IMG/VR virus record: IMGVR_UViG_3300034683_000117
Location: 13,065-77,064 of that record
Origin: a virus
Direction: 5' to 3' (one strand)
DNA: 64,000 bases
In this document: positions 1 through 64,000 of the stretch, one piece after another
Layout of the letters: each line of letters begins with the position of its first letter
How positions within the stretch are numbered: the first letter of the stretch is position 1
Notes under the pieces: generated by a model
The model's database searches: none
Told to the model about the DNA's origin: nothing
What the model saw: the letters and a program-made list of their open reading frames with translations, nothing else
Made by a program: the position numbers and the translations under genes

Positions 1-656
1 TTACGCGCTTTAACGGTTTCGGTCACATACCCTAAAGGACTACGCAGATCAATATCTCTGTCATTCACAACAGCATCCATAAAATTATCATCTACAAGTA
101 CACTCAGATTAAAGTTAGTTATGTCTTTGTGATCTTGTTTGCAGGTAATAAACTTCTTGATATCGGCATGGTATACATCCATTACTATGATACCTGCACC
201 GCGACGTCTTGCTTGCATGACAACATCTAGCGTAGTATTGAATATTTTCATAAATGATACTGGGCCGGATGATTTACCGCCTGTTGAACCTATAGGTGCG
301 CCTTCTTCGCGCAATCGGCTGACGTTTAACCCGATGCCGCCACCCATTTTGGTCACATTAGCAGCACGCTTATTTACATCAAATATTGAGTTTAAGTCAT
401 CTTCAATCTGGCCGATAACAAAACACGAACTGAACATATTATTGCGCCCAGCGTTCATCAAAAATGGAGTAGCGGGAATCCAATAACCTTCTATCATCGT
501 ATCATAAAAACGTTTTGTCCAATATTCCCGATCTTCTTCTTTTTCTGCTTGAGCAATAGTTTTCGCCACACGCATAAACATTTGTTCGGGTGTTTCACCA
601 TCTAGCAGATAATCTTGTTTGAGCAAATTCATTGCTACATCATTAATCTTATACAT
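1..656 (-). CDS. nrdJ: Ribonucleotide reductase, probably class II (adenosylcobalamin-dependent); N-terminal part, runs off the window
   Basis: Not in the ORF track. Manual translation from ATG at 656 (GGAGG RBS): MYKINDVAMNLLKQDYL..ETPEQMFMRVA..PATPFLMNAG..SSCFV..GGGIGLNVSRLREEGAPI..GKSSGPVSFM..QARRRGA, all RNR large-subunit motifs. Confidence 0.85.
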   Translation of the reverse strand, partial: MYKINDVAMNLLKQDYLLDGETPEQMFMRVAKTIAQAEKEEDREYWTKRFYDTMIEGYWIPATPFLMNAGRNNMFSSCFVIGQIEDDLNSIFDVNKRAANVTKMGGGIGLNVSRLREEGAPIGSTGGKSSGPVSFMKIFNTTLDVVMQARRRGAGIIVMDVYHADIKKFITCKQDHKDITNFNLSVLVDDNFMDAVVNDRDIDLRSPLGYVTETVKAR

Positions 657-671
657 ATTTCCTCCTTACAC

Positions 672-1079
672 TTATAAAATTGATATATATTCACAAGCCT
701 CGGTTAAGTTATCTGATATGATGTCTATATTCCCTATTAACCAAGGGTGATTTAACTGCTGGACATCACCAATAGCAATAACTAATTTACCAATAGTGTG
801 AGCATATATAACCTCTCCAAGAGTACCAATACTAGTTTTGGCCTCGGGTAACGTAAAATCTGCTAATAATATATCGGAAATATTGATTTGGTACTTATTA
901 GAAACAAAAATTAGTTGTGGATCATATTGTTCTGGGTTATCAATATCAAACCCGCACAATGGATCAATAAATGATATATCATACATAGCTAATGTGTTTT
1001 TGATATTGGTGCGATACTGGTTGACTATACCAGTCGGTAATCCGCTTAATGGTCCTGCGATATAAACCCTTTTCTGCAC
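672..1079 (-). CDS. Nucleoside 2-deoxyribosyltransferase family protein
   Basis: VYIAGP, D(ILLAD), SIGTLGEVIYA..GK motifs; adjacent to RNR. Confidence 0.8.
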   Translation of the reverse strand: MQKRVYIAGPLSGLPTGIVNQYRTNIKNTLAMYDISFIDPLCGFDIDNPEQYDPQLIFVSNKYQINISDILLADFTLPEAKTSIGTLGEVIYAHTIGKLVIAIGDVQQLNHPWLIGNIDIISDNLTEACEYISIL

Positions 1080-1122
1080 ACTTGAACCTTCTTTCTAAAT
1101 ATTATCTATCCCTTATAGTATA

Positions 1123-1151
1123 ATTATATCATACGATACTCTGATTGTCAA
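1123..1151 (-). promoter_or_regulatory. sigmaA promoter, copy 1 of a repeated ~55-bp promoter/operator unit
   Basis: TTGACA-ATCAGAGTATCGTATGA-TATAAT, 17-nt spacer with extended TG. Confidence 0.85.
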
Positions 1152-1180
1152 GCGTTATTTTAGTGAAGCATAAAACATTA

Positions 1181-1360
1181 TTAACAAAATGGTGTTACTT
1201 TACATATTTTATTGGCAAATTCCGTTTTCTTATTTCGTTCATTGCCTTATCATAGACCGAGTGGCTTAAATATGCGGTATTAAACAGCACTATGTCGGTA
1301 TTATCAAATATTGCCGTGTCAAAGTTTTTGGCATCTGCGCTAATAAATATAAAATTAATG
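1181..1360 (-). pseudogene. 5'-truncated fragment resembling DUF2325
   Basis: Frame reads FISADAKNFDTAIFDNTDIVLFNTAYLSHSVYDKAMNEIRKRNLP; closed upstream by TAA inside the 1349-1366 palindrome. Confidence 0.45.
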
Positions 1361-1483
1361 TTTTATCCATAAAAATCATGGTACAAGGAGGGCAAACGCA
1401 AACATAGTATGAATTCTATATCCATACCATGCTATACTTACATATGATAATTAGAACAATATACCTAATTATCTGAATTAAAC

Positions 1484-1717
1484 CTATATCTTAACTTTAT
1501 GCATCAAAAAATCTATTATATAATCGCAACCATTTTCTACATGCGGTAAATTACAATTACTGCAATCCTTAATACCGTTGGATAATATGATATAGTTTCC
1601 TTGGCACTCATAATTGTATAGTGGACAATAACAAAATAAACAATTTAGCGTATCTATATCATGGCATGGGAAAAATTGACATTCTGTATTTGCAAAATAT
1701 CTATATGAATTCTGCAT
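1484..1717 (-). CDS. Cysteine-rich small domain protein (zf-like)
   Basis: N..CQFFPCH..NCLFCYCPLY..C.G..GIKDCSNCNLPH signature. Confidence 0.8.
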   Translation of the reverse strand: MQNSYRYFANTECQFFPCHDIDTLNCLFCYCPLYNYECQGNYIILSNGIKDCSNCNLPHVENGCDYIIDFLMHKVKI

Positions 1718-1730
1718 TGCATACTCCGAT

Positions 1731-2510
1731 CTATTGTGTTATAAACCTATCTTTACCCTTTCGGCAATACTCAATTTCTTTCTCTATGCATATCCACCTT
1801 CTGTTTGTGTTCTCTGCCGCAACACCTGTTGTGCATACGCCCGCTGTATTGTCTAATACCAAATCATCTAGATTAGAATATGTTTTAATTAGATATTCAA
1901 GCAATGCAACAGGCTTTTGTGTAGGGTGCAAATTAGATTTATAATGTATATTATCTCTGGCAAATTTCAAAACTGTTGTTGGTGTTCTTTTGCCATCATT
2001 GACCCATAAGCCTGAATTGTCTGATTTAAAATTTAAATCTTCGTCGTTATTATTTCTATAATTCTTTTTAATATAAGGTTCACCATGCAAATATTGAATA
2101 TTATAAGTTGGTTGATGTTTATAAAAAAACAATATATTCTCATGTGCGTTTAAAAACTTGCGATTAGCGTTGCCGAAATCCGTTCCTTTATCTTTTTGCC
2201 AAATAGCTTCATATCTAAATAATTGCAAATTGGAATTAACTAATTGGCTAGTAAAAGGTTGCTTAGCGAATAATATTATAGCTCCATTGTCTTTAATAAT
2301 GCGTTCATATTGTTCCCACAACTTATCTAACGGTAATATACTGTCCCACTTACACTTTGTCGTACCGTAAGGTAAATCTGCTAGTATTAAATCTATGCTT
2401 TTATTAGGTATATATGGGAATATATTAAAACAATCATCATTGATTATAACGCCATAATCAGTTTGAAAATATATGTTTAGAAACCAAGATGTGAACTCTA
2501 TAATTTTCAC
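1731..2510 (-). CDS. DNA amino-methyltransferase (N6_N4_Mtase, beta class)
   Basis: ILADLPYG (motif IV), HPTQKPVALLEYLI, VLDNTAG (atypical motif I). Confidence 0.9.
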   Translation of the reverse strand: MKIIEFTSWFLNIYFQTDYGVIINDDCFNIFPYIPNKSIDLILADLPYGTTKCKWDSILPLDKLWEQYERIIKDNGAIILFAKQPFTSQLVNSNLQLFRYEAIWQKDKGTDFGNANRKFLNAHENILFFYKHQPTYNIQYLHGEPYIKKNYRNNNDEDLNFKSDNSGLWVNDGKRTPTTVLKFARDNIHYKSNLHPTQKPVALLEYLIKTYSNLDDLVLDNTAGVCTTGVAAENTNRRWICIEKEIEYCRKGKDRFITQ

Positions 2511-2535
2511 CCCCTAATACTTGTTAAAATTAAGG

Positions 2536-3789
2536 TTAAAATAAGTCGCATCCTTGTCGTTTAAAATCTTCTACATATTTATTCCATGTGTTTTCATCCA
2601 TACCATATTGTTTTTTTAAGCATTTTTTGCAATAAAATATATTAGTTTGTCTACCATTAAGTTTAAGATTCATAGCTATAACTTGACTTCTATTAATCTT
2701 TTTACCACATTCAATACATGTATGATTGAAAAATCTTTGAGCAACCTGATAATCTAATCCTTTATATTCCGCAAATTCTTGTATTACTTTATCGGACGGT
2801 TCGTTGGTAAATACGCCTAATTTCCAACCCCCATTCAGGAATTGTTGTAAAGTACAATGTAAGGCTATCCATAATTCCTTCGATGTAAAATAATCAATTA
2901 GTAATTGGTTCCATCGTTCTATAGTTTTAGGGAACCAGTATCGATTTAACGCATCTTCAAGATGCGTTAAAAATGGACATACAACACAACCACATCGTTT
3001 ATATCCGTATCTATACATTGGATTAAAATTTAAATTTTGATAAAATATATACAACCATATATCTAATTCGTCCCATTGCCTAATTGGTAGTCCGGCCATC
3101 CAGTTTTCTGGATAATAAGAATATCTATATTCAGTAGTATAATCTGCTCTTGTTTTACTCTCTGAATTACGCACACCCATAAATAAAAGATATTCTTTAT
3201 GAGTATCTAAATTTTTAGTAGTCAATTCATGCTTAAATTTAGCACAACACCCTCTGCTATGTTGACTCGGAACAAAGTTACTCCTTTTTATCCATTGCCA
3301 AAATCCTTCTTTAGGATTTACTATCCAAACATTATCAAAAGATTTAATAAACTTATAGGTGTCAGCAGATTCGTTTGATGTATTATTAAACATAATTTGT
3401 ATAGTTGGATCTACGCTGCGTACAATATTGGTTAATACTGTACTGTCTTTACCACCACTGTGACAAATATACTTATTATAATCTGCATATTGATCTAGCA
3501 AATATTTTACGGCCTCTATACTGTCTGCTTCTAATTGTTTTAGTCGGTCAATATTAAATTGAACTAAGTCATCCCAAGACATTAATTTGTCATAATTAAT
3601 TGATTTCTTCTGTTTATATGTTATCTTAAAATCATCATCAACATGTAGCCTACCAAAATTTTGCATTTTACCATTTTTATCAAAACCTTCAATATACAAT
3701 CTGTTTTGCCACAGATATCCTTCGCGTAACCCAATGTCTATACCATTGTCTTTTAGAAATGCGATATATTCACTAAAAATTGGTTGCAT
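2536..3789 (-). CDS. PAPS-reductase family protein (PP-loop, Fe-S cysteines, C-terminal Zn ribbon)
   Basis: SGGKDS, RGCCAKFK, GVRNSES..R, RCGCVVCP, CIECG..CKKC. Confidence 0.85.
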   Translation of the reverse strand: MQPIFSEYIAFLKDNGIDIGLREGYLWQNRLYIEGFDKNGKMQNFGRLHVDDDFKITYKQKKSINYDKLMSWDDLVQFNIDRLKQLEADSIEAVKYLLDQYADYNKYICHSGGKDSTVLTNIVRSVDPTIQIMFNNTSNESADTYKFIKSFDNVWIVNPKEGFWQWIKRSNFVPSQHSRGCCAKFKHELTTKNLDTHKEYLLFMGVRNSESKTRADYTTEYRYSYYPENWMAGLPIRQWDELDIWLYIFYQNLNFNPMYRYGYKRCGCVVCPFLTHLEDALNRYWFPKTIERWNQLLIDYFTSKELWIALHCTLQQFLNGGWKLGVFTNEPSDKVIQEFAEYKGLDYQVAQRFFNHTCIECGKKINRSQVIAMNLKLNGRQTNIFYCKKCLKKQYGMDENTWNKYVEDFKRQGCDLF

Positions 3790-3807
3790 AACAACACTCC
3801 TTTTGTA

Positions 3808-3905
3808 ATAAAATTCAGATTTTATAATGAAATTCGTACTGTAGAATGGCTATTTCAAGCCATTCTTACAGCCTAAAAATTTTTTTGTGAACAAAATAAT
3901 TTTAT
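3808..3905. repeat. ~97-bp palindromic intergenic element, copy A (copy B at 60641-60738)
   Basis: Shared GATTTTAT..TGAAATTCGT.CT.TA.AATGGCTATTTCAAGCCATTCTTACA..AAAATAATTTTAT. Confidence 0.85.
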
Positions 3906-4762
3906 GCACCACAATTTGGTGACAACCAGATATTTTCTGTGCGTGGTTGTTTTTGTTTGGCTGAACCTTTCCCTAAAATACCTGTACCTCTAGTTCTGCC
4001 TGCCGCGGTACATGCTGTTTGGAATTCAATGCGTTGCCATCCATTATCTTCTAATACTGTATAACATGGATGATTATATCCCGATAGTACTACTTTGCCT
4101 TTTAGATTAAGCAATATATTAATCAATTCCTCGTGGTCTTGTAATGTCATTTCACAATGATATTTGCCACCCTTTCTGGTATTTGGTATATATGGGGGAT
4201 CGCAATAAAATAATGTTTCTGGTGTATCATATGTTTTGAATATTGTGCGAAAGTCGTTATTCTCAATTTGCACGCGTAACAATCTATCGCTAACCTGTGG
4301 CAACATATCAATAGTAGATAACCACGACGAACATGGACCAGCCATATTGCGGCACGAAGTTGTAACAACATATCCCCAATTACCACTTGTAAAATCACCA
4401 CCAAAGCTCATCCTTGCTACTACAAACCACCTGTATGCACGTTCAATTTCATCATCAATATTTTGCCATGTATCACGACAAAAATAATATTCTTCTCTGC
4501 TATATGGTGTTAAACATACTTTTTGATAAAATTGTTCAAACTTTTCTTTATCGCGTAACACTCGAAAAAAGTTTACTAACCCACTATCTAAATCATTATA
4601 TACTTCAACTTTAGATGGCTCTTTCGCCAGTAATATACTAGCACCGCCACCAAATGGCTCAACATATATATTATGCTGTGGTAATAAAGGTAAAATCTTG
4701 GCTACCATCTTTCCCTTCCCTCCAAACCACCAAATTGGTGAACGTAATCTCTTAGATGCCAT
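3902..4762 (-). CDS. Dam-family (D12) DNA adenine methyltransferase
   Basis: WFGGK, YVEPFGGGA, NDLD, FYCDPPY. Confidence 0.92.
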   Translation of the reverse strand: MASKRLRSPIWWFGGKGKMVAKILPLLPQHNIYVEPFGGGASILLAKEPSKVEVYNDLDSGLVNFFRVLRDKEKFEQFYQKVCLTPYSREEYYFCRDTWQNIDDEIERAYRWFVVARMSFGGDFTSGNWGYVVTTSCRNMAGPCSSWLSTIDMLPQVSDRLLRVQIENNDFRTIFKTYDTPETLFYCDPPYIPNTRKGGKYHCEMTLQDHEELINILLNLKGKVVLSGYNHPCYTVLEDNGWQRIEFQTACTAAGRTRGTGILGKGSAKQKQPRTENIWLSPNCGA

Positions 4763-4771
4763 ACATACCTC

Positions 4772-5650
4772 CTAATAATTTGTGATTAATACTTCTTGCG
4801 TAAACGCAGTGTTATTTTTGCGGTGACTGTTATTATTTGTATAAGCAAAATCAAGATTATGGACTATATACTGTTTTGCCCACTCATTTAATACCGTGTT
4901 TCCTTTATCGCGATACACAGAAACATTACTCAAAGCAAACTTAACATGTTGTGTATTAAGCATATCCAAATATTGATACATACGCATTTCATCATTTATA
5001 GTCCAATTGTTATTTTCTGTATAGGCGGTTACAGTTGGATAATACGGAGGGTCAAGATACACAAAATCATCTTGATTGAATTGGTTAAATTCTGTAAAAT
5101 CCTTATTATAAAATTCTATATTTTTGCATTTAGCAGCATAATTAAATTGCTTAAATCTATCTCGCATGTTTTGACTAAAACTTCTATTGCCACAAGATTG
5201 ATTAAACAAGCCACTACGATTAAATCTAATACTGTAGTTTAAAGAAAAACATGATAAGATAAATAATAACCTTGGTGATGGGTTTTGATTATAGACCATG
5301 TCTCGAAAATAATAATATTCTTTTTTAGTGTTTTTACCTAAATTATATTGCTGGATGATCGTGTCGATTATATTTAATTCCTTATCAACATCGCAAGTAG
5401 CTAAATATTGGACTAATTCAGCAATAAATTTGTTTCCATCATTATAAACAATCTTATTTGCGTTAACATTAATCGCAACATTACATCCACCACCAAACAA
5501 ATCATAAAAAATATTAATATGCTCTGGGAATAGTGGCAATATTTGTGGTAACAGCTTAAACTTACCGCCAGTATAGTTAAGTGGAGATTTAACTAATTGT
5601 AAAGAATCAAAATATATTTTAATACCCCCATTCGAAGTTACATAGAACAT
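4772..5650 (-). CDS. Dam-family DNA adenine methyltransferase (T4-Dam-like)
   Basis: SPLNYTGGK, DLFGGG, IRFNRSG.FN, VYLDPPY, EVLITNY. Confidence 0.9.
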   Translation of the reverse strand: MFYVTSNGGIKIYFDSLQLVKSPLNYTGGKFKLLPQILPLFPEHINIFYDLFGGGCNVAINVNANKIVYNDGNKFIAELVQYLATCDVDKELNIIDTIIQQYNLGKNTKKEYYYFRDMVYNQNPSPRLLFILSCFSLNYSIRFNRSGLFNQSCGNRSFSQNMRDRFKQFNYAAKCKNIEFYNKDFTEFNQFNQDDFVYLDPPYYPTVTAYTENNNWTINDEMRMYQYLDMLNTQHVKFALSNVSVYRDKGNTVLNEWAKQYIVHNLDFAYTNNNSHRKNNTAFTQEVLITNY

Positions 5651-5703
5651 TTGCAGAGATTTGCACTCTGATAACCTACAACTCTGTAAACCACAAAATA
5701 GTA

Positions 5704-6630
5704 CTAATTAAGAAACGTTTTAGCTAGTCTGTTATTAGCAATATCAATATACTCTGGGTTAATTTCAAAGCCTATATAATTCCTGTGTAACCTTTGCGCT
5801 ACTACAGCAACTGTACCACTACCCATAAACGGGTCAAGTACAACTCCACCTTCTGGGCATCCTGCTAATATACATAGCTCTGCCAATGCTTCCGGGAATA
5901 CTGCAAAGTGTGCGCCTTTAAACGGCCTCGTTGGAATACTCCATACCGATCTCTTGTTACGCACTGGTACGCCATCTTTCCATTGCCAACGTTCATGCCC
6001 CCTATTCGCAAGTTTCTGTTGTTGACCATCTGGCATAATAGATGTATGGTATTTACTACTTCCGTGCATTTTTGTATCGTGTCGGCCATCATATGCCGCT
6101 GGTTCTTGTATAGCTACATAATCAAAATAGTATTTAGGAGATTTGGCCAATAAGAATATATGTTCATGAGCTGTATTACACCTATCTTTAACAGATGATG
6201 GCATTGCATTGGGCTTGTGCCATATAATGTCCTGCCGTAAATACCAGCCGTCATTGCGCAAAGCGAACGCAACCAACCATGGAATACCTATTAAATCTTT
6301 CCGCTTATAACCTGCTAATCCTCCTGTGCCACAATAACTATCTCCTAAATTTAACCATAACGTGCCATCTTTACGTAACACACGTTTTGCTTCACGAAAA
6401 ATTTGAACCAATTGATCTACATATTGTTCTGGCGAACTCTCTAATCCAATTTGACCATCAATACCATAATCTCTTAGAGCATAATACGGAGGTGATGTGA
6501 CTATGCAATTAATACTATTGTCTAACAATTGTTGTAATCCATGTAAACAATCCATATTATAAATTTGATTTAATTCTAACATTGTTGTCTCCCAATCAAT
6601 ATAAATACTCTTGTATTGAAGATGCGACAA
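5704..6630 (-). CDS. DNA amino-methyltransferase (beta class, SPPY; N4C or N6A)
   Basis: VTSPPYY, IWHKPN.MP, HFAVFP, VLDPFMGSGT; true start probably MLELNQ. Confidence 0.92.
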   Translation of the reverse strand: MSHLQYKSIYIDWETTMLELNQIYNMDCLHGLQQLLDNSINCIVTSPPYYALRDYGIDGQIGLESSPEQYVDQLVQIFREAKRVLRKDGTLWLNLGDSYCGTGGLAGYKRKDLIGIPWLVAFALRNDGWYLRQDIIWHKPNAMPSSVKDRCNTAHEHIFLLAKSPKYYFDYVAIQEPAAYDGRHDTKMHGSSKYHTSIMPDGQQQKLANRGHERWQWKDGVPVRNKRSVWSIPTRPFKGAHFAVFPEALAELCILAGCPEGGVVLDPFMGSGTVAVVAQRLHRNYIGFEINPEYIDIANNRLAKTFLN

Positions 6631-6982
6631 TAGACTGAATTAGGCCATCAATGTCAGTGAACTTAATGGCTAATATATTTCGCATATATTCGGTTAGTTG
6701 GCATTGCACCATATGGCAAATTTGCGGGGATAATTGCGTTAATATGTTGGTCCCAGACGCAGTTTCAATGCGTATTTTACGCTCCTGCACCAGTTGAGCT
6801 ATAATATCTTCCGTAAGCAAACGAATATTATCAACAGTGTCGTCAACTAACTGACTAACGTTTTGATTGCTAATTATTTCAATTTCTATAGTTGATTTTT
6901 GCATTAATAGGTGAATATAAAATGTAGCATATATACCGAATATAACGCCAACACCTAATAGTAATTCGATTAAAAGTTGCAT
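6596..6982 (-). CDS. Hypothetical membrane-anchored protein
   Basis: N-terminal hydrophobic helix, AGGAG RBS. Confidence 0.6.
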   Translation of the reverse strand: MQLLIELLLGVGVIFGIYATFYIHLLMQKSTIEIEIISNQNVSQLVDDTVDNIRLLTEDIIAQLVQERKIRIETASGTNILTQLSPQICHMVQCQLTEYMRNILAIKFTDIDGLIQSIVASSIQEYLY

Positions 6983-7045
6983 ATTACACTCTCCTTGTTC
7001 TAATAGTTGTATTTATATATCTGATACTTGTATTGAAACATATAT

Positions 7046-7918
7046 TTAGAAACGATTATGACACTGACCCCAATATCCACACCATTTGGGCGAACATAAA
7101 AAATTATCTTGTTCTTTCGGGTAGAATATTTCATTTTTTATACTATTTACGACACCGTGTGCCGTATTAATAAATCGGTTTATATCAGTCTGTGTCCTGT
7201 ATGTTTCCATACGAATAATTTTAGGCTGTTTAGTTTTAACTAAACAATCTAATGCTAACTTAACGGGGACTCCACCGTATAAATAATTATAGGCTAATGC
7301 GTAAGCCGACAATTGTAAATCAGTTTGCACATGATTGTCTGTAGGAGTTTTTTTATATACTTTATGGTCTATTACCTGTTGTTTGTCGTCTACTAAGTCA
7401 ATATACCCCAGTAGAGGCACATCTTCAGCAATTTCTGGTATAATAATAGTGAACTCTTTTTCAACTGCAACAGGCTGAATCATAGGCGCATGAGTACGCT
7501 GGTATAAATCTACAATAGCTACACCAGTATCTTTCAGTTCCCCAGGTTTTTCATCTTCTGTAAATTGTGTTTCTGCCGCACCTTTATCGAACACATCGGC
7601 AAAAACTTCTTTAACATCTTCAACAGGTAAATCTTCATGAGTATCTATCTTTTGTGAATAATTGTATTCAAATGCTTCATGCACACTCTTACCCAATGTC
7701 AATGCCCCAGACGGGGGTATTTTTAATCCCTCCACATACCGAAAATAATACTGTGCTGGGCATCGTAAATACATATTAATTTGTGTCACCGATATATGTT
7801 CTTGTGGAAAATTCATTGCTTTTACCTCATACTTTCTGTTTAAAATTTTTGTATAATATTTCCCATATATCTTTTCTATCGCAAGGCGATTCTTTACTCT
7901 GTAATAATCCCCATTCAT
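7046..7918 (-). CDS. PD-(D/E)XK RecB/Cas4-like exonuclease
   Basis: IS.TQI..Y..CP, GYIDL, IDHK, Q...Y, C-terminal C..WC.Y..QC Fe-S ligands; likely start MNFPQ. Confidence 0.85.
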   Translation of the reverse strand: MNGDYYRVKNRLAIEKIYGKYYTKILNRKYEVKAMNFPQEHISVTQINMYLRCPAQYYFRYVEGLKIPPSGALTLGKSVHEAFEYNYSQKIDTHEDLPVEDVKEVFADVFDKGAAETQFTEDEKPGELKDTGVAIVDLYQRTHAPMIQPVAVEKEFTIIIPEIAEDVPLLGYIDLVDDKQQVIDHKVYKKTPTDNHVQTDLQLSAYALAYNYLYGGVPVKLALDCLVKTKQPKIIRMETYRTQTDINRFINTAHGVVNSIKNEIFYPKEQDNFLCSPKWCGYWGQCHNRF

Positions 7919-8837
7919 CTTTTATAGTGTAAATATTTGTAATATTAACAGGTAATTTGAGTTTATCAATATTACTCTGTAATTCTTCGTCAGTTACATC
8001 TTGGTCGAGCGCAAATACTATGTCAACATTCATCCGTAATAATTTTTCTGCCTGAGCATCTGATAACTCCTTCCCTCCAATCGCAACTGCGTTGTGATAA
8101 CCAAAAGAATCTAGCTTTAATACAGATTTTTCGGCTTCTACCACAATACACTCATGCTGTTTGGTAATTGCATCTTGGTTTTGATAATACCCATACAATA
8201 TTTGTGATTTAGGACAAGGATATAGATACAAGTATTTAGGTTCTATATTATCTATTGCCCTGCCCTTCACACCTACTAATTGGCCAAATTCATCACGAAT
8301 AGGAATAACTATACGCTCACTATCTATATCTATGCAAATCTCAAATTTATTTTGGGTATTGCAACAAATACCCTCATTATACCATATAATATGTGGTATT
8401 TTGATGTATTGTGTGAGTATATTTTCAGGTAAAATAGTCATTTTATTGAAATCATCTTTTTTGTTATTTTCTACAAAATTTAACCATTTTAAAATCTCTG
8501 GAACCCCGTCATCTTGCGATATATACGCTATATCACATACTTGACATATAATATCTATTGCTTGTGTGAACCCACAATTTTTTGTATATTGCACAAAAGA
8601 AACAATGTCTTTGTATGCATAATTATGCATAAATTCTGGACGTGTATAATCATTAACATTCCACTTATCAGTATATACACATACCGCGTTAGGATTATCT
8701 CCATCAGGGTTAGAGCATCGTATCTGGCCGCGATGTACTGTAATATGTTGGCAACCAAGATACTCAAGCAACCCAAGCGCCTTATCAATATCAAGTTGCC
8801 GCTTAACATCACTGGCCAGCAAGACCTCACCACCCAT
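7827..8837 (-). CDS. DNA primase (Toprim), SPbeta YorJ-like
   Basis: RIVIPIRD..GVKGR, KYLY, IVVEAEKS, ALDQD; downstream of helicase. Confidence 0.88.
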   Translation of the reverse strand: MGGEVLLASDVKRQLDIDKALGLLEYLGCQHITVHRGQIRCSNPDGDNPNAVCVYTDKWNVNDYTRPEFMHNYAYKDIVSFVQYTKNCGFTQAIDIICQVCDIAYISQDDGVPEILKWLNFVENNKKDDFNKMTILPENILTQYIKIPHIIWYNEGICCNTQNKFEICIDIDSERIVIPIRDEFGQLVGVKGRAIDNIEPKYLYLYPCPKSQILYGYYQNQDAITKQHECIVVEAEKSVLKLDSFGYHNAVAIGGKELSDAQAEKLLRMNVDIVFALDQDVTDEELQSNIDKLKLPVNITNIYTIKDEWGLLQSKESPCDRKDIWEILYKNFKQKV

Positions 8838-8851
8838 CTATTATATATTAA

Positions 8852-10345
8852 TTATTCGGCGGTATCTTCTTTACCTTCGGATATATTTTCTTTAGCGGTA
8901 GCTTGGTATCTGGTTGCCCATCCTAACTCTTTAAATATGACTTTGCCCCTATCAACTTCATATATAATTTCCTTGTGGTCTTTACCACCACGATTTTTGT
9001 CAATAACACATAAATAGTAGTCTTTATGCATATCAAGATTAATTACTTGATTATTAAATGGATTGCCTGGCTGATAAATCCTGCATTGTATTTTTTGTTT
9101 ATCATCATAATCCAGTTGCCTTGACATTTTGAGAAAATCAAGGTTGTGCTTAATTTGTTTACCACTAGCAATACTTGATGAATTTAGTATCTTATTCATC
9201 AAGCTTTCATCAGTGAGCTGAAACGTGAGCCATAAACACATATTAAGGCCACCCTTTTTCTCACTTCCTACTATGCGCTTTAGTTCTTCTGACGCTGCTA
9301 CAAATTTTTCCCATGAATCCATACCTGCATTACCTTTGCGAAATGGTTTAAATGTGTCTATAATTGCAAAATTAATTCCGCGTAACTTGTGCTTTTTTAG
9401 TAATATTTTTAACGTTGTGTAATCATATACATCAGTTTCTATAAATTGTATCTTACTATTTTCTTCTATATACTTAGCGGCTTCTTGGCATATTTTATCT
9501 TCTGCCGCATTGCACTTACCCATTAATATTGTATCTTCATCTATTGTGATTCCTGTTTTAGGTGCAAACACGTTATTGACCACACAGGTTAGTAACATGC
9601 TGCGCCATTCTTCTTCATCTTGCTCGTTAACAATAACTAGGGCAGGCACATGGTTAACAATACTTGTAAACGTCAATATATATGCCGCCTCACGACTTTT
9701 ACCGTACCCTGAATGCATACCACTCGCATATACCTTACCTAACCTCAATCCTCTGGCCAATGTATTGACTATTGGAAATGGTAATGGATATCCAATATCA
9801 GGATTAGCCTTTAGGGATTCATAAAATTCTGTCATGCCATCCCCTATAGGAATACTGTCATGCACATTTTTAATCTGACTACCTACTTGTGCTAATTGCA
9901 TTTCATATGATTTTAGTATTTGATCAGGTGTCAAGGTAATTAACTTGTCAATATGTGGCAATACGTTAAATCCACGTTTATCAAGTTCCCGCAGCAGTGT
10001 ATAAGTTTTAAGTTGATTATACAGCGGTTGCAACGACTGTTGTACGTGTGCAACATCCATTAATCGCTTATACGTATCATAGCCGCCAAGCTTATTAAAC
10101 ATCTCTTGCTGTTCACGTGTTAGCTTGCTTACTTCAATATTAATTGCAGTAGCGTCAACCACGTCGTGATTAAGGAAAGCATTAGCTAATATTGTATATA
10201 AAAAACGTAAATTATTATCTGTAAAATCTTCCTCAGGGTTAATCAATTCTATATATTCTGTTAGTAACTGTGGTTCACGTGAAATAATACCGAGTACCAG
10301 TGATTCAGTCGCAATATCTTGGATAATAGCTACCACATCCTTCAA
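8852..10345 (-). CDS. Replicative DnaB-like helicase, SPbeta YorI-like
   Basis: Walker A SGYGKS, NEQ, IIDTFK, FQL, DKNRGG. Confidence 0.85.
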   Translation of the reverse strand: MKDVVAIIQDIATESLVLGIISREPQLLTEYIELINPEEDFTDNNLRFLYTILANAFLNHDVVDATAINIEVSKLTREQQEMFNKLGGYDTYKRLMDVAHVQQSLQPLYNQLKTYTLLRELDKRGFNVLPHIDKLITLTPDQILKSYEMQLAQVGSQIKNVHDSIPIGDGMTEFYESLKANPDIGYPLPFPIVNTLARGLRLGKVYASGMHSGYGKSREAAYILTFTSIVNHVPALVIVNEQDEEEWRSMLLTCVVNNVFAPKTGITIDEDTILMGKCNAAEDKICQEAAKYIEENSKIQFIETDVYDYTTLKILLKKHKLRGINFAIIDTFKPFRKGNAGMDSWEKFVAASEELKRIVGSEKKGGLNMCLWLTFQLTDESLMNKILNSSSIASGKQIKHNLDFLKMSRQLDYDDKQKIQCRIYQPGNPFNNQVINLDMHKDYYLCVIDKNRGGKDHKEIIYEVDRGKVIFKELGWATRYQATAKENISEGKEDTAE

Positions 10346-10914
10346 TCAAACATATGTTCATAATCTATATTATCTTGTACATTTTGAACATAATTTGTAT
10401 TATCGACAAATTCTATATTAGTATCTGGTGTCTGTACCGATTGTTTCAATTTATCTTGCTCGTATTGTTTGCTAAAACTATCTATATTTCCCTGTATAGC
10501 TTTCATAATATATCTGCATTTTGCAACGTCATTCTTAAATTGTATTTGCGACATACGCTTAGATAAATACGGTTCTAAACTTTTTAAGCAGGCCAATATG
10601 GTATCATAGCTATACCCTGCATATCGACGAGTTTTGTTAGCATACGTATTACCATTGCGCAGGTCGCTCATACTTGTATACATTTCATGAGGAATCATTT
10701 TGTAAAAATACTTATCTTGGATATATTGATATAAAGCGTCTTTTTCTTTATGTTCTTGTGATACAAATTCATAGCACCGTTTATGATAGGGCGCGCATAT
10801 TGGCTGCCCGTCAGGGCGAAGATAAATTACACCCTGACGATTACGTTTTGGAACTTGCACTAGATCATTTGGCGCAATCTCGCTATGGCAATACACACAT
10901 TTAGACATCAGCAT
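10342..10914 (-). CDS. Hypothetical replication-module protein (YorH-like position)
   Basis: CxxC..HxxC N-terminus, overlaps helicase start. Confidence 0.55.
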   Translation of the reverse strand: MLMSKCVYCHSEIAPNDLVQVPKRNRQGVIYLRPDGQPICAPYHKRCYEFVSQEHKEKDALYQYIQDKYFYKMIPHEMYTSMSDLRNGNTYANKTRRYAGYSYDTILACLKSLEPYLSKRMSQIQFKNDVAKCRYIMKAIQGNIDSFSKQYEQDKLKQSVQTPDTNIEFVDNTNYVQNVQDNIDYEHMFD

Positions 10915-11170
10915 CGCCTGTTATATCTTGTTCTGCGCTGTCTGGCAATACCCCAAGTTCAACATCAACTTCTTTGTCTTTATTCACTTGTATTTTCCGT
11001 TTTGGCTTATTAACTGGTTCAACCACATCAGTACTGACCCATTGCGGCCACTTTACTTTATATCCTTTATCATCGACTACATTGACTTCTATAAGAATTG
11101 CATTATCAGATACCTGTATTACTGTATACACCTGATCGCCAAACTTAACCTTATCGCCTACTTCAAACAT
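10901..11170 (-). CDS. Hypothetical protein (SH3/KOW-like N-terminus)
   Basis: FEVGDKVK start; first gene after repeated promoter. Confidence 0.55.
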   Translation of the reverse strand: MFEVGDKVKFGDQVYTVIQVSDNAILIEVNVVDDKGYKVKWPQWVSTDVVEPVNKPKRKIQVNKDKEVDVELGVLPDSAEQDITGDADV

Positions 11171-11202
11171 ATTCTATCCCCTTTCTATACCCTTATATTA
11201 TA

Positions 11203-11231
11203 ATTATATCATATGATGGTTGGATTGTCAA
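11203..11231 (-). promoter_or_regulatory. sigmaA promoter, copy 2 of repeated unit
   Basis: TTGACA-ATCCAACCATCATATGA-TATAAT. Confidence 0.85.
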
Positions 11232-11325
11232 GCATTATTTTAATTTTATACACACCTATTTATAGGTTTTATACAAAAAATATTCTGTTATGCCAAGCAA
11301 CAATAACAATACTGGAATTGACAAC

Positions 11326-11494
11326 TTGAACCTCCCATTACTAAAGTAATAGGATTCCTGTTTCATCGATTTCGTAACCTCCATCTCCACAGGCTTAAAA
11401 TCCGACAGTTCCTGCCGTACTTGTTTTGTTACTGTTATTCATGATACAGCTCTTTACTCATGACTGAAGTCACGAACGTACAAAGCTTTTTAAC
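11326..11494 (-). mobile_element. Non-autonomous IS200/IS605 element retaining a TnpB-type omegaRNA scaffold, no tnpB
   Basis: TTGAT at left flank; left-end hairpin TCGTGACTTCAGTCATGA; scaffold ACGGCAGGAACTGTCGG..AAGCCTGTGGAG..TCGATGAAACAGGAA; right-end hairpin ending GGTTCAA. Confidence 0.75.
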
Positions 11495-11495
11495 A

Positions 11496-11801
11496 TCAAT
11501 TGGAATGTATAAGATATACAAAATGGCCGAATAGTCCAAGTGCGGTTATATAACCGTTTGGGAAATCTGTCCTGTACAAGCTGAATACCAGATAGTTGGA
11601 AAACTCTGTTGATGTATGCAGATATTCGCTTATTATATCGCTGGACATTCCATTAGTGAATAAATGCAGTGGAGAGTCCCCATTGATTTCTTTTGCCATT
11701 TCCCGCTCGGCAAAATCCTGCATCCAAGTAATATAACCGTGCCATGACGGGTTTGAAATCATTGCCATAGCTATGATGACTATAATACAGATTATTGCCA
11801 T
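11496..11801 (-). CDS. DUF4359-like membrane-anchored protein
   Basis: TM helix-SNPS..NYLVFSLY.T..ALGLFGHF. Confidence 0.55.
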   Translation of the reverse strand: MAIICIIVIIAMAMISNPSWHGYITWMQDFAEREMAKEINGDSPLHLFTNGMSSDIISEYLHTSTEFSNYLVFSLYRTDFPNGYITALGLFGHFVYLIHSN

Positions 11802-11904
11802 AATGATACTACTGATTTTATCTATACATAAACCCTCCTATCTGGCCTGCTGGTTGGGCAGTGCATTTTGTATCACATATGATTTATACCCCTTTGTTAG
11901 ATAA

Positions 11905-12004
11905 TATTTGCAGGTGCTATGATGCGGATAACGTAGGCATTATGCCTTGGTCTAGTCAATTAAGGCTTTTTACAAGCCTACGACTTTAGTCGTGGGTAGT
12001 TCAT
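11905..12004 (-). ncRNA. 5' part of an IscB-type omegaRNA (HEARO-like), truncated, no iscB
   Basis: TGAACTACCCACGACTAAAGTCGTAGGCTTG..AAGCC..TTGACTAGACCAAGGCATAATGCCTACGTTA..CACC. Confidence 0.65.
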
Positions 12005-12102
12005 TCCCCTCAATACAAACATCTTTAGTATGCATATTAACATACAAAACAGCTAATCGATACTTAATATTATTGCTGATTTGACGTATTATATTAACTA
12101 TA

Positions 12103-12324
12103 TTACTTTTCAATATTGTACGTGCTCCTTTTCCACGAAATAATGCCATGGATATTCAGTATAGAATAACATATAAATAACACCACTTGTGCCATATTAG
12201 GCGTTTTGAACGCTATAATAACCCACAGGATATTGCTGAGTATCCAAACATAGAAGCCTTCAACCCGCTTTTTGTTAACTAGCAGATTACCAGTCAAACT
12301 TAAAACAGTTGCGATCCAAGACAT
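12103..12324 (-). CDS. Short PnuC-like membrane protein
   Basis: WIAT.LSL.G..L..KK..EGF..WI.SN..W..GI.SWK pattern. Confidence 0.65.
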   Translation of the reverse strand: MSWIATVLSLTGNLLVNKKRVEGFYVWILSNILWVIIAFKTPNMAQVVLFICYSILNIHGIISWKRSTYNIEK

Positions 12325-12370
12325 ACGAATTCCTTTCTATATGCTATGAAATGCCGTCGGGAATATACCC

Positions 12371-12961
12371 CTATTCAAAACATATGATGTTATTAATATC
12401 GCCGACTACATCTTCTATAGTTCTATCTGCATTAATTACATAATCGCACTTAATACAATTGAATTTCTCCGCATCATGAGCATATCTTTGATATACCTTG
12501 TTTATATCGTCTTGCGTTATAGCATTGGCTCGTTTAAGCATTCGTTCCATACGCACACTGGCTGATGCATATAATGCAATAGTGATGATTCTTGCGTCAA
12601 ATACAGTGTATTGCAGTTGACTCGCTCCATACGGGTCTATTACGTAAATAGATATATCATGTCCGCGATATTGTTCTTTTGTAGCCCAATAATAATGCCC
12701 ATCGAACAAGGTCTCCGCCATGATAATGCCATGTTGCTTATGCTGCTGATACATAGACTCGTCTGTAAATATATGTCCCCACTCATCATCGCCACGTGGT
12801 GGCCGTGTGGTATATGATTGGATAACATTGTACCCTTGCTGAGCCAACTCTTTTGCAACAGTTGTTTTGCCTGTACCACTAGCGCCTATTAAACATACAA
12901 GCTGGGGCAAATTATTTTGAGAAAATAACGTACCAAATTCAGCATCTTCTAATGTTTGCAT
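12371..12961 (-). CDS. Guanylate kinase-like protein
   Basis: GASGTGKT, SYTTRPPR..E, H.F, YVIDP.G. Confidence 0.85.
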   Translation of the reverse strand: MQTLEDAEFGTLFSQNNLPQLVCLIGASGTGKTTVAKELAQQGYNVIQSYTTRPPRGDDEWGHIFTDESMYQQHKQHGIIMAETLFDGHYYWATKEQYRGHDISIYVIDPYGASQLQYTVFDARIITIALYASASVRMERMLKRANAITQDDINKVYQRYAHDAEKFNCIKCDYVINADRTIEDVVGDINNIICFE

Positions 12962-13023
12962 AATCTACTCCTTTGCGAGCTATTTTGAATTTATATAAAT
13001 AAATACTTCATAATAATCTTTAC

Positions 13024-13137
13024 CCGTGAGGAAACCGCTACTTTAGTGGTGATATGAGCGGGTTTCCTCCTTTCTTATAAGATTATTCTAACAATAAGAC
13101 TTTTACAAGCCTACATCTTCAGAGGTGGGTAGTTAAC
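13024..13137 (-). mobile_element. 114-bp internally deleted IscB-type IS200/IS605 miniature element
   Basis: Starts GTTAACTACCCACCTCTGAAGATGTAGGCTTGTAAAAG, ends CACCACTAAAGTAGCGGTTTCCTCACGG; removal restores ORF MDKYYCKDYYEVFIYINSK after an RBS. Confidence 0.7.
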
Positions 13138-13163
13138 AATAATATTTGTCCATCCCCCTTCTA

Positions 13164-13319
13164 TTAAGGTTGACGCAATTCTTTTTGCAAAGCTTCTATG
13201 GTCTCAATCAGATCGAGGCCGTCTGTTGATAATTTGCTAACCAACGACGATATATTACCTTTTTTACAACGCGTGAAATATTCCTTCATATCTATTATTT
13301 GTTCATCGCTCAACCTCAT
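13164..13319 (-). CDS. Hypothetical 51-aa protein (not in track)
   Basis: MRLSDEQIIDMKEYF..ELRQP, co-oriented, AAAGG upstream. Confidence 0.5.
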   Translation of the reverse strand: MRLSDEQIIDMKEYFTRCKKGNISSLVSKLSTDGLDLIETIEALQKELRQP

Positions 13320-13335
13320 AAAAATATTGACCTTT

Positions 13336-13641
13336 CTATCTCTTAATCATTGCGCGCACAGATCGCATAGCTGCATACACACTATGAGATTCTCTATCAA
13401 TCGTATAATCGCGACTAAATGTAGTCGACCAAGGTTTTACCTGCATGTTTGTAGACATACTATATATAGCATCGTTCAAATCGCCAACAGCATCATGAAT
13501 TTGTGTTGCTTTATCTGTTTTACCTTCCGCAAATAACCTTGACGCTATATTATCCGCTATATAAGCAAACTGTTCTGCTTCGGCAATGACGTTATTGCCA
13601 AGAGTCGTTGAATTAATATCATAATTTGATCCACATAACAT
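13336..13641 (-). CDS. Hypothetical protein
   Basis: Co-oriented ORF with AAGGA RBS. Confidence 0.55.
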   Translation of the reverse strand: MLCGSNYDINSTTLGNNVIAEAEQFAYIADNIASRLFAEGKTDKATQIHDAVGDLNDAIYSMSTNMQVKPWSTTFSRDYTIDRESHSVYAAMRSVRAMIKR

Positions 13642-13680
13642 AATTATATGTCCTTCTTTCTATTACTGTATGAAGCAATT

Positions 13681-13887
13681 CTATGCAATTTGATACGCTT
13701 TGCCATAAATACCGTATACATCATCTACAAGAACCAGATCACCAGTAGCTATCCAAGTATCATTGCCATCATCATCTGCAACAATAGATCCATCTTCTTC
13801 ATATAACTGGAAGATGTCACCCTTTTTCAGATCAACAAATGACATTTTTACCCATTGTCCATTATATAAAACCTTCGCTGTACGCAT
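13681..13887 (-). CDS. Hypothetical protein
   Basis: GGAGG RBS; F.DLKKGDIF.L.E.DG motif. Confidence 0.6.
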   Translation of the reverse strand: MRTAKVLYNGQWVKMSFVDLKKGDIFQLYEEDGSIVADDDGNDTWIATGDLVLVDDVYGIYGKAYQIA

Positions 13888-13897
13888 TTTGTACCTC

Positions 13898-14296
13898 CTA
13901 TATATTCAATGTGTTTTGCATATATTCCAACAAAAGCTTACCGATTGGATGTTTTTCCAATTTCTTTTGAAAATCTAACATTGTTATTCCAGTTATTTCG
14001 TCGTTTTCTAAATCTCTTAATACAACAATGCCTGGTGTATCTTCTTCACCATACGATGGACGCGGTTGTCCAAAACTGATATATATGGTGTCGGTCTCTT
14101 TATCGTAATTAATACTAATTTGTTCAACTACATCATGGTGTATATCTAGCGATATATCAACCTGTTTGTTGCTATCATCATTTAACTTATTACTATTATT
14201 CATAGCAAAGTCTGTCTCCGACAAATTCAAACAATCTCCAACTATATCTCCGTTGTTACATGGTTTCAAAATAATGTTTATATCTTTATATTCCAT
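13898..14296 (-). CDS. Protein with C-terminal DUF2283 domain
   Basis: INYDKETDTIYISF..EEDTPGIVVLRD..EITGITMLDF. Confidence 0.7.
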   Translation of the reverse strand: MEYKDINIILKPCNNGDIVGDCLNLSETDFAMNNSNKLNDDSNKQVDISLDIHHDVVEQISINYDKETDTIYISFGQPRPSYGEEDTPGIVVLRDLENDEITGITMLDFQKKLEKHPIGKLLLEYMQNTLNI

Positions 14297-14297
14297 G

Positions 14298-14654
14298 TTA
14301 ATCCCACCATTCAGTTAAATTTTGTTTAATTGTGTCACACAATTTGTCAATATTCTCCTGTTCTCCTTCGCCCAAGTAAATAGCGTCTATATAAGCAATG
14401 CATTGGCGGATCTCTGTCGCATACTTATCACTATCAGCAGCATGACCGTATTTTTCAAAATAGTTGGCCATGTTCTTTAGCTTATGCTTCAAAAGAGCCA
14501 GGAAATACCAATAATCTATATCAGAGTCGTACCATATAACTGGTAACCAATTAAATAAATTGCGTACTCCATTGATAAGCAAGTGCCATGCATCAGAAAT
14601 ATGATATAATAAATGTTTCATAATACAATGAACTCCAAACCGTGCGCATTGCAA
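14298..14654 (-). CDS. Hypothetical phage protein
   Basis: WLPVIW.D.D.DY..LKHKL..WWD. Confidence 0.6.
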   Translation of the reverse strand: MQCARFGVHCIMKHLLYHISDAWHLLINGVRNLFNWLPVIWYDSDIDYWYFLALLKHKLKNMANYFEKYGHAADSDKYATEIRQCIAYIDAIYLGEGEQENIDKLCDTIKQNLTEWWD

Positions 14655-14938
14655 AATTCTTTGACTATGTTTAAATTATTAATATTAACAATAGCTACAA
14701 CCATTGGATCTCGCATTATTATTTTATCAACTTGGTTATCTGTCTTGTCCTGTTTAACAAGCGTTGACTCAATAAGCTCTGCAGCGTTATAACATGTATC
14801 GCCACAACCAGGCCAATCCGTAGGCTGTCTATAGAGTGCATCGCCCAATTCTCGCAAATCTATGATAATCTGATTCATATTGTTATCCATTGTTTCCCTT
14901 TCCTTATTCCTGTGGCATATAGAATACATAGCCGTCAA
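14618..14938 (-). CDS. Hypothetical protein
   Basis: Co-oriented ORF; likely start MDNNM. Confidence 0.5.
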   Translation of the reverse strand: MTAMYSICHRNKERETMDNNMNQIIIDLRELGDALYRQPTDWPGCGDTCYNAAELIESTLVKQDKTDNQVDKIIMRDPMVVAIVNINNLNIVKEFCNAHGLEFIVL

Positions 14939-15125
14939 ACTTGGCTATTTCATCCAGCACTTCTATTGCACGCGCCATGGATTCATATGCTCCTAATAAG
15001 ATAAATGTTTCGTTATCACTAGCTAAAGAATATGCAACAATCTGATACGACGTATTAGGAGTAATTTCAAGACATATCCCAGCCGTATCCAATAACCATT
15101 TATTATTTTGACTTTTTATCAGCAT
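14904..15125 (-). CDS. Hypothetical phage protein
   Basis: IKSQN..LGAYES..RA.EVLDEI..FYMPQE; GGAGG RBS. Confidence 0.65.
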   Translation of the reverse strand: MLIKSQNNKWLLDTAGICLEITPNTSYQIVAYSLASDNETFILLGAYESMARAIEVLDEIAKFDGYVFYMPQE

Positions 15126-15380
15126 GATAAATTCCTCCTATAAAATTAGTGACTACTCCACACCACCAGTTATAAAGCTTTCTGCTCAGTCGTCAGATGG
15201 TTCTGTATCTGTAGTTATCTGTTCATTACCATCCCGCATCCGTCTATTCAACGCTAACTGTAATGTATCTCGCAAATATTGTTCTGTGACAGTGCTGAAT
15301 AGTTAGATCATCGCCTTCTCTTAAAATAACAATAACTTGCTTATCATCCATAATTTATACCCTTTCTTTGATAATTTCTA

Positions 15381-15454
15381 TGGAGCACCTGTGGAGACTT
15401 GAACTCCAATTAATGGATTACAAATCCAACGTTCTACCGTTAAACTACAGGTGC
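15381..15454 (-). tRNA. tRNA-Thr (UGU), CCA encoded
   Basis: Acceptor GCACCTG/CAGGTGC, D arm GTTT..GAAC, anticodon loop TTTGTAA, T arm TGGAG-TTCAAGT-CTCCA. Confidence 0.88.
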
Positions 15455-15523
15455 ATAGCGGAGATATAATCTCCGCATATATAAAACGCTCTAGATCAGG
15501 AGACGATGCCTTTAAAGAACGTT

Positions 15524-15910
15524 TTAAACATATGGTATTTCTGTGGTCTTGTCATATGTCGGTCGATATTCCATACGATATTTAGTTGTACGAATCTTCC
15601 CAGTATAACTTCTTAATATTTCCATACAATCTGGACATATTACTTCAATGTTGTTAAAAAAGATAAATCTTCTTTTAGGATATATACGCCTACGTACTAT
15701 TGCATTCGAAAGCCTTTTGACCTCTTCCGCTTTTTCATAGCGTATACGTCTAAACAACTTATGTTTACCATGATAAAATAACCAATCTTCTTGTTTTAAC
15801 TCTTTACGGTTAAAATCAGTTGCTTCATATAAATATATTGTTCCTTTACATCTATCGCACTGTATTTCAACACATTCTACAGGTATATGTTTTATTACAG
15901 TCTGTTCCAT
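15524..15910 (-). CDS. Hypothetical Zn-binding protein
   Basis: CDRC..CPDC; GAGG RBS. Confidence 0.55.
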   Translation of the reverse strand: MEQTVIKHIPVECVEIQCDRCKGTIYLYEATDFNRKELKQEDWLFYHGKHKLFRRIRYEKAEEVKRLSNAIVRRRIYPKRRFIFFNNIEVICPDCMEILRSYTGKIRTTKYRMEYRPTYDKTTEIPYV

Positions 15911-15918
15911 TTTGCCTC

Positions 15919-16482
15919 CTATTTTATGATCTTAACTTTCAAATTTCTTCTTCCAAAATTTAATGCTTCTTGTTTTGTAGCCATAAATATATCTATATCA
16001 TTGCCCGTTATTGCCCCGCCACGATCTTCAACCACAAACACGCAATCGAAGCCTTCTATCTTAACTTTTGTACCGAATGGGTATTTTTTACTCATGGCAA
16101 TTGTATGATACGGACGGGCTTTTACTCCACTTGCTGTTATACCTTTGCCATTCATGCCTTCATCATACGCGGTATAAGCCGTAACCTCGGCAATAAAATC
16201 GTACCGCGTCTCTTCTCTGCTTGGTTGAGCAGGTTGCTTCTTCGGTTTGGGTTGATTCTGCACAGGCTGTATTGGCTGAACTGGTGTTGCTTGCACCGCA
16301 GGCTCCTCTTTTACATTAATATCTGGCATTTCGTTTTGTATGCGGCTGACAAATTCCTGCCGTGTTTCTATTTTAGGCAATTGAATTGGTATTGTATGCT
16401 GCGTTTTTTCCATCATCAGTAATAATATAAATAATCCTAAAACAAGTAAACAATATGATACAAGTTTTCTAATCGTGCTCAT
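15919..16482 (-). CDS. Membrane-anchored 3D-domain (peptidoglycan lytic) protein
   Basis: TAY..GITASG..IA..PFGTKV.I..EDRGGAI.GN.IDIF. Confidence 0.88.
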   Translation of the reverse strand: MSTIRKLVSYCLLVLGLFILLLMMEKTQHTIPIQLPKIETRQEFVSRIQNEMPDINVKEEPAVQATPVQPIQPVQNQPKPKKQPAQPSREETRYDFIAEVTAYTAYDEGMNGKGITASGVKARPYHTIAMSKKYPFGTKVKIEGFDCVFVVEDRGGAITGNDIDIFMATKQEALNFGRRNLKVKIIK

Positions 16483-16561
16483 TACGCCCCGCAGCAGCAC
16501 ACAACGCAGCAACAGTAAACCCAAAGAGAAATCCTATTCCTATACCTAATATAAACAACAT
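16469..16561 (-). CDS. 30-aa hydrophobic peptide (DUF3789-like; not in track)
   Basis: MLFILGIGIGFLFGFTVAALCAAAGRNEHD with AAAGGA RBS. Confidence 0.55.
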   Translation of the reverse strand: MLFILGIGIGFLFGFTVAALCAAAGRNEHD

Positions 16562-16625
16562 ATTATATATCCTTTCAATTATCATAATCTAAATTATGAT
16601 TCTGTAGTATAGGGTTTGCCCTATA

Positions 16626-17561
16626 CTACAATTGGCTTATTTCTGACAATACATTATTTGCAATTCCAGCATCAGTTAACATATTGGGATTTTGCACATT
16701 GTATTTAGTTAATATATCCATCACTTGTTTTGCTTTGCCATTAGACGCTTTCTCATTGGCAACAGCTTTAATTTCTGTAATCAAATTTTCTAGCTCCACA
16801 TCGTCAAACTGTGTCGTATCTTGTTCAACACCCTTGTTTAAATCAATGTCTCCCACTGGCGCATTGGCTGATTCTTCAAATATTGCCTTCCAGTTATCGA
16901 ATGATGGATTGTCTATCTCGTCACCAATATTGTATAAACGGGTACGGTCTTTCTCTACAACAGCATATCTACGATTCTGTTCTTTATCGTATACAAGTTT
17001 TATTACTATATCAAAATCAAAATCTAGCCCTTTCACACCGTCGTATTTTTCCCCAACTTTAACCCACTCGTCTCCAACATGTGTTTTTTCTTCTGATAAA
17101 TGAGCAGTAACTACTACATTTTTGCCTTTTGCGGCAAGATTAATTAATTTAGCATTAATACGTTTATGCACTAATTTAATCTTACCCCACTCACGCTGCG
17201 ATAAGCCTTCGCTAAATGGATTACGCCCATTTTCTCTGGCTCTACGCTCCACAACCACTAACCCTGAATGTTGCAGGTTTTCATACATTTTGGTTTCACT
17301 GTCTAGTACAACTGTATCTATATCATTAAAATATTGCCTAGACAATTCATCAATTGCATCTTCAATCTCTTTAGCCGATGTCGTAACTAAACGCAACGCC
17401 ATATTAGGATTGTCAACATAGTGAACTGTCCCATCTTCTGTATCAATTACAGCGCATCTTGGAAATGTTAAAGCAAACCAGCTCTTGCCAACACCCGAAT
17501 TGCCATAGACTAATATCTTGACACCTCTTTTTTCCTTTTGCGGTTTTTGAAATAATCCCAT
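16626..17561 (-). CDS. AAA_24 / Sak4-like ATPase (YorG-like)
   Basis: YGNSGVGKS, IDTEDG, VLDS, VTAH, EKDRT. Confidence 0.85.
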   Translation of the reverse strand: MGLFQKPQKEKRGVKILVYGNSGVGKSWFALTFPRCAVIDTEDGTVHYVDNPNMALRLVTTSAKEIEDAIDELSRQYFNDIDTVVLDSETKMYENLQHSGLVVVERRARENGRNPFSEGLSQREWGKIKLVHKRINAKLINLAAKGKNVVVTAHLSEEKTHVGDEWVKVGEKYDGVKGLDFDFDIVIKLVYDKEQNRRYAVVEKDRTRLYNIGDEIDNPSFDNWKAIFEESANAPVGDIDLNKGVEQDTTQFDDVELENLITEIKAVANEKASNGKAKQVMDILTKYNVQNPNMLTDAGIANNVLSEISQL

Positions 17562-17583
17562 TAATCATATCCTCCTTGTTTTC

Positions 17584-18492
17584 TTAAAATGGTAACGTAT
17601 TTTCATCACTAAATAACCAGTCAGAGTTATTATCTTGCGATTCTTTAACACCAAACAAATCATCAAGTGTATATTTATTATGTTCTAGTGTGTCTGGATT
17701 AGCGCCTGTTACCTCCATCGCTCGATAGATACGTGTAGCCACCTTCTCTTTTGTGCCCCATCCATCATCGACTTGTATATTTTCAACAATTTGTTCATTG
17801 CGAATGATACCATTGACCCTAATTTTGTCACCAGATTGTAACTCCAGCATGTTACGAGCAAATGCTTGATCCTTTGTTGCTTCGATGACCATAGTAGTAG
17901 CCACTGTACTCTTATATGGGTCCGTAATATAAGCATGAATATATAGCTTATCACCATCAATTTCCATAGTATCAACTATAATATCTTGCGAAAAGCTATT
18001 ATTTTCCTTAAAATTTGGACTATTAAAATCTATATCGTTAGTTGCCTTATACATTTGTCTAATAATATAACGTGTTTGCGGAACAGTATCTCCATTTTTA
18101 TTGACATATTGGCTAAATTGAGGTTCCCCAATTACTACAACACTATCACCATCATGAAACGACTCATGAATTATTTTGACTAAGTCATATTCAGGAATAA
18201 TCAGACTATAACCTTCATCTGGTTTGTTATGGCGTATTCCCCATGCTACTTTTTTCGATACCTTTGTTTGGCGATTATATAAGACAGCAGTATCCCTTTC
18301 AGACCCAAATAATTCTACTGGTATAATATTGGTTGGTGATGTCTGTACTAAAAATCTTATGCTACGATATTTCCGCACTTTGCCATTCTTGTCTGTAAAT
18401 TCACCTTCTTTATATCCGTTGTTGTTACTTGGATTGTCTTTGCCTCTAATGATACCAGCCACTCTAAAAGAACCTTTACATTTTTCCAACAT
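17584..18492 (-). CDS. Putative ssDNA-binding protein (YorF-like)
   Basis: OB-like content, acidic tail ending LPF, upstream of AAA_24. Confidence 0.7.
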   Translation of the reverse strand: MLEKCKGSFRVAGIIRGKDNPSNNNGYKEGEFTDKNGKVRKYRSIRFLVQTSPTNIIPVELFGSERDTAVLYNRQTKVSKKVAWGIRHNKPDEGYSLIIPEYDLVKIIHESFHDGDSVVVIGEPQFSQYVNKNGDTVPQTRYIIRQMYKATNDIDFNSPNFKENNSFSQDIIVDTMEIDGDKLYIHAYITDPYKSTVATTMVIEATKDQAFARNMLELQSGDKIRVNGIIRNEQIVENIQVDDGWGTKEKVATRIYRAMEVTGANPDTLEHNKYTLDDLFGVKESQDNNSDWLFSDENTLPF

Positions 18493-18540
18493 TAGTTAAA
18501 CACTCCTTAAGTTAAAATTTTATCTATCCCCTATATTATA

Positions 18541-18569
18541 ATTATATCATATGATGGTTTGATTGTCAA
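18541..18569 (-). promoter_or_regulatory. sigmaA promoter, copy 3 of repeated unit
   Basis: TTGACA-ATCAAACCATCATATGA-TATAAT. Confidence 0.85.
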
Positions 18570-18622
18570 GCATTATTTTTAGAACATAAAATATTTTTGC
18601 AAAGTAGCCGTTGCAACACGGC

Positions 18623-18865
18623 CTACGTGGAAACGATAGTATTTGGGTCCACACACAATAAATCCAACCATCCAAAACATTTATCAGTAAGCAGGGTAGC
18701 ATCTCTATATACTTGCGCATTAAACAAAAACGTAACCAAACATCCGCTAAATGTATACCCATGACATGTTTCATAATAACCAGCAGACAATAATTCCTGT
18801 AGAACGTTGTCGCGTTCTTCGGGCGAAAAGTTAATAATTCCACTATCATATAAATCTTCAATCAT
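18623..18865 (-). CDS. Small protein, probably LexA-controlled
   Basis: GGAGG RBS; SOS box 25 nt upstream of start. Confidence 0.65.
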   Translation of the reverse strand: MIEDLYDSGIINFSPEERDNVLQELLSAGYYETCHGYTFSGCLVTFLFNAQVYRDATLLTDKCFGWLDLLCVDPNTIVST

Positions 18866-18890
18866 GATTTATCCTCCCGTTATACAAATC

Positions 18891-18904
18891 CGAACATATG
18901 TTCG
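18891..18904. promoter_or_regulatory. LexA (Cheo/SOS) box
   Basis: Perfect CGAACATATGTTCG matching CGAACRNRYGTTCG, downstream of a minus-strand TTGACA. Confidence 0.9.
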
Positions 18905-19034
18905 CACTGATATAATAGCATATACTGAAATAGTTGTCAATGAATATTTTATGATCACCAAATACCAATATATTGCTATGTTATACTTCTATAATTACAC
19001 TGATACTGCGATTATATCACATAACCATGACACA

Positions 19035-19568
19035 TCATTTTTGTGTGTCATCGGTTATGTGATACTTTTTCTTCGCAATATATTGTAGCCATGTTAAGCC
19101 ACTATAATTCTTGAAACCATACAATGCCCCTACTGTCACGATATCATATTCTGGTCTTGATAATAGCCATATCAGCCGACTACGCCTAATATCATTAACA
19201 GTGATTCTTTCTAAATCAATGCCCTCGCAGCGAACATTATTATTATACATGGCCGCTTGTATGGCATGTGATGGATTATCCAAGTGTTTTTTATTGCTTT
19301 TAGTACCATATTCTGTAGCCTTAATTAGCATATCAGAATCTCTAAACGGTACTAATTTCTGTATACCATTCCTGTCTGTCACCAAATATCGCACCTCACG
19401 CTGTACTCTTTTGATATCAAAGACTACTTCCGCATCTTCGATACGTACAATGCGTTTTGGCAAACGCAATAGTGCTATATCGTGTTTTAACATATCGTTG
19501 TGCTGAAATTCTATATTTTCTTCTTTTAATATCTTTATTTCTGCCTGTGTTAATCCCCACCACGCCAA
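19035..19568 (-). pseudogene. Degenerate tyrosine-recombinase-fold protein (MrpR/YopR-like), N-terminally truncated
   Basis: LAWWGLTQAEIKILK (box I without Arg) and ITVNDIRRSRL (box II-like); in-frame TAA three codons upstream, poor RBS. Confidence 0.45.
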
Positions 19569-19756
19569 ATTGTATTAACATTTATTTGCCTGCGCCGTCC
19601 CTCCTTCATCAGTTCCTCTAATTTCTGTATCACGAATACTTTTTATCTCCTTTCTTTTGTATATAATTATTTTATATGCCCTTTATAATGTTATTATAAC
19701 ACAAACAATATCATTGTCAATAGTTTTATAAAAATATTTATAAAATTCTGTTTTTA

Positions 19757-20653
19757 TTAAATCGTTGCAACAACATCCAACGGACTGCGATTTACTGCGG
19801 TTTTTAAAGCATTGCTATCAACATGTGTATATATTTGCGTTGTGGATATATTACTATGTCCTAAAATTTCCTGCAACTGTCTGATATCCATATTGCCACT
19901 CTGATAATTCAGTGTCGCAAATGTATGTCGTAAAGTATGAACAGCAACGCCGCGTTTGTTCTCTATATTTAACCCGCTTCGACCTATTGCGTTCTTTACG
20001 ATACGTTCAACCACATCATGAGATATGCGATTGCCGATTTCTGACACAAACAGCGGCCTGTTCGGATCGGTGCAGCCCTGCGTATAATCTGCTAACTGTT
20101 TAACCATGTTATCGCTTAAATATACATTACGCTCTTTCCCTCCCTTCCCTTTGATAACAATATACCCATCTTTTATATCACCAACATTAATAGACACAAG
20201 CTCAGATAGTCTCATGCCGGTTGTAAGCAATAAGCTTACTATCAGTCTATCTCGCACCATGTTGCGCCCTTTGATATTATCAATAAGCTGTCGGCACTGT
20301 TCTATGGTGAAGTACCTTGGTATGGTTTTATCTATTTTAGGCGCATCGATATCCTGCATTATATTGTTATCTATAATCTTACGCATATGCAAATATGCAA
20401 AAAACGATCTTAAAGACGCAATCTTTCTACGCCTTGTAGAAGCGCTGCATCCGTCTTGCGATAATTTATATAACCATGCATAAATATGATCTATTGTGAC
20501 GTCTTTTAACGCTAATGAGTCAATCGCAAAATAATTGTTGGCCATATACGAATACCACGATGCTATATCTTGTATATATTGTTTAATGGTATTGTCACTT
20601 TTATTAACACCAACTAAATACATTTTATAATCATCTAATATCGTACTGTACAT
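19757..20653 (-). CDS. Tyrosine recombinase, XerC/D-like, catalytically intact
   Basis: TGMRLSEL, KGKGGKER, HTLRHTFAT, LGHSNISTTQIYTH. Confidence 0.95.
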   Translation of the reverse strand: MYSTILDDYKMYLVGVNKSDNTIKQYIQDIASWYSYMANNYFAIDSLALKDVTIDHIYAWLYKLSQDGCSASTRRRKIASLRSFFAYLHMRKIIDNNIMQDIDAPKIDKTIPRYFTIEQCRQLIDNIKGRNMVRDRLIVSLLLTTGMRLSELVSINVGDIKDGYIVIKGKGGKERNVYLSDNMVKQLADYTQGCTDPNRPLFVSEIGNRISHDVVERIVKNAIGRSGLNIENKRGVAVHTLRHTFATLNYQSGNMDIRQLQEILGHSNISTTQIYTHVDSNALKTAVNRSPLDVVATI

Positions 20654-20837
20654 TTTTATCCTCCTTTGTATTAGTTTGTGTATACCTGCTCACGCTGTTT
20701 ATCTGTAAAATCGGGTCTACTTTTGGACCCTGCATATTCTTACTATGTTTCGTTGCCGATATAATTAACCCCAGCGCAGGTTCAATCATACTCCATAATA
20801 ATACCATGGTTAATAATGCAAATGCTGCTGGATTCAT
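20631..20837 (-). CDS. Hypothetical small membrane protein
   Basis: Hydrophobic N-terminus, GGAGG RBS. Confidence 0.5.
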   Translation of the reverse strand: MNPAAFALLTMVLLWSMIEPALGLIISATKHSKNMQGPKVDPILQINSVSRYTQTNTKEDKNVQYDIR

Positions 20838-20838
20838 A

Positions 20839-21516
20839 CTATCGCCTCCACAATGAAATTTTTGTTAGCATCTCTTGTTGGCATTCTGGCGAGCACACCG
20901 CATACGGGAACATTGCATCGCCTACCCAATATTGATGCTCTGTCATACCTTTATGGATATGTTCACCGCAATATTGGCAATAGTCTACCTGAATTGGTTG
21001 ATAATATTGACATGCCTGACCTGTACAGGTCTGCACGTGTTTATTATCGCACCCGTATATATTATTTTTCTTATAACCATACATACAATTATCGCACTTT
21101 ACATTTTGTGTTTTAGTTATAATCTTATTATCAGCTTTGTGAATTTCGCTTTGCGGGCCACCTGTCACAATGCACCCAACCTCATAATTTTCACTCTTAA
21201 TACCCAGTTGTTTATCTGGATATGTGTTAGTGTTATAAAAATGTACTGTGCTATTCAAACGAATATCATGAGTCATATTAGGTTCTGTTTTATTTATAAC
21301 ATGTATCATAATATGGCTATTATATGGATTAATATTTACAATAAGCTTATCAACGCAATTATATTCAAAATAACCATTATATTTGAATTTTGTCCCGTCT
21401 GTGACCTGTACGCTTGCCGGATTAAAAACAGCTAATACAAAATATGGTCTTGTTACCACCATTGTATAATCCTCCTTATATATTTTATAAGTACATATGC
21501 ACAATTTATTTTTCAT
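20839..21516 (-). CDS. Hypothetical Cys-rich protein
   Basis: CDNC, CQYCG, CSPEC; likely start MVVTR. Confidence 0.6.
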   Translation of the reverse strand: MKNKLCICTYKIYKEDYTMVVTRPYFVLAVFNPASVQVTDGTKFKYNGYFEYNCVDKLIVNINPYNSHIMIHVINKTEPNMTHDIRLNSTVHFYNTNTYPDKQLGIKSENYEVGCIVTGGPQSEIHKADNKIITKTQNVKCDNCMYGYKKNNIYGCDNKHVQTCTGQACQYYQPIQVDYCQYCGEHIHKGMTEHQYWVGDAMFPYAVCSPECQQEMLTKISLWRR

Positions 21517-21521
21517 ATTTT

Positions 21522-21836
21522 TTATTTATATTCTAATCTCCAATTAATCCATGGACACCAAAAAATGTCTTTAGCACTTTGTGTACCGTCAATTTTTATA
21601 GCGTATTCTGGTTCAAGACAAAAATGTAATACACATGTATTGTCAATATTATCACAAATTAATGGAATAAATTTACCATATGCACACCAATTTTGGCCTT
21701 TTAATTCGCCTTCAATATAATCAACGTAAAAATCTCCTATCATGCCTAGGTCTGCATGGTTGTACCCTAATAATTTATCTTGCGGTAAAAAATTTATTCT
21801 CATCATATGCCTTTCTTGCACCACGTTGTAGCTCAT
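21522..21836 (-). CDS. Hypothetical protein
   Basis: Co-oriented ORF. Confidence 0.5.
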   Translation of the reverse strand: MSYNVVQERHMMRINFLPQDKLLGYNHADLGMIGDFYVDYIEGELKGQNWCAYGKFIPLICDNIDNTCVLHFCLEPEYAIKIDGTQSAKDIFWCPWINWRLEYK

Positions 21837-21858
21837 GTGCCGCTAAATTTTATTTTTA

Positions 21859-22068
21859 TTATATATTATTTTCCACATAATCACATGGTGGATAACATTC
21901 ATCTATTATTTTTTTCATGATATTAGCATCCTCCCATGATTCAAACCACCCAATAATATCACCTATATATATTTCACCCTCCTTTAGTTCCTCCCATTTA
22001 TTAGGTTTACCAGTGCACAATATATATTGGTCTTTAACCTTTTTTATCATCAACCCTTTGTATTCCAT
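21859..22068 (-). CDS. Hypothetical protein
   Basis: GGAGG RBS. Confidence 0.6.
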   Translation of the reverse strand: MEYKGLMIKKVKDQYILCTGKPNKWEELKEGEIYIGDIIGWFESWEDANIMKKIIDECYPPCDYVENNI

Positions 22069-22082
22069 ATAACAACGCCTCC

Positions 22083-22538
22083 TTATATCTGTCTATGTCC
22101 CCATATATGAGCTACACCATCAATTACTTCTATAACTTCAACTTCTTCTATATCGCACCCAAAATCCCAATCTGCCGGAATATCTCTCCAGCTTGCGTAT
22201 TCGTATACAGCATCACTTTCAACATCGTGTACAACAACCGCTCCATCCCAATCACACAAATATATTGTATCGCTGTCATCTCCCGCATTGTCTACAATTT
22301 CAATCAAATGCTCTACAGCATCATCAAAATCATATTCATATGGATTTAACAAATCTTTCAACTCATCGGTATTAACCAATATTTCTGCCCGATGGTTATA
22401 TACTGGCTCGGCAATTCCTAAATTGTCTCCCCGTGATATATTAATTTTATCTCCATATTTATATATCAACGGATAACCACTATTTGCCAATGATTCTCTG
22501 GCTGTTTCCAGCAATTCCTTAGCTTGTTCTCTTGTCAT
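22083..22538 (-). CDS. Acidic early protein
   Basis: GGAGG RBS before MTREQ; D/E-rich. Confidence 0.65.
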   Translation of the reverse strand: MTREQAKELLETARESLANSGYPLIYKYGDKINISRGDNLGIAEPVYNHRAEILVNTDELKDLLNPYEYDFDDAVEHLIEIVDNAGDDSDTIYLCDWDGAVVVHDVESDAVYEYASWRDIPADWDFGCDIEEVEVIEVIDGVAHIWGHRQI

Positions 22539-22552
22539 TGTGATACCTCCTT

Positions 22553-23018
22553 TCAATCTTCGGCTACTAAATATATAGATTCTAACCCCGCCCATGGCGC
22601 ATTAGCTGTTCCACTGTTCAACTTAAACGCATTAGCTATTGCTTCCTTGTCAAAATCGCCCACCCAGTCCAATGCGTCATCATCGTCGCTAAATTCGACA
22701 TTATCTGTCCAATCATATTCTACCCATTCACCATCGGGTATCTGATAACTAACATTTGTATAAAACTCTATATCATCAAGCTTATAATCTGACAAATCTT
22801 CACCATCTTCAAAAAAAACATGTACCATTGTTCATATACTCAATAACTACTGGTTCATCGTCTATTTTGACGTTTACAAATACATTGCCGAACATGCCTT
22901 TTTGTTCCTCTTCCTGAATTATTTCGTGCAAACCTTGTTGCGAAATATATTCGGCCAAATCGTTTAACATAATATAATCCGCTAAATCCATCATGTTTTC
23001 TTTTTTCAGTTTTAACAT
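22553..23018 (-). CDS. Very acidic early protein, split into two ORFs (22809-23018, 22553-22828) at a T8 run
   Basis: Removing one T at 22811-22818 reads NNGTCFFEDGED continuously. Confidence 0.55.
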
Positions 23019-23030
23019 TTTTATTTCCTC

Positions 23031-23468
23031 CTATTCCCATTCCAGTCCATATTGTTCTACTAAGTCTATAAAATCACCATCAATGCTCGTATCAACATAT
23101 ACAGCCGTTCCATCATTATCTTCATCATCAATAACAACAAGGCCCGCGGACAACCATCCTTCCACCTTTCCATTGTTTAAGAAATCTACCATTTCAACAG
23201 AATCATTTTTCCAATATAAATTAAAATGTTTCATGTTCTCTAACAGCTCGCTTGATTGGTTGATAGCCCAATCATAATTATCTATTGCATATTGTGCATC
23301 TTCTATATCTTCAGGAATAGTTGTACTATCCGCTGTCCATATAGTATCCGATGTTGTCCCATTGTCCCAAGTTGCAGCCAGTACCTTCGCTCCATCCCTT
23401 GTATGCGCTATAAAAAATGTATAGCGATCACCATCATCCAATACAAATGCTGTTTCTTTATTTGCCAT
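23031..23468 (-). CDS. Acidic early protein
   Basis: GGAGG RBS, preceded by class-1 promoter. Confidence 0.7.
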   Translation of the reverse strand: MANKETAFVLDDGDRYTFFIAHTRDGAKVLAATWDNGTTSDTIWTADSTTIPEDIEDAQYAIDNYDWAINQSSELLENMKHFNLYWKNDSVEMVDFLNNGKVEGWLSAGLVVIDDEDNDGTAVYVDTSIDGDFIDLVEQYGLEWE

Positions 23469-23507
23469 TTTTAATTCCTCCTAAATATTTTTTATTTTGT
23501 ATCTATA

Positions 23508-23539
23508 ATATAGAGTCTCAACGCTCTATATTTTAAACC
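23508..23539 (-). promoter_or_regulatory. Class-1 phage promoter motif (GGTTTA-N21-TATAT), with inverted repeat
   Basis: GGTTTAAAATATAGAGCGTTGAGACTCTATAT; one of six copies. Confidence 0.7.
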
Positions 23540-23553
23540 CTGCATAAAAATAT

Positions 23554-23751
23554 TTATTGTTTATTATTTTGATATTCGTTTATATATTTATCATAATTTT
23601 GCCATATATTGCCTAAATTGATGTCTTGGCATAATATACCATCCACAATTGCATAATATAATTTTAGCACAATTTGTTTGTCTAGTAAATCCTGCACCGC
23701 CTTTCTAATTAGAAAATCTTGTAATTCTGTCATTTTTAATCTTCTTTCCAA
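23554..23751 (-). CDS. Hypothetical protein
   Basis: Co-oriented ORF; likely start MTELQ. Confidence 0.5.
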   Translation of the reverse strand: MERRLKMTELQDFLIRKAVQDLLDKQIVLKLYYAIVDGILCQDINLGNIWQNYDKYINEYQNNKQ

Positions 23752-23865
23752 AATATAGAAGTTTTGTCATAATACAACCGTATAATATCTTTGGCTGTAT
23801 TATATAAACCATATAGTGTGATTATAAGTATTGATACTGTAATTATCTTTTGCAATAACATATTA

Positions 23866-24231
23866 TCACCCTTGAATATAATTTACTGCATCAATATACT
23901 GGTCAACTATATTTTGGAACCTTGCAATAGCTTCTTGTAGTGTAATACGCCCCATAAACTCCACCCCGCAATCTTTATTATTTGCATCTATACGTTTGAT
24001 TTCTAGTCCATAAAACGTATATGATAATACAAATATACTATCGCAAGCATGTACTACAAGCGGCAAATCGCTTTGCGTTATTTCCATAAACCAATTTAAA
24101 GCCTCCTGTAAATTATTTTTAGCTTCTGTTTTGGTTTTACCATATTCTTTCCATGGTCCCAAAGCGGCGACATATCCGCTGTGTTTACGCATCAACGTAT
24201 CTTTATATTCTGTTATGTCAATTTTTAACAT
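23866..24231 (-). CDS. Protein with HicB-like N-terminal motif
   Basis: GYVA..YGKTKTEAKNNLQEAL; start corrected to MLKID (the track's GTG lies inside the RNA gene). Confidence 0.5.
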   Translation of the reverse strand: MLKIDITEYKDTLMRKHSGYVAALGPWKEYGKTKTEAKNNLQEALNWFMEITQSDLPLVVHACDSIFVLSYTFYGLEIKRIDANNKDCGVEFMGRITLQEAIARFQNIVDQYIDAVNYIQG

Positions 24232-24250
24232 AATATCACCCCTTATTTTT

Positions 24251-24329
24251 TGGTGGAGCTGCGGGGAATCGAACCCCGGTCCGGAGTTTTGCACGTTGGC
24301 CTTTCACTCCGTCGATACCTTCCAGCCCC
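24251..24329 (-). ncRNA. Mini-tmRNA: tRNA-like domain only (79 nt), no mRNA-like domain
   Basis: GGGGCTG/CAGCTCC acceptor with G3.U70, ACCA end, stemless D loop GAAGGTATCGAC, helix GGAGT/ACTCC closed by 18 nt, GGAC, T arm CGGGG-TTCGATT-CCCCG. Confidence 0.85.
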
Positions 24330-24334
24330 TATCT

Positions 24335-24664
24335 TTACACTCTTGCTAATGCCCTACACCCTATGATCTTACCCTGGTCATCTCTGACAGAATCATCTGG
24401 TATAACCAAATCTTGCCTATCTTTAGCAGCTTGGGCCACTAAAGCAGATACTATATACAATGTATCTGGCGCAGGATCTGGCAATCCGTCAACAGTACCA
24501 TATAATGTCTTATTAATATTAACATTGATACCATTAATATTAATAACATCTATAGTTTGTCTTGTCGTTGCGCACCTAGCCACTTGACCTGATGCTGGGA
24601 TTGTTATATCCCCAGCATCTGTCAAGATATTGATATCGTGAGGTGTTAAGTTAATTATCTTCAT
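24335..24664 (-). CDS. NLTPH-family small protein; candidate Crn4-like ring nuclease
   Basis: INLTPH..P.SG..AR..GLP.P..T.YIVS..VA..R.DL..P..VRD..G.IIGCR.L; family-to-function link recalled, not verified. Confidence 0.5.
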   Translation of the reverse strand: MKIINLTPHDINILTDAGDITIPASGQVARCATTRQTIDVININGINVNINKTLYGTVDGLPDPAPDTLYIVSALVAQAAKDRQDLVIPDDSVRDDQGKIIGCRALARV

Positions 24665-25137
24665 ATTTTCACCTTCTCTATAATAAAATCTTTTACTGTT
24701 TGTTCAATATCTTCAAAATCGTATAAATACATGTTACATGCAACATCCCAAATGTCGGCTACATCATCATCAGTCAATTTATCCACATATTCTGGGTAAT
24801 GATCCTTTATATATTTTATTGCATGGTTATACAAAATAGTTTCTCTGTTTTTGTCTAAAATATATTCATTATACATATACCATGCGTTTTGTATATCTTT
24901 AAGTATATCACCGCTAAAGTCTACAATACCTATTGCCTCATTGTAAAACCCAGCGTTATACAATTTTTCAAGATTGTTAAACAATTTATGTGAATATATA
25001 CTTACGTACAAATCCGCAACTGTATTTATCGCGTCCTCTATATAGCCTTCATATTCAAATGCCACCTCATCGCACATCATGGCATCATCTTGTCCCTGTA
25101 ACAGATTCTCTACATCGTATTTTTTATATTCTAACAT
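24661..25137 (-). CDS. Ocr-like acidic protein, paralogue 1
   Basis: IEDAINTVADLYVSIYSHKLF resembles T7 Ocr [21 protein letters not shown]. Confidence 0.55.
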   Translation of the reverse strand: MLEYKKYDVENLLQGQDDAMMCDEVAFEYEGYIEDAINTVADLYVSIYSHKLFNNLEKLYNAGFYNEAIGIVDFSGDILKDIQNAWYMYNEYILDKNRETILYNHAIKYIKDHYPEYVDKLTDDDVADIWDVACNMYLYDFEDIEQTVKDFIIEKVKI

Positions 25138-25174
25138 TTTTCTTCCCTCCAATTTTATTATTTATGTATCTATA

Positions 25175-25206
25175 ATATAGAGTTTTGATACTCTATATTA
25201 TAAACC
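25175..25206 (-). promoter_or_regulatory. Class-1 phage promoter motif with 12-bp inverted repeat
   Basis: GGTTTA-N21-TATAT; plus strand TATAATATAGAG-N8-CTCTATATTATA. Confidence 0.7.
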
Positions 25207-25224
25207 CTACACAAAAATTTTTAT

Positions 25225-25518
25225 TTATTCTTGCCACCCTTCAAGGAGCATGGCCACACCATATGGTATATGGCTGTCTTGATTTGGACTATTCAATAGC
25301 CATACCAACGGATCGCCACCATTACATATACAATTAGCAAATAAATGATCGGCAAATGCTGGATTAACAACCACTTTCGCGGTGTTTACATCACTTTTTC
25401 CATTCCAACCTATAGCCTTATAAAAATCGACTATAGAGTGAATAGATACCTTGCCTACACGTACCAACCTAGCGTTCTTAAATACGCTGGGCAATCTTGG
25501 TTCTTGCAATTCTACCAT
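25225..25518 (-). CDS. Hypothetical protein
   Basis: GGAGG RBS. Confidence 0.6.
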   Translation of the reverse strand: MVELQEPRLPSVFKNARLVRVGKVSIHSIVDFYKAIGWNGKSDVNTAKVVVNPAFADHLFANCICNGGDPLVWLLNSPNQDSHIPYGVAMLLEGWQE

Positions 25519-25519
25519 G

Positions 25520-26020
25520 TCATTTTACCTCCTGTAAAACGTTATTTTGATTAACAAGTTTTAATTCAAATATTCTATTTTTATCTAGCTTTCTTTTTAC
25601 ATCTTGACGTTCTATAGTATTATAACTACCGTCAAGTATACCTTGCGTGTACTCTGTTATTTCCCAATTCCTAGCCTCAAAATATTGTTTAAATGTTTTA
25701 TATGCCACCAGCTTTTGTTGCATATCGTATTTATTAGCTTGTAATTGTCTAATATAACGATATGTATACTTGTCGTTTAACTCAAACACACCATAACAAA
25801 TCTTATTATTATTTATTTGTGTATTCTTGCGATAAATTCTTTTTAATTCATCTATTACTTTTTTGCTTTGACCGCATATTGCCCAATATCCCAACTGGTT
25901 ACGCATATCATAATCTAAATTAAACATCATCTTTTTGTTACCGATTATAACATATGCCTTGAACGATTCCGATGCATACCTGTAACAAGTATATGCATAA
26001 TTAATTTTATCCTTAGCCAT
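25520..26020 (-). CDS. Hypothetical basic protein
   Basis: GGAGG RBS; TTGACA upstream near 26140. Confidence 0.6.
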   Translation of the reverse strand: MAKDKINYAYTCYRYASESFKAYVIIGNKKMMFNLDYDMRNQLGYWAICGQSKKVIDELKRIYRKNTQINNNKICYGVFELNDKYTYRYIRQLQANKYDMQQKLVAYKTFKQYFEARNWEITEYTQGILDGSYNTIERQDVKRKLDKNRIFELKLVNQNNVLQEVK

Positions 26021-26147
26021 TTGATAAAACCTCCATTTTATTTTATATTGCCGTGTTTTGGCGATTTGCTCAGGTACACGGCAAACCTACTCTTTAATAA
26101 GTCTTGTATACTAGAATTATATTATATAATAGTTATATTGTCAACTA

Positions 26148-26630
26148 TTATTGATCACCTCCTTTTATCCATTCCACCAATTCATCAACGATGGATTCGA
26201 TATCTGCGAACTTGTTTCCATCATCAATATTTGTTAGTGCTAGTGCTAGATCGCTGACTTTTATTTTGTCTACAAATTCTGGATAGCGATCTTGAATAAT
26301 TCTAACTGCATAGTTAAACACTATCTCGTCAAAGTTATTATAAATTTGCCGCTCGGTATAATAGTACCATGCTTGTCCAATGTTTTTGATTAAGTCTCCA
26401 GCATCGCCATATTCTTGTATAACATCATCATAATTGCCACTATTATACAGTATTGGAACAGCTTCAAATAATACATCGTTCCATATACTGACCGATGAAT
26501 CAGCTGTCTCTGTTATTGCTTCTCTAATTTCAACATCACCAGCCACATCTAACACGCGGTCAAGGACTTGTTCGTCGTCCTGCAATTCCCCTAACAGATT
26601 CTCTACATCGTATTTTTTAAATTTTAACAT
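26148..26630 (-). CDS. Ocr-like acidic protein, paralogue 2
   Basis: IREAITETADSSVSIWNDVLF and DLIKNIGQAWY align with Ocr helices; shares KKYDVENLL with paralogue 1. Confidence 0.55.
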   Translation of the reverse strand: MLKFKKYDVENLLGELQDDEQVLDRVLDVAGDVEIREAITETADSSVSIWNDVLFEAVPILYNSGNYDDVIQEYGDAGDLIKNIGQAWYYYTERQIYNNFDEIVFNYAVRIIQDRYPEFVDKIKVSDLALALTNIDDGNKFADIESIVDELVEWIKGGDQ

Positions 26631-26637
26631 TTTTAAT

Positions 26638-26701
26638 TCCTCCAATTTTATTATTTTATTTTATATAATATATAGTATTTAACAATGTATTTTTAAACCT
26701 T
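26638..26701 (-). repeat. 64-bp exact repeat (class-1 promoter plus RBS), identical to 27533-27596
   Basis: Direct comparison. Confidence 0.9.
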
Positions 26702-26741
26702 GCCTCAATTTTTTTACCAGCATTTTTATTGAACGGTTCTA

Positions 26742-26990
26742 CTATTTTTTAACATAATAACTGGGATAACGTCCCAACTCATTAACACAATTGTAATAAA
26801 TAAAAGCGTTAACTACAATGTTAAAATCTTCATTATCGCTATTATCTTTATTAATAGCGATAGGATAGCCTAATATACCGTTTAATCTTGCATTACATGG
26901 CGCTATGTATATAGTATTGCCATTATCATATATTTTTTTTGCTATTGTTTTATTTATCCTTTTATATCCATCAACTTCTATTTGTCGCAT
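26742..26990 (-). CDS. Hypothetical phage protein
   Basis: VNAF.YYNC..ELGRYP.YY; GGAGG RBS. Confidence 0.65.
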   Translation of the reverse strand: MRQIEVDGYKRINKTIAKKIYDNGNTIYIAPCNARLNGILGYPIAINKDNSDNEDFNIVVNAFIYYNCVNELGRYPSYYVKK

Positions 26991-27033
26991 TTTTAAACCC
27001 TCCAATAATTTTTAATTTTATTCTTTATCTATA

Positions 27034-27065
27034 ATATAGAGTCTTTATATACTTGTTTTTAAACC
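27034..27065 (-). promoter_or_regulatory. Class-1 phage promoter motif
   Basis: GGTTTA-N21-TATAT. Confidence 0.7.
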
Positions 27066-27137
27066 TGCTTAAAAATTTGCTAGACTTGTTTTAAGTCGAT
27101 TCTTGCATAATATTATATTAATATAAGCACAAAAACT

Positions 27138-27161
27138 GTCAAGAGGTTTTAACCTCTTGAC
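27138..27161 (-). terminator. Intrinsic terminator
   Basis: GTCAAGAGGTT-N2-AACCTCTTGAC followed by a T run on minus. Confidence 0.7.
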
Positions 27162-27174
27162 TAAGTACAACATA

Positions 27175-27525
27175 TTATTGTCTAGTGATCTTTAAAATCA
27201 GTCCTGCAGCTTGATATAACGCCCTTGCCTGAACGTCAAGCCATATCTCATGATTATTCGGCTGCAAATCTCCACCATGTTTGCGCTTTAACTCTGATGG
27301 TGAGCATAGCCTCTCGGCTATATCACAATCATAAATTAAAGCATTGCCACTTTCTGAATACTCGTGCCAACTTTTGGCACCATTTAATAACTGTTGTTTA
27401 TCTTGAATATCTTGATCATCATTAAAATAACTCAAGATATCCATCGCATATAGCTTAACACCTTTTTGCCATGCACTGTTTGCCTTTACGCCATTTATAG
27501 CTTCCCTTAATTCTTTTACTTTCAT
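27175..27525 (-). CDS. Conserved phage protein of unknown function
   Basis: SAW.KGV..YA..LLNGA..W..YS..LIYD.DIAERLC.PSEL..PN..E.WLDVQARAL. Confidence 0.7.
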   Translation of the reverse strand: MKVKELREAINGVKANSAWQKGVKLYAMDILSYFNDDQDIQDKQQLLNGAKSWHEYSESGNALIYDCDIAERLCSPSELKRKHGGDLQPNNHEIWLDVQARALYQAAGLILKITRQ

Positions 27526-27532
27526 CTTTTTA

Positions 27533-27596
27533 TCCTCCAATTTTATTATTTTATTTTATATAATATATAGTATTTAACAATGTATTTTTAAACCTT
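27533..27596 (-). repeat. 64-bp exact repeat, second copy (class-1 promoter plus RBS)
   Basis: Direct comparison with 26638-26701. Confidence 0.9.
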
Positions 27597-27941
27597 ATAT
27601 TTGTATAGTGTTAATGCTATATCGTTATTGATCCAGTCAATTAACAATACGTATTCGTCGCCTAACAGATTATTAAATTGGCTATTGAAGTAATTGTTTA
27701 TTTCATCAATTGCTTTATCGACAAGCAATATTTGCTCGTCAAAGTCATGAGGCACTTTATAACCTAACCATGTTAAAAATTCATTGCAGGCATCTTGTCC
27801 TGCTTGACTGGATACTATTGTCTCAATTATATACGTGTTGTCGTATAAGTAACCGTCAGCTTCTAGTTCTTTTTTGGCTTTCTCTATTGCTTGAACCATA
27901 TTATCCTTGTTTATCAGTTTATCTATTGCTATTCTATCCAT
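27588..27941 (-). CDS. Acidic early protein
   Basis: GGAGG RBS, class-1 promoter upstream. Confidence 0.65.
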   Translation of the reverse strand: MDRIAIDKLINKDNMVQAIEKAKKELEADGYLYDNTYIIETIVSSQAGQDACNEFLTWLGYKVPHDFDEQILLVDKAIDEINNYFNSQFNNLLGDEYVLLIDWINNDIALTLYKYKV

Positions 27942-27981
27942 TTTAATTCCTCCAATAAAATTTATTTTTTATGTATCTATA

Positions 27982-28013
27982 ATATAGAGTATTTAACTAG
28001 CTTATTTTAAACC
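27982..28013 (-). promoter_or_regulatory. Class-1 phage promoter motif
   Basis: GGTTTA-N21-TATAT. Confidence 0.7.
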
Positions 28014-28025
28014 TTACGCAAAAAA

Positions 28026-28063
28026 TTTTTATATGAATATATAAGTATATATTCATATAAAAA
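28026..28063. repeat. Inverted repeat, 18-bp perfect arms, 2-nt spacer
   Basis: TTTTTATATGAATATATA-AG-TATATATTCATATAAAAA. Confidence 0.9.
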
Positions 28064-28067
28064 ACAT

Positions 28068-28095
28068 AAAAAAATAGCTGCTATATAGCAGCTAT
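28068..28095 (-). terminator. Terminator of sigma gene
   Basis: 22-bp palindrome ATAGCTGCTATATAGCAGCTAT followed by a T run on minus. Confidence 0.75.
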
Positions 28096-28107
28096 GTAAT
28101 AAAAACA

Positions 28108-28653
28108 TTATTTTATTGAGTAGCCAGCTTCATTAAGTGCCTTTTTTATGAGTTTGAATTTTTTGGAAATAGCCATAACCGATACACCTTGCAGTTTGGC
28201 TATTTCTGTCATGCTTAAACCAGCCAGCTTAAGTTTGATTATATCGTGATACTTTTTTGGAATTGTATCCCAAGCTTCATAATCGCTATCAAACTGACTA
28301 CTAACAGCCAGTATATCACGTGTAGCAACTAGATCGTCGCTTTCTGATTCACGCTCACGCGTGATATAGTCTAGCGACTCATGCATGATATTATATTTAT
28401 ACTGATGTTTCATAGCATTATAAGCGCAAGTCGCTAGATATGTAAGGCCGGGTATAAATGCGTGTTTTTTGTCGTTAGTCACAAACTTGATCATAATGTT
28501 ATCAACTATATCTATAGCTTCATCAAAAGTTAAACGACAAACTTTACTGATATACTTAATAGCCAACCGATATTGCTCCTCATTATATAAATCGATCGCT
28601 CCTTTCGCAGCTTGTACATATTGATACTGTTTGTTGTTATCCATTTTTTGCAT
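28108..28653 (-). CDS. ECF-like sigma-70 family factor
   Basis: Region 2-like DEAIDIV..TYLATCAYNAM; region 4 HTH IPKKYHDIIKL..GLSMTEIAKLQGVS..AISK. Confidence 0.75.
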   Translation of the reverse strand: MQKMDNNKQYQYVQAAKGAIDLYNEEQYRLAIKYISKVCRLTFDEAIDIVDNIMIKFVTNDKKHAFIPGLTYLATCAYNAMKHQYKYNIMHESLDYITRERESESDDLVATRDILAVSSQFDSDYEAWDTIPKKYHDIIKLKLAGLSMTEIAKLQGVSVMAISKKFKLIKKALNEAGYSIK

Positions 28654-28684
28654 CCTCCATTTTTTATATTTATTTTATGCTTCT

Positions 28685-28713
28685 ATTATAATGCTTGATT
28701 GTTTGATTTGCAA
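28685..28713 (-). promoter_or_regulatory. sigmaA promoter of sigma gene
   Basis: TTGCAA-17-TATAAT. Confidence 0.7.
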
Positions 28714-30748
28714 TGCGAACATATACGAACAAATTGTAAACTTTTTATTAAGGCAATTTTTACCAATAGCTAGTAATACCAGTGTTTCGATAACAATTAT
28801 TAACAATTAATACATATCATGTATAATTACATTTATATATATTTATGTTATATGTTTACAGTGAATATGTTACATAATTAACATTATATATGTTAAATAG
28901 GTTACAAATGGAAAATGTCAAATAATAACAAGTGGCTATAAGAGGCATTTTTAAGCGTTAGAATTGATTTTTTAAGGCAAGGTAAAATCATACGAGCACT
29001 ATTCAAAAAATCGATTATAGCAAACGGTAGGATTGTAAAAGATGTAAAATGTTAGGTGAAATGCTAACATATATATGCAATACTAACATATAGTGTTAGT
29101 ATTTTTACAGTTTGTGTTATACATATATTAACATGTATGCATATGCTATTATTACATATTATATACATTAATATGTAATATGTGGTAATTACATAAGCAT
29201 AACGATCACAATATCAAGTTATATATTATTATTTTAGTATGAATTATATTATATATAGTATAGTGCTTTAGTTATATTTATTTATGTTATAGTATATCAA
29301 TTTACTATGAATTTATCAACCGATTGTTAACCATTGTTAAAAATTGGATTGACAATTGCCTTAAGGCCAGAATGCTGTAATCATTATCCAATTATGTTAT
29401 ATAGATTATTAATTGTAAAATATTAGTAATAAGCAGGCTACTACCCAGAATCGGATACTCATTATACATTTTTTACATTATTGTAATTGATTGACAATGG
29501 ATATAAATGTTAATAATATCCTTTTTTTTGCTATTGTGTAATATACAAATATTGTATATAAATATATGTTGATATGAATATATGAATATATGAATATGTG
29601 TTGAAGTATGAATATATTGTATATATAGATATTAACATATGAATATATGAAACTATGAATATGATATTGTTAAATGAGTTAACAAAGTCTTGTTAAAATT
29701 GACAATTCTTGCTATTTCCTTTTATTTATTTTTATTTACGATTTTTTACGATTATTTATTTTTTTGATTGTTTCCATTTCCTTCCATTACTTGCGTCATA
29801 ACATATATTATAACGTATGTTTATATTATCCAGTATATACCCACTACAGGTATATAGTTAGAAGTGGCTTGAAATAGCGGTTTGTATCCCATATACGGGG
29901 GGGATATTTTACTGTTAGCAGTTGTAAAAAATGGAAATCAGAGGCGCTACCTCTTTTCCTCCCCCTCTCACCTCAATTTTTCACCCCCGTTTTTGCACAA
30001 TTTTATTTTTACGGTTTTACTGATTTACTGCTTATATTTTGGCCTAACAGCATAACAACTCGCATCTCTGCGGTTTGAACCATATCAAATCTCGCTCTGC
30101 CTCGTTTTTGCTATGCTATCTGTATATTTTCCCCGTAATATTTACGTTAGCTTATTGTATTATCCCCGCATTTTTTATCACCAAATTTTATAATTAATAC
30201 TAAAAAATAGAATTAATAATTAAATAAATACTAATTATTTGATTAAAAATTGAATTAAATTTCAATTAATTTGCCCTGTTTTTGTTCAAAAATCATTGAT
30301 TTTCGATTAAATTTGGCCTATTTTTAATAAATTTTGACTTATTTTGAATTAAATCCATATTTTATATAAAAAATATAATTTATTCTATTTTTGGGTCTAT
30401 TTTTTATTATTTTAATCATCTCCGTAGCCAATAAATATAAAAAATAATTATATCCGTTAATGCTGATACCATATCGTTGCCCCCGACTATGTTCGCACAA
30501 ACTTTCATACGTGAGTTTTGATGTACTCTCCATTGTGGGTCCACGATGAATGCATTTATTACTGGCGGGTTTTATTGCTCCATATCTTCGTCTTTAGCTT
30601 CATTGTCGCCGCAGCGACCTAAAACTAATTTATACTAAACTAATATGTTATTATATATTTAACATACTAATCATTTGTATAATATATACAAAATAATATA
30701 AGTTTTATTGATATTTATTTGTGCAATATGGAGAATTTTTAATAAGGG

Positions 30749-30793
30749 GGTTGTAATAGCGTCGTTTTGCGGTCATATATTATGTAAGGGTAT
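30749..30793 (+). promoter_or_regulatory. Class-2 motif (GGTTGT-N21-TATAT), copy 1
   Basis: GGTTGTAATAGCGTCGTTTTGCGGTCATATAT, similar to 35208. Confidence 0.55.
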
Positions 30794-31304
30794 CGATAGA
30801 AAGACACTAAGAATAATAAATATATATAATATATATAATAAATAATATTAGTACTGGTGGGGGCGCTACGCCGCCTCCCCACACCCCCCGGCGCATTCGT
30901 TCGCTAACGCTCACGAATGATAACCAATTAATAAATCCTAATCCTTCGAAACTAAGAAATATGTGTTAATAAATAATCAGATACGAATAATCAGAACTAA
31001 TCCAAACCAAGAGTGAATCAATAATAATATAATAAATATATATAATAATATATATAATATATATAGTATTAGTATCTCAATCTCCTAAGTAAATAAGTGG
31101 CAACTGATACGGTCCAGCTCCTAAGTAAGAGAGTGCGTTGGTAAAATTTATATTTTTTTAATTGTTAAATTTTGTATTAAAAATTGTTCTTGACAACTCA
31201 AAAATATATAATATAATGGTATTATAATATGTATATATAAGATATAAGAGGCAAAGTCGAACGAAATGTCAGTTTTGCTTGATTTAATGCGTGTTTGCGG
31301 ATTT

Positions 31305-31356
31305 GACTATAGTGCCAAATTTGGCACATTACCCTGTCACTTTTGGCACTATAGTC
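31305..31356. promoter_or_regulatory. Nested inverted repeats (operator or iteron-like) upstream of RepL-like gene
   Basis: GACTATAGTGCCAAA..TTTGGCACTATAGTC, internal palindrome GTGCCAAATTTGGCAC. Confidence 0.65.
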
Positions 31357-31383
31357 CCCCTGTGATATTAAAAATAAAGGAGA

Positions 31384-31992
31384 TTGGGTATGAAACGTAT
31401 AGTTATTATGGAGTTAGAGACTACAGCAAGTAATATTGAGTGGCTACAGCAACATGCTTTATCTGTTGTGGATAAGGACACAGGCGAAATAATTCATGGT
31501 CGTATTGTGCAAGATATTACTGATGATGTCGACAAAAGAGCTATATTAAAGATGACTAATAAGGTTCGTGATATATTTATGAAATTATATGTTAAAAATA
31601 ATTTATGTGACATAGTGTTGTCACATATGCTGTCATTACAAGAAATGGGACTATTATATGCACTGATGCTATTGACAGGATGGCAAAATAATTATGTTAT
31701 ACATCCACATACCAAGCAATATATGAGCTGTGCTGATTTAACGGATATTACCAATATACCACATCGTACTTTGATAAGATATTTAAACAGTTTGTCTGAT
31801 AAAGGGTTGATTGCGGTTGTTAATGAGCCAGGCAAAGGCCATATTAACCACTATATTGTTAATACCAATTTATCGCTTAAAGGTTATACCCTGTCTGATT
31901 CGTCGCAGCAAGATATATTTAATAATAAAGATTGGCTATACCAGCCGTCTACTCAAATAAAATATCGTCATTTTCTTAAAAATAGTACTTGA
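31384..31992 (+). CDS. Winged-HTH protein, RepL-like
   Basis: FMKLY; MSCADLTDITNIPHRTLIRYLNSLSDKGLI; YIVNTNL..KG. Confidence 0.6.
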   Translation: MGMKRIVIMELETTASNIEWLQQHALSVVDKDTGEIIHGRIVQDITDDVDKRAILKMTNKVRDIFMKLYVKNNLCDIVLSHMLSLQEMGLLYALMLLTGWQNNYVIHPHTKQYMSCADLTDITNIPHRTLIRYLNSLSDKGLIAVVNEPGKGHINHYIVNTNLSLKGYTLSDSSQQDIFNNKDWLYQPSTQIKYRHFLKNST

Positions 31993-32017
31993 CAATCAGA
32001 CCATCGTATGATATAAT
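31989..32017 (+). promoter_or_regulatory. sigmaA promoter, copy 4 of repeated unit
   Basis: TTGACA-ATCAGACCATCGTATGA-TATAAT. Confidence 0.85.
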
Positions 32018-32061
32018 TATAGTATAGGGGGTAGATAATATTTTAGAAAGAAGGTTTTGAT

Positions 32062-32229
32062 ATGTTTCAAATATGCCCTATCAAGGCTAATAGCAAGGAT
32101 ACATTTTGTGTGCGCAAGGGCTGCGCTTGGTGGGCTGATGGTATGTGCGCCATTACAGCTATCGCAATATCACAACAAAATAAGGTTAAAACACTTGATT
32201 TCAGTGTCAATGGCACTCAAAAGAAGTAA
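32062..32229 (+). CDS. 55-aa Cys-rich protein (not in track)
   Basis: MFQICP..C.RKGCAWW..MCAI. Confidence 0.6.
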   Translation: MFQICPIKANSKDTFCVRKGCAWWADGMCAITAIAISQQNKVKTLDFSVNGTQKK

Positions 32230-32293
32230 ATCGCATCAGACAATGCGACTATCTAATATAACAATATTATCATATTAGAAAGAGGTTTTTATT

Positions 32294-32524
32294 ATGTATA
32301 TGACTATAATAGCTAATGACCAAAAGAATAGGCCGCAGGCGTGGATTATTGAAGAACATGTTCACAATTCGTATCGTGTGCGTCATGATTTTGTGATTAC
32401 ACACATTTCCGAATCTCACACATATGTGCAAGATAATCAATTGTATTGTACTGATAACGTATATTTGCCTTTTAATTGTATGTTACCAGTCAGCGAAGAT
32501 GAATTAACCTATCTTTTATCATAA
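32294..32524 (+). CDS. Hypothetical protein
   Basis: GAGG RBS. Confidence 0.55.
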   Translation: MYMTIIANDQKNRPQAWIIEEHVHNSYRVRHDFVITHISESHTYVQDNQLYCTDNVYLPFNCMLPVSEDELTYLLS

Positions 32525-32542
32525 GAAAAAGGAGCGGTAAAA

Positions 32543-33237
32543 TTGCAGCAGGAAAATAAATCTAATATCGAAATGACAGCATCTGACTTATCTAAACAGG
32601 TGTACAGCATGTTGGACTATAGCCTCAAAACATCCGACGAGCGTAAGGCTGTAGTACAAAAAATTCAAGACGAATACGGACTAGAGATAGAATCAAGATA
32701 TGAATATTATGCGGGTTCTAATCTCAATAAATACGACAATTACCAGCAGTATCAGGCTATTACGCGACTGATGGAAGCTATGGCTGATTATGTGTTAATG
32801 TCCGATGATGTAAAAAAAAACAAGACGTGGACTTCTACACGGAGAAACAAATGAACCGCAAGGTAAGCAGAGTTAAAACTGTGCAGCTAGATGATTATGC
32901 AGTACAAAAACGGCAATTTGACGATTATGTGGAAATGGTTGCCGCACTGGATGTTGATATGTCTAATAAACAACATGTTAAAGGTGTTGTGAAAACTTAT
33001 ATTGAGGATAAAAACAGCGTAGCTCTCGAGGACGTGGTAATGGAATTTTGGGATACTGTAAACAGTATCAATTTAACACTCCTAGAGCGGCAAGTCCTTG
33101 ATTTGTACCACAGACAAGAAATGTCGCAACAGGATATCGCTAAAGAGCTAAATATATCACAACAGCGAGTTAGTTTTATCATAAGAAGGATTATTAAAAA
33201 GGTTGTAAGATATAGTAAAAATCAGGGAGTAAAATAA
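32543..33237 (+). CDS. Sigma-70 region 4-type regulator split into two ORFs at an A9 run
   Basis: LDYSL.T..ER N-terminus; C-terminal LTLLERQVL.L..MSQQDIAKELNISQQRVS; -1 shift at 32812-32821 joins them. Confidence 0.65.
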
Positions 33238-33242
33238 TTGCG

Positions 33243-33433
33243 ATGGATGGGTTAATATCAATTAATTTTGACAGGCAGACGATTAGTGCTAGAGAGTTAT
33301 GGGAAAGGTTAGATAGGCCATATACGAAATTCACGATGTGGTTTAATGCCTATAAAATTATGGTTTTATAGAGGATCAAGATTATCGCAGGGTGTCAGTA
33401 AAAACTTACACCCCAGCAGGCGAACATAATTAA
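33243..33433 (+). pseudogene. AntA/AntB antirepressor remnant (frameshifted, truncated)
   Basis: ISARELWERL..TKFTMWF then, in a shifted frame, YGFIEDQDY. Confidence 0.7.
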
Positions 33434-33458
33434 TAATTCAAATAAGGAGTATGATAAT

Positions 33459-34496
33459 ATGGCGTATAGAATTTTTCTTGACCCAGGTCATGGTGGCTCA
33501 GATAGGACTAACAAAGGTCCGACCGGATATGTAGAGGCTGATGGTGTATTAGACATAGCGTTACGTCTACGTTCTGAATTGCAAGACTTAGGCTTTGTGG
33601 TAGGTATGAGTCGAGACAAAGATGTCAGCGTAAGCTTATCGCAACGTGGCAAAATGGCAGGACAATTTAAGGCAGATTTATTTTTGTCCATACATTCTAA
33701 CGCTGGTCCGGCTGCTGCGTCTGGTACAGAAGTATACTATTCGGTGGATTTACCGCAAACCAAGGCAATTGCCGCCAAAATGTCAAAAGCAGTAGCAGAT
33801 GTTTTAGGTATTCCAGATAGAGGGGCAAGAGTTAGAGAATCGCAGAATTACAAAGGCGAAGATTATTATACGGTAATTGATGCCGCACAGGACGCTGGGG
33901 TGCCACGTGTGTTTTTGATTGAAGTTGCATTCCACAGCAATCCTAAAGAAGAAGCATTGTTGAAACAGCCTAATATCAGAGAAAAAGTTGCTGATGTATT
34001 AGCCAATGTTATTGCAGATGCATTTGGCATTAAAAAAGCAGATGCGAACATACCTATAGTGCCGATAAACAATAGGCGTGGTATAGTGAATGTTAACGGT
34101 AATTTAAATGTGCGCAATGGTCCAGGTGAGCAGTATGCAGTAATTGGAAAATTGCAAAATAATGATGCGGTTACCGTTACAGGTGAATCTGTTGGTTGGT
34201 ACAGGATTAATTACAATAATGGTGTAGGTTATGTTAGTAGTAGATATGTAGTATTAGACAATTCAAGTAATAATTCAAATCAGAAAGAAGAGGATGATGT
34301 AGTGGATACGATAATAGTTTATTATGGTGACATTGATGCGTTAGCGGCTATAGTATTAGGCCAAAAATACAAAGCCCCTGTAATGCGTAAGTCTGATTTT
34401 GATGCCAGTGGTATCAAGGCTAAAAAGGTTATACAAGTAGGTGGAGGTGAAGGTGATAGGTTTGACACGTTCAAACGAGCCGCACAATTGCTCTAA
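33459..34496 (+). CDS. Endolysin: Amidase_3 plus SH3b
   Basis: LDPGHGG, E, SIHSNA, LIEVAF; LNVRNGPG..GWY.I..GYVS. Confidence 0.95.
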   Translation: MAYRIFLDPGHGGSDRTNKGPTGYVEADGVLDIALRLRSELQDLGFVVGMSRDKDVSVSLSQRGKMAGQFKADLFLSIHSNAGPAAASGTEVYYSVDLPQTKAIAAKMSKAVADVLGIPDRGARVRESQNYKGEDYYTVIDAAQDAGVPRVFLIEVAFHSNPKEEALLKQPNIREKVADVLANVIADAFGIKKADANIPIVPINNRRGIVNVNGNLNVRNGPGEQYAVIGKLQNNDAVTVTGESVGWYRINYNNGVGYVSSRYVVLDNSSNNSNQKEEDDVVDTIIVYYGDIDALAAIVLGQKYKAPVMRKSDFDASGIKAKKVIQVGGGEGDRFDTFKRAAQLL

Positions 34497-34737
34497 TAAG
34501 AGTACACGTTTTTCTAAAAAGATAGTAACATTAGTTGTTGTGCTTAATATTGTATTTACTTTATTATTTTTGTTGGCTTTCGTTAAAACTGGCGACGAAC
34601 CTGTATCTCTAATCGCTGCATGGTTTGGTTTCAGTACGGGAGAACTATGGATGTTGTCAGGTATTAAGAAGACAGAGTTGACTAGTACAAATAACCAAAA
34701 TTCAGCTTCAGAAAATCAAGAAACAATCAATATTTAA
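34441..34737 (+). CDS. Two-TM lysis-module membrane protein
   Basis: Two hydrophobic helices; start uncertain, overlaps endolysin end. Confidence 0.6.
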   Translation: MEVKVIGLTRSNEPHNCSNKSTRFSKKIVTLVVVLNIVFTLLFLLAFVKTGDEPVSLIAAWFGFSTGELWMLSGIKKTELTSTNNQNSASENQETINI

Positions 34738-34755
34738 TTTTGGAGGTTAAATTAT

Positions 34756-35178
34756 ATGTCAGAGGTAATTAACGAAGCGTTGGTAAATATATTAATAGCC
34801 CTTATATCATTGGGTGCTGCCTACGCGGTATATTATATAAACACGTTGGCACATAAAGTCAGTGAAGAAGCTAAAGATATAGGTAATAGTAATGTGCGTA
34901 AAATAATAGACGATGCAATATACAGAGTATCGGAATTAGCAAAAGAGACTGTTACTAAATTTGAACAAACCATAGCTGCTGACTTAAGAGAACAGGTCAA
35001 GGCTGGCAAAGTTGATAGAAATGCGTTGTTGGCAGTTGGTCAAAAGGCTTATGATGAAGTGTATAATCAGCTATCAGATGATGTTAAAAATTTATTGGCT
35101 TTAGAATTTAATGATGTATATGCACTTGTGGTTACGCTAGTTGAGGCTGAAGTGTATAAACTTAAGCGGGGTTTATAA
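34756..35178 (+). CDS. Holin (LL-H-like)
   Basis: N-terminal TM, C-terminal LVEAEV.KLK; lysis context. Confidence 0.7.
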   Translation: MSEVINEALVNILIALISLGAAYAVYYINTLAHKVSEEAKDIGNSNVRKIIDDAIYRVSELAKETVTKFEQTIAADLREQVKAGKVDRNALLAVGQKAYDEVYNQLSDDVKNLLALEFNDVYALVVTLVEAEVYKLKRGL

Positions 35179-35207
35179 GAAAAATTTTGAAATTATTTTT
35201 GTAGATA

Positions 35208-35253
35208 GGTTGTAAAAAAGTCGATTTCCGGTAATATATAGTAGAGGGGGTAT
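35208..35253 (+). promoter_or_regulatory. Class-2 motif, copy 2 (candidate late promoter)
   Basis: GGTTGTAAAAAAGTCGATTTCCGGTAATATAT. Confidence 0.55.
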
Positions 35254-35283
35254 ATAAATTTTTAGATACAAATAATAATTTTT

Positions 35284-36495
35284 ATGATACAAAGGAACTC
35301 ACTCAAAATGATTAAAGCATATAAAGTAATGCTATTACCGAATAATAAACAACAAACCAAGTTATTTGAATGTGCTAGTGTTGCTAGATGGGCGTATAAT
35401 TGGGCACTAGAACAAGAACAAATTAATTACAAAAATGGTGGTAAATTTTTGTATGATAGTGTTTTAAGGAAAAGATTAACTGAGCTTAAGCAAACAGAAG
35501 AATATAAATGGTTAAATAATTATTCAAATAATATCACAAAACAAGCAATAAAAGATGCTTGTAGCGCTTATAAGAATTTTTTTGATGGTCGTGCTGAATT
35601 TCCTAAGTTTAAGTCTAAGAAGAGAAATACGCCAAGTTTTTATCAAGATACAGCTAAAATAATTATTACAGATACCCACGTCAAATTAGAAAAGTTAACA
35701 ACTTCGCAGAAAACTAACAAGTTAACATTTAATTGGGTTAGATTAGCTGAACCAGGGAGAATCCCATGCGGCGAAAATATTAAATATTTTAATCCGCGTA
35801 TAACTTTTGATGGTTTGCACTGGTGGTTATCGGTAGGCGTAGAAGAAGATATACAATATAATGATACCACTTATTCTGAAGGCATCGGTATAGATTTGGG
35901 TGTTAAAGATTTGGCTATAATCAGTACAGGGCGGGGGTTTAAGAATATCAATAAATCTGATAAGGTTAAAAAACTCGAAAAGAAACTTAAGCGGCTGCAA
36001 AGAAAGTTGTCCCAAAAATATGAACTTAATAAAATTCAAACAGACGCAGGTAAATACCATTACAGAAAAACTAACAATATAAAGAAGTTAGAATTCCTCG
36101 TCCGTAAAACCTATAGAAGGCTTAAAAATATAAGATGCGATTATATTCATCAAACAACTACGTCTTTGGTGAGAACCAAGCCAGAGTATGTAGTAATGGA
36201 AAATCTGAATGTTTCTGGTATGCTGCAAAATAGAAAATTATCAAAAGCTATACAAGAACAGAGTTTCCATGAGTTCAAAAGACAGATGGAATATAAATGC
36301 GCGTGGCATGGAATTCCGTTTATACTAGCAGATAGATATTATCCATCAAGCAAAACTTGCAGCAGATGCGGTAATGTAAGGGATAAATTATCATTGTCAG
36401 AAAGAACATTTATATGCCCCGAATGCGGGTATAAGATTGACAGGGATTTAAATGCTAGTATAAATCTTAAAAACTATGGTGAATCAATAGTATAG
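35284..36495 (+). CDS. tnpB: RNA-guided endonuclease TnpB (IS607-like), RuvC triad intact, no tnpA
   Basis: HTH_OrfB N-terminus; GIDLG, VMENL, DRDLNAS; CSRC/CPEC. Confidence 0.95.
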   Translation: MIQRNSLKMIKAYKVMLLPNNKQQTKLFECASVARWAYNWALEQEQINYKNGGKFLYDSVLRKRLTELKQTEEYKWLNNYSNNITKQAIKDACSAYKNFFDGRAEFPKFKSKKRNTPSFYQDTAKIIITDTHVKLEKLTTSQKTNKLTFNWVRLAEPGRIPCGENIKYFNPRITFDGLHWWLSVGVEEDIQYNDTTYSEGIGIDLGVKDLAIISTGRGFKNINKSDKVKKLEKKLKRLQRKLSQKYELNKIQTDAGKYHYRKTNNIKKLEFLVRKTYRRLKNIRCDYIHQTTTSLVRTKPEYVVMENLNVSGMLQNRKLSKAIQEQSFHEFKRQMEYKCAWHGIPFILADRYYPSSKTCSRCGNVRDKLSLSERTFICPECGYKIDRDLNASINLKNYGESIV

Positions 36496-36514
36496 CACAA
36501 AACGCTGCTATTAA

Positions 36515-36670
36515 TATGTACCCATATGTTAGTGGGGAATTTAAGCCTTTGGAGTGTCAAACAAACACAAGTAGGTTTATCCAAAAGTGGACATGATGAA
36601 CAAGGAAGGAAACTTAAACTTTATAAAGTTTTGTAAGTTTTCTGTAACAGTATAACTATTTTTTAAAATT
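36515..36670 (+). ncRNA. omegaRNA and right end of tnpB element (end near 36650, guide approximately TATAACTATTTTTTAAAATT)
   Basis: GTACCC..GGGGAATTTAAGCCTTTGGAGTGTC..GACATGATGAACAAGGAA; terminal AAGTTTT repeats ending GTAACAG. Confidence 0.65.
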
Positions 36671-36694
36671 TTTGCCCCTCATGATCGACAAATA

Positions 36695-37120
36695 TTGTCC
36701 GCTTTGCCGTCGGCGGCTATACAAATAGACGGCTCTAAAAAATGTTGGGGCCGAACTCTGTCGGGAGGTCAACCTATGGATGAACAGACCGCAAATCAAA
36801 TTATACAAGAATTAGGGCAATTGTACGGGAAATACTGCGACGCTTTCAACGGTTATGAAATTTATGGTCAATATTTTTTGAAATGTATTAATATGGCACA
36901 GAAGGCCTGTTGGGAAGAAATAACTTATCAAAATAAATATAAACCTTGGGAGACAAATATGCTAACAGAATTATGTAAAACATGCCAGTATTGCAAACAA
37001 GGGCATTGTATTATGGGACAAGAAAAATATCGTCATATAACAAAAGCTAGCGTGTGTAAATATTATACTAAAAATTTAATTAACTCAAAAGGTGACACAT
37101 CGCCTAATTCTGACCAATAA
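36695..37120 (+). CDS. Hypothetical Cys-rich protein
   Basis: Likely start MDEQ after GGAGG; CKTCQYC..C..C. Confidence 0.55.
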   Translation: MSALPSAAIQIDGSKKCWGRTLSGGQPMDEQTANQIIQELGQLYGKYCDAFNGYEIYGQYFLKCINMAQKACWEEITYQNKYKPWETNMLTELCKTCQYCKQGHCIMGQEKYRHITKASVCKYYTKNLINSKGDTSPNSDQ

Positions 37121-37369
37121 TATAACTTGGTGTACAAGACTTTGGCTTGCTATCGCTAAAAACCAGCATTTTTGGGGCATCAGACGTTCTAGAATGCCCT
37201 ACAAGCGTTCAAAATTTTCAGACGTGTAATCATACCAGCCTAAAAAAATGAACGCTCTACGCCAAAATCGGCATTTTTGGCGAATCCGAGTTTTGTGCGT
37301 CGTGCTGCGGTTTATCGGCATTTGCCAAAGTGTACAAATTTGCAAAAATAGAAAGAGGTATACCCTGCC

Positions 37370-37648
37370 TTGAATAAGCTACAAAATTTATGTGATAAGA
37401 ATAATATAACACTTCAAGATATATCAGACAATCTTGGGGTTTCATTAGATACGGCTAAAGCATGGTCGTCTGGCAGGCGCTTGCCAAAGCCTATAGAACG
37501 TCGGCAAATAGAAATGTTGTTGGGTCAAGATGCGTTTCCTGATATATCTAAATATGCCGATCAATGTATCGGTTGTCAGAAAACATGTAAACAACAATAT
37601 TGGTCAACGATTGTATATTGTCCCAAATACCAGAAAGATTCAAAATAA
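37370..37648 (+). CDS. XRE-family HTH regulator with C-terminal Cys cluster
   Basis: ITLQDISDNLGVS..TAKAWSSGRRLP; C..C..TCKQ..CP. Confidence 0.75.
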   Translation: MNKLQNLCDKNNITLQDISDNLGVSLDTAKAWSSGRRLPKPIERRQIEMLLGQDAFPDISKYADQCIGCQKTCKQQYWSTIVYCPKYQKDSK

Positions 37649-37656
37649 TGTAAGAA

Positions 37657-38529
37657 ATGAGGTTGAATATGGCTTCATGCAATTATTCTGGGTTATTAGA
37701 TATTACTATGACGGACAGCCAACTTGCTGATTTTTACCAGGGTGTGTTTGAAGAACCAATATTGACTAATCAATATTTAATTATCCGCAATACTGCGGGT
37801 GAAGTTATAGATAAATATATTTATGACGGTCGTGGATTTGCACGTATTAAATTTAAGGCTATTGATAATGGCTTTACTAATAAAATTAAACCCCTTAATG
37901 TGCGTCAAGAATTATTATTTCACTTATTACAATCGGGAACAAAAATTCCTGTTAAACTTATAGATGGTTGTTTTGGTGTCGGCAAAAGCTTTGTTGCGTT
38001 AAATTGGGCGTTAGAAGCTGTTAATAAACATGATTATGATAAAGTTGTGTATATCCGCAACAATATAGAGGTTAAAGATACTGTGTCAATAGGAGCGTTG
38101 CCAAATGGCCTAAACGATAAATTATTACCGTTTGCCATGCCGATTGCCGATATTGTCGGTGGCTTGGTTGGTTTGGAATATTTACTCAAAGAAAATAAAA
38201 TTGAGATGGCGCATCTTGGGTTTTTACGTGGACGTAATTTTGATAATTCGGTTATTTTTGTTACCGAAGCAGAAAATTTGACAGAGGAACATGTTAAGCT
38301 TATCTTATCGCGTTGCGGTAAAAACAGTGTAATTATATTCGATGGTGATGTTGAGCAGGTAGACAAGAGTGTGTTTGCTGACAAGTCAGGTATGCAGTTG
38401 CTAATTAATGCTCTTAAAGGTAATCCGTTGTTTGGTATGGTAGAGTTGATAGATGTAGAGCGCAGTGATGTGGCAAAACTTAGCGGCGTGTTGTCGGATT
38501 ATCAAAAATTGTCGTGTGCTAGGAAGTGA
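37657..38529 (+). CDS. phoH: PhoH-family ATPase
   Basis: G.FGVGKS, GALP, FLRGRNF, EAENLT, SRCG, GD..QVD, ERS. Confidence 0.9.
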   Translation: MRLNMASCNYSGLLDITMTDSQLADFYQGVFEEPILTNQYLIIRNTAGEVIDKYIYDGRGFARIKFKAIDNGFTNKIKPLNVRQELLFHLLQSGTKIPVKLIDGCFGVGKSFVALNWALEAVNKHDYDKVVYIRNNIEVKDTVSIGALPNGLNDKLLPFAMPIADIVGGLVGLEYLLKENKIEMAHLGFLRGRNFDNSVIFVTEAENLTEEHVKLILSRCGKNSVIIFDGDVEQVDKSVFADKSGMQLLINALKGNPLFGMVELIDVERSDVAKLSGVLSDYQKLSCARK

Positions 38530-39670
38530 TTCATTGCAAAATAAAGAACAAATTATCCATCTATATCAAAACGGTAACAGTTATAGGGAAATAGCTAATG
38601 CACTTAACCAACAGTGTGATACGAATTATTGGGATAGTGAGCGTGTGCGCAATGTTATCAGGCGCTGGCGCAAAAAAAATGAATGTAGTAAAAACACACA
38701 AGAAAAACCAATATCCCCACAACCTAATATAACCGAATGGGAACAATTACAAATTGAACGACAGAAATTGCGCGATGAAAAAACACAACTTAATGCTGTA
38801 TTGCGGAATTATTCACGTATTGAATTAATGGGTGAATACATTATAGATGCAGTACGCTATTTGCCGCCATTGGATGTATGTATACATCCAGATAAACATA
38901 AAAATACTGAGCAACAATTAATTGCGTTATTTTCTGACAGCCAGGTTGGTGAAAGCGTTATTCCTGACGAAATAGATGATAGAAACGCATATGATATTGA
39001 TATATTTAAAGAACGTACAAAACAATATTTTGATCAGGTTGCCTCGATAGCGCAACATGATGGAATTTATACTATTCATATATTTCTACTGGGGGATATA
39101 TTAGACGGCATAAATATTTATAAAAATCAAAAAGCTTATTTGAGCGAAGAAGTAATAGATCAATTAATAATTGCTGCCGAATATTTAAGTCAAATATTTG
39201 CGTCTATGTCTAAATATTTTGATATAAAACTGTATGGTGTTATTGGTAACCATGGGCGTGTGTCTGTGACAGAATCGTTGTCAAGCACCAATTATGAATA
39301 TTTATTATATCGCTATATGGCCGAGCGTTTAAAAGGTATACCGTTTGAATATGGCAAAAGCTTCATTTTACAGACATCAATATTAGGTCATAATTACACA
39401 TTAGTACATGGAGATCATATCAATAACAAAGAAAATTCGTTGACACGTTTATACAGTTTATACCCGAATACTGACGTTTTTGTGTTAGGTCATTGGCATG
39501 TACCCGAACAAAAGGTAGTTAATAATTTTAAATATGTGGCTAATGGATGTTTGGTTGGTGGCAATATATACAGTATGAAGCATTTCCAAAGTATAGTTAG
39601 GCCAAGCCAGACATGTTTTGTAGTTACGGAAGATCGTCCTAAATGGGCTACGTACGAAATTGAGTTATAA
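38465..39670 (+). CDS. HTH plus calcineurin-like metallophosphoesterase
   Basis: SDSQVG, LGDILDG, GNHGR, HGD, GHWH. Confidence 0.85.
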   Translation: MMWQNLAACCRIIKNCRVLGSDSLQNKEQIIHLYQNGNSYREIANALNQQCDTNYWDSERVRNVIRRWRKKNECSKNTQEKPISPQPNITEWEQLQIERQKLRDEKTQLNAVLRNYSRIELMGEYIIDAVRYLPPLDVCIHPDKHKNTEQQLIALFSDSQVGESVIPDEIDDRNAYDIDIFKERTKQYFDQVASIAQHDGIYTIHIFLLGDILDGINIYKNQKAYLSEEVIDQLIIAAEYLSQIFASMSKYFDIKLYGVIGNHGRVSVTESLSSTNYEYLLYRYMAERLKGIPFEYGKSFILQTSILGHNYTLVHGDHINNKENSLTRLYSLYPNTDVFVLGHWHVPEQKVVNNFKYVANGCLVGGNIYSMKHFQSIVRPSQTCFVVTEDRPKWATYEIEL

Positions 39671-39902
39671 GGAGATATGTTATATGGAATATAGAATTAC
39701 TGTTCCCGTTGAAGATATTCGGGAAGAGATATATGAATTAGCCAAAGAACACATTGATTTAATCATAGCATCAGGATATGACCCTAAAATGTTGTGTGAT
39801 TGCTTGATTGATATGTTTAATATTGGTTACCGCGTCGGTGTAGAAGATCATAAATTAGCTATGTTGTATTTGGTGGAAAATGCCAACATATTAGACGATT
39901 AA
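39660..39902 (+). CDS. Hypothetical protein
   Basis: AAGGAG RBS. Confidence 0.55.
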   Translation: MSYKEICYMEYRITVPVEDIREEIYELAKEHIDLIIASGYDPKMLCDCLIDMFNIGYRVGVEDHKLAMLYLVENANILDD

Positions 39903-39907
39903 TAGCT

Positions 39908-40768
39908 ATGGCTACGGATTTAAGTAAGCGTTTATGTCAAAGATGCCACCAAAAACGTAACATAGCACGTGACTTCTATATGCATCGTAAATTTGTTGCT
40001 GGACGCGGACTTGATTTATGGTGTAAAGAATGTGTTAGTGAGTATGTGTATAACGAAGAAAGCTTACGCATTTATTTAGCCGCCAATTATCGCGTGTTTC
40101 AACCGCAGTTATGGCAAACTGCGGTTAATACTGCTGTCGAACAACTGCAAAACGATAAAGAGTATCAGTTGTCTCAACCAACGCAAAGACAGAATATGTT
40201 GGATGCGGCTGCTGTGAAAATTTATTTACGGCGTATGAATCAAAAGCAGTATTATAAAGTTGCGGACGATGCACCAACTGATTGGGCTGATATTGAAGGT
40301 GATTCAAACGGTACGCCTGTAGAGTCGATGAAAAAAACATATAATCGCAAGTGGCATGGTTATTATACAGACGCTGAAATTGAGTATTTGGATGAATATC
40401 TTGAAGGATTGCAGCGCGATTACGAAATAATCACTACTAACCATTTAGATTATGCTAAAAAGGTTGCTAAGGCAAGTTTAATGGTGGATAAATGTTATGC
40501 CGCTATAGCTGATGGTGGTGACAATGCAATGAAAAAATATAAAGATGCAAAAGAAATATTTGACTCGTTATCACAGTCGGCTAAATTTGCAGAAAAGACA
40601 AGGTCGCCTAATGAGGTCGCGGGGTTGGGTAGTTTTGGTGAATTAGTAAAACGTATGGAAAATCAAGGATTTTTACAGACAAAGGTTGAATTTGAGCCTG
40701 ATGATGTAGATAAAATTTTAGAAGAGTTTAGTCATACGATTAAATCTCTGAATGGTGTGGTAGAGTAA
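39908..40768 (+). CDS. Putative terminase small subunit
   Basis: CQRC..CKEC Zn finger; directly upstream of and overlapping terL. Confidence 0.55.
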   Translation: MATDLSKRLCQRCHQKRNIARDFYMHRKFVAGRGLDLWCKECVSEYVYNEESLRIYLAANYRVFQPQLWQTAVNTAVEQLQNDKEYQLSQPTQRQNMLDAAAVKIYLRRMNQKQYYKVADDAPTDWADIEGDSNGTPVESMKKTYNRKWHGYYTDAEIEYLDEYLEGLQRDYEIITTNHLDYAKKVAKASLMVDKCYAAIADGGDNAMKKYKDAKEIFDSLSQSAKFAEKTRSPNEVAGLGSFGELVKRMENQGFLQTKVEFEPDDVDKILEEFSHTIKSLNGVVE

Positions 40769-42534
40769 TGTGTGCTTTTGCTAATTTTTCGTTGAATAAG
40801 GCCGCGGCACAAAATGGTGCTTATCGGAATTTAGACAGCCCATTAGCTCATGACCCTATCAAAAAAATTGAAATTAAAAATGCTGGAGAATGGGAAAAAC
40901 AAATACAGTTTTACCGAACACATTTAGACGTGTTTATCGAAGAAGTATTTGGTGTTAAGTTATTTGATTTTCAGAAAGTTATCGCACGTGCTATTAGTAA
41001 GACGAACAACAGCGTGATAATTGAGTGTAGGTCATTAGGTAAAACATGGGAGCTGGCACTTATTTTATTGGCATTAGGTACGTTATATAGCGATTGTCCG
41101 ATTGGTGTTGTGTCAGGCAATCGTAAACAGGCTAATAATGTAGTTAAAAAAATTGAGCATGATTTTGCTAAAAATCCTAATATAGCACGCGAAATAGTAT
41201 TTCCAATAAAACTATCAACTGATGAAGGTATCGTTAATTTACGTTCAGGGAGCTATATTGAAACATTTGTACTTGGTCATAGTGGTGATAGTGGACGTGG
41301 CGGTCGTTATAAAGTCGTATTAATCGATGAGGCCAGACTTGTGAAAGAACTCGCTATCAATGAGGTTATTTTGCCCACGCTACAGTATAGCCGTCCTGTT
41401 TATTATAAATATAAAGATAGTGGTTATGTAGATTTTGACAGCAAAATTATACAAACGTCAAGCGCTTATTTAAAAGCTTGTGATTTATATAACAGATTTG
41501 AAATTCATATTAATGAAATGCGAAATGATAATGACCACTATTTTGCCTGTGCGTTAAATTATGATCCTGGTATTCGTAACGGCATTATTAAAGAGAGCTA
41601 TATTGAAGATCAGAAGCGTAATATTCCATCATCTGTATTCAATTATGAGTGGAATTCTGTATTTGTTGGTAGCCAGGAGAATTCATATTTCCCATATGAT
41701 TTAACAGAACCTTGCCGTAAGCTACAGCGCGTTGAAGTAGTTCAACCGCGTGATAGTAAATCAATATATGTAATGGGTGTTGACCCTGCTGTTTCAGGTA
41801 ATCCAAACACAGATAATGCAATTATTACAGTGTTAAAACTCAAAGAAAAACCTGATGGTACGTATATTAAAGATTTGGTGTATATGCGTTCGTTACATGG
41901 TTATCAACTCGACCAGTTGGCTGATGAAATTAGAAAAACATATACGCGGTTTCCTAATACTCAAAAAATTGTTGTAGATGTTATGAATGTCGGGCAAGGG
42001 TTAATTCCGTTATTAGATATGGTGTGGGTCGATCCTGTAACAAATAAAGAATATCCACCATTTGTACCAGATGATGACCCAAAACGCATGATGATGCCAG
42101 ATGCTGTACCATTGGTTAGAGCTGTGTTGCCAAGTGTGGAATCTAATAATAGGATGGCTACTTATACGCGCTTATGCCTTGAAAGAGAAACGTTAAATCT
42201 TCCTGTTTCGTCAAGTAGAATTGATTTTATACGTAGTAATAATGACGATGATGATAATGATACGCATTTAACAAAGAGCAAGGCGCAAATGCTTGTTGAG
42301 GAAAAAGCTATATTTATAGAGGCCGATGCTTTACAGCATGAAATGGCTAATATTATTCCGGCTCTCACATCAAATGGACGTATTATTTATGATCGTGCCA
42401 CAAAGTCAATACATCGTGACAGATACACATGTATGGCAATGACATTAGATTATGTTCGTGAGTTAGAAGAAATTAACAAAGACGAAATTAGATCAGACGG
42501 CGAAACAGTGGTAGGTATAGCTTTGCATTTTTGA
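40768..42534 (+). CDS. terL: Terminase large subunit
   Basis: FQK, RSLGKT, RGGR..VLIDEARLV, SSA, MGVDPA, RDRY. Confidence 0.92.
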   Translation: MCAFANFSLNKAAAQNGAYRNLDSPLAHDPIKKIEIKNAGEWEKQIQFYRTHLDVFIEEVFGVKLFDFQKVIARAISKTNNSVIIECRSLGKTWELALILLALGTLYSDCPIGVVSGNRKQANNVVKKIEHDFAKNPNIAREIVFPIKLSTDEGIVNLRSGSYIETFVLGHSGDSGRGGRYKVVLIDEARLVKELAINEVILPTLQYSRPVYYKYKDSGYVDFDSKIIQTSSAYLKACDLYNRFEIHINEMRNDNDHYFACALNYDPGIRNGIIKESYIEDQKRNIPSSVFNYEWNSVFVGSQENSYFPYDLTEPCRKLQRVEVVQPRDSKSIYVMGVDPAVSGNPNTDNAIITVLKLKEKPDGTYIKDLVYMRSLHGYQLDQLADEIRKTYTRFPNTQKIVVDVMNVGQGLIPLLDMVWVDPVTNKEYPPFVPDDDPKRMMMPDAVPLVRAVLPSVESNNRMATYTRLCLERETLNLPVSSSRIDFIRSNNDDDDNDTHLTKSKAQMLVEEKAIFIEADALQHEMANIIPALTSNGRIIYDRATKSIHRDRYTCMAMTLDYVRELEEINKDEIRSDGETVVGIALHF

Positions 42535-42551
42535 TAGAAAGGGGTGATTAA

Positions 42552-44054
42552 GTGGCACGACGTAATAGACAACAGCAAGAGCAGGTACAAAAGGATGATA
42601 ATATGGTCCTTGGTGTTCGGACCAGCACTACTCCTACAGATGTTGTTATTAATGTATATGAGCCTAATCGTAACTATAGCTCAAGCGGAAGCTTGAAAAA
42701 TTATGATATAGATCAAATATTACAACGCAAACAGGATAACATATACAAAATATATGAATTAATGTCATTTTATGTAGATGCTGATAGTATATTTTCAGGA
42801 GCTATTAAACGTATATTAGTGCCGTTTAGTTCAAGTAAATGGTATTTACAAGGTAAAAATGAGGCAGCTAAACGCAAATATGAACAATGGTTCAACGATA
42901 TTAAGCTTAATGATTTAATAAAAGGACTATTTTATGACCTGTATTTATACGGGCAAGTGTTCCTTTATGACCGAGGAAGTTGGATTGACATATTACCTCC
43001 GCACAAAATTCAAATTATGGACATGGGGGTTAATGGCGAACCTGTGCTTGCGTTTAAGATAGAAGAATTTGCTACACGTGGATATGCTGCGATTGATGAA
43101 AAATTTATTAACACATTGTTAAAAAAATATGAAGGCTATCCTGAAGAAATACAAGAGGGTATTAAGAAGCGTCAACAGTGGGTGCAGTTAAATCCAGCAA
43201 ACACATATGCAATACAGGGACAAAAGTCGCTGTGGGAAAAATACGCAATGCCATTCGGGGTTTCTGCATTAAAAGCTTTTGCTAAAAAACAACTGATTAG
43301 CGAATATGAAAACGCTTTGTTGAACTTAATGGTCAAAAGCTTTTTACATGTCAAAGTTGGTGATAGTAACCATTACCCTAAACCAAGCGTTGCTGAGTTA
43401 TCAAATATCGGTAATATATTTAAAGACGCCATTAACGGTTTCCCATTAGCTGTTACCACATGGAATATTGATGCGGAATGGGTTAGATTAAACGACAGTA
43501 ATTTTGATATATCGAAAAATAAATATGTTGAAGTTAATACAGAGATATTAGAGAGTTGTGGTATATCAAGTCTGATTGTCAGCGGTCAAGGCGACAGCAG
43601 CTCAAGTTATGCGCAGGCACAGGTTAATGTTAATGTGTTGGTTGAGCGTATAGAACAAGCCCAACGTGATGTTATAGATTTTATAAATACTATTATGCGG
43701 AAACGGGCTGCTGAATGGCGTGTATCAGATACACGTATTCCTGAATTTCATTTTGAGGAAACGTCGTTGCGTGACGATACTGCGTTCCGCAAAGAAGTAT
43801 TGTCATTATTCCAGAACGGATTACTTGGCTATCGCTCTACGCTTGAGCGCCTTGGGTACGATTATGAACAAGAAAAATCGCGTAAACAAGATGAAAATGA
43901 AAGTGCTGACCGTAATGTTTTTGTAGTGCCTCCTAGTTTTTATATACAGACACCAGATTCGGATGCTGGCCGCCCTACTACGCCTGATAATGAGCGTGTC
44001 TCTGATCCTAATGATTCAAAGAGCGGGGCTGCACCAAAGCCGTCTGGGTCATAA
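42552..44054 (+). CDS. Portal protein
   Basis: Position after terL, 500 aa, G..F.Y..LPP and GRP motifs. Confidence 0.8.
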   Translation: MARRNRQQQEQVQKDDNMVLGVRTSTTPTDVVINVYEPNRNYSSSGSLKNYDIDQILQRKQDNIYKIYELMSFYVDADSIFSGAIKRILVPFSSSKWYLQGKNEAAKRKYEQWFNDIKLNDLIKGLFYDLYLYGQVFLYDRGSWIDILPPHKIQIMDMGVNGEPVLAFKIEEFATRGYAAIDEKFINTLLKKYEGYPEEIQEGIKKRQQWVQLNPANTYAIQGQKSLWEKYAMPFGVSALKAFAKKQLISEYENALLNLMVKSFLHVKVGDSNHYPKPSVAELSNIGNIFKDAINGFPLAVTTWNIDAEWVRLNDSNFDISKNKYVEVNTEILESCGISSLIVSGQGDSSSSYAQAQVNVNVLVERIEQAQRDVIDFINTIMRKRAAEWRVSDTRIPEFHFEETSLRDDTAFRKEVLSLFQNGLLGYRSTLERLGYDYEQEKSRKQDENESADRNVFVVPPSFYIQTPDSDAGRPTTPDNERVSDPNDSKSGAAPKPSGS

Positions 44055-44072
44055 TATTATTCGTGAAAGGAG

Positions 44073-45578
44073 GTGAAATTGTTGATAGACAAACTAAAAT
44101 TTGACGCACAGCGTATCTTGTCTTTGTCTGATACTAATGATATTTACATGGAAGCAAAAGTGCTTTTTCTTACTGACCAAACAAACTTAAATGGTACAAG
44201 ATTTACAGGTAGTTTTATTAATAGTGTTGTAGAACAAGATTATAAGTACCAAGGACTACCTTTGGTTGTGGATATGGAGAAGTTGGAAAGTAAAAAATAT
44301 AATCAGCTAACGCATAAATTAACACCAGAGGGATTTGGCACACAAATGATTGGTGATTTTATACAATTCTATCAGGAGAATGTAGATAATGGTGCGTTGG
44401 GTTTGTTTGGTATTGTAAGAATTTATAAGCGCTTTCCTGCTACGTGTGCTGCTATATTAGATTTATATAGTCGCGGCTTACTAAGATTCTCCGTAGAGGT
44501 GCTTGTCGGAGAGTATTACATTAATGACGATGGCACAAAGGATGTGCCTGCATCCGATGAAAACACATTGATGGGTGTGGCAATTGTATCAAATCCCGCA
44601 GAGCCACGTTCGCAGGCTTATTATTTAGTAGCGGAGGCGCTGTTAGAAGATCAGAAAGAGGTGAAAACAATGGCTGAAATAAATATTGATAATTCTGCTG
44701 AAAAGGCGTCTGATGTACAGTGGGGCGATGTTGATTTAACGGATTTGCGTGATAAGCTGATGGAGGCCGACAATAAAGCCGAGTTAGTGCGTGAGGCTTA
44801 TTTGGTAGTTGAAGAAGGCTGGGAGACTGCTCCGTCGCAACACTTGAAATATCCGCATCATGTTATTGAAAACGATACGCTTGTTGTCGCAGTTAACGGG
44901 TGTCAAGCAGCATATCAAAGGCTTATGCAAAATGACCCTAATAACGATGAAGCATTAAGTCATCTAAAAAGACATTATGATGAACTTGGATTAACAATGG
45001 AAAAAGCGGATACCGAAGCAGATGTTGAAGCGTCAGATAATAAAGAGATTGAAGTCCAAGCGCAAGACAATAAAGAGATTGAATCTCAAATACAAGATGT
45101 AGCACAAGAATTGCAAGCACTACAAGAGGAACTGGCTAAATGCAAAGCAGAATTGCAGGACAAAATTAATGAGTTGGCTGAAGCCAAAAACCTAATATCC
45201 CAAAAAGAAGCGGATATTGTGTCGCTTGGTGAAGCCATATCAAACAAAGATGCAGAAATAGCATCATTGAATGAAATTAAAGTCAAATATGACCAGATTG
45301 TAGCCGAGCAAGAAGAAAGTGCTAAACAAGCTAAGAAATCAGCATTGACTGAAAAGTTAGCTAAGTTCTTTAAAGCTGACGAATTGACGCAACCAGAAAT
45401 TGCTCAAGCGATTGAGTCGCTTGATGAAAATGCTGTCAATAAGTTGATAGCTGACAAAGTTGTTGCGCAAGCACAAAATGACAATTATAAACGTTTTGTA
45501 ACACGCATTACTGCTGATATTAAACCTGGTGATTCGGCAGATGTCGTGTCAAAATATATAACTATTTATAACAAATAA
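44073..45578 (+). CDS. Prohead protease/scaffold fusion
   Basis: NLNG..F, FSVEV, GVAIV.NPA; coiled-coil C-terminus. Confidence 0.75.
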   Translation: MKLLIDKLKFDAQRILSLSDTNDIYMEAKVLFLTDQTNLNGTRFTGSFINSVVEQDYKYQGLPLVVDMEKLESKKYNQLTHKLTPEGFGTQMIGDFIQFYQENVDNGALGLFGIVRIYKRFPATCAAILDLYSRGLLRFSVEVLVGEYYINDDGTKDVPASDENTLMGVAIVSNPAEPRSQAYYLVAEALLEDQKEVKTMAEINIDNSAEKASDVQWGDVDLTDLRDKLMEADNKAELVREAYLVVEEGWETAPSQHLKYPHHVIENDTLVVAVNGCQAAYQRLMQNDPNNDEALSHLKRHYDELGLTMEKADTEADVEASDNKEIEVQAQDNKEIESQIQDVAQELQALQEELAKCKAELQDKINELAEAKNLISQKEADIVSLGEAISNKDAEIASLNEIKVKYDQIVAEQEESAKQAKKSALTEKLAKFFKADELTQPEIAQAIESLDENAVNKLIADKVVAQAQNDNYKRFVTRITADIKPGDSADVVSKYITIYNK

Positions 45579-45590
45579 GGAGGAAATAAA

Positions 45591-46022
45591 ATGGCTTTTT
45601 TATTGAATATGGGCAACGACCTATATTTAGGAACTTTAAATGCCGCCGCTGCGGTGAAACCTGGTGTGTTCGTAGTGCCTGACTACAGCGCTGGTACTGT
45701 CGCTATAGCTGATGCAACTTCGGGTGATGGTGATGTATGGGTTGTAGCTAACGACATAGATACTGTTGCTGAACAAGGTATAAATGACCTTGACTACGAA
45801 GTGGCCGCTGGAGAGAAAGTTAAAATACACAAACTAGTACCTGGCGAAGTGTTTACGGTTGATTTATTCAACGGCACGCCTGCTGTTGGCGATGTAGTCG
45901 CCGCAGGTGTAGGTGGCAAACTTGAGGCTGTGGGGACAAGGACGCCCGACTCGTCTTTCACCGTTATAGAGAAACCCGTTTTATGGGGCGTACAATGCAT
46001 TAAATGCGTTGTGAATGACTAA
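45591..46022 (+). CDS. Head decoration or minor capsid protein
   Basis: Position, size, G/A/V-rich. Confidence 0.6.
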   Translation: MAFLLNMGNDLYLGTLNAAAAVKPGVFVVPDYSAGTVAIADATSGDGDVWVVANDIDTVAEQGINDLDYEVAAGEKVKIHKLVPGEVFTVDLFNGTPAVGDVVAAGVGGKLEAVGTRTPDSSFTVIEKPVLWGVQCIKCVVND

Positions 46023-46043
46023 TAGAGAAGGGAGATTAGAAGA

Positions 46044-47018
46044 ATGGCTTTAAAAACTGATAAGGCTGTAGAAGTCTTTACTGCAAGCATATTGCATAAA
46101 GCGAATGATAAGGATATAGAGATAGAGGAAGCCCGTCAAGCTATACGTACGTTGGCGCAGACGCCCAGTCCTGCTAACCGTTGGGAAATAGCACAGATAA
46201 TGGGCTTTGTTATTGACAATGTATTAGCCGAGCGTATGAATTATTTAGATTATATAGCCGATGTGAAGAACGTTGGTATGGGTGAAAAAGCCCAGTTTGC
46301 TATTGAACTTGACGGTCTGCAAGCATTTATAATCGCTAAAGGTGCTACCGTTGAGAGAAGCAAGGTATTAAATAAATATATAACCGTAGATACTGAAGCA
46401 GTTGGTATACGCCCGTTTGTGAACTTTACCGAATTAGCATCTGGTAAGGTAAATTTCGACAGGTTGGCTGTACAGGCTGCTGACAAAATGGAACAAAAAA
46501 TGATACAGCGCATAGAGGCAGTATTGTACAGTGCGTTTGCTGGATATGCTGCTCCGAATTATGCATCTGGTTCTGCTGTTGTGCCTGCAACGTTTGACCA
46601 GCAGTTACGTGCGTTCCAGCGTTATGGTGATGTAAGTATAGTTGGCGATATAGATGTTATATCTCAATTAACCAGCTTAACCGGATTCAATAATGTGGTA
46701 GCCGATCCATTAATGGTAGAACATAATCAGAACGGATTTATAGGCACATATAAAGGTGCCAATGTGGTTAAGTTAATCAACCCGTTTGCAGACGCCAATA
46801 TGTCTGGTACTGTATTGCGTAATGATTTGTTATATATAGTGCCTAGCGGAGACCCTGCTATGCGTCCGTTAAAAGTCGTATTTGAAGGCGGCATACAGTC
46901 TATGGACCAAACCAATATAAACGATTTGTCTTATGAAATGAGATTTGATCGTTTGTTTGGTGTTGGTATAGCGGCTGGCGTCAACCTGCTTGGCGTGTAT
47001 GAGGATACTTCCATATAG
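46044..47018 (+). CDS. Major capsid protein
   Basis: Position, 324 aa, strong RBS, followed by terminator. Confidence 0.8.
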   Translation: MALKTDKAVEVFTASILHKANDKDIEIEEARQAIRTLAQTPSPANRWEIAQIMGFVIDNVLAERMNYLDYIADVKNVGMGEKAQFAIELDGLQAFIIAKGATVERSKVLNKYITVDTEAVGIRPFVNFTELASGKVNFDRLAVQAADKMEQKMIQRIEAVLYSAFAGYAAPNYASGSAVVPATFDQQLRAFQRYGDVSIVGDIDVISQLTSLTGFNNVVADPLMVEHNQNGFIGTYKGANVVKLINPFADANMSGTVLRNDLLYIVPSGDPAMRPLKVVFEGGIQSMDQTNINDLSYEMRFDRLFGVGIAAGVNLLGVYEDTSI

Positions 47019-47020
47019 TT

Positions 47021-47050
47021 GTAGGGAGGATCACCTCCCTACCCTATTTT
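47021..47050 (+). terminator. Intrinsic terminator after capsid gene
   Basis: GTAGGGAGG-ATCA-CCTCCCTAC then T run. Confidence 0.75.
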
Positions 47051-47069
47051 ATTGTAAAGGAGTGGTTGA

Positions 47070-47507
47070 ATGGCGAAACTTGTGAAGGTAATTAACCCTA
47101 ATAAGTTTGATGTCGGTGTAAAACTCATGGATGGTATCCGTTCGATTAATATACGTCATGGCGCATTTACTATGCTTGATGAAAATGAGGTATATTATAT
47201 AAACCAAGTCAGCGGACTATTTAAGCGCAAAATGTTAGTAGTTGAAGATGAGGACGTTGTGCAAAATATGGGGTTTGCTCCCGATGAAGCTAAAAATTTG
47301 ACTGATGATGAAATTGCTACATTACTCAAAGGCAATCATTTAAAGATGAAAAAAGAGCTAGAAAAAATTACCGAGCCTCATATTAAAGACAGAGTGTATA
47401 ATATCGCTAAAACGCTCGACTTGTCCGCGTCTAAGCTTAAAATTATATCTGATTTTGTAGGTAGACCGATTGAATTAGATGATATATCGTCTGACGATAC
47501 AGATTAG
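47070..47507 (+). CDS. Hypothetical virion-module protein
   Basis: Position after capsid. Confidence 0.55.
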   Translation: MAKLVKVINPNKFDVGVKLMDGIRSINIRHGAFTMLDENEVYYINQVSGLFKRKMLVVEDEDVVQNMGFAPDEAKNLTDDEIATLLKGNHLKMKKELEKITEPHIKDRVYNIAKTLDLSASKLKIISDFVGRPIELDDISSDDTD

Positions 47508-47509
47508 AG

Positions 47510-47944
47510 GTGGTGGTTATGGCAACCGCCTTAGAACCAATTGTTGATGAATTGCAACAAAGCATGAGGTTTTATCCCACACCGATAGTATATGATCGCG
47601 ATGACTATAGACGTTTTGTTAAAAATGGTGTTAGCAGATTATATAATGATATGTTGTGGGATAATTTTGATAGTGACATATATACCGAAGAGGTCAATGG
47701 TGAGCAGCAATATTTTTTGCGGCGTGATTTAACTAATATACAAAAAGAGTATGTATTAATCGAGTCTGAAATTTTGTTTAAAGAACAGGTCAAAGAGCAT
47801 GTATCTGCGTTAGTTGGCTATACCACCGACGCATTGAGCATTACCAAAAGCGACCAGCCATACCGTAATCTTAAGGATGATATCGCTGATTTGGAACGAA
47901 GGTTGGTATTGCTGTTTTTCAAAATGACTATGGGAGGGAAGTAG
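47510..47944 (+). CDS. Head-tail adaptor candidate
   Basis: Synteny. Confidence 0.5.
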   Translation: MVVMATALEPIVDELQQSMRFYPTPIVYDRDDYRRFVKNGVSRLYNDMLWDNFDSDIYTEEVNGEQQYFLRRDLTNIQKEYVLIESEILFKEQVKEHVSALVGYTTDALSITKSDQPYRNLKDDIADLERRLVLLFFKMTMGGK

Positions 47945-47945
47945 T

Positions 47946-48584
47946 GTGTATGTTTATATCCCCCCTACCCTGCAACAAGATTTTGAAGATGTGTTACAAA
48001 GCCCACTTGCCAAAAGCTATACTGTTAATTTTGATTTAACCAACGTTGTGCGTGCGATATTATACGAACCAAGTAACTCACAATTTAAATCCCCTGATGG
48101 TAGTTTTATGTTGCGCGCCAGTGATAAAAGCGTAATAAAAAAGGGTGACTATTTAAGTATTGATAATACCGTGTACTTGGTTGTATGGGCTATTAATGAA
48201 ACATTGCCAAACAGCATCAAAAGCCGTGTTCAGCAATGTAATGCCAAGATTGATATTAAGCGTTGGCACGATGCTGTTTTAGATAGTAACGGTATGTTCA
48301 TTGACGAGGCAGGATATAATGACATTGTTAAAGACCTGTGGGCTGTTGTATACAATGGCGGCAGGCCAACATTCAGTCTTAGCAACGGTGTGGTTGGTAT
48401 TGTGCCTTCTAATGATGTTGTAGTAGCTGTTCAATATAATGTCAGTACCCAACAAATTAAACCAGATGACGTATTAATTATTAATAATGATTCGTGCAGA
48501 GTTATTGGGATTGATTATACACAGCTCAATACTGATGGTCAAAGCGGTATGTTATTGATTACGTCACAAAAGATTCCAAGTTAG
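47946..48584 (+). CDS. Head closure protein candidate
   Basis: Synteny; IKKGDY..YLV..QCN. Confidence 0.5.
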   Translation: MYVYIPPTLQQDFEDVLQSPLAKSYTVNFDLTNVVRAILYEPSNSQFKSPDGSFMLRASDKSVIKKGDYLSIDNTVYLVVWAINETLPNSIKSRVQQCNAKIDIKRWHDAVLDSNGMFIDEAGYNDIVKDLWAVVYNGGRPTFSLSNGVVGIVPSNDVVVAVQYNVSTQQIKPDDVLIINNDSCRVIGIDYTQLNTDGQSGMLLITSQKIPS

Positions 48585-48587
48585 GAA

Positions 48588-49196
48588 GTGGCTTATATGC
48601 AGCTTAATATGTTAAAGTTCGATACACAACGTTTAACTAATGACTTTTTAGATGCGGTTGACAAAGAATTGGATATTGTTGCACAACATGCTGTAGAATA
48701 TATGCAACAGGAAATAAGTCAAATTCCCAACGGACCACATTATGCATCCCGATGGAATGACAATGTCAAAAATGCTATTAAATATACAGGGATGCGAACA
48801 GCTACAAGCATATTAAAAAAAGTGGGTATTATTGACCAAGACAATTTGTTAGTGTTGAATCAGGCGTTGGCTACTAATTATGGTATTGGTAGTACGTTAA
48901 GTACTGACAATCCATATCTTGAAGAATTTGAACAGTCAGAATACTTCAATAAGGCACGTAAGTCTTTGGGATATACAATAGTAACACGCCCAGGTCAATA
49001 TGTATATGATTATGATTTAGGCACATGGTATCAGAGCAGGGCAAAAAGTGTGTATACACTAGATTGGTTGTACCAATATCCAAGTTACTTTTTTGAAAAT
49101 GCTATGAAACTTGTCCAAGACGAATATGATCGTGTATTAGAGCGTGTGTTTGATCGTTTTGATTTTTCAAAATATCTGATTACTGATAGTAAATAA
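48588..49196 (+). CDS. Neck or tail-completion protein candidate
   Basis: Synteny; NYG.G, P.YFF..A. Confidence 0.5.
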   Translation: MAYMQLNMLKFDTQRLTNDFLDAVDKELDIVAQHAVEYMQQEISQIPNGPHYASRWNDNVKNAIKYTGMRTATSILKKVGIIDQDNLLVLNQALATNYGIGSTLSTDNPYLEEFEQSEYFNKARKSLGYTIVTRPGQYVYDYDLGTWYQSRAKSVYTLDWLYQYPSYFFENAMKLVQDEYDRVLERVFDRFDFSKYLITDSK

Positions 49197-49257
49197 CCCT
49201 CTCATGGGTTAATTCTATTTTTCACCCTTCCAAGGGTTACCTTTTGGAGGTGGTTCA

Positions 49258-49710
49258 ATGGCTAATATTGCCGCAGACTATGCTGCAATATTAAAAACTC
49301 TTATTAATGATAATGAGTTAAAAGAATTGATGTTAATTCCGTTTAGTGAACAAAGCAATTTTGCTAAACTGCGTAGCACGTATTTTGTTGAATCGTACAC
49401 ATCTGATGTAATGACTACAGAGCAACTTTGTAGATTGGTGATCCACCCTGCCCCGCAGGGTTCGACTGGCAATCCAATGATCAGAGATGACAGTGTCATT
49501 ATCGAGATATTTGTGCCTGTTCAACAAGATGCCATGGAAGGATTTGAGCGACGTGTGCTAAAGATTGCCGGAAGGATAATCAAATTACTTCATCGCCAAC
49601 GCATGAACGACAGGTTGTTATGGTTGACTGGACAGAATGAGTTATTTAGTAGTATCGAGGGTTTCCGCAGGTACTACGTGAGGTTTAATTACAAACGAGC
49701 CTATAGTTAA
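49258..49710 (+). CDS. Tail terminator candidate
   Basis: Synteny. Confidence 0.5.
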   Translation: MANIAADYAAILKTLINDNELKELMLIPFSEQSNFAKLRSTYFVESYTSDVMTTEQLCRLVIHPAPQGSTGNPMIRDDSVIIEIFVPVQQDAMEGFERRVLKIAGRIIKLLHRQRMNDRLLWLTGQNELFSSIEGFRRYYVRFNYKRAYS

Positions 49711-49728
49711 ATTTAAGGAGGAAATGAA

Positions 49729-50496
49729 ATGGCGACTCAACGTGGTTTTATAATTGATGCACCAAATGCATTGGTTGAACCTTTTGACGGCGGCGATATA
49801 GTACATGTGCTTACCGCTACTAGAGGTGAAGTAACATTCGCCGGAGAATCTGTTGATGTTAATGGTGGCTGGGGGTTCTACCCGTTGGCATCTATACCTA
49901 CTACCCGTACAATTACTGTAAATCTGTCTGATGCTGAATGGGATTTGCAGTATCTAAGGATGGTAACTGGTGGTACAGTATCAACTGGAGCAGATGAATT
50001 CACATATTTTGGTGATAAATATGTTATAGACGATACCACATATAAAATTACCATTCCTAAAGTTGTGGTAACTGGGAGTGTAAAAATTGCCGGATATACG
50101 GAAACGACAGAAGTCACACCAACTGGCCAACAGTTTAAAGTTACGGTAGCTGCAGATTCTACCGAAGTATTATTCGCATCTACCGAAGCTGGCAAGGTGG
50201 TTATGCCGTCGTATCGTGTGAGTATAACGGATGCAGTTGCGCTTGCAACCAAGACAAACGACTTCCCAAAAACCGCTGCTGTCACTTTAATGTTCCCGAT
50301 ATATGAATCAGAAAGCGACGACGCAACTATAACGGGATATGGTGAGCTAATTATATACAAAGCCAGAATAATGGCAGATTTCACGATTGGTGGCGATGCT
50401 AAATCAGCATATGCACCAAGCGTACAGTTCTCTGCGCTTGATCCGAAGCGCCCTGACAAAAATATGTTCAAATTTGTTTATGCTCCTGTAGCCTAA
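49729..50496 (+). CDS. Major tail tube protein
   Basis: Synteny, T/V/G-rich, ALDP.R.D C-terminus, downstream hairpin. Confidence 0.75.
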   Translation: MATQRGFIIDAPNALVEPFDGGDIVHVLTATRGEVTFAGESVDVNGGWGFYPLASIPTTRTITVNLSDAEWDLQYLRMVTGGTVSTGADEFTYFGDKYVIDDTTYKITIPKVVVTGSVKIAGYTETTEVTPTGQQFKVTVAADSTEVLFASTEAGKVVMPSYRVSITDAVALATKTNDFPKTAAVTLMFPIYESESDDATITGYGELIIYKARIMADFTIGGDAKSAYAPSVQFSALDPKRPDKNMFKFVYAPVA

Positions 50497-50614
50497 TAAG
50501 TTAGGCTAGTAATGATTCATGGGGAGTGTCTGGCTGCACGCCACCTCCCCTACCCTATTCAATTTTACAATTCAAATTTGCAATTCAAATTTGCAAATCA
50601 AGGAGGCTATTTAG

Positions 50615-50947
50615 ATGGCAAACTCTTCTAAAAATCTTACTGTTAATGATGCTAACACAGTAGTTATTAATGGCAAACCTTATAAATTACAAATGGTTAC
50701 AATGAAATATATAAAAGACGGATTTTATAGCAATTTTATATTGCTGAATAAGTTTAGTTTAGTCCGTATGGGTGGTTTTGAAGATGGCCCAGATATTATA
50801 AAAAAGTTTTTATTGGCTGTTTTTCAAGACGAACAAATAGTTGATGAAATATATGATGTTTTAGATGCCAAAATATTCAAAGAAATATTAAACAAAGTTA
50901 AAACGATGAATGAACTTGAGGATGAAGAAGAACTAAAAAACGACTAA
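50615..50947 (+). CDS. Tail assembly chaperone (G)
   Basis: Between tail tube and TMP; ends with slippery A AAA AAC (50935-50941). Confidence 0.8.
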   Translation: MANSSKNLTVNDANTVVINGKPYKLQMVTMKYIKDGFYSNFILLNKFSLVRMGGFEDGPDIIKKFLLAVFQDEQIVDEIYDVLDAKIFKEILNKVKTMNELEDEEELKND

Positions 50948-51249
50948 AAGGCAGTAAGGATCAGAAGGGTATCACCATTCGTAAAGGGTATGCCCTCCTT
51001 GCTGTGCATTGCGGGTTTACAGAAAAAACGATAGATGATTTTTCTTATATGTTTTATCGTGATTGTATTACTGAATTAGCACTAAAACTTAATTACGACG
51101 CTGTTGTGAATATTTTAGGCAATTCGTTTGCAGGAGAATCCAGTAATATTGTCAATGAATCTAACCCGATGCTTTTAGACCCAGATAATATACCGAAAAC
51201 CAATAAAAAACTCACAATGAATGATTTGCGTAGCGTTGGATTAGTATAG
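50941..51249 (+). CDS. Tail assembly chaperone, -1 frameshift extension (T)
   Basis: -1 frame open from 50941 through ORF 51004-51249. Confidence 0.8.
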   Translation, partial: RLKGSKDQKGITIRKGYALLAVHCGFTEKTIDDFSYMFYRDCITELALKLNYDAVVNILGNSFAGESSNIVNESNPMLLDPDNIPKTNKKLTMNDLRSVGLV

Positions 51250-51347
51250 TTAATGCTGTATATTTACTTATTTTTTGCACATAATACTTGACAATAGAAT
51301 TATACAGTTATATAATATAACTATAAAAAATAAGGAGGAAGATATAT

Positions 51348-51896
51348 ATGAAAAAATATACAGCATTAACATTAGTTTGTATAGTAGTAGTGGCAATATG
51401 CGTTGGATGTGTCGATACAGGTGCAACTGGAAATCATGTAACTGACGACATAGTTAAACAATATAACCCATGGGGACTTAAGTATAATCCTAGTGCAAGC
51501 AAACACATTAACCCCGAATTTGCGGACGTATATTATGATTATATATCGGGTGTTTTGCGGCAATATATTGATATGGTCACCACAGCTTGGGGAGCACCGC
51601 ATTTGAACACGTCATTGGAGTTTAGTACGTCTGACCTAGTCAATCAAATGCGTGATATTGTAGGTGAAAACCAGAACAGTTTGGAACACGATATATTTTT
51701 GCAAGTAGTTGAATATGAAAATACAATGTATGAATATGAGAAAATGATTGATAAGTGTGTAGATAACAGGATTGCTACAAAAAGGAATATGCCTATTAAG
51801 TATCCTGGTATTGACGAGGATGTTGTGGCTCAACAATATCAGGAAGGAAAAGAAATACTGATTAATATGCTTGAAAAATATTTTATTATGGAATAG
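51348..51896 (+). CDS. Lipoprotein moron
   Basis: MKK, hydrophobic core, VGC lipobox; own TTGACA-17-TATAAT promoter and terminator at 51939-51966. Confidence 0.7.
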   Translation: MKKYTALTLVCIVVVAICVGCVDTGATGNHVTDDIVKQYNPWGLKYNPSASKHINPEFADVYYDYISGVLRQYIDMVTTAWGAPHLNTSLEFSTSDLVNQMRDIVGENQNSLEHDIFLQVVEYENTMYEYEKMIDKCVDNRIATKRNMPIKYPGIDEDVVAQQYQEGKEILINMLEKYFIME

Positions 51897-51972
51897 TTGT
51901 TTTGACGTTGCATCAAAACTAAATATATATTCAAAACAAAGAACCGACAATCGGTTCTTTGTTTTTTAAAAG

Positions 51973-54900
51973 GTGGTGGACAGATTGGCTGATGAAGAGA
52001 AGGAAAAACTGGTAGGCCGTCTCGAGGTAGAAATTGGTAAATCTATAGAACAGCTTAACCAAGAGTTACAGAACATTAACCTTACAATGGACAAAATAAA
52101 CCAATCGGCGGCGGCGTTTTCTAAAAAGGCCGATTTTGCACAACCAATTAAGTTTGCAAGGCAACTGAATAAAGAGACACAAAGTGTAAAGTCTACATTA
52201 GACGCTGTCGATAAGGCCATGTCTGGGCTTAAATATAAAGCTACGTATAAAGACGGCGCAATGCAAACTTTTGGGGTTACTGTTGATTTACAAGCTCAGC
52301 AGAGGATGGTTGAACAACAAGAAAAAGCGGCACAAAAAGCTTATGTGCGCGCATGGACGCAACGCATTAAAGAAGTTGAACAGCGAACTAAGCAAGAACA
52401 AAAATTGGCTATACGAGCTGCACAACAAGCCGAAAAAGAAAAAATCAGAATAGCACAGCAAACTGAAAAAGAGAAGTTGAAAGCAGCAGAGCAAGCTGCT
52501 AAAGAGGCTGCAAAACTAGAAATGCAACATGCCAAGCAAGCAGCAAAAGAAGCGGCACAGACTGTCAGAGAAGAACAAAAGGCGTTACAACAAGACATAG
52601 ATCGTATGTACAAGAGCCGTTATCAAAAAAGTTTTGAGGCTGCTTTGGGTAATAGTGCTTCGTATATGGGTTCGGGCGACGCTCGTGCCAGTGTAATGAA
52701 CAAGGTCAAGAATTCATTAATATATACTACGTCTTATTATACATGGCGTACCATACAGGATATGGTATCACAAGCCATGGAGGTTAATCAGCAATACGAA
52801 AACGGATTAGTCAATTTATCCAGAACCTTAGACAATGTCACCAACGAGTCTTTACAACGGTATGGTGATGCGGCTATTCAATATGCTAAATCGTTTGGTG
52901 TGCCATTAGAAGAAGTGCAAACTGCGATGACTGAGCTGGCTAGAGCCGGTGTGGATGACCAACAGGCGCTACTTGGAATGACAAAATCTGTATTAACTGG
53001 TCTTAATACCACAGAAATCAAAAGTGCTGCCGATATGACAGCGTATTTGGTAAGTACGGTGCGTCAGCTAAACATGAGCTATGAAGATTCTGAAAAAATT
53101 ATAGATTCGTGGAATAAACTGGCCGATAAATATGCCGTACAGTCCAATGATTTTGCAGAGGCCATCCAAAAAGCAGGGTCTGCATCAAGAATGTTAGGTG
53201 TAGATTTAGATACACTAAACGCCATGGTAGTTGTACTTGGCGAAGCCACGCAAGCAAGCGGTGACGAAATCGGAACTGCGTTAAAGGCTATGGAAGTTCG
53301 TTTGTTGCGACCTGAGACAGTTAAAATATTAGAAGATATGGGCATTCAAGTCAAAAAAGACGCAGACCATTTCCTCGATTTCCATACTATAATGACACAA
53401 GTTAATCAAAAATTAAATGAGTTCGGGGAAAATTCTGTCCAGGCCAGCCAGTTGCTTGATGCATTAGGCGGTGTATGGCGCAAAAACCAAATCCAGATAC
53501 TCGCCGAAGGCTGGAACCAGATTGATGCGGTAGCAAAAGAAAGCGCAAGCGCGTTGGGGTATTCTGTTAAAGAAAACGAAAAAGCTATGAGTACCTTTGA
53601 GAAACAGATTCAAATATTTCAACAGACGCTCAACGAGTTATATATATCTATAGGCCAACAAAGCGGGGTTTTGGATGCTTTGCGGCTGGGGCTACAGGGG
53701 CTTACAGATATGACACAATGGTTTGCTAATTTATCGCCAGTGGCTCAAAGATATGCTGTAATATTAGGCGGTGTGGCCGCTGCTGTTAAGCTGGTATCTG
53801 TAGCAAGTAAAGGCTTAACAGGTATTGGCGTTGGTCAATGGTTTGACATAGTCGCTGCAAAAATAACAAAAACTACGACGGCTAGTAGAGCATATGAAGC
53901 TGCGCAGAGGTCTTTAAGCATGAGTCAAAAGACCTTAAACTTAAGTAAAGAAGATTATCAACTGATTTTAGACTCTATTGCTGACAAATTAGGCATGGTA
54001 AAGTCTAACACAGCGTCATTAACCGCTGCTCAAAAGGCTATGGATGCCGCGCAAGCATCACTACGTAGATCAACAATACTTTTAAATGCGGCGATGAGTG
54101 CGGGTATTGCTATATTGAGTTTGGCTATTAACGCGGCAATTTCACATGTGCAAAAACAAAAAGAGCTGGCTTCGGTAACAGCACAAATGATTGGTGATAT
54201 AAAAAGCAATGCTCAGCAACTAGCGTCATTAACAGACGAATACACATCCCTCAAAGATGCTGTTACGCTAACCAGCGAACAAAAGCAACGACTTCTAGAT
54301 TTGACCCAACAGATTACCGACCTAGTACCCAGCGCTGCAAGTGTATTGCGCGATGAAACCAAATCGATACAAGAACAGACAGAGGCTATTTGGGATAATT
54401 ATAAAGCCCAAAATGCCAACAAGCTCGCACAAGCGTATAATACCACAATGAAAACTATGCCTGATATATACGAAAAATTTGCATCGCAAACAACGTACAA
54501 ACAAGTATTACAACAGTTACAGCAGTTATCGGATAAATATCAAGAATTTGGGCAAGATGCACAGGCAGCAATGTTACAGGCTATAGAACCCCTACGGGGT
54601 ACCGATCAATATACACAGTTACTGTATCAGATCCAACGCCCTCGCCCATTGTTGAGTGATGCGCGTCAGAACATAGAAGAGATTACTAATTTTGTAAATA
54701 GCGAATTAGATAAAGTTAGCAACAAATTAGTAGAGTCGGAAGCGAATTGGAATCAGGCTGTTGCTAATTTGCGCGACGCAATTATGGCGCAATATGATTT
54801 AATGAAAATGCCTCCAGAGGTGTCCGAGTCGTTTAAAGCGTTTGTTGATCAATTTGATACGGTTGATGATATTAAAAAATCTGGGGAAGATATTAACCAG

Positions 54901-57591
54901 GTCTTAAATAATATTGCTGGTTATGCCGACGACTTAGGGGCCGCATACGAAAAACTGCAAAACAATATCAAATATCAAGATATTATCAAACAGCTTGACG
55001 AATTTGCTAAAACTACTAATCATACAGACGCAGAAATAATACAGTTTAAAACTGATATTGAAAATCAGGTTAATGCTTTAAAGCTTACAGGCGAGGCGAG
55101 TGACATTGCTCAACAAAAAATTGCTAGTTATAATTTAACATTGTCACAAACCAGTGTTTCTACGCAACAGGCAAGTATTAATTTTGCGGCATTAGATGAA
55201 CAAATTAAAAATCAGCTTGATAGTTTGGATACACTGGGTAATGCGTATGCTACCGTTATAGGACGTCAGCAATTGTCTGGTAATGTATTACTCGATTTGA
55301 TATCTAAGTATGATACTGTTGCTGTGGCTGTGTCAAAATATGGTGCTAATGTATTAAATAATGGCGAAATTATTAAAATAGTATTTAACGCTGAAAAACA
55401 GGCAGCAATACAAAGGTTGCAGTTACAAGAACGTGAATTACAAGCACAGGCGAATACACTACAAGCGCAATTATCAAATTGGCAGCGTTATTATTCATCG
55501 TTGATACAAATGCAAGTACAATCTGCCAGCATATCAAGTTTGATGGCTAATGGGGGTCCGTCTGAGATATCAGGTAAACTAGATAATATTAATAAGCAAA
55601 TCGAATCAGTACAAGCACGTATAAAAGCAATTAGTTCAATAAATATTAGTTCTTATGTTCCTAAAACCAAAATTCCTAAAACCAAAATTCCTAAAACCAA
55701 AACGCCTAAAACTAGCGGCACTAAAACATCTACTCCGACATATACCGTTGAAATGAAGGCGGCTGACAAATATCAAACAGCGCTTAAAGAAATTAACAGA
55801 CGTTTAGAAGAACAAGATGATTTGGTTGAAACTACAGCTAAAAAAATAGAAATGCTGCTTGCAAAAGGTGATAAAAACAGTTTAGCGGAGGCTCTTAAGC
55901 TCCAAAACACCTTGTTGGATCAGCAAAAAAAACGTATTGCTGTGTTGGAAACTAATTATAAAAATACTCTTAATTTACAGAACCAAGTACAAGCGCAGTT
56001 TCAAAAGACGTTCGGGTTTAATTTTGTCGGCATGAGTCAAATCGATATCCAAAAAAGATTTGAACAAATGTTCCCCACAAAAACATTTAAATCGGAAAAA
56101 GACCAACAGGCATATGAAGATCGCAAAGCGCTGTTTCAGCAGCTTATTAGTAATTGGGAAGATTTGCAAAACAAAGCAACAGATATCCAAAATAGTATAT
56201 ACGATGCCCAAATTGAATTATATAACAAAACCAGCAATCAGATTCAGGAGTTTTATGATGATGTAGCTGATAAGGCCATGGAAACAGCGCGACACCAGAT
56301 CGCAATGGGACGTTGGAATACACAACAGCAAATTGAATTTTACCAAAAGCTTCTTAAAGAGTGGAAAGGTACTGTTAAAGAACAGGAAAAATTACAAGAA
56401 GAATTATTTAGTCTTAATCGTAAATTGCTAGAAGAACAACTGGATAAAGTGCGTGAGGCTAATAAGAAGCGTATTGATAATATACAGGCTGCTGCTGATA
56501 AAGAGATAGCTATTCGTCAAAAGTTATTAGACGAACTCGACGAAGAAGAGACTGCCGCCGACAGAGAAGAATCTGAGCGCCAACACAATAAGAAATTACA
56601 GGAACTGTATGAAGAATTACAATATCATCAGATACGTACTGGTAAAGAGCATCTGGAAGCTATTGCAGACATTCAAAAACAGATAGAAGAAGAAAACATA
56701 CAGTGGCGGAATCAACAAGAAAAGTGGGCGCGTCAAGACCGCAGGAAACAGTTACAAGATGAAATTGATGATATACAACAAAAAGCGGACGAACAAAAAA
56801 AGATAGTAGAAGATGCATTGCAGGATATTGAAAATGCGTTTAATGATACCAATATGAATATTATATCCGATGCGGCAACATATCAAGATGACTGGCTTGA
56901 AATGGGTATGAAATGGATGCAGGCATTGATTGATGGTTTTAATAGTGGGAATTTAGACGGTATAAAAAATACTCTTGATGAAATTATTCAAAAAACCAGA
57001 GAGGCTATGGCAGTTATTCCTGGTATTAGCCCGTCTGAAGCAGGACAACAAGCTGCGCCGCCAGCCCCTGCTCCTGCACAACCTACGCCTACTCCCGCCC
57101 CGTCACAGCCAACATCCCCTGCCCCTGCTCCTGCAAAACCTACGGCTCCTGTCCAAACCAAGTATACTGTTAAAGCTGGTGATACATTAAGTGGTATTGC
57201 CGCTAAATATAAAACTACATGGCAAAAAATATATGAAGCAAATAAAAAACTGATTGGCAGTAACCCAAATCTGATTCGACCAGGGCAAGTGTTGGTGATT
57301 CCTAAAGCACATACCGGAGCATTAACTATGTCATATGGTATTGCAGAACTAAAACCTGGCGAGCTGATATTCCCACCTAATTTATCTAAACAGTTACAAA
57401 CGCTAATCGGTGTGTTATCAACGAATTCGCTCAATAAGTTGTCTGGCAATAATCAAACTCCCGCTATTAATATTGACACTATGTTCAGGTCCGAAAACAC
57501 ATACTTGGATGACGAACTAGATGTTGACATTATAGGGCGCACTTTAACAAGGGCTGCAAAAAATGTTATGAGAGCTGGTGGTATTTCTTGA
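51973..57591 (+). CDS. Tape measure protein with C-terminal LysM
   Basis: 1872 aa, A/Q/E-rich, TP901-type core (ELARAG..SGDEIGTALK), Pro-rich linker, YTVKAGDTLSGIA..NLIRPGQVL. Confidence 0.92.
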   Translation: MVDRLADEEKEKLVGRLEVEIGKSIEQLNQELQNINLTMDKINQSAAAFSKKADFAQPIKFARQLNKETQSVKSTLDAVDKAMSGLKYKATYKDGAMQTFGVTVDLQAQQRMVEQQEKAAQKAYVRAWTQRIKEVEQRTKQEQKLAIRAAQQAEKEKIRIAQQTEKEKLKAAEQAAKEAAKLEMQHAKQAAKEAAQTVREEQKALQQDIDRMYKSRYQKSFEAALGNSASYMGSGDARASVMNKVKNSLIYTTSYYTWRTIQDMVSQAMEVNQQYENGLVNLSRTLDNVTNESLQRYGDAAIQYAKSFGVPLEEVQTAMTELARAGVDDQQALLGMTKSVLTGLNTTEIKSAADMTAYLVSTVRQLNMSYEDSEKIIDSWNKLADKYAVQSNDFAEAIQKAGSASRMLGVDLDTLNAMVVVLGEATQASGDEIGTALKAMEVRLLRPETVKILEDMGIQVKKDADHFLDFHTIMTQVNQKLNEFGENSVQASQLLDALGGVWRKNQIQILAEGWNQIDAVAKESASALGYSVKENEKAMSTFEKQIQIFQQTLNELYISIGQQSGVLDALRLGLQGLTDMTQWFANLSPVAQRYAVILGGVAAAVKLVSVASKGLTGIGVGQWFDIVAAKITKTTTASRAYEAAQRSLSMSQKTLNLSKEDYQLILDSIADKLGMVKSNTASLTAAQKAMDAAQASLRRSTILLNAAMSAGIAILSLAINAAISHVQKQKELASVTAQMIGDIKSNAQQLASLTDEYTSLKDAVTLTSEQKQRLLDLTQQITDLVPSAASVLRDETKSIQEQTEAIWDNYKAQNANKLAQAYNTTMKTMPDIYEKFASQTTYKQVLQQLQQLSDKYQEFGQDAQAAMLQAIEPLRGTDQYTQLLYQIQRPRPLLSDARQNIEEITNFVNSELDKVSNKLVESEANWNQAVANLRDAIMAQYDLMKMPPEVSESFKAFVDQFDTVDDIKKSGEDINQVLNNIAGYADDLGAAYEKLQNNIKYQDIIKQLDEFAKTTNHTDAEIIQFKTDIENQVNALKLTGEASDIAQQKIASYNLTLSQTSVSTQQASINFAALDEQIKNQLDSLDTLGNAYATVIGRQQLSGNVLLDLISKYDTVAVAVSKYGANVLNNGEIIKIVFNAEKQAAIQRLQLQERELQAQANTLQAQLSNWQRYYSSLIQMQVQSASISSLMANGGPSEISGKLDNINKQIESVQARIKAISSINISSYVPKTKIPKTKIPKTKTPKTSGTKTSTPTYTVEMKAADKYQTALKEINRRLEEQDDLVETTAKKIEMLLAKGDKNSLAEALKLQNTLLDQQKKRIAVLETNYKNTLNLQNQVQAQFQKTFGFNFVGMSQIDIQKRFEQMFPTKTFKSEKDQQAYEDRKALFQQLISNWEDLQNKATDIQNSIYDAQIELYNKTSNQIQEFYDDVADKAMETARHQIAMGRWNTQQQIEFYQKLLKEWKGTVKEQEKLQEELFSLNRKLLEEQLDKVREANKKRIDNIQAAADKEIAIRQKLLDELDEEETAADREESERQHNKKLQELYEELQYHQIRTGKEHLEAIADIQKQIEEENIQWRNQQEKWARQDRRKQLQDEIDDIQQKADEQKKIVEDALQDIENAFNDTNMNIISDAATYQDDWLEMGMKWMQALIDGFNSGNLDGIKNTLDEIIQKTREAMAVIPGISPSEAGQQAAPPAPAPAQPTPTPAPSQPTSPAPAPAKPTAPVQTKYTVKAGDTLSGIAAKYKTTWQKIYEANKKLIGSNPNLIRPGQVLVIPKAHTGALTMSYGIAELKPGELIFPPNLSKQLQTLIGVLSTNSLNKLSGNNQTPAINIDTMFRSENTYLDDELDVDIIGRTLTRAAKNVMRAGGIS
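55660..55713 (+). repeat. 15-bp in-frame tandem repeat (PKTKI) in TMP
   Basis: CCTAAAACCAAAATT x2, then a variant and a partial copy. Confidence 0.85.
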
Positions 57592-58061
57592 TAATGGATC
57601 ATGGTGTGTGGTGTCCGGTATGGACAATTGAAAAATATAAAGATATATGGGGCTATAAGACAAATAGCCCCTATGATACTGTGTGCATCAGAGGTAATTT
57701 ATTATTGAATACGGGTGTTAATACTATATTTAGTACTTTATGTGGGGGTTCTGTTGTACTGTTTGATTATTATAATGCACGTATTGGTGTAGGTGATGGA
57801 AGTGCTGCAGCTAATGCTTCACAAACAGGGTTACAAGGAACTAATAAAGCATACGCTCGTATGGAATATGGTTACCCGATATACGGCTCTAATCAAAAAG
57901 TTATTTTTAGGGCCGTGTTCGATGCGAATAATGGAAATTTTACGTGGAACGAATTCACTGTTGATAATGGGAATATATCATTAAACAGACTGGTATCCAA
58001 TCAAGGTGTTAAAGTAGCGGGCGAAATATGGATAGTTACATTGGAAATTACGATTACGTAG
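57588..58061 (+). CDS. Tail or baseplate protein
   Basis: NLLLN.G..IGVGDG..GNF.WNE..LNR; position. Confidence 0.6.
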   Translation: MIMDHGVWCPVWTIEKYKDIWGYKTNSPYDTVCIRGNLLLNTGVNTIFSTLCGGSVVLFDYYNARIGVGDGSAAANASQTGLQGTNKAYARMEYGYPIYGSNQKVIFRAVFDANNGNFTWNEFTVDNGNISLNRLVSNQGVKVAGEIWIVTLEITIT

Positions 58062-58070
58062 GCGTTATAT

Positions 58071-58910
58071 ATGGGTTTTACACGTAATTCGATTGCATAT
58101 ACACAAGATGGGGTACAAACGCCCGCTAATACCCCTCGTTTCGACAATATAGGTTTATTTGACAATGTTTTTGTAATTTTGTTTGTTGCTTCTCCGTTTA
58201 CACGTAATAGTGAAGCGTATAATTTAGATTATAGTATAGCTAATAGTAATATACCTCGTTTCTGGAATATGGGTACAAAGTGTTCTGCTGACGATGTTAC
58301 TGTGCAAAAGGTTGGCGTTAGTTGGCCGCTAGTAAATAATTTGTGTTATAGCCAATACGACGACATTGCTAACGATATACTGTTATTTTCGGAGAATACT
58401 AGTTATAATTTTTATTTACCTGATTATATTGATAATCATTTACGTATTATTTTTAAAGGGACAAATTCAACAGGCGGCATATCTATTACTATAAATAATC
58501 AAACACTAACTTATAACAATTCGTTAACGTTGTCCGATATAGTAACTATTGATTGTATAAGGCAAAAAGTAGAGAAAAACTTTGTTAGCAGCACTATTAG
58601 TGGTAATTATCCTGCGGTTGTTAGTGGTGTTAATACAGTAAGTTATGCATTGTCAGGCGATGCTACTCTGTCCTATCTGGCTATTGAAACGCGTACTGAA
58701 TATTTTGGGAATGCACCAATTGGTGTTCAAATCATAATACCTAATTTACCCGATTATCCAATCTTACCGTTACAATCCAATTTGACAGACATTGTTAGCG
58801 ATTTAAACATGATATATTCCCGTAATAGCGAGGCGTATAACATTGACTATACATTGGTCAATAGTAATATACCACGTTATTGGTCTCTAGGTACAAAAAA
58901 TGCAACCTAA
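58071..58910 (+). CDS. Tail protein with three RNSxAY..PR repeats
   Basis: Internal repeats; Dit C-terminal-like middle. Confidence 0.55.
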   Translation: MGFTRNSIAYTQDGVQTPANTPRFDNIGLFDNVFVILFVASPFTRNSEAYNLDYSIANSNIPRFWNMGTKCSADDVTVQKVGVSWPLVNNLCYSQYDDIANDILLFSENTSYNFYLPDYIDNHLRIIFKGTNSTGGISITINNQTLTYNNSLTLSDIVTIDCIRQKVEKNFVSSTISGNYPAVVSGVNTVSYALSGDATLSYLAIETRTEYFGNAPIGVQIIIPNLPDYPILPLQSNLTDIVSDLNMIYSRNSEAYNIDYTLVNSNIPRYWSLGTKNAT

Positions 58911-58939
58911 AATATTGATTTTATTGAGGAAGTGAGATA

Positions 58940-60382
58940 ATGGCAGTTTTAATTGAAAGAGCTTGTACGCCAGTATTTTCAAGTAAAATGAATACAGATA
59001 GTGATGGAAACGGTCGCGTTGATGGCTTTACGTCGTGGTACGATGCTGGCATAACAGCTGTATTTTCAATTGATGATAACGCACAAAAAATAGATATTAC
59101 AGCAAGCACTGCTGTAGGTACTGCTGCTATAAGCACCCCCATTATTACAGTATCTCCGTCCACAGTATATAGTTTTCAGGTACTTTCGCGCGGTATCGTT
59201 TTGGCAGGCACATTCAAAAACAATATATATATAACGTGGCTTGATATATCTGACGCTGTTATAAGCCAAAGCACCCTGAGCCTTCAAGACCCCACCACAT
59301 ATTGGAAATTACATCGAACTGAAAACATAACGCCACCTTCAAACGCAGCTAAAGCACGAATAGTTTTGCGTGCACGTGCTAGCACTGCTGGAGATGCTGG
59401 CACGGTATGGTATAGAAATGTTCAATTTGAATCCGCTAACACATGCAGTACGTTTACAGATTTACCTAGAGCTGCTGATGCTCAAGGATTAGCTATTGAG
59501 CCACTGTCTGATACATTTAGCATATCATTTGCGGTTGCGCCAAACTTTGAGTATACTAATGTACCATCAGGCGGTGCTGTATGGATGCGGCTGTCAAGCT
59601 TAAATTCAGAAATACGTATATTGGAAAATAACGGTGGCATTATCCAAGCAGCACAAAGAATAGGTAGCACATGGACATATGTTGAGCTACCGGCAATACA
59701 GCATGCTAGATACAAGATCATTAAGATAGTATTAACACGTGCTGGTAATAATACGTATTTATATGCTAGATTGAACAACGGAACTACAATAAGCGCAACA
59801 GCAACTACACAACCATCCATAGCTGGATTTAATACGCTATCGTTGAATACAGTTGGATTGGAAAGCAATTCATTCATTGAAAGTGTAACATTGTACCGAA
59901 ACAATGTTATTACCACAGTGGAGGCAGCGAATGCCATATTCGACAATATGAACGCCGAGATGGTGGTAAATGGTGGGTTTGATAATGGGAGCACTGCATG
60001 GAATCTTAAGAATGGCTCTGTTTATGAGAATGGCAGAATAAAACGCATAGCTACAGAAGCAAGTGGTGTTGCTGTTGAAGCGGCAAGGCAAGAAGGAACA
60101 TACTCAATTAAAGTTTTGCCTAACAATACGTACAAACTAAAGGCTAGATTAAGCGGATATGTCGACGGCAATAATACGCCATATCTACAACCTGCATTTA
60201 AAGATTTACTATTATATAATAGCACTGTGCTGGGAAATGTTGTTAAGCCCACGTCGGATAATCAAGTGGTCGAAAATATATTTACTACAGACGCGAATAC
60301 GTATTATGTTCAGCCGCTGCTAGGCACATATGGGACGTGTACCGCTTACTTTGACGACGTATCATTACAATTAATAGATTAG
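58940..60382 (+). CDS. Carbohydrate-binding/LamG-like tail protein
   Basis: Beta-rich, VWYRNVQFE, NGGFD..W, YFDDVSL. Confidence 0.6.
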   Translation: MAVLIERACTPVFSSKMNTDSDGNGRVDGFTSWYDAGITAVFSIDDNAQKIDITASTAVGTAAISTPIITVSPSTVYSFQVLSRGIVLAGTFKNNIYITWLDISDAVISQSTLSLQDPTTYWKLHRTENITPPSNAAKARIVLRARASTAGDAGTVWYRNVQFESANTCSTFTDLPRAADAQGLAIEPLSDTFSISFAVAPNFEYTNVPSGGAVWMRLSSLNSEIRILENNGGIIQAAQRIGSTWTYVELPAIQHARYKIIKIVLTRAGNNTYLYARLNNGTTISATATTQPSIAGFNTLSLNTVGLESNSFIESVTLYRNNVITTVEAANAIFDNMNAEMVVNGGFDNGSTAWNLKNGSVYENGRIKRIATEASGVAVEAARQEGTYSIKVLPNNTYKLKARLSGYVDGNNTPYLQPAFKDLLLYNSTVLGNVVKPTSDNQVVENIFTTDANTYYVQPLLGTYGTCTAYFDDVSLQLID

Positions 60383-60386
60383 AAAG

Positions 60387-60644
60387 GTGATAATCATGAA
60401 AATAATATTTGACCCTAACCCGTTCACAGCAGATTCAACAGGCGCTCTCAACAGCACCGCCATTGTAAAAAGCGATGATGAAACAGAAATATATTTCACC
60501 GAGCCTATCCGCATAGAAGCAAGCGAATTCACCGATGAAGCAAGTCTGCAAGCGGCGGTTGCTAATCATATAGCAGTTTTTTGGGAGAGAGTAGATGCTA
60601 TACTCAAGGCGCGTCAGATGGCCGACGTTGAAATTACATTATAA
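60387..60644 (+). CDS. Hypothetical protein
   Basis: AAGGTG RBS. Confidence 0.55.
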   Translation: MIIMKIIFDPNPFTADSTGALNSTAIVKSDDETEIYFTEPIRIEASEFTDEASLQAAVANHIAVFWERVDAILKARQMADVEITL

Positions 60645-60738
60645 AATAACGATTTTATCGTGAAATTCGTGCTATAAAATGGCTATTTCAAGCCATTCTT
60701 ACAACTTGAAATCTTTTGTGTTAATAAAATAATTTTAT
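60641..60738. repeat. ~97-bp palindromic intergenic element, copy B
   Basis: See copy A at 3808-3905. Confidence 0.85.
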
Positions 60739-60758
60739 CGACAAAGGCAGGTGAGAAA

Positions 60759-62579
60759 ATGCCTATTTTAATCGAAGAAGGAACAAAAAACTTAATCAAA
60801 AATGCTAGTTTTGAAACTGGCAATACTAATGCGTGGATTGTAAGTGGTGCTGTTACAGTTCAATCTACCGAAAAACACTTTGGCAGTTATGCTATACGTA
60901 TTAACGATACCAGTAACACTATATCGGCCACAATATCACAAACTGTAGCAGCAACAGCTGATACCAAATATACGTTATCTGCATTTTGTAAAATAGTCAG
61001 TGGTACGCAATATATGTCTATTGATTTTTTAGACAGTGGGAACAATGTATTAGCGCCATACGTAATACCTTTTGCGGAAACAGTATGGACACGTAAGGCT
61101 GTTACAGCGACATCACCAGCGAATACTACACAGGCTAGAATAAGAATATACAGTACATTAAATGGTGTTAGCGATGGCTATTGGGATGATATACAGTTTG
61201 AAGCAAAACCATATGCTACATCGGTAATATATGTGAATGACAGTACAACACAAGCTGTACGTGCTAGTGAAGTTTTAGAGATACCAAGTAATACAATCAA
61301 TTCGTCTGAAGGTACGATAGAACAATGGATATCTCCATTGTACAAATTACAGCCATTACCTACTGGATTGAATGCAGGTCAAGGCGATAAAGCGTTAATT
61401 ATGACGGTTCCAAATCATGTGAATGGCGGGTTCTTATTATATATAAATGATGGCGATATGTATCAATTAGTATTTAATAATCATTGGTTGGCTGGACTCG
61501 ATAATTTAACATGGAATATTGGCGAATGGCATCATGTTGCCTTTACATGGTCAAAAACGAATAATTTTGTACGATTATATTTAGATGGATCATACCTAAC
61601 ACAGTCGACATATAGTGATATCAATATTACACGATTATTTGTTGGTAGTAATTCAAACGGTATGTTTAAACATGATGACCTCCGTATATCCAATATAGCA
61701 CGCACTGATGCTGAAATCGCTGCTGCGTATGCAAGTGGTCAGCCACTACCAATAGACGAATATACTACTGCTAAACTTAATTTTGATAATGTGTTAGGGT
61801 TATATGAAGGAAGTTTTAGCGATAACGGTCATGGTGTTGATACTATAAACCAGCCTGTAAAAACTGTATTTTATGTAGATGGCAATAATGTTTTGCAGCC
61901 GCTTGGTGCGATCGTAACACGTGATACGCGGGTTGAATTATTGCCAAGAACGCGTGATTATACGGAAAGTGTACCACTAGTAGATGGCGAATATGATGCG
62001 GGAACGGGATTAGATTCTAGAATTTTAGAGTTGCACTGTGTTATTGATATTGCCCCAGAACTACGTGATGCCTTTAAACGTAAACTTGTGCAATACTTCA
62101 CGCCTAAAAACGGTCCGCAACCGCTAGTGTTTAGTGATGATTTAGACAAGGTTTATTATATAAAGTATAGTGGACAAATGGATTCAATACAATATCCACA
62201 TGCGCTTGATTTTACTGTACCGCTTAAAATGAGTGATCCTTACATTAAATCAACAACAGTTAAAACGCATGTTGGTAACGGTGTAATTACTAATAGTGGT
62301 AATATAGAATGTCCTATAATTATTAACGTAACAGGCCCAACATCTCAACCTGTGACAATTACTGTTGGTGATCAGAGCATCACTTATAATGCTACCTTAA
62401 GTGATGTGCAAACATTAATAATTGATACAGACAAAATGACAGCTAAAGTCGCTGGTGGAAATGTTTTAAAAGATATTAATGGGGATTTTATACAACTACG
62501 CCTTGGTGATAATGATGTTAATATTACAGGTGTATCACCACAAAATGTTACTATTGAGTATACAGAACAATGGATTTAG
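60759..62579 (+). CDS. Evolved distal tail (Dit-like) protein with CBM and LamG
   Basis: NASFE, WDDIQFE, WHHVAFTW..LYLDG, DDLRISN; C-terminal L.FSDD.DK.Y..DPY..N.G..P.I. Confidence 0.75.
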   Translation: MPILIEEGTKNLIKNASFETGNTNAWIVSGAVTVQSTEKHFGSYAIRINDTSNTISATISQTVAATADTKYTLSAFCKIVSGTQYMSIDFLDSGNNVLAPYVIPFAETVWTRKAVTATSPANTTQARIRIYSTLNGVSDGYWDDIQFEAKPYATSVIYVNDSTTQAVRASEVLEIPSNTINSSEGTIEQWISPLYKLQPLPTGLNAGQGDKALIMTVPNHVNGGFLLYINDGDMYQLVFNNHWLAGLDNLTWNIGEWHHVAFTWSKTNNFVRLYLDGSYLTQSTYSDINITRLFVGSNSNGMFKHDDLRISNIARTDAEIAAAYASGQPLPIDEYTTAKLNFDNVLGLYEGSFSDNGHGVDTINQPVKTVFYVDGNNVLQPLGAIVTRDTRVELLPRTRDYTESVPLVDGEYDAGTGLDSRILELHCVIDIAPELRDAFKRKLVQYFTPKNGPQPLVFSDDLDKVYYIKYSGQMDSIQYPHALDFTVPLKMSDPYIKSTTVKTHVGNGVITNSGNIECPIIINVTGPTSQPVTITVGDQSITYNATLSDVQTLIIDTDKMTAKVAGGNVLKDINGDFIQLRLGDNDVNITGVSPQNVTIEYTEQWI

Positions 62580-62594
62580 AAAGGAATTGATATT

Positions 62595-62981
62595 ATGGCT
62601 GGAATGAGTAATTATTTAGAAGAGAAAATACTGAATTTGACTTTACGCAATGTCGCATATACACCACCTACGACAGTATATGTAGCATTATATTCTACTA
62701 ATCCTAACGAAACAGACACGGGGACAGAGATTAGTGGTGGCGGGTATACGCGAAAAAGTACTACATTTAGCGCCCCGTCAAATGGTGCAGTAAGTAATAG
62801 TGCGGATATTGTGTTTCCATTAGCTACTGCCGACTGGGGAACTGTGGCATATGTTGGTATTCGTGACGCTGCAACAGGTGGTAATTTATTGTATTATGGT
62901 CCACTAGCAGTCAGTAAAGTAATATTAGCCTCCGATCAGTTGATTATACCTGCCGGGCAGTTAACAATCAGTATAGACTAG
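62595..62981 (+). CDS. Phage tail fibre-associated protein
   Basis: SNYLE..YVALY..E.SGGGY.R..FP.AT..WGTV..DA.TGGN.L. Confidence 0.7.
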   Translation: MAGMSNYLEEKILNLTLRNVAYTPPTTVYVALYSTNPNETDTGTEISGGGYTRKSTTFSAPSNGAVSNSADIVFPLATADWGTVAYVGIRDAATGGNLLYYGPLAVSKVILASDQLIIPAGQLTISID

Positions 62982-62993
62982 AGGTGGCAAATT

Positions 62994-63839
62994 ATGTCAA
63001 GATTAAACGCTGCTAACAATGCGCGCACAATTCTTACACAAAATATAACGAACACCGCTACTAGTTTTGCTATATCTGATGCATCGGCTTTCCCTTCACC
63101 CCCATTTAGAATTTCTATTGACGACGAAATTATGGAAGTAACAGGTGTTAATGCTAATACTTTAACTGTTACACGTGCTGTTGAAAATACAACAGCAAGT
63201 AGTCATAATAACGGAACTATAGTAGAAAATAGGCCAACTGCTGGTTCGATTACTGAATTGGTGTCTAGTTTGGAAGTATTGTCTCCTAACCAAACGCAAT
63301 CGCCGTCTAGTCCTGGAAACGGTACATTATTACAAATATTAAGCTGGTTAACCAATCGCATTAAATCTATAACTGGAAAAACTAATTGGTGGGATGCTCC
63401 TGATACAACGCTTACTAATGCAAAAACACATATTGATGCGGCTGCCCCTCATAGTGGTCATGCTTTAAGTGTTCACACCCATACGCGCGCACAGATAACC
63501 GATTTTAACCATGTGTCTAATCATGCTACGGGTGGTACAGATGCGTTATCTCCTGCGGATATAGGTGCAGCTACAACTGTAGTGTATACTACTACACTTG
63601 ATACTACATGGAATGGAAGCGCCGCACCATATACAAAAACGCAAACCGTAACAGGCATATTAGCTACTGATACCCCTATAATTGATGTTGTTATGAGCGG
63701 CACATATGCTACCGATGAGGCGCGTATAGAGGCATGGGGCTATATTTATCGTGTGACAACAGCGGCTAATTCTATTACACTATATGCTACTGATAAACCT
63801 ACTGTTAGTTTGCCAATACAAATCAAGGTGGTGAGATAA
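62994..63839 (+). CDS. Tail fibre protein
   Basis: ANNA..EIM.VT..TVTRA.E.T; His repeats (H.H, HATGG.D). Confidence 0.7.
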   Translation: MSRLNAANNARTILTQNITNTATSFAISDASAFPSPPFRISIDDEIMEVTGVNANTLTVTRAVENTTASSHNNGTIVENRPTAGSITELVSSLEVLSPNQTQSPSSPGNGTLLQILSWLTNRIKSITGKTNWWDAPDTTLTNAKTHIDAAAPHSGHALSVHTHTRAQITDFNHVSNHATGGTDALSPADIGAATTVVYTTTLDTTWNGSAAPYTKTQTVTGILATDTPIIDVVMSGTYATDEARIEAWGYIYRVTTAANSITLYATDKPTVSLPIQIKVVR

Positions 63840-64000
63840 TTGGCAGAAGGAATTATATCAAGACATGGCGGCGGGAGTGGATATGCAACTATAACATACG
63901 ATAACTATATGCCGCCTAATGCGTCCATAGCACGCACTACACCGACTGCGCTGTCGGTTGGAAGGCGTTATTTAGCAGCTACCACAGTTGGTAATTATGC
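63840..64000 (+). CDS. Tail or receptor-binding protein, N-terminus only (Kelch-like repeat)
   Basis: TTG start; MAEGIISRHGGG..LSVGRRYLAATTVGNY. Confidence 0.5.
   Translation, partial: MAEGIISRHGGGSGYATITYDNYMPPNASIARTTPTALSVGRRYLAATTVGNY

What the first reader, a model, noticed from the sequence alone, without database searches (positions are those of the whole stretch)
23866..25206. One promoter drives four candidate counter-defence functions
Seen: a class-1 promoter at 25175-25206 is followed by an Ocr-like gene, an overlapping NLTPH gene, the mini-tmRNA 5 nt after its stop, and a HicB-like ORF 19 nt later. Inference: the operon could counter type I RM/BREX, cyclic-oligoadenylate signalling, translation-targeting toxins and HicA-type RNases together. 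RNA processing would also cut the polycistron. Each functional call is tentative.
Basis: inference. Interest (0 to 1): 0.75.

Follow-up and report, generated by a model that had tools for sequence, protein, structure and literature searches.

The report
Phage accessory operon with embedded mini-tmRNA
A phage operon packs an Ocr-like acidic protein, a Crn4b-type enzyme that destroys CRISPR alarm molecules, a headless ribosome-rescue RNA and three small unknown proteins behind one repeated promoter; each part is a known kind, and they do not travel together in other phages.

Summary
The anatomy is as described. On the minus strand, a repeated promoter-like motif (25206-25171) is followed by a 158-aa acidic ORF, a 109-aa NLTPH ORF overlapping it by 4 nt, a 79-nt mini-tmRNA 5 nt after its stop, and a 121-aa ORF 19 nt later.

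- **NLTPH protein:** a clear Crn4b ring nuclease. The profile matches PDB 9r7b at E 7.6e-28, the AF2 model has pLDDT 96.8, and the catalytic Thr/His/Arg are invariant.
- **Acidic ORF:** a distant member of the PHROG that holds T7 Ocr. Support is moderate and its fold was not tested.
- **RNA:** a real tmRNA tRNA-like domain without the message part (Rfam 65.9 bits). This kind is known from mycobacteriophage DS6A, and this scan has found it on other phage DNA many times.
- **"HicB-like" ORF:** only weakly supported. It has no Pfam hit, no DNA-binding tail and no HicA partner.

The four parts do not co-occur elsewhere. 106 Crn4b loci, 5 ORF-C loci and 7 mini-tmRNA loci each lack the other parts.

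No terminator insulates the unit, so "one promoter" is an oversimplification. Co-transcription could not be tested.

Verdict: an ordinary mosaic host-takeover/anti-defence cassette with an unusually placed RNA gene.

The parts
25171..25206 (-). Promoter-like motif P5 (GGTTTA-N20-CTCTATATTATA), with an 8-bp inverted repeat (ATATAGAG/CTCTATAT) in its spacer
   Evidence: Six copies against 0 expected; alignment of four copies. Function as a promoter is inferred from its position before the ribosome-binding site and start codon. No transcript data.
24661..25137 (-). ORF A, 158 aa, acidic (net -21, pI 4.17), distant Ocr-like family member
   Evidence: phrog_2568 'ocr-like' E 1e-4 and phrog_3460 E 4.5e-6. 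T7 Ocr itself is in phrog_2568, E 2.5e-57. tblastn finds 46 Bacillus phage records at 28-33% identity, some annotated Ocr-like. hhalign against T7 Ocr gives probability 69%. Charge.
24335..24664 (-). ORF B, 109 aa, Crn4b-type ring nuclease (NLTPH motif); start overlaps the ORF A stop by 4 nt
   Evidence: AF2 pLDDT 96.8. Foldseek 9r7b E 2e-11, 40% identity. Profile against PDB 9r7b_A E 7.6e-28. PADLOC Unk_01 E 6e-30. T7/H9/R94 invariant in 54 homologues.
24251..24329 (-). 79-nt mini-tmRNA: tRNA-like domain only (7-bp acceptor with G3-U, UCGAC, helix 2a, GGAC, T arm, ACCA)
   Evidence: Rfam RF00023 65.9 bits (gathering score 47), with model positions 26-337 replaced by 18 nt. Fold -30 kcal/mol with the expected architecture. 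ARAGORN calls neither a tRNA nor a tmRNA here.
23866..24231 (-). ORF C, 121 aa, two-domain protein of unknown function (N-terminal beta-beta-beta-alpha module weakly HicB-N/dsRBD-like)
   Evidence: 16 distant homologues; AF2 pLDDT 93.9. No significant PDB or BFVD match. hhalign against E. coli HicB gives probability 52% over 43 columns. ESM Atlas neighbours.
23736..23861 (-). ORF D, 41 aa, hydrophobic (one putative membrane helix)
   Evidence: ORF list and sequence; no family hit.
23554..23733 (-). ORF E, 59 aa, unknown
   Evidence: ORF list; no family hit.
23504..23539 (-). Next promoter-like copy (P6), marking the start of the following cassette of acidic ORFs
26664..26699 (-). Upstream promoter-like copy (P4) heading the cassette with the ORF A paralogue; no terminator lies between it and P5
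28108..28653 (-). Phage sigma-70/ECF-like factor gene with its own sigma-A-like promoter (TTGCAA-17-TATAAT) and a terminator; candidate reader of the six motifs
   Evidence: TIGR02937 E 5e-11, 42.5 bits against a cut-off of 42.9. Sigma70_r4_2 E 5e-4. Promoter and terminator scan.

Best explanation
This is one cassette of a mosaic early/middle host-takeover island in a roughly 36% G+C phage. The host is probably a Bacillota species. The phage is known only from a 77-kb fragment from subsurface and soil metagenomes.

A phage-specific promoter motif heads a gap-free string of genes. The motif has six copies and is possibly read by the phage's own ECF-like sigma factor. The genes are:
1. A strongly acidic protein distantly related to the Ocr DNA mimic. 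It is a candidate inhibitor of type I restriction/BREX.
2. A translationally coupled Crn4b ring nuclease. It should cut cyclic oligoadenylates and so silence type III CRISPR (and perhaps cA3-CBASS) effectors.
3. A 79-nt tmRNA tRNA-like domain.
4. Three small proteins of unknown function.

The RNA would be cut out of the transcript by RNase P at its 5' end and by 3' trimming. That would split the message into an Ocr-like/Crn4b part and an ORF C-D-E part. Once alanylated and bound to SmpB, it would most likely compete with host tmRNA, either blocking tagging or giving tag-less rescue.

Shown here: the anatomy, the family memberships of ORF B and the RNA, and the lack of conserved linkage. Inferred: promoter activity, co-transcription, RNA processing and all biochemical activities. 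The parts look independently acquired, not a co-evolved four-part system.
For: - Anatomy and spacing.
- Six-fold motif against 0 expected.
- No internal promoter motif, and no terminator on the coding strand from 26759 to 19500.
- Crn4b. Paper PMC12830947 shows that H15 and R112 are essential, that the enzyme cleaves cA3, cA4 and cA6, and that Crn4b occurs in 11 of 28,137 phage genomes as a proposed anti-CRISPR.
- Ocr-like. A 43%-identical paralogue heads the previous cassette.
- Mini-tmRNA. Eight phage examples fold to the same architecture, with an invariant G3-U and differing acceptor pairs.
- DS6A precedent and its inhibition of tmRNA in E. coli: PMC4131195 and PMC11915505.
- Lack of linkage.
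- Neighbouring cassettes hold more small acidic proteins.
Against: - No transcript data exist: no RNA holder is listed. Promoter use, co-transcription and RNA excision are therefore unproven.
- The Ocr link is weak: E 1e-4 to the PHROG, hhalign probability 69%, no BLASTP similarity to T7 Ocr, no PDB profile hit and no fold test.
Synteny in true sister phages is therefore unknown.
- The placement between two ORFs differs from the tRNA-cluster setting of other mini-tmRNAs. That could hint at a local functional tie.
Confidence: 0.7

Rival explanations
1. One reading: a coordinated four-way counter-defence operon. Ocr-like would act against type I R-M/BREX, the ring nuclease against cOA signalling, the mini-tmRNA against translation-targeting toxins, and a HicB-like decoy against HicA RNases.
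For: - Two of the four calls hold: Crn4b strongly and Ocr-like moderately.
- ORF C shares a G-x-T-x-x-E-A-x-x-N-L-x-x-A-L-x-W-type motif with the N-terminal domain of E. coli HicB (hhalign probability 52%).
- Two HicB-like clusters appear among its ESM Atlas structural neighbours (TM 0.57-0.58 normalised on the small target, 0.38-0.39 on the query).
- Anti-defence genes are known to cluster in phages (general knowledge).
Against: - ORF C has no Pfam, NCBIfam, PADLOC or PDB-sequence match to HicB.
- No HicB chain appears among the top structural rows. The best Z is 6.1, which is within the tool's stated noise range.
- ORF C lacks the DNA-binding tail, and no HicA is found in the 77-kb record.
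- The only published data on a TLD-only phage tmRNA show inhibition of trans-translation, not protection from toxins (PMC4131195, PMC11915505).
- The parts never co-occur in 118 related loci.
Confidence: 0.1
2. The RNA and a flanking protein form a functional pair. One version: the phage fights type III CRISPR on two levels. Crn4b removes cOA, while the mini-tmRNA frees ribosomes stalled on mRNAs cut by Csm6/Csx1-type RNases without tagging phage proteins. A second version: the RNA acts as a decoy like the t(m)RNA fragments bound by AcrIIIA1. A third: ORF C, with its dsRBD-like N-terminal module, binds the RNA.
For: - The RNA lies 5 nt after the Crn4b stop and 19 nt before ORF C, unlike other mini-tmRNAs, which sit in tRNA clusters.
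- AcrIIIA1 co-purifies with tRNA and tmRNA fragments that reach Cas10-Csm and bind RNase R (PMC11662646).
- The ORF C N-terminal 47 residues superpose on dsRNA-binding domains at Z about 5 and rmsd 1.4-2.8.
Against: - No co-occurrence. 106 Crn4b loci lack a mini-tmRNA.
- Five mini-tmRNA-bearing records, including two complete cultured phage genomes, lack Crn4b.
- Five ORF C loci lack both.
- Z about 5 is at noise level by the tool's own note.
- ORF C gives no tblastn match in the collection of cultured phage genomes. Similarity to AcrIIIA1 itself was not tested directly.
Confidence: 0.08
3. The RNA-like stretch is a relic or attachment site, not an expressed RNA. It could be a leftover of a captured ssrA gene or an attP for integration into the host tmRNA or tRNA-Ala gene, used with the tyrosine integrase 3.6 kb downstream.
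For: - A tyrosine integrase gene lies at 20653-19757.
- The 28-nt 3' end is identical to the ends of many bacterial tRNA-Ala and tmRNA genes.
- Phages commonly integrate into such 3' ends (general knowledge).
Against: - An attP needs only the 3' part. Here the 5' acceptor strand, the UCGAC loop, helix 2a and the GGAC linker are all intact and score 65.9 bits over both model ends.
- The same architecture recurs in unrelated phages with different acceptor pairs and an invariant G3-U, including phages with large tRNA arrays.
- The stretch is 3.6 kb from the integrase, not adjacent.
- G+C is 62% against 33% for the operon. That fits selection on structure.
Confidence: 0.05
4. The repeated motif is mainly a recombination or cassette-boundary element, not a promoter, or is both. 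The genes would then be transcribed from a more distant promoter as part of a long read-through message.
For: - Two copies are exact 64-bp duplicates flanking two genes.
- No terminators separate the cassettes from 26759 down to 19500.
- The fit to sigma-A is imperfect: TTAAAA, 18 nt, TATATT, 9 of 12 matches.
Against: - Every copy sits at a fixed distance upstream of a strong ribosome-binding site and start codon, in the coding orientation.
- An AT-rich -10-like block is invariant.
- A phage sigma-like gene with its own sigma-A promoter and terminator lies just upstream. This is the classic layout of a phage middle-promoter class.
Confidence: 0.07

Closest known systems
Crn4b ring nuclease (PDB 9r7b; PMC12830947), earlier called 'Unk01' in type III CRISPR loci
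   Same: 40% identity over the whole length, the same predicted fold, the same conserved Thr/His/Arg, and the short Crn4b form. The paper already notes phage and plasmid copies and proposes them as anti-CRISPRs.
   Different: This copy is phage-borne, translationally coupled to an Ocr-like gene and followed directly by an RNA gene. Its activity and substrate range are untested.
T7 gp0.3 Ocr and the 'ocr-like anti-restriction' PHROG 2568, including Bacillus phage members (Tsamsa, pW2, KoopaTroopa, Jabberwock)
   Same: Strongly acidic, similar length to the Bacillus phage members, first gene after an early-type promoter, and shared D-A-I-x-x-x-A-D and Q-A-x-x-Y motifs in the hhalign alignment.
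   Different: Only 28-33% identity to the Bacillus phage proteins, no direct BLASTP similarity to T7 Ocr, about 40 aa longer than T7 Ocr, duplicated in this phage, and fold not tested.
TLD-only (CDS-less) tmRNA of mycobacteriophage DS6A (PMC4131195; PMC11915505). The same kind occurs unannotated in Stenotrophomonas phage Jojan60 and Streptomyces phage LuckySocke.
   Same: Little more than the tmRNA tRNA-like domain: alanine identity pair, UCGAC loop, helix 2a, T arm, and no resume codon, tag frame or pseudoknots.
   Different: It is embedded between two protein genes of an mRNA operon. Jojan60 and LuckySocke carry theirs in a tRNA cluster. CCA is encoded here, whereas LuckySocke lacks it.
HicB antitoxin (E. 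coli b1438; Pfam HicB_lk_antitox)
   Same: A roughly 45-residue beta-beta-beta-alpha module with a G-x-T-x-x-E-A...A-L-x-W/F-type motif.
   Different: No family-level match, a different C-terminal domain (four strands plus a helix in place of a DNA-binding domain), and no HicA partner. The module also resembles dsRNA-binding domains equally weakly.
tRNA genes co-transcribed with mRNAs, for example the E. coli thrU-tyrU-glyT-thrT-tufB operon (general knowledge)
   Same: A tRNA-shaped RNA inside a polycistronic transcript, released by RNase P with cleavage of the message.
   Different: Here the RNA is a tmRNA head, and it lies between genes for likely anti-defence proteins.

Membership tests
Crn4 ring nuclease (Crn4b subtype) | Sequence homology to solved Crn4 proteins | tested here: met
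   Profile of 54 homologues against PDB: 9r7b_A (Crn4b) E 7.6e-28, 9sma_A (Crn4a) E 3.9e-18. PADLOC Unk_01 E 6.2e-30.
Crn4 ring nuclease (Crn4b subtype) | Crn4 fold (globular core plus extended beta-hairpin arm) | tested here: met
   AF2 pLDDT 96.8. The seven Foldseek matches with E <= 0.001 are all Crn4 chains, E 2e-11 to 5e-9, TM 0.73-0.81; the next hit has E 0.57. The dimer was not modelled.
Crn4 ring nuclease (Crn4b subtype) | Catalytic His and Arg plus the conserved Thr (H15, R112, T13 in Crn4a; H17, R103 in Crn4b) | tested here: met
   T7, H9 and R94 are invariant in the 54-sequence alignment. They align to the NLTPH and VRD motifs of 9r7b. Roles are from PMC12830947.
Crn4 ring nuclease (Crn4b subtype) | Short form lacking the roughly 10-aa insert of Crn4a | tested here: met
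   109 aa. It aligns to Crn4b without the gap that is needed against Crn4a.
Crn4 ring nuclease (Crn4b subtype) | Cleaves cyclic oligoadenylates | not testable with these tools
   Needs enzyme assays.
Ocr (T7 gp0.3) DNA-mimic family | Family-level sequence match | tested here: inconclusive
   phrog_2568 E 1e-4 over nearly the full length. T7 Ocr is in the same PHROG. hhalign against T7 Ocr gives probability 69%. BLASTP gives nothing. The PDB profile search finds no Ocr.
Ocr (T7 gp0.3) DNA-mimic family | Strong negative charge | tested here: met
   34 D+E against 13 K+R, pI 4.17. T7 Ocr has 34 against 6, pI 4.05.
Ocr (T7 gp0.3) DNA-mimic family | All-helical dimer that mimics bent B-DNA | not tested
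Ocr (T7 gp0.3) DNA-mimic family | Blocks type I restriction/BREX | not testable with these tools
   Needs plating assays.
tmRNA (RF00023), TLD-only form as in phage DS6A | Match to the tmRNA covariance model at both ends | tested here: met
   65.9 bits against a gathering score of 47, model positions 1-374.
tmRNA (RF00023), TLD-only form as in phage DS6A | Alanine identity (G3-U), A discriminator, CCA end | tested here: met
   GGGGCUG pairs with CAGCUCC, giving G3-U, then ACCA.
tmRNA (RF00023), TLD-only form as in phage DS6A | tmRNA-type D region (no stem, UCGAC), helix 2a, GGAC linker, T arm | tested here: met
   Alignment to the Rfam consensus. ARAGORN does not call a tRNA.
tmRNA (RF00023), TLD-only form as in phage DS6A | mRNA-like domain (resume codon, tag frame, pseudoknots) of canonical tmRNA | tested here: not met
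   312 model positions are replaced by an 18-nt loop. The RNA is therefore not a canonical tmRNA. It fits the TLD-only kind (PMC4131195).
tmRNA (RF00023), TLD-only form as in phage DS6A | Binds SmpB, is alanylated, affects trans-translation | not testable with these tools
   No phage SmpB is found in the record. It would have to use the host's.
HicB antitoxin | Match to HicB family models | tested here: not met
   None of the 16 family members matches a HicB family model (such as PF15919) in Pfam at E <= 1. The NCBIfam and PADLOC scans of ORF C alone and the PDB profile search gave none either.
HicB antitoxin | HicB N-terminal fold | tested here: inconclusive
   hhalign against E. coli HicB gives probability 52% over 43 columns. 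ESM Atlas rows 5 and 9 are HicB-like, TM 0.58 and 0.57 by target and 0.39 and 0.38 by query. VIA and Foldseek list dsRBDs at Z about 5 and no HicB chain.
HicB antitoxin | C-terminal DNA-binding domain (RHH or HTH) | tested here: not met
   Residues 56-121 form four strands plus one long helix. The best matches are unrelated small domains at Z <= 6.1.
HicB antitoxin | Adjacent hicA toxin gene | tested here: not met
   No PF07927 match in the 77-kb record. The neighbours are the RNA gene and a 41-aa hydrophobic ORF. The record is a fragment.
Single transcription unit (operon) | Promoter upstream, no internal promoter or terminator, tight spacing | tested here: met
   Gaps of -4, 5, 19, 4 and 2 nt. 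The motif occurs only at 25206 and 23539. No terminator-like site on the coding strand.
Single transcription unit (operon) | One RNA molecule spanning the genes | not testable with these tools
   No RNA run is listed for this DNA.

The most novel reading that the evidence does not exclude
The mini-tmRNA is placed directly after the ring-nuclease gene because the two act on the same defence. Crn4b removes the cyclic-oligoadenylate signal. The tag-less tmRNA head then either frees ribosomes stalled on transcripts already cut by cOA-activated RNases, or acts as an RNA decoy for the Cas10-Csm/RNase R axis as the AcrIIIA1-bound t(m)RNA fragments do. That would make it the first phage-encoded RNA component of an anti-type III strategy.
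Probability: 0.08. Interest if true: 0.8.

Novelty: new member of a known kind. Interest (0 to 1): 0.4.

Why it matters
The operon gives a concrete, compact test bed of about 1.7 kb.

- Phage Crn4b was proposed as an anti-CRISPR but has not been shown to act as one. Here it sits coupled to an Ocr-like gene in a host-takeover island, which supports that role by context.
- TLD-only tmRNAs are common in phages but almost unstudied. This copy lies inside an mRNA between likely anti-defence genes, so one construct could show three things: whether the RNA is excised, whether excision controls expression of the flanking genes, and whether it matters for escape from RNA-cutting defences.
- Otherwise the finding is ordinary. 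It is a mosaic cluster of independently mobile accessory genes, as seen in many phages.

Tried and rejected
The two nearest Crn4b relatives (77% and 76% identity) could not be checked for synteny. The viral and metagenome scans returned only relatives at 59% identity or less.
- No RNA holder is listed for this DNA. Read laying was not used, because DNA contigs cannot show transcripts.
- blastn of the operon against cultured phages gave no match.
- An exact pattern for close copies of the RNA in viral contigs gave none. A relaxed pattern found five.
- The genome-contig scan with the RNA's 28-nt 3' end hit mostly ordinary tRNA-Ala genes, plus tmRNA ends of high-G+C bacteria. It says nothing about host or attB.
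- ORF A: the word-index search found only itself and the search for related loci found nothing. BLASTP against T7 Ocr gave nothing and the PDB profile search found no Ocr. The ESM Atlas model was too poor to use.
- ORF C: the first search found only itself. Foldseek PDB and BFVD gave nothing below 1e-3. VIA gave Z <= 6.1 with no HicB chain listed. tblastn against cultured phages gave no match.
- Alignment A2 was too divergent for the search for related loci.
- MAFFT/RNAalifold on eight mini-tmRNAs misaligned the ends, so each was folded alone.
- Considered and rejected: the 142-aa GTG-start version of ORF C. It would run through the RNA gene and is not supported by homologues.
Full report
**Context**

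The window is bases 13065-77064 of a 77-kb linear IMG/VR viral record, with CheckV completeness 54%. It is held in four DNA runs of one subsurface/soil study. G+C is 35.6%. Genes from 1 to 28653 lie on the minus strand, and the late structural genes run on the plus strand from 31384.

**Observation**

Read on the minus strand, the stretch contains the following, in order:
- A promoter-like motif at 25206-25171.
- A GGAGGG ribosome-binding site.
- ORF A (25137-24661, 158 aa).
- ORF B (24664-24335, 109 aa, MKIINLTPH...), whose ATG overlaps the ORF A stop in ATGA.
- Five bases, then a 79-nt RNA gene (24329-24251) that ends in ACCA.
- Nineteen bases holding AAGGGGTG, then ORF C (24231-23866, 121 aa).

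It omitted ORF D (23861-23736, 41 aa, hydrophobic) and ORF E (23733-23554, 59 aa). These fill the space up to the next copy of the motif at 23539.

**The promoter**

GGTTTA-N16-21-CTNTATATTATA occurs six times, all on the minus strand between 28013 and 23504. None is expected in 100 shuffles. A 16-nt core is exact in four copies. Each copy precedes a ribosome-binding site and start codon by about 25-35 nt.

Just upstream of the first copy lies a 181-aa ORF (28653-28108). It matches sigma-70/ECF models over its whole length but sits at the cut-off: TIGR02937 scores 42.5 bits against 42.9. It has its own TTGCAA-17-TATAAT promoter and a terminator. This layout fits a phage-specific middle-promoter class, but that is an inference.

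The simple scan finds no terminator-like site on the coding strand between 26759 and 19500. The unit is therefore not insulated. Transcripts from the copy at 26699 can read in, and transcripts from 25206 can read on into the next cassette. "One promoter drives" is an oversimplification. No RNA run is listed for this DNA, so co-transcription rests on spacing alone.

**ORF B is a Crn4b ring nuclease**

- A search found 185 homologues, none with a Pfam domain.
- In a 54-sequence alignment, N5, T7, P8, H9, R30, S73, R83, D85, R94 and G102 are invariant.
- The AlphaFold model is very confident, pLDDT 96.8.
- The seven Foldseek matches with E <= 0.001 are all Crn4 chains (9r7b at E 2e-11 and 40% identity, plus 9sma and 9qs9). 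The next hit has E 0.57.
- The profile hits Crn4b 9r7b_A at E 7.6e-28.
- PADLOC's "Unk_01, sometimes fused to CARF" hits at E 6e-30. Unk01 is the earlier name of Crn4.

The Crn4 paper (PMC12830947) shows that H15 and R112 of Crn4a are essential and that T13 is conserved. It shows that the enzymes cut cA3, cA4 and cA6. [quoted passage not shown] T7, H9 and R94 here are the equivalents.

I found 14 cultured-phage records with homologues, all annotated as hypothetical and in unrelated neighbourhoods. The gene is a new member of a described family.

**ORF A is probably Ocr-like**

- It has net charge -21 and pI 4.17, against pI 4.05 for T7 Ocr.
- It hits phrog_2568 "ocr-like anti-restriction" at E 1e-4 over almost its full length, and phrog_3460 at E 4.5e-6.
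- T7 Ocr itself belongs to phrog_2568 at E 2.5e-57. The Bacillus phage proteins that ORF A matches by tblastn also belong to it, at about E 1e-41. Those tblastn matches cover 46 records at 28-33% identity, with E down to 1e-7.
- A five-sequence profile aligns to T7 Ocr residues 33-110 at hhalign probability 69%. The alignment includes the D-A-I-x-x-x-A-D and Q-A-x-x-Y motifs.
- A 43%-identical paralogue heads the previous cassette.

Against this, BLASTP to T7 Ocr finds nothing and the PDB profile search does not find Ocr. The fold was not tested. I rate homology at about 0.6 and actual anti-restriction function lower.

**The RNA**

Rfam's tmRNA model matches at 65.9 bits (gathering score 47) over both model ends, with 312 central positions replaced by 18 nt. 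The RNA folds into:
- a 7-bp acceptor with G3-U,
- an unpaired GGUAUCGAC region,
- a 6-bp helix 2a,
- GGAC,
- a 5-bp T arm,
- ACCA.

ARAGORN calls neither a tRNA nor a tmRNA. The acceptor and T arm are identical to many bacterial tRNA-Ala genes, as expected for a tmRNA head. The UCGAC/helix 2a/GGAC core is tmRNA-specific.

This kind is already described. Mycobacteriophage DS6A carries a "TLD only" tmRNA, and such a molecule inhibits endogenous tmRNA in E. coli, perhaps by titrating SmpB (PMC4131195; PMC11915505).

I found more copies in viral contigs: L108-L112, one contig with two copies. Copies also lie unannotated in cultured phages Jojan60 and LuckySocke, where they sit inside tRNA clusters.

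All eight fold alike. G3-U is invariant while the other acceptor pairs differ. Earlier notes of this scan report the same RNA kind in many other phages.

What is unusual here is the placement between two ORFs of an mRNA operon. The 12-bp acceptor/T-arm stack and the RCCA end are standard RNase P substrate features. Excision would therefore cut the message 5 nt after the Crn4b stop, and 3' trimming would act within 19 nt of the ORF C start. These processing steps are inferred from general knowledge of tRNA and tmRNA maturation. The 77-kb record has no SmpB gene.

**ORF C**

The word-index search found only the protein itself. The exhaustive search found 16 relatives at 28-38% identity. They share G-x-T-K-E-E-A-K-x-N-L-x-x-A-L-x-W-Y-F.

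The model is confident (pLDDT 93.9) and has two modules: beta-beta-beta-alpha, then four strands and a long helix. No PDB or BFVD match is significant. VIA-align gives Z <= 6.1, which the tool states is within noise. Residues 1-47 fall on dsRNA-binding domains at Z about 5, and no HicB chain is listed.

In favour of "HicB-like":
- hhalign against E. coli HicB gives probability 52% over 43 columns.
- Two HicB-like clusters appear among the ESM Atlas neighbours of residues 1-60.

Against it:
- No HicB family model matches.
- There is no DNA-binding tail.
- No HicA is found in the record.

I treat it as a protein of unknown function with a weakly HicB-N-like module. The anti-HicA idea is unsupported.

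**Linkage**

- None of 106 Crn4b loci (viral and metagenomic) has a tmRNA-like RNA or homologues of ORFs A or C.
- Five ORF C loci lack the RNA and Crn4b.
- Five records with mini-tmRNAs, two of them complete cultured phage genomes, lack Crn4b.

The parts are independently mobile.

**Conclusion**

The RNA is real but of a known kind with an untested role, and the HicB call is weak.

The best reading is a mosaic accessory cassette of a phage host-takeover island, not a co-evolved four-part counter-defence system. The most novel reading still open is a functional tie between the ring nuclease and the tag-less tmRNA head against type III CRISPR. It draws on the AcrIIIA1 work, in which t(m)RNA fragments take part in anti-CRISPR action (PMC11662646). 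I give it about 8%.

Noticed in passing
window 28108-28653 (-), with promoter 28713-28685 and terminator 28095-28074: A 181-aa sigma-70/ECF-like ORF (TIGR02937 42.5 bits against a cut-off of 42.9). It has its own near-consensus sigma-A promoter and a terminator, and lies directly upstream of the six repeated promoter motifs. It is a likely phage sigma for that promoter class.
   Followed up: partly
window 26640-26702 and 27540-27596 (-): Two of the six promoter copies are near-exact long duplicates that include the ribosome-binding site. They flank two genes, so they may also serve as recombination points.
   Followed up: no
window 25171-25206 and 23504-23539 (-): Only these two promoter copies carry an 8-bp inverted repeat (ATATAGAG...CTCTATAT) across the spacer. 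It could be an operator or hairpin.
   Followed up: no
window 26148-26630 (-): A paralogue of ORF A (43% identity, net charge -22) is the first gene of the previous cassette.
   Followed up: partly
window 22083-23468 (-): The next cassette encodes small, very acidic ORFs (145 aa with net charge -25, 91 aa with net charge -22). They have no Pfam match.
   Followed up: no
window 36546-36607 (+): A RAGATH-18 RNA motif matches above the gathering score (62.3 bits against 44.9), in the plus-strand gene block.
   Followed up: no
window 19757-20653 (-): A tyrosine integrase/recombinase gene (Phage_integrase E 4e-37). The phage may be temperate.
   Followed up: no
L109 1562-1638 and 5108-5183 (-): One 17.9-kb viral contig carries two TLD-only mini-tmRNAs 3.5 kb apart (77.4 and 55.1 bits).
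   Followed up: partly
L111 6191-6694 (-): A peptide-deformylase-like ORF (HEIDHLNG motif, read by eye) lies about 1.5 kb upstream of that contig's mini-tmRNA.
   Followed up: no
L243 2501-2583 (Stenotrophomonas phage Jojan60) and L244 2501-2581 (Streptomyces phage LuckySocke): Unannotated TLD-only mini-tmRNAs sit inside tRNA clusters of cultured phages. In Jojan60 an annotated 'hypothetical protein' CDS overlaps the first 29 nt of the RNA.
   Followed up: partly
L118 2224-2649 and L121 3277-3684: Homologues of the window's 166-aa basic ORF (25520-26020) lie 0.3-1.4 kb upstream of ORF C homologues in two large phage contigs. This is a recurring pairing that the window keeps in adjacent cassettes.
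   Followed up: no
L120 5360-5427 (+): A Pistol ribozyme match (49.2 bits against 34.5) lies about 1.1 kb downstream of an ORF C homologue.
   Followed up: no
L025 and L026, about 4925-5020 (+): A 96-nt tRNA-shaped stretch lies about 550 nt downstream of a distant Crn4b homologue. It is probably an ordinary long-arm tRNA.
   Followed up: no

What the first reader, a model, noticed from the sequence alone, without database searches (positions are those of the whole stretch)
24251..24329. Phage-encoded mini-tmRNA: intact tRNA-like domain with no tag-encoding domain
Seen: the minus strand reads GGGGCUG GAAGGUAUCGAC GGAGU [18 nt] ACUCC GGAC CGGGG UUCGAUU CCCCG CAGCUCC ACCA. It has the AlaRS G3.U70 pair, discriminator A, encoded CCA, a stemless D loop ending CGAC, helix 2a and a perfect T arm. 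Known: these define the tmRNA TLD bound by SmpB, AlaRS and EF-Tu; normal tmRNA has about 280 further nt of pseudoknots and tag ORF where this has 18 nt. TLD-only tmRNAs are known from jakobid mitochondria and full-length ones from some phages; I know of no TLD-only phage RNA. Both ends are present and every stem pairs, which fits selection better than decay. Inference: it may sequester SmpB and block trans-translation, rescue stalled ribosomes without degradation tagging, or act as a decoy for tRNA/tmRNA-cleaving defence toxins.
Basis: partly seen in the sequence, partly recalled or inferred. Interest (0 to 1): 0.92.

Follow-up and report, generated by a model that had tools for sequence, protein, structure and literature searches.

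The report
Phage tag-less mini-tmRNA gene
This uncultured phage of a low-GC Gram-positive host carries a real 79-base gene for only the alanine-accepting, tRNA-like end of the bacterial ribosome-rescue RNA (tmRNA). The type is already known from mycobacteriophage DS6A; here it sits in an anti-defence gene cassette and probably diverts the host's rescue-and-tagging system.

Summary
Window 24251-24329 (minus strand) matches Rfam tmRNA end to end at 65.9 bits (cut-off 47), with 312 model positions replaced by 18 nt. It has a 7-bp acceptor stem with G3.U70, discriminator A, encoded CCA, a stemless D loop, helix 2a and a T arm.

It is not new in kind. A 'TLD only' tmRNA of mycobacteriophage DS6A is in the literature (PMC4131195, PMC11915505). 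A model I built from phage look-alikes scores DS6A at 61 bits and the window at 74 bits. This scan has also found the same kind before on other DNA.

Two scans of viral contigs gave over 100 distinct members with strong covariation. In a set chosen without reference to the acceptor stem, G3.U70 held in 103 of 106 and discriminator A in 106 of 106. Alanine charging therefore looks selected.

An attP fragment, a decayed relic and a D-armless tRNA-Ala are all rejected.

Local context is new. The gene lies 5 nt after a Crn4b-type ring-nuclease homologue that overlaps an Ocr-like gene.

Best reading, inferred and untested: a charged competitor of host tmRNA for SmpB and stalled ribosomes, which blocks tagging.

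Not obtained: expression, host identity and the host ssrA comparison.

The parts
24251..24329 (-). Mini-tmRNA gene (TLD only), 79 nt, with encoded CCA
   Evidence: Rfam RF00023 65.9 bits, model 1-374 with 312 positions deleted. Model R1 73.9 bits. Sequence read.
24323..24329 (-). Acceptor stem, 5' strand GGGGCUG (G3 of the G3.U70 pair)
   Evidence: Pairs 7/7 with 24255-24261. G3.U70 is 70/70 in alignment A4.
24311..24322 (-). Stemless D loop GAAGGUAUCGAC. Its final C opens helix 2a.
   Evidence: Aligned to the tmRNA consensus AucuGGaUUCGAC. UCGAC is invariant in the family, but it was part of both search patterns.
24282..24311 (-). Helix 2a (CGGAGU/ACUCCG, 6 standard pairs) closing an 18-nt cap (24288-24305) that replaces the pseudoknots and tag ORF
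   Evidence: Six of the 7 helix-2a pairs covary in the family.
24262..24278 (-). T arm CGGGG-UUCGAUU-CCCCG
   Evidence: The two outer pairs, left free in the search patterns, are paired in 105/106 and covary.
24251..24261 (-). Acceptor 3' strand CAGCUCC, discriminator A (24254), CCA (24251-24253)
   Evidence: Discriminator A is 106/106 in the set chosen without reference to the acceptor stem.
24335..24664 (-). Upstream gene, 109 aa, Crn4b-type ring-nuclease homologue. Its stop codon lies 5 nt before the RNA.
   Evidence: PDB sequence matches: Crn4b 9r7b_A E 1.3e-15, Crn4a 9sma_A E 6e-14. N-terminal NLTPH fits the conserved T-x-H described in PMC12830947. phrog_30542.
24661..25152 (-). Ocr-like gene heading the cassette; overlaps the start of the Crn4b-like gene
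   Evidence: phrog_2568 'ocr-like anti-restriction', E 2.3e-5, a weak match. ORF list.
25151..25232 (-). Repeated leader of about 80 nt, containing a 12-bp inverted repeat and followed by an RBS. It is the nearest upstream candidate regulatory element.
   Evidence: Repeat family D1: four copies at 23484, 25151, 27010 and 27958, with shorter copies at 26628 and 27523.
26116..26144 (-). Perfect sigma-70-type promoter match (TTGACA-17-TATAAT), 1.8 kb upstream on the same strand
   Evidence: 12/12 match. No terminator-like site on the minus strand between it and the RNA. This is a consensus match only.
23866..24231 (-). Downstream ORF, 121 aa, unknown function. Its RBS follows the CCA end, and its ATG lies 19 nt after the RNA's 3' end.
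   Evidence: No PHROG or Pfam family. Only weak HicB-like and LPD16/YodL-like fold leads, TM below 0.5.

Best explanation
This is a functional phage gene for a tag-less, TLD-only tmRNA of the type first noted in mycobacteriophage DS6A.

Inferred mechanism:
1. The RNA is transcribed early, as part of the Ocr-like / Crn4b-like cassette.
2. It is cut out like a tRNA: RNase P makes the 5' end at 24329, and trimming stops at the encoded CCA at 24251.
3. Host AlaRS charges it with alanine, using G3.U70 and A73.
4. It binds host SmpB through the D-loop/T-loop elbow and helix 2a.
5. As Ala-TLD with SmpB and EF-Tu, it competes with host tmRNA for SmpB and for ribosomes stalled on broken mRNAs.

Because it has no resume codon or tag ORF, stalled chains would receive at most one alanine and no degradation tag. 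Host trans-translation tagging would therefore be blocked or diverted during infection.

Shown here: the gene, its structure, its family, and selection on the alanine identity elements. Inferred only: expression, processing, charging, SmpB binding and the effect on the host.
For: Identity:
- Rfam tmRNA 65.9 bits over the whole model with the middle deleted.
- Model R1 scores the window at 73.9 bits. It also scores DS6A at 61.2, Jojan60 at 71.6 and LuckySocke at 63.8 bits, and none of these three was used to build it.

Selection on structure:
- In 41 sequences, 91% of cells are paired, with covariation 0.587 against 0.133 in shuffles.
- In an independent set of 70 distinct sequences found with a pattern that did not include the acceptor stem, 94% are paired, with covariation 0.630 against 0.131.
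- The nearest relative (L040, identical to L201; 82% identity) differs by compensatory changes in the acceptor stem, helix 2a and the T stem.
- The RNA is 62% G+C in 34% G+C DNA.

Selection on charging:
- G3.U70 holds in 103/106 and discriminator A in 106/106 when the acceptor was not part of the search.
- G3.U70 is 70/70 while acceptor pairs 4-7 vary freely.

Precedent: PMC4131195 and PMC11915505 state that a similar molecule strongly inhibits tmRNA in E. coli, perhaps by titrating SmpB.

Context:
- The phage record holds no SmpB gene of its own, so host SmpB would be used. The record is only 54% complete.
- The gene sits between a Crn4b homologue and the next ORF, in a cassette headed by an Ocr-like gene.
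- Fourteen of 40 family loci place the mini in or beside tRNA gene clusters, which fits tRNA-like processing.
Against: - There are no expression data for this phage.
- The host and its ssrA and SmpB are unknown, so compatibility is untested.
- The element is absent from the nearest available relatives: Clostridium phage c-st, four contigs sharing the upstream gene, and 26 loci with homologues of that gene. It is therefore a sporadic accessory gene.
- Folding energy alone is not significant.
- The inner cap hairpin that many members have is only 2 bp in the window.
- The cited experiment is reported to show inhibition 'whether or not chargeable'. That fits a plain SmpB sponge as well as my charged-competitor reading.
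- Invariance of the UCGAC, GGAC and T-loop motifs is partly imposed by my search patterns.
Confidence: 0.5

Rival explanations
1. Pure SmpB sponge. The RNA only sequesters SmpB, and charging and ribosome entry are irrelevant. Host tmRNA is left without its cofactor and trans-translation stops.
For: [quoted passage not shown] All TLD elements that form the SmpB-binding elbow are present.
Against: A sponge needs no AlaRS identity, yet G3.U70 (103/106; 70/70) and A73 (106/106) are kept while neighbouring acceptor pairs vary freely.
Confidence: 0.25
2. Decoy or spare target. The RNA absorbs a host defence nuclease, or another factor, that attacks tRNA-Ala or tmRNA acceptor/T-arm structures.
For: It lies in a cassette with anti-defence candidates (Ocr-like, Crn4b-like). 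Many family members sit in phage tRNA clusters. Its 28-nt 3' end is identical to that of many bacterial tRNA-Ala genes and Nocardioides tmRNAs.
Against: No nuclease with this target is indicated by any result here. The tmRNA-specific D loop and helix 2a are conserved, which a mere acceptor/T-arm decoy would not need.
Confidence: 0.08
3. Cis-acting processing signal. A tRNA-like punctuation element lets RNase P cut the polycistronic early mRNA between the Crn4b-like gene and the next ORF, and it has no role in trans.
For: The spacing is tight: 5 nt after a stop codon, with the next RBS straight after the CCA.
Against: Punctuation would not require G3.U70, A73, or the tmRNA-type D loop and helix 2a across more than 100 unrelated phage contexts. 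Many members lie in tRNA clusters, not between ORFs.
Confidence: 0.05
4. Non-functional remnant: either an attP core copied from the 3' end of the host ssrA, or a decaying full-length phage tmRNA with an internal deletion.
For: A tyrosine integrase lies 3.6 kb away on the same strand (19757-20653). tmRNA genes are frequent integration sites (PMC11915505).
Against: The 5' acceptor strand, D loop and 5' strand of helix 2a are present and fully paired. True 3' fragments look different: 12 hits of the relaxed pattern lack a pairing 5' strand. The same deletion boundaries recur in more than 100 covarying sequences. The host ssrA itself could not be compared.
Confidence: 0.03
5. An unusual alanine tRNA without a D stem that decodes alanine codons.
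For: The acceptor and T arm are identical to bacterial tRNA-Ala genes.
Against: There is no anticodon arm: helix 2a closes an 18-nt loop, not a 7-nt one. ARAGORN calls no tRNA here. Within the tRNA/tmRNA clan, Rfam keeps tmRNA as the best match. Two family loci also carry a normal tRNA-Ala(UGC) (L006, L034).
Confidence: 0.02

Closest known systems
'TLD only' (CDS-less) tmRNA of Mycobacterium phage DS6A (tmRNA Website tmID 11587 / Phage__Mycobacterium.9; PMC4131195, PMC11915505; JN698994 about 28478-28560)
   Same: Same architecture: 7-bp acceptor with G3.U70 and discriminator A, stemless D loop ending in CGAC, helix 2a closed by a short cap, T arm, no tag ORF, phage-encoded. The same covariance model hits both (61.2 and 73.9 bits).
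   Different: Only 53% identical in the structural alignment. DS6A has GCAC instead of GGAC, a GCGAG/CUCGC T stem and no encoded CCA, and it falls below Rfam's gathering score. The host phylum differs (Actinomycetota against a probable Bacillota host). The window's cap hairpin is reduced to 2 bp. The genomic setting differs: an anti-defence cassette here, and next to a DNA polymerase III gene in DS6A.
Unannotated mini-tmRNAs in cultured phages: Stenotrophomonas virus Jojan60, Streptomyces phages LuckySocke and GiJojo
   Same: Full-length matches to the window element at 76% identity. Jojan60 scores 61.8 bits on Rfam and 71.6 on R1; LuckySocke scores 63.8 on R1.
   Different: They lie inside tRNA gene clusters, whereas the window's lies alone between protein genes. 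LuckySocke encodes no CCA.
Full-length bacterial tmRNA (Rfam RF00023) and full-length phage tmRNAs (Bxz1-like mycobacteriophages, Bacillus phage G; PMC4131195)
   Same: The tRNA-like domain is the same: acceptor, D loop, helix 2a, T arm, CCA (compare the full-length example).
   Different: It lacks the resume codon, tag ORF and all pseudoknots; 312 model positions are replaced by 18 nt. It cannot add a tag or supply a stop codon.
CDS-less organellar tmRNAs: jakobid and other mitochondria; Mallomonadaceae plastids, about 65 bp (PMC11915505)
   Same: Natural tmRNA derivatives with no tag reading frame that coexist with SmpB.
   Different: These are organellar genes that stand in for the cell's own tmRNA, and the mitochondrial forms are usually permuted two-piece genes. 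The phage RNA is added on top of a host that presumably has a complete tmRNA.
TLD-like molecule expressed in E. coli (Mao et al. 2009, RNA Biol 6:355; known to me only through PMC4131195 and PMC11915505)
   Same: A TLD-only molecule; reported to inhibit endogenous tmRNA strongly.
   Different: The paper itself is not held, so details could not be checked. That molecule was tested in E. coli, not in a phage infection.

Membership tests
Phage TLD-only (CDS-less) tmRNA, DS6A type | Seven-bp acceptor stem with G3.U70 and discriminator A | tested here: met
   Family-wide: 103/106 and 106/106; 70/70.
Phage TLD-only (CDS-less) tmRNA, DS6A type | tmRNA-type stemless D loop (GG..UCGAC) and helix 2a with GGAC on the 3' side | tested here: met
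   Aligned to the RF00023 consensus with posterior probabilities near 1.
Phage TLD-only (CDS-less) tmRNA, DS6A type | Helix 2a closed by a short cap in place of the mRNA-like domain and pseudoknots; total length about 60-95 nt | tested here: met
   18-nt cap, 79 nt in all. Family lengths are 62-94 nt with a mode of 82.
Phage TLD-only (CDS-less) tmRNA, DS6A type | Recognised by the same covariance model as the published DS6A element | tested here: met
   R1: window 73.9 bits, DS6A 61.2 bits; DS6A was not in the training set.
Phage TLD-only (CDS-less) tmRNA, DS6A type | Encoded by a phage | tested here: met
   IMG/VR virus record. Terminase, portal, tail, endolysin and integrase genes are in the window. 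TerL is 39% identical to that of Clostridium phage c-st.
Phage TLD-only (CDS-less) tmRNA, DS6A type | Binds SmpB and inhibits host tmRNA | not testable with these tools
   Rests on statements in PMC4131195 and PMC11915505 about a similar molecule.
Canonical tmRNA (RF00023) | mRNA-like domain with resume codon, tag ORF and stop codon | tested here: not met
   312 model positions are absent, and an 18-nt loop cannot hold an ORF. ARAGORN finds no tmRNA or tag peptide.
Canonical tmRNA (RF00023) | Pseudoknots PK1-PK4 | tested here: not met
   compare the full-length Aeromicrobium example.
tRNA-Ala | Anticodon arm (5-bp stem, 7-nt loop with an alanine anticodon) and D stem | tested here: not met
   True tRNA-Ala genes with the same 3' end show both arms.
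attP / 3' fragment of ssrA | Only a contiguous 3' part of ssrA, with no pairing 5' acceptor strand | tested here: not met
   The 5' strand pairs 7/7. Fragments of that kind were seen among the 12 low-pairing hits.
attP / 3' fragment of ssrA | Identity to the host ssrA confined to the 3' part | not tested

The most novel reading that the evidence does not exclude
The mini-tmRNA is a charged, ribosome-acting counter-defence RNA. It is made from the same early cassette as an Ocr-like protein and a Crn4b ring nuclease. It would rescue ribosomes stalled on mRNAs cut by the host's RNA-cleaving defences, for example cOA-activated RNases of type III CRISPR or abortive-infection toxins. It would donate a single alanine and add no degradation tag, so phage proteins and ribosomes are spared. 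Near-invariant AlaRS identity across more than 100 phage members would then mark a widespread, undescribed arm of phage counter-defence.
Probability: 0.15. Interest if true: 0.8.

Novelty: new member of a known kind. Interest (0 to 1): 0.42.

Why it matters
Trans-translation is the main ribosome-rescue path of bacteria and a drug target, and a natural small RNA that switches it off or bypasses its tag would be a useful tool. Published work records one phage case, DS6A. The 2025 tmRNA database lists only 9 'standard, no CDS' sequences among 97,179.

The window adds a probable Bacillota-phage example. It also adds a physical link to anti-defence genes (Ocr-like and Crn4b-like). Conservation of the alanine identity elements further suggests the RNA acts in its charged form rather than as a passive sponge.

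None of this changes the category: it is a further member of a known but under-studied kind.

Tried and rejected
- Megablast of 5 kb around the element against cultured phages: no match.
- ARAGORN: no call at the site. It made two doubtful long tmRNA calls built on mini 3' ends in L015 and L039.
- RNAfold z-score of -1.23: not informative.
- Sequencing runs: four DNA holders from one subsurface/soil study, and no RNA holder listed. Expression could not be examined and read laying was not used.
They were mostly tRNA-Ala genes of Actinomycetota, Alphaproteobacteria and Chloroflexota, plus Nocardioides tmRNAs, with no Bacillota. The scan is therefore not host-diagnostic, and eight apparent 'minis' were internal motifs of full-length tmRNAs.
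- Synteny, upstream gene: 26 loci with homologues of it have no mini within 3 kb.
- Synteny, downstream gene and TerL: neither has a relative in IMG/VR by this method.
- Synteny, larger relatives: c-st and four large relatives have no tmRNA match above the cut-off.
- Metagenome scan for the window's subfamily: one contig, identical to L040.
- Search for a conserved protein partner next to minis: none across the family, and no Crn4 or Ocr homologue beside other minis.
- SmpB gene in the phage record: none, though the record is only 54% complete.
- Pfam on eight neighbouring ORFs: nothing.
- DS6A with Rfam at the gathering threshold: no hit; it is found only with R1.
- Mao et al. 2009 is not held.
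- Complex prediction was not used, because it takes no RNA.

Full report
**What is there.**
- a 7-bp acceptor stem GGGGCUG/CAGCUCC with G3.U70;
- a stemless D loop ending UCGAC;
- helix 2a, with six standard pairs CGGAGU/ACUCCG;
- an 18-nt cap, then GGAC;
- a perfect T arm CGGGG-UUCGAUU-CCCCG;
- discriminator A and an encoded CCA.

Rfam's tmRNA model RF00023 matches from position 1 to 374 at 65.9 bits (gathering score 47, E 1.9e-23). It treats 312 internal positions as deleted and replaced by 18 nt. This is the only tmRNA-like match in the whole 77-kb record. ARAGORN sees nothing at the site. RNAfold gives the same structure, but its energy is unremarkable (z -1.23). The element is 62% G+C inside DNA of 34% G+C.

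**The genome.** The window belongs to an IMG/VR virus record that CheckV estimates at 54% complete. The window carries these genes:
- large terminase, portal, a 1872-aa tail protein and Dit;
- endolysin, a DnaB-like helicase and a tyrosine integrase.

The terminase is 39% identical to that of Clostridium phage c-st, where it is annotated as an SPbeta YonF homologue. A TnpB gene in the window is 78-81% identical to genes of Tepidanaerobacter, Caloramator, Thermoanaerobacterium and Anoxybacillus. The DNA occurs in subsurface and soil metagenomes of a single study. The host is therefore probably a low-GC, perhaps thermophilic, member of the Bacillota. This is an inference.

**Is the kind known?** Yes. 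Hudson, Lau and Williams 2014 list 'Mycobacterium phage DS6A (TLD only)'. [quoted passage not shown] They cite Mao et al. 2009 (PMC4131195). The 2025 tmRNA database paper repeats this and counts only 9 'standard, no CDS' sequences among 97,179 (PMC11915505). I read the DS6A locus. It has the same plan but a divergent sequence, no encoded CCA, and no Rfam hit at the gathering score. Full-text searches found no other paper on such phage RNAs. Earlier notes of this scan report the same kind in many other genomes; I treated them as leads only.

**The family, first scan.** A strict pattern scan of viral contigs gave 46 loci with 37 distinct elements, all with 7/7 acceptor pairs. I built covariance model R1 from these. 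Its scores were:

| Element | R1 bits | Used to build R1 |
|---|---|---|
| Window | 73.9 | yes |
| Stenotrophomonas phage Jojan60 | 71.6 | no |
| Streptomyces phage LuckySocke | 63.8 | no |
| Mycobacterium phage DS6A | 61.2 | no |

Ordinary tRNAs in the same loci score 33.5 bits or less. On 41 sequences, 91% of cells pair and the covariation score is 0.587, against 0.133 in shuffles and 0.09 or less when partners are slid.

**The family, second scan.** The first pattern fixed GGGG...CUCCACCA, so I ran a second scan anchored only on the D-loop end, GGAC and the T arm. Of 118 distinct elements, 106 have an acceptor stem of 6 or 7 pairs. Among these 106:
- G3.U70 is present in 103;
- the discriminator is A in all 106;
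- CCA is encoded in 38;
- lengths run from 62 to 94 nt, with a mode of 82.

The other 12 look like plain 3' fragments of full-length tmRNA without a pairing 5' strand, which is what an attP-type remnant looks like. R1 aligned 87 hits from these loci and the window, 70 of them distinct:
- G1-C72 and G3.U70 are 70/70, while pairs 4-7 of the acceptor vary with compensation;
- six of the 7 helix-2a pairs covary, and so do the two outer T-stem pairs;
- overall 94% of cells are paired, with covariation 0.630 against 0.131 in shuffles.

Caveat: UCGAC, GGAC and the T loop were fixed by the patterns, so their invariance is not evidence.

**The window's own lineage.** Its nearest relative is L040, identical to metagenome contig L201. 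It is 82% identical and differs by compensatory changes in all three main helices. The carrying phages share almost no genes. Closer relatives of the phage were not found. c-st, four large contigs and 26 loci with homologues of the upstream gene all lack a mini. The gene is thus a sporadic, horizontally spread accessory gene. No protein gene accompanies it across the family. Fourteen of 40 loci place it in or next to tRNA clusters, and two of these also carry a normal tRNA-Ala.

**Local context.** The RNA starts 5 nt after the stop codon of a 109-aa gene (24335-24664). That protein matches the solved ring nucleases Crn4b (E 1.3e-15) and Crn4a (E 6e-14). It carries the N-terminal T-x-H motif (NLTPH), which PMC12830947 describes as catalytic. 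The same paper reports Crn4b orthologues in phages as likely anti-CRISPRs. The gene overlaps the end of an Ocr-like gene (24661-25152, a weak PHROG match), which has a paralogue at 26148-26645.

An 80-nt leader containing an inverted repeat precedes the Ocr-like gene and recurs before other genes of the block. A perfect sigma-70 consensus lies at 26144-26116, with no terminator-like site before the RNA. The next ORF (121 aa) has its RBS straight after the CCA and its ATG 19 nt after the RNA's 3' end. It has no family match, only weak fold leads. So the mini-tmRNA is embedded in what looks like an early anti-defence cassette. Co-transcription is inferred.

**Mechanism.** Shown: a conserved TLD with selection on structure and on the alanine identity set. 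Established knowledge:
- G3.U70 and A73 direct AlaRS;
- the TLD elbow and helix 2a bind SmpB;
- Ala-tmRNA with SmpB and EF-Tu enters the empty A site of stalled ribosomes.

Inferred: the phage RNA is processed like a tRNA, charged, and competes with host tmRNA for SmpB and for stalled ribosomes. With no resume codon, it cannot add the degradation tag.

I prefer this charged-competitor reading (0.5) to a passive SmpB sponge (0.25). A sponge would not need G3.U70 and A73, yet both are nearly invariant while their neighbours drift. The published observation of charge-independent inhibition keeps the sponge alive. A decoy (0.08), a mere RNase P punctuation signal (0.05), an attP or relic (0.03) and a D-armless tRNA-Ala (0.02) fit the data poorly, for the reasons given under rivals.

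**Not done.** Expression could not be examined, because no RNA holder was listed. Mao et al. 2009 could not be read.

**Verdict.** This is a new member of a known but little-studied kind, in a notable setting beside a Crn4b-type ring nuclease. Interest 0.42.

Noticed in passing
window 24335-24664 (-): A 109-aa protein homologous to the solved ring nucleases Crn4b and Crn4a (E 1.3e-15 and 6e-14), with the N-terminal T-x-H motif. It is a likely phage anti-type III CRISPR / anti-cOA enzyme. Its start overlaps the Ocr-like gene. PHROGs lists the family (phrog_30542) as unknown function.
   Followed up: partly
window 24661-25152 (-) and 26148-26645 (-): Two paralogous genes of about 165 aa with weak matches to PHROG 'ocr-like anti-restriction' (E 2e-5 and 2e-4). 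Each follows a copy of the repeated leader.
   Followed up: partly
window 23484-23565, 25151-25232, 27010-27091, 27958-28039 (shorter copies near 26628 and 27523): A repeated intergenic leader of about 80 nt with a 12-bp inverted repeat (core TATAATATAGAGT ... ACTCTATATTATA) followed by an RBS. It heads successive minus-strand cassettes and may be a promoter, an operator or an RNA element.
   Followed up: partly
window 28108-28653 (-): A 181-aa ORF at the head of the early block. It has only sub-threshold matches to sigma-70 region 4 / ECF sigma (20.1 bits against a cut-off of 25.7), so a phage sigma factor is possible but not shown.
   Followed up: partly
window 35284-36495 (+) and 36546-36607 (+): A TnpB (IS200/IS605 accessory) gene, 78-81% identical to genes of thermophilic Bacillota. 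It is followed 50 nt later by an Rfam RAGATH-18 match (62.3 bits), which probably belongs to the element's guide (omega) RNA.
   Followed up: partly
window 23866-24231 (-): A 121-aa ORF directly after the mini-tmRNA, with no PHROG or Pfam family and no relatives in IMG/VR by peptide search. The only leads are weak fold matches (TM below 0.5) to HicB-like antitoxins (N-terminal half) and LPD16/YodL-like domains (C-terminal half).
   Followed up: partly
L168 2501-2583 (Stenotrophomonas virus Jojan60, ON045087.1 37722-37804); L196 2501-2581 (Streptomyces phage LuckySocke); GiJojo PP725410.1 17025-17103: Cultured phages carry the same mini-tmRNA without annotation. In Jojan60 and GiJojo a 'hypothetical protein' CDS is annotated over it. 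In Jojan60 and LuckySocke it lies inside a tRNA gene cluster.
   Followed up: partly
L015 5905-6228 and L039 10275-10670: ARAGORN builds long 'tmRNA' calls with odd tag peptides on the 3' end of a mini-tmRNA. These are probably artefacts that would mislead automatic annotation.
   Followed up: no
L207, L264, L265, L289, L293 and seven more loci: Viral contigs that hold only the 3' part of a tmRNA (helix 2 3' strand, T arm, acceptor 3' strand, CCA) with no pairing 5' strand. They may be attP-type fragments or parts of full-length or permuted phage tmRNAs.
   Followed up: no
L032 6898-6972; L023 4138-4229; L027 13144-13216; L044 9717-9790: Phage tRNA clusters beside minis include a CUA-anticodon (amber suppressor-like) tRNA, which ARAGORN labels 'Pyl', and several tRNAs with irregular anticodon loops.
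   Followed up: no
window 15381-15454 (-): A single conventional tRNA-Thr(UGU), 66.8 bits. It is the only ordinary tRNA in the window.
   Followed up: no
L190-L193, just downstream of the Crn4b-like homologue (for example L190 3451-3533): In some distant relatives a tRNA gene (Tyr, Thr or Ser) flanks the Crn4b-like gene at the spot where the window has the mini-tmRNA.
   Followed up: partly
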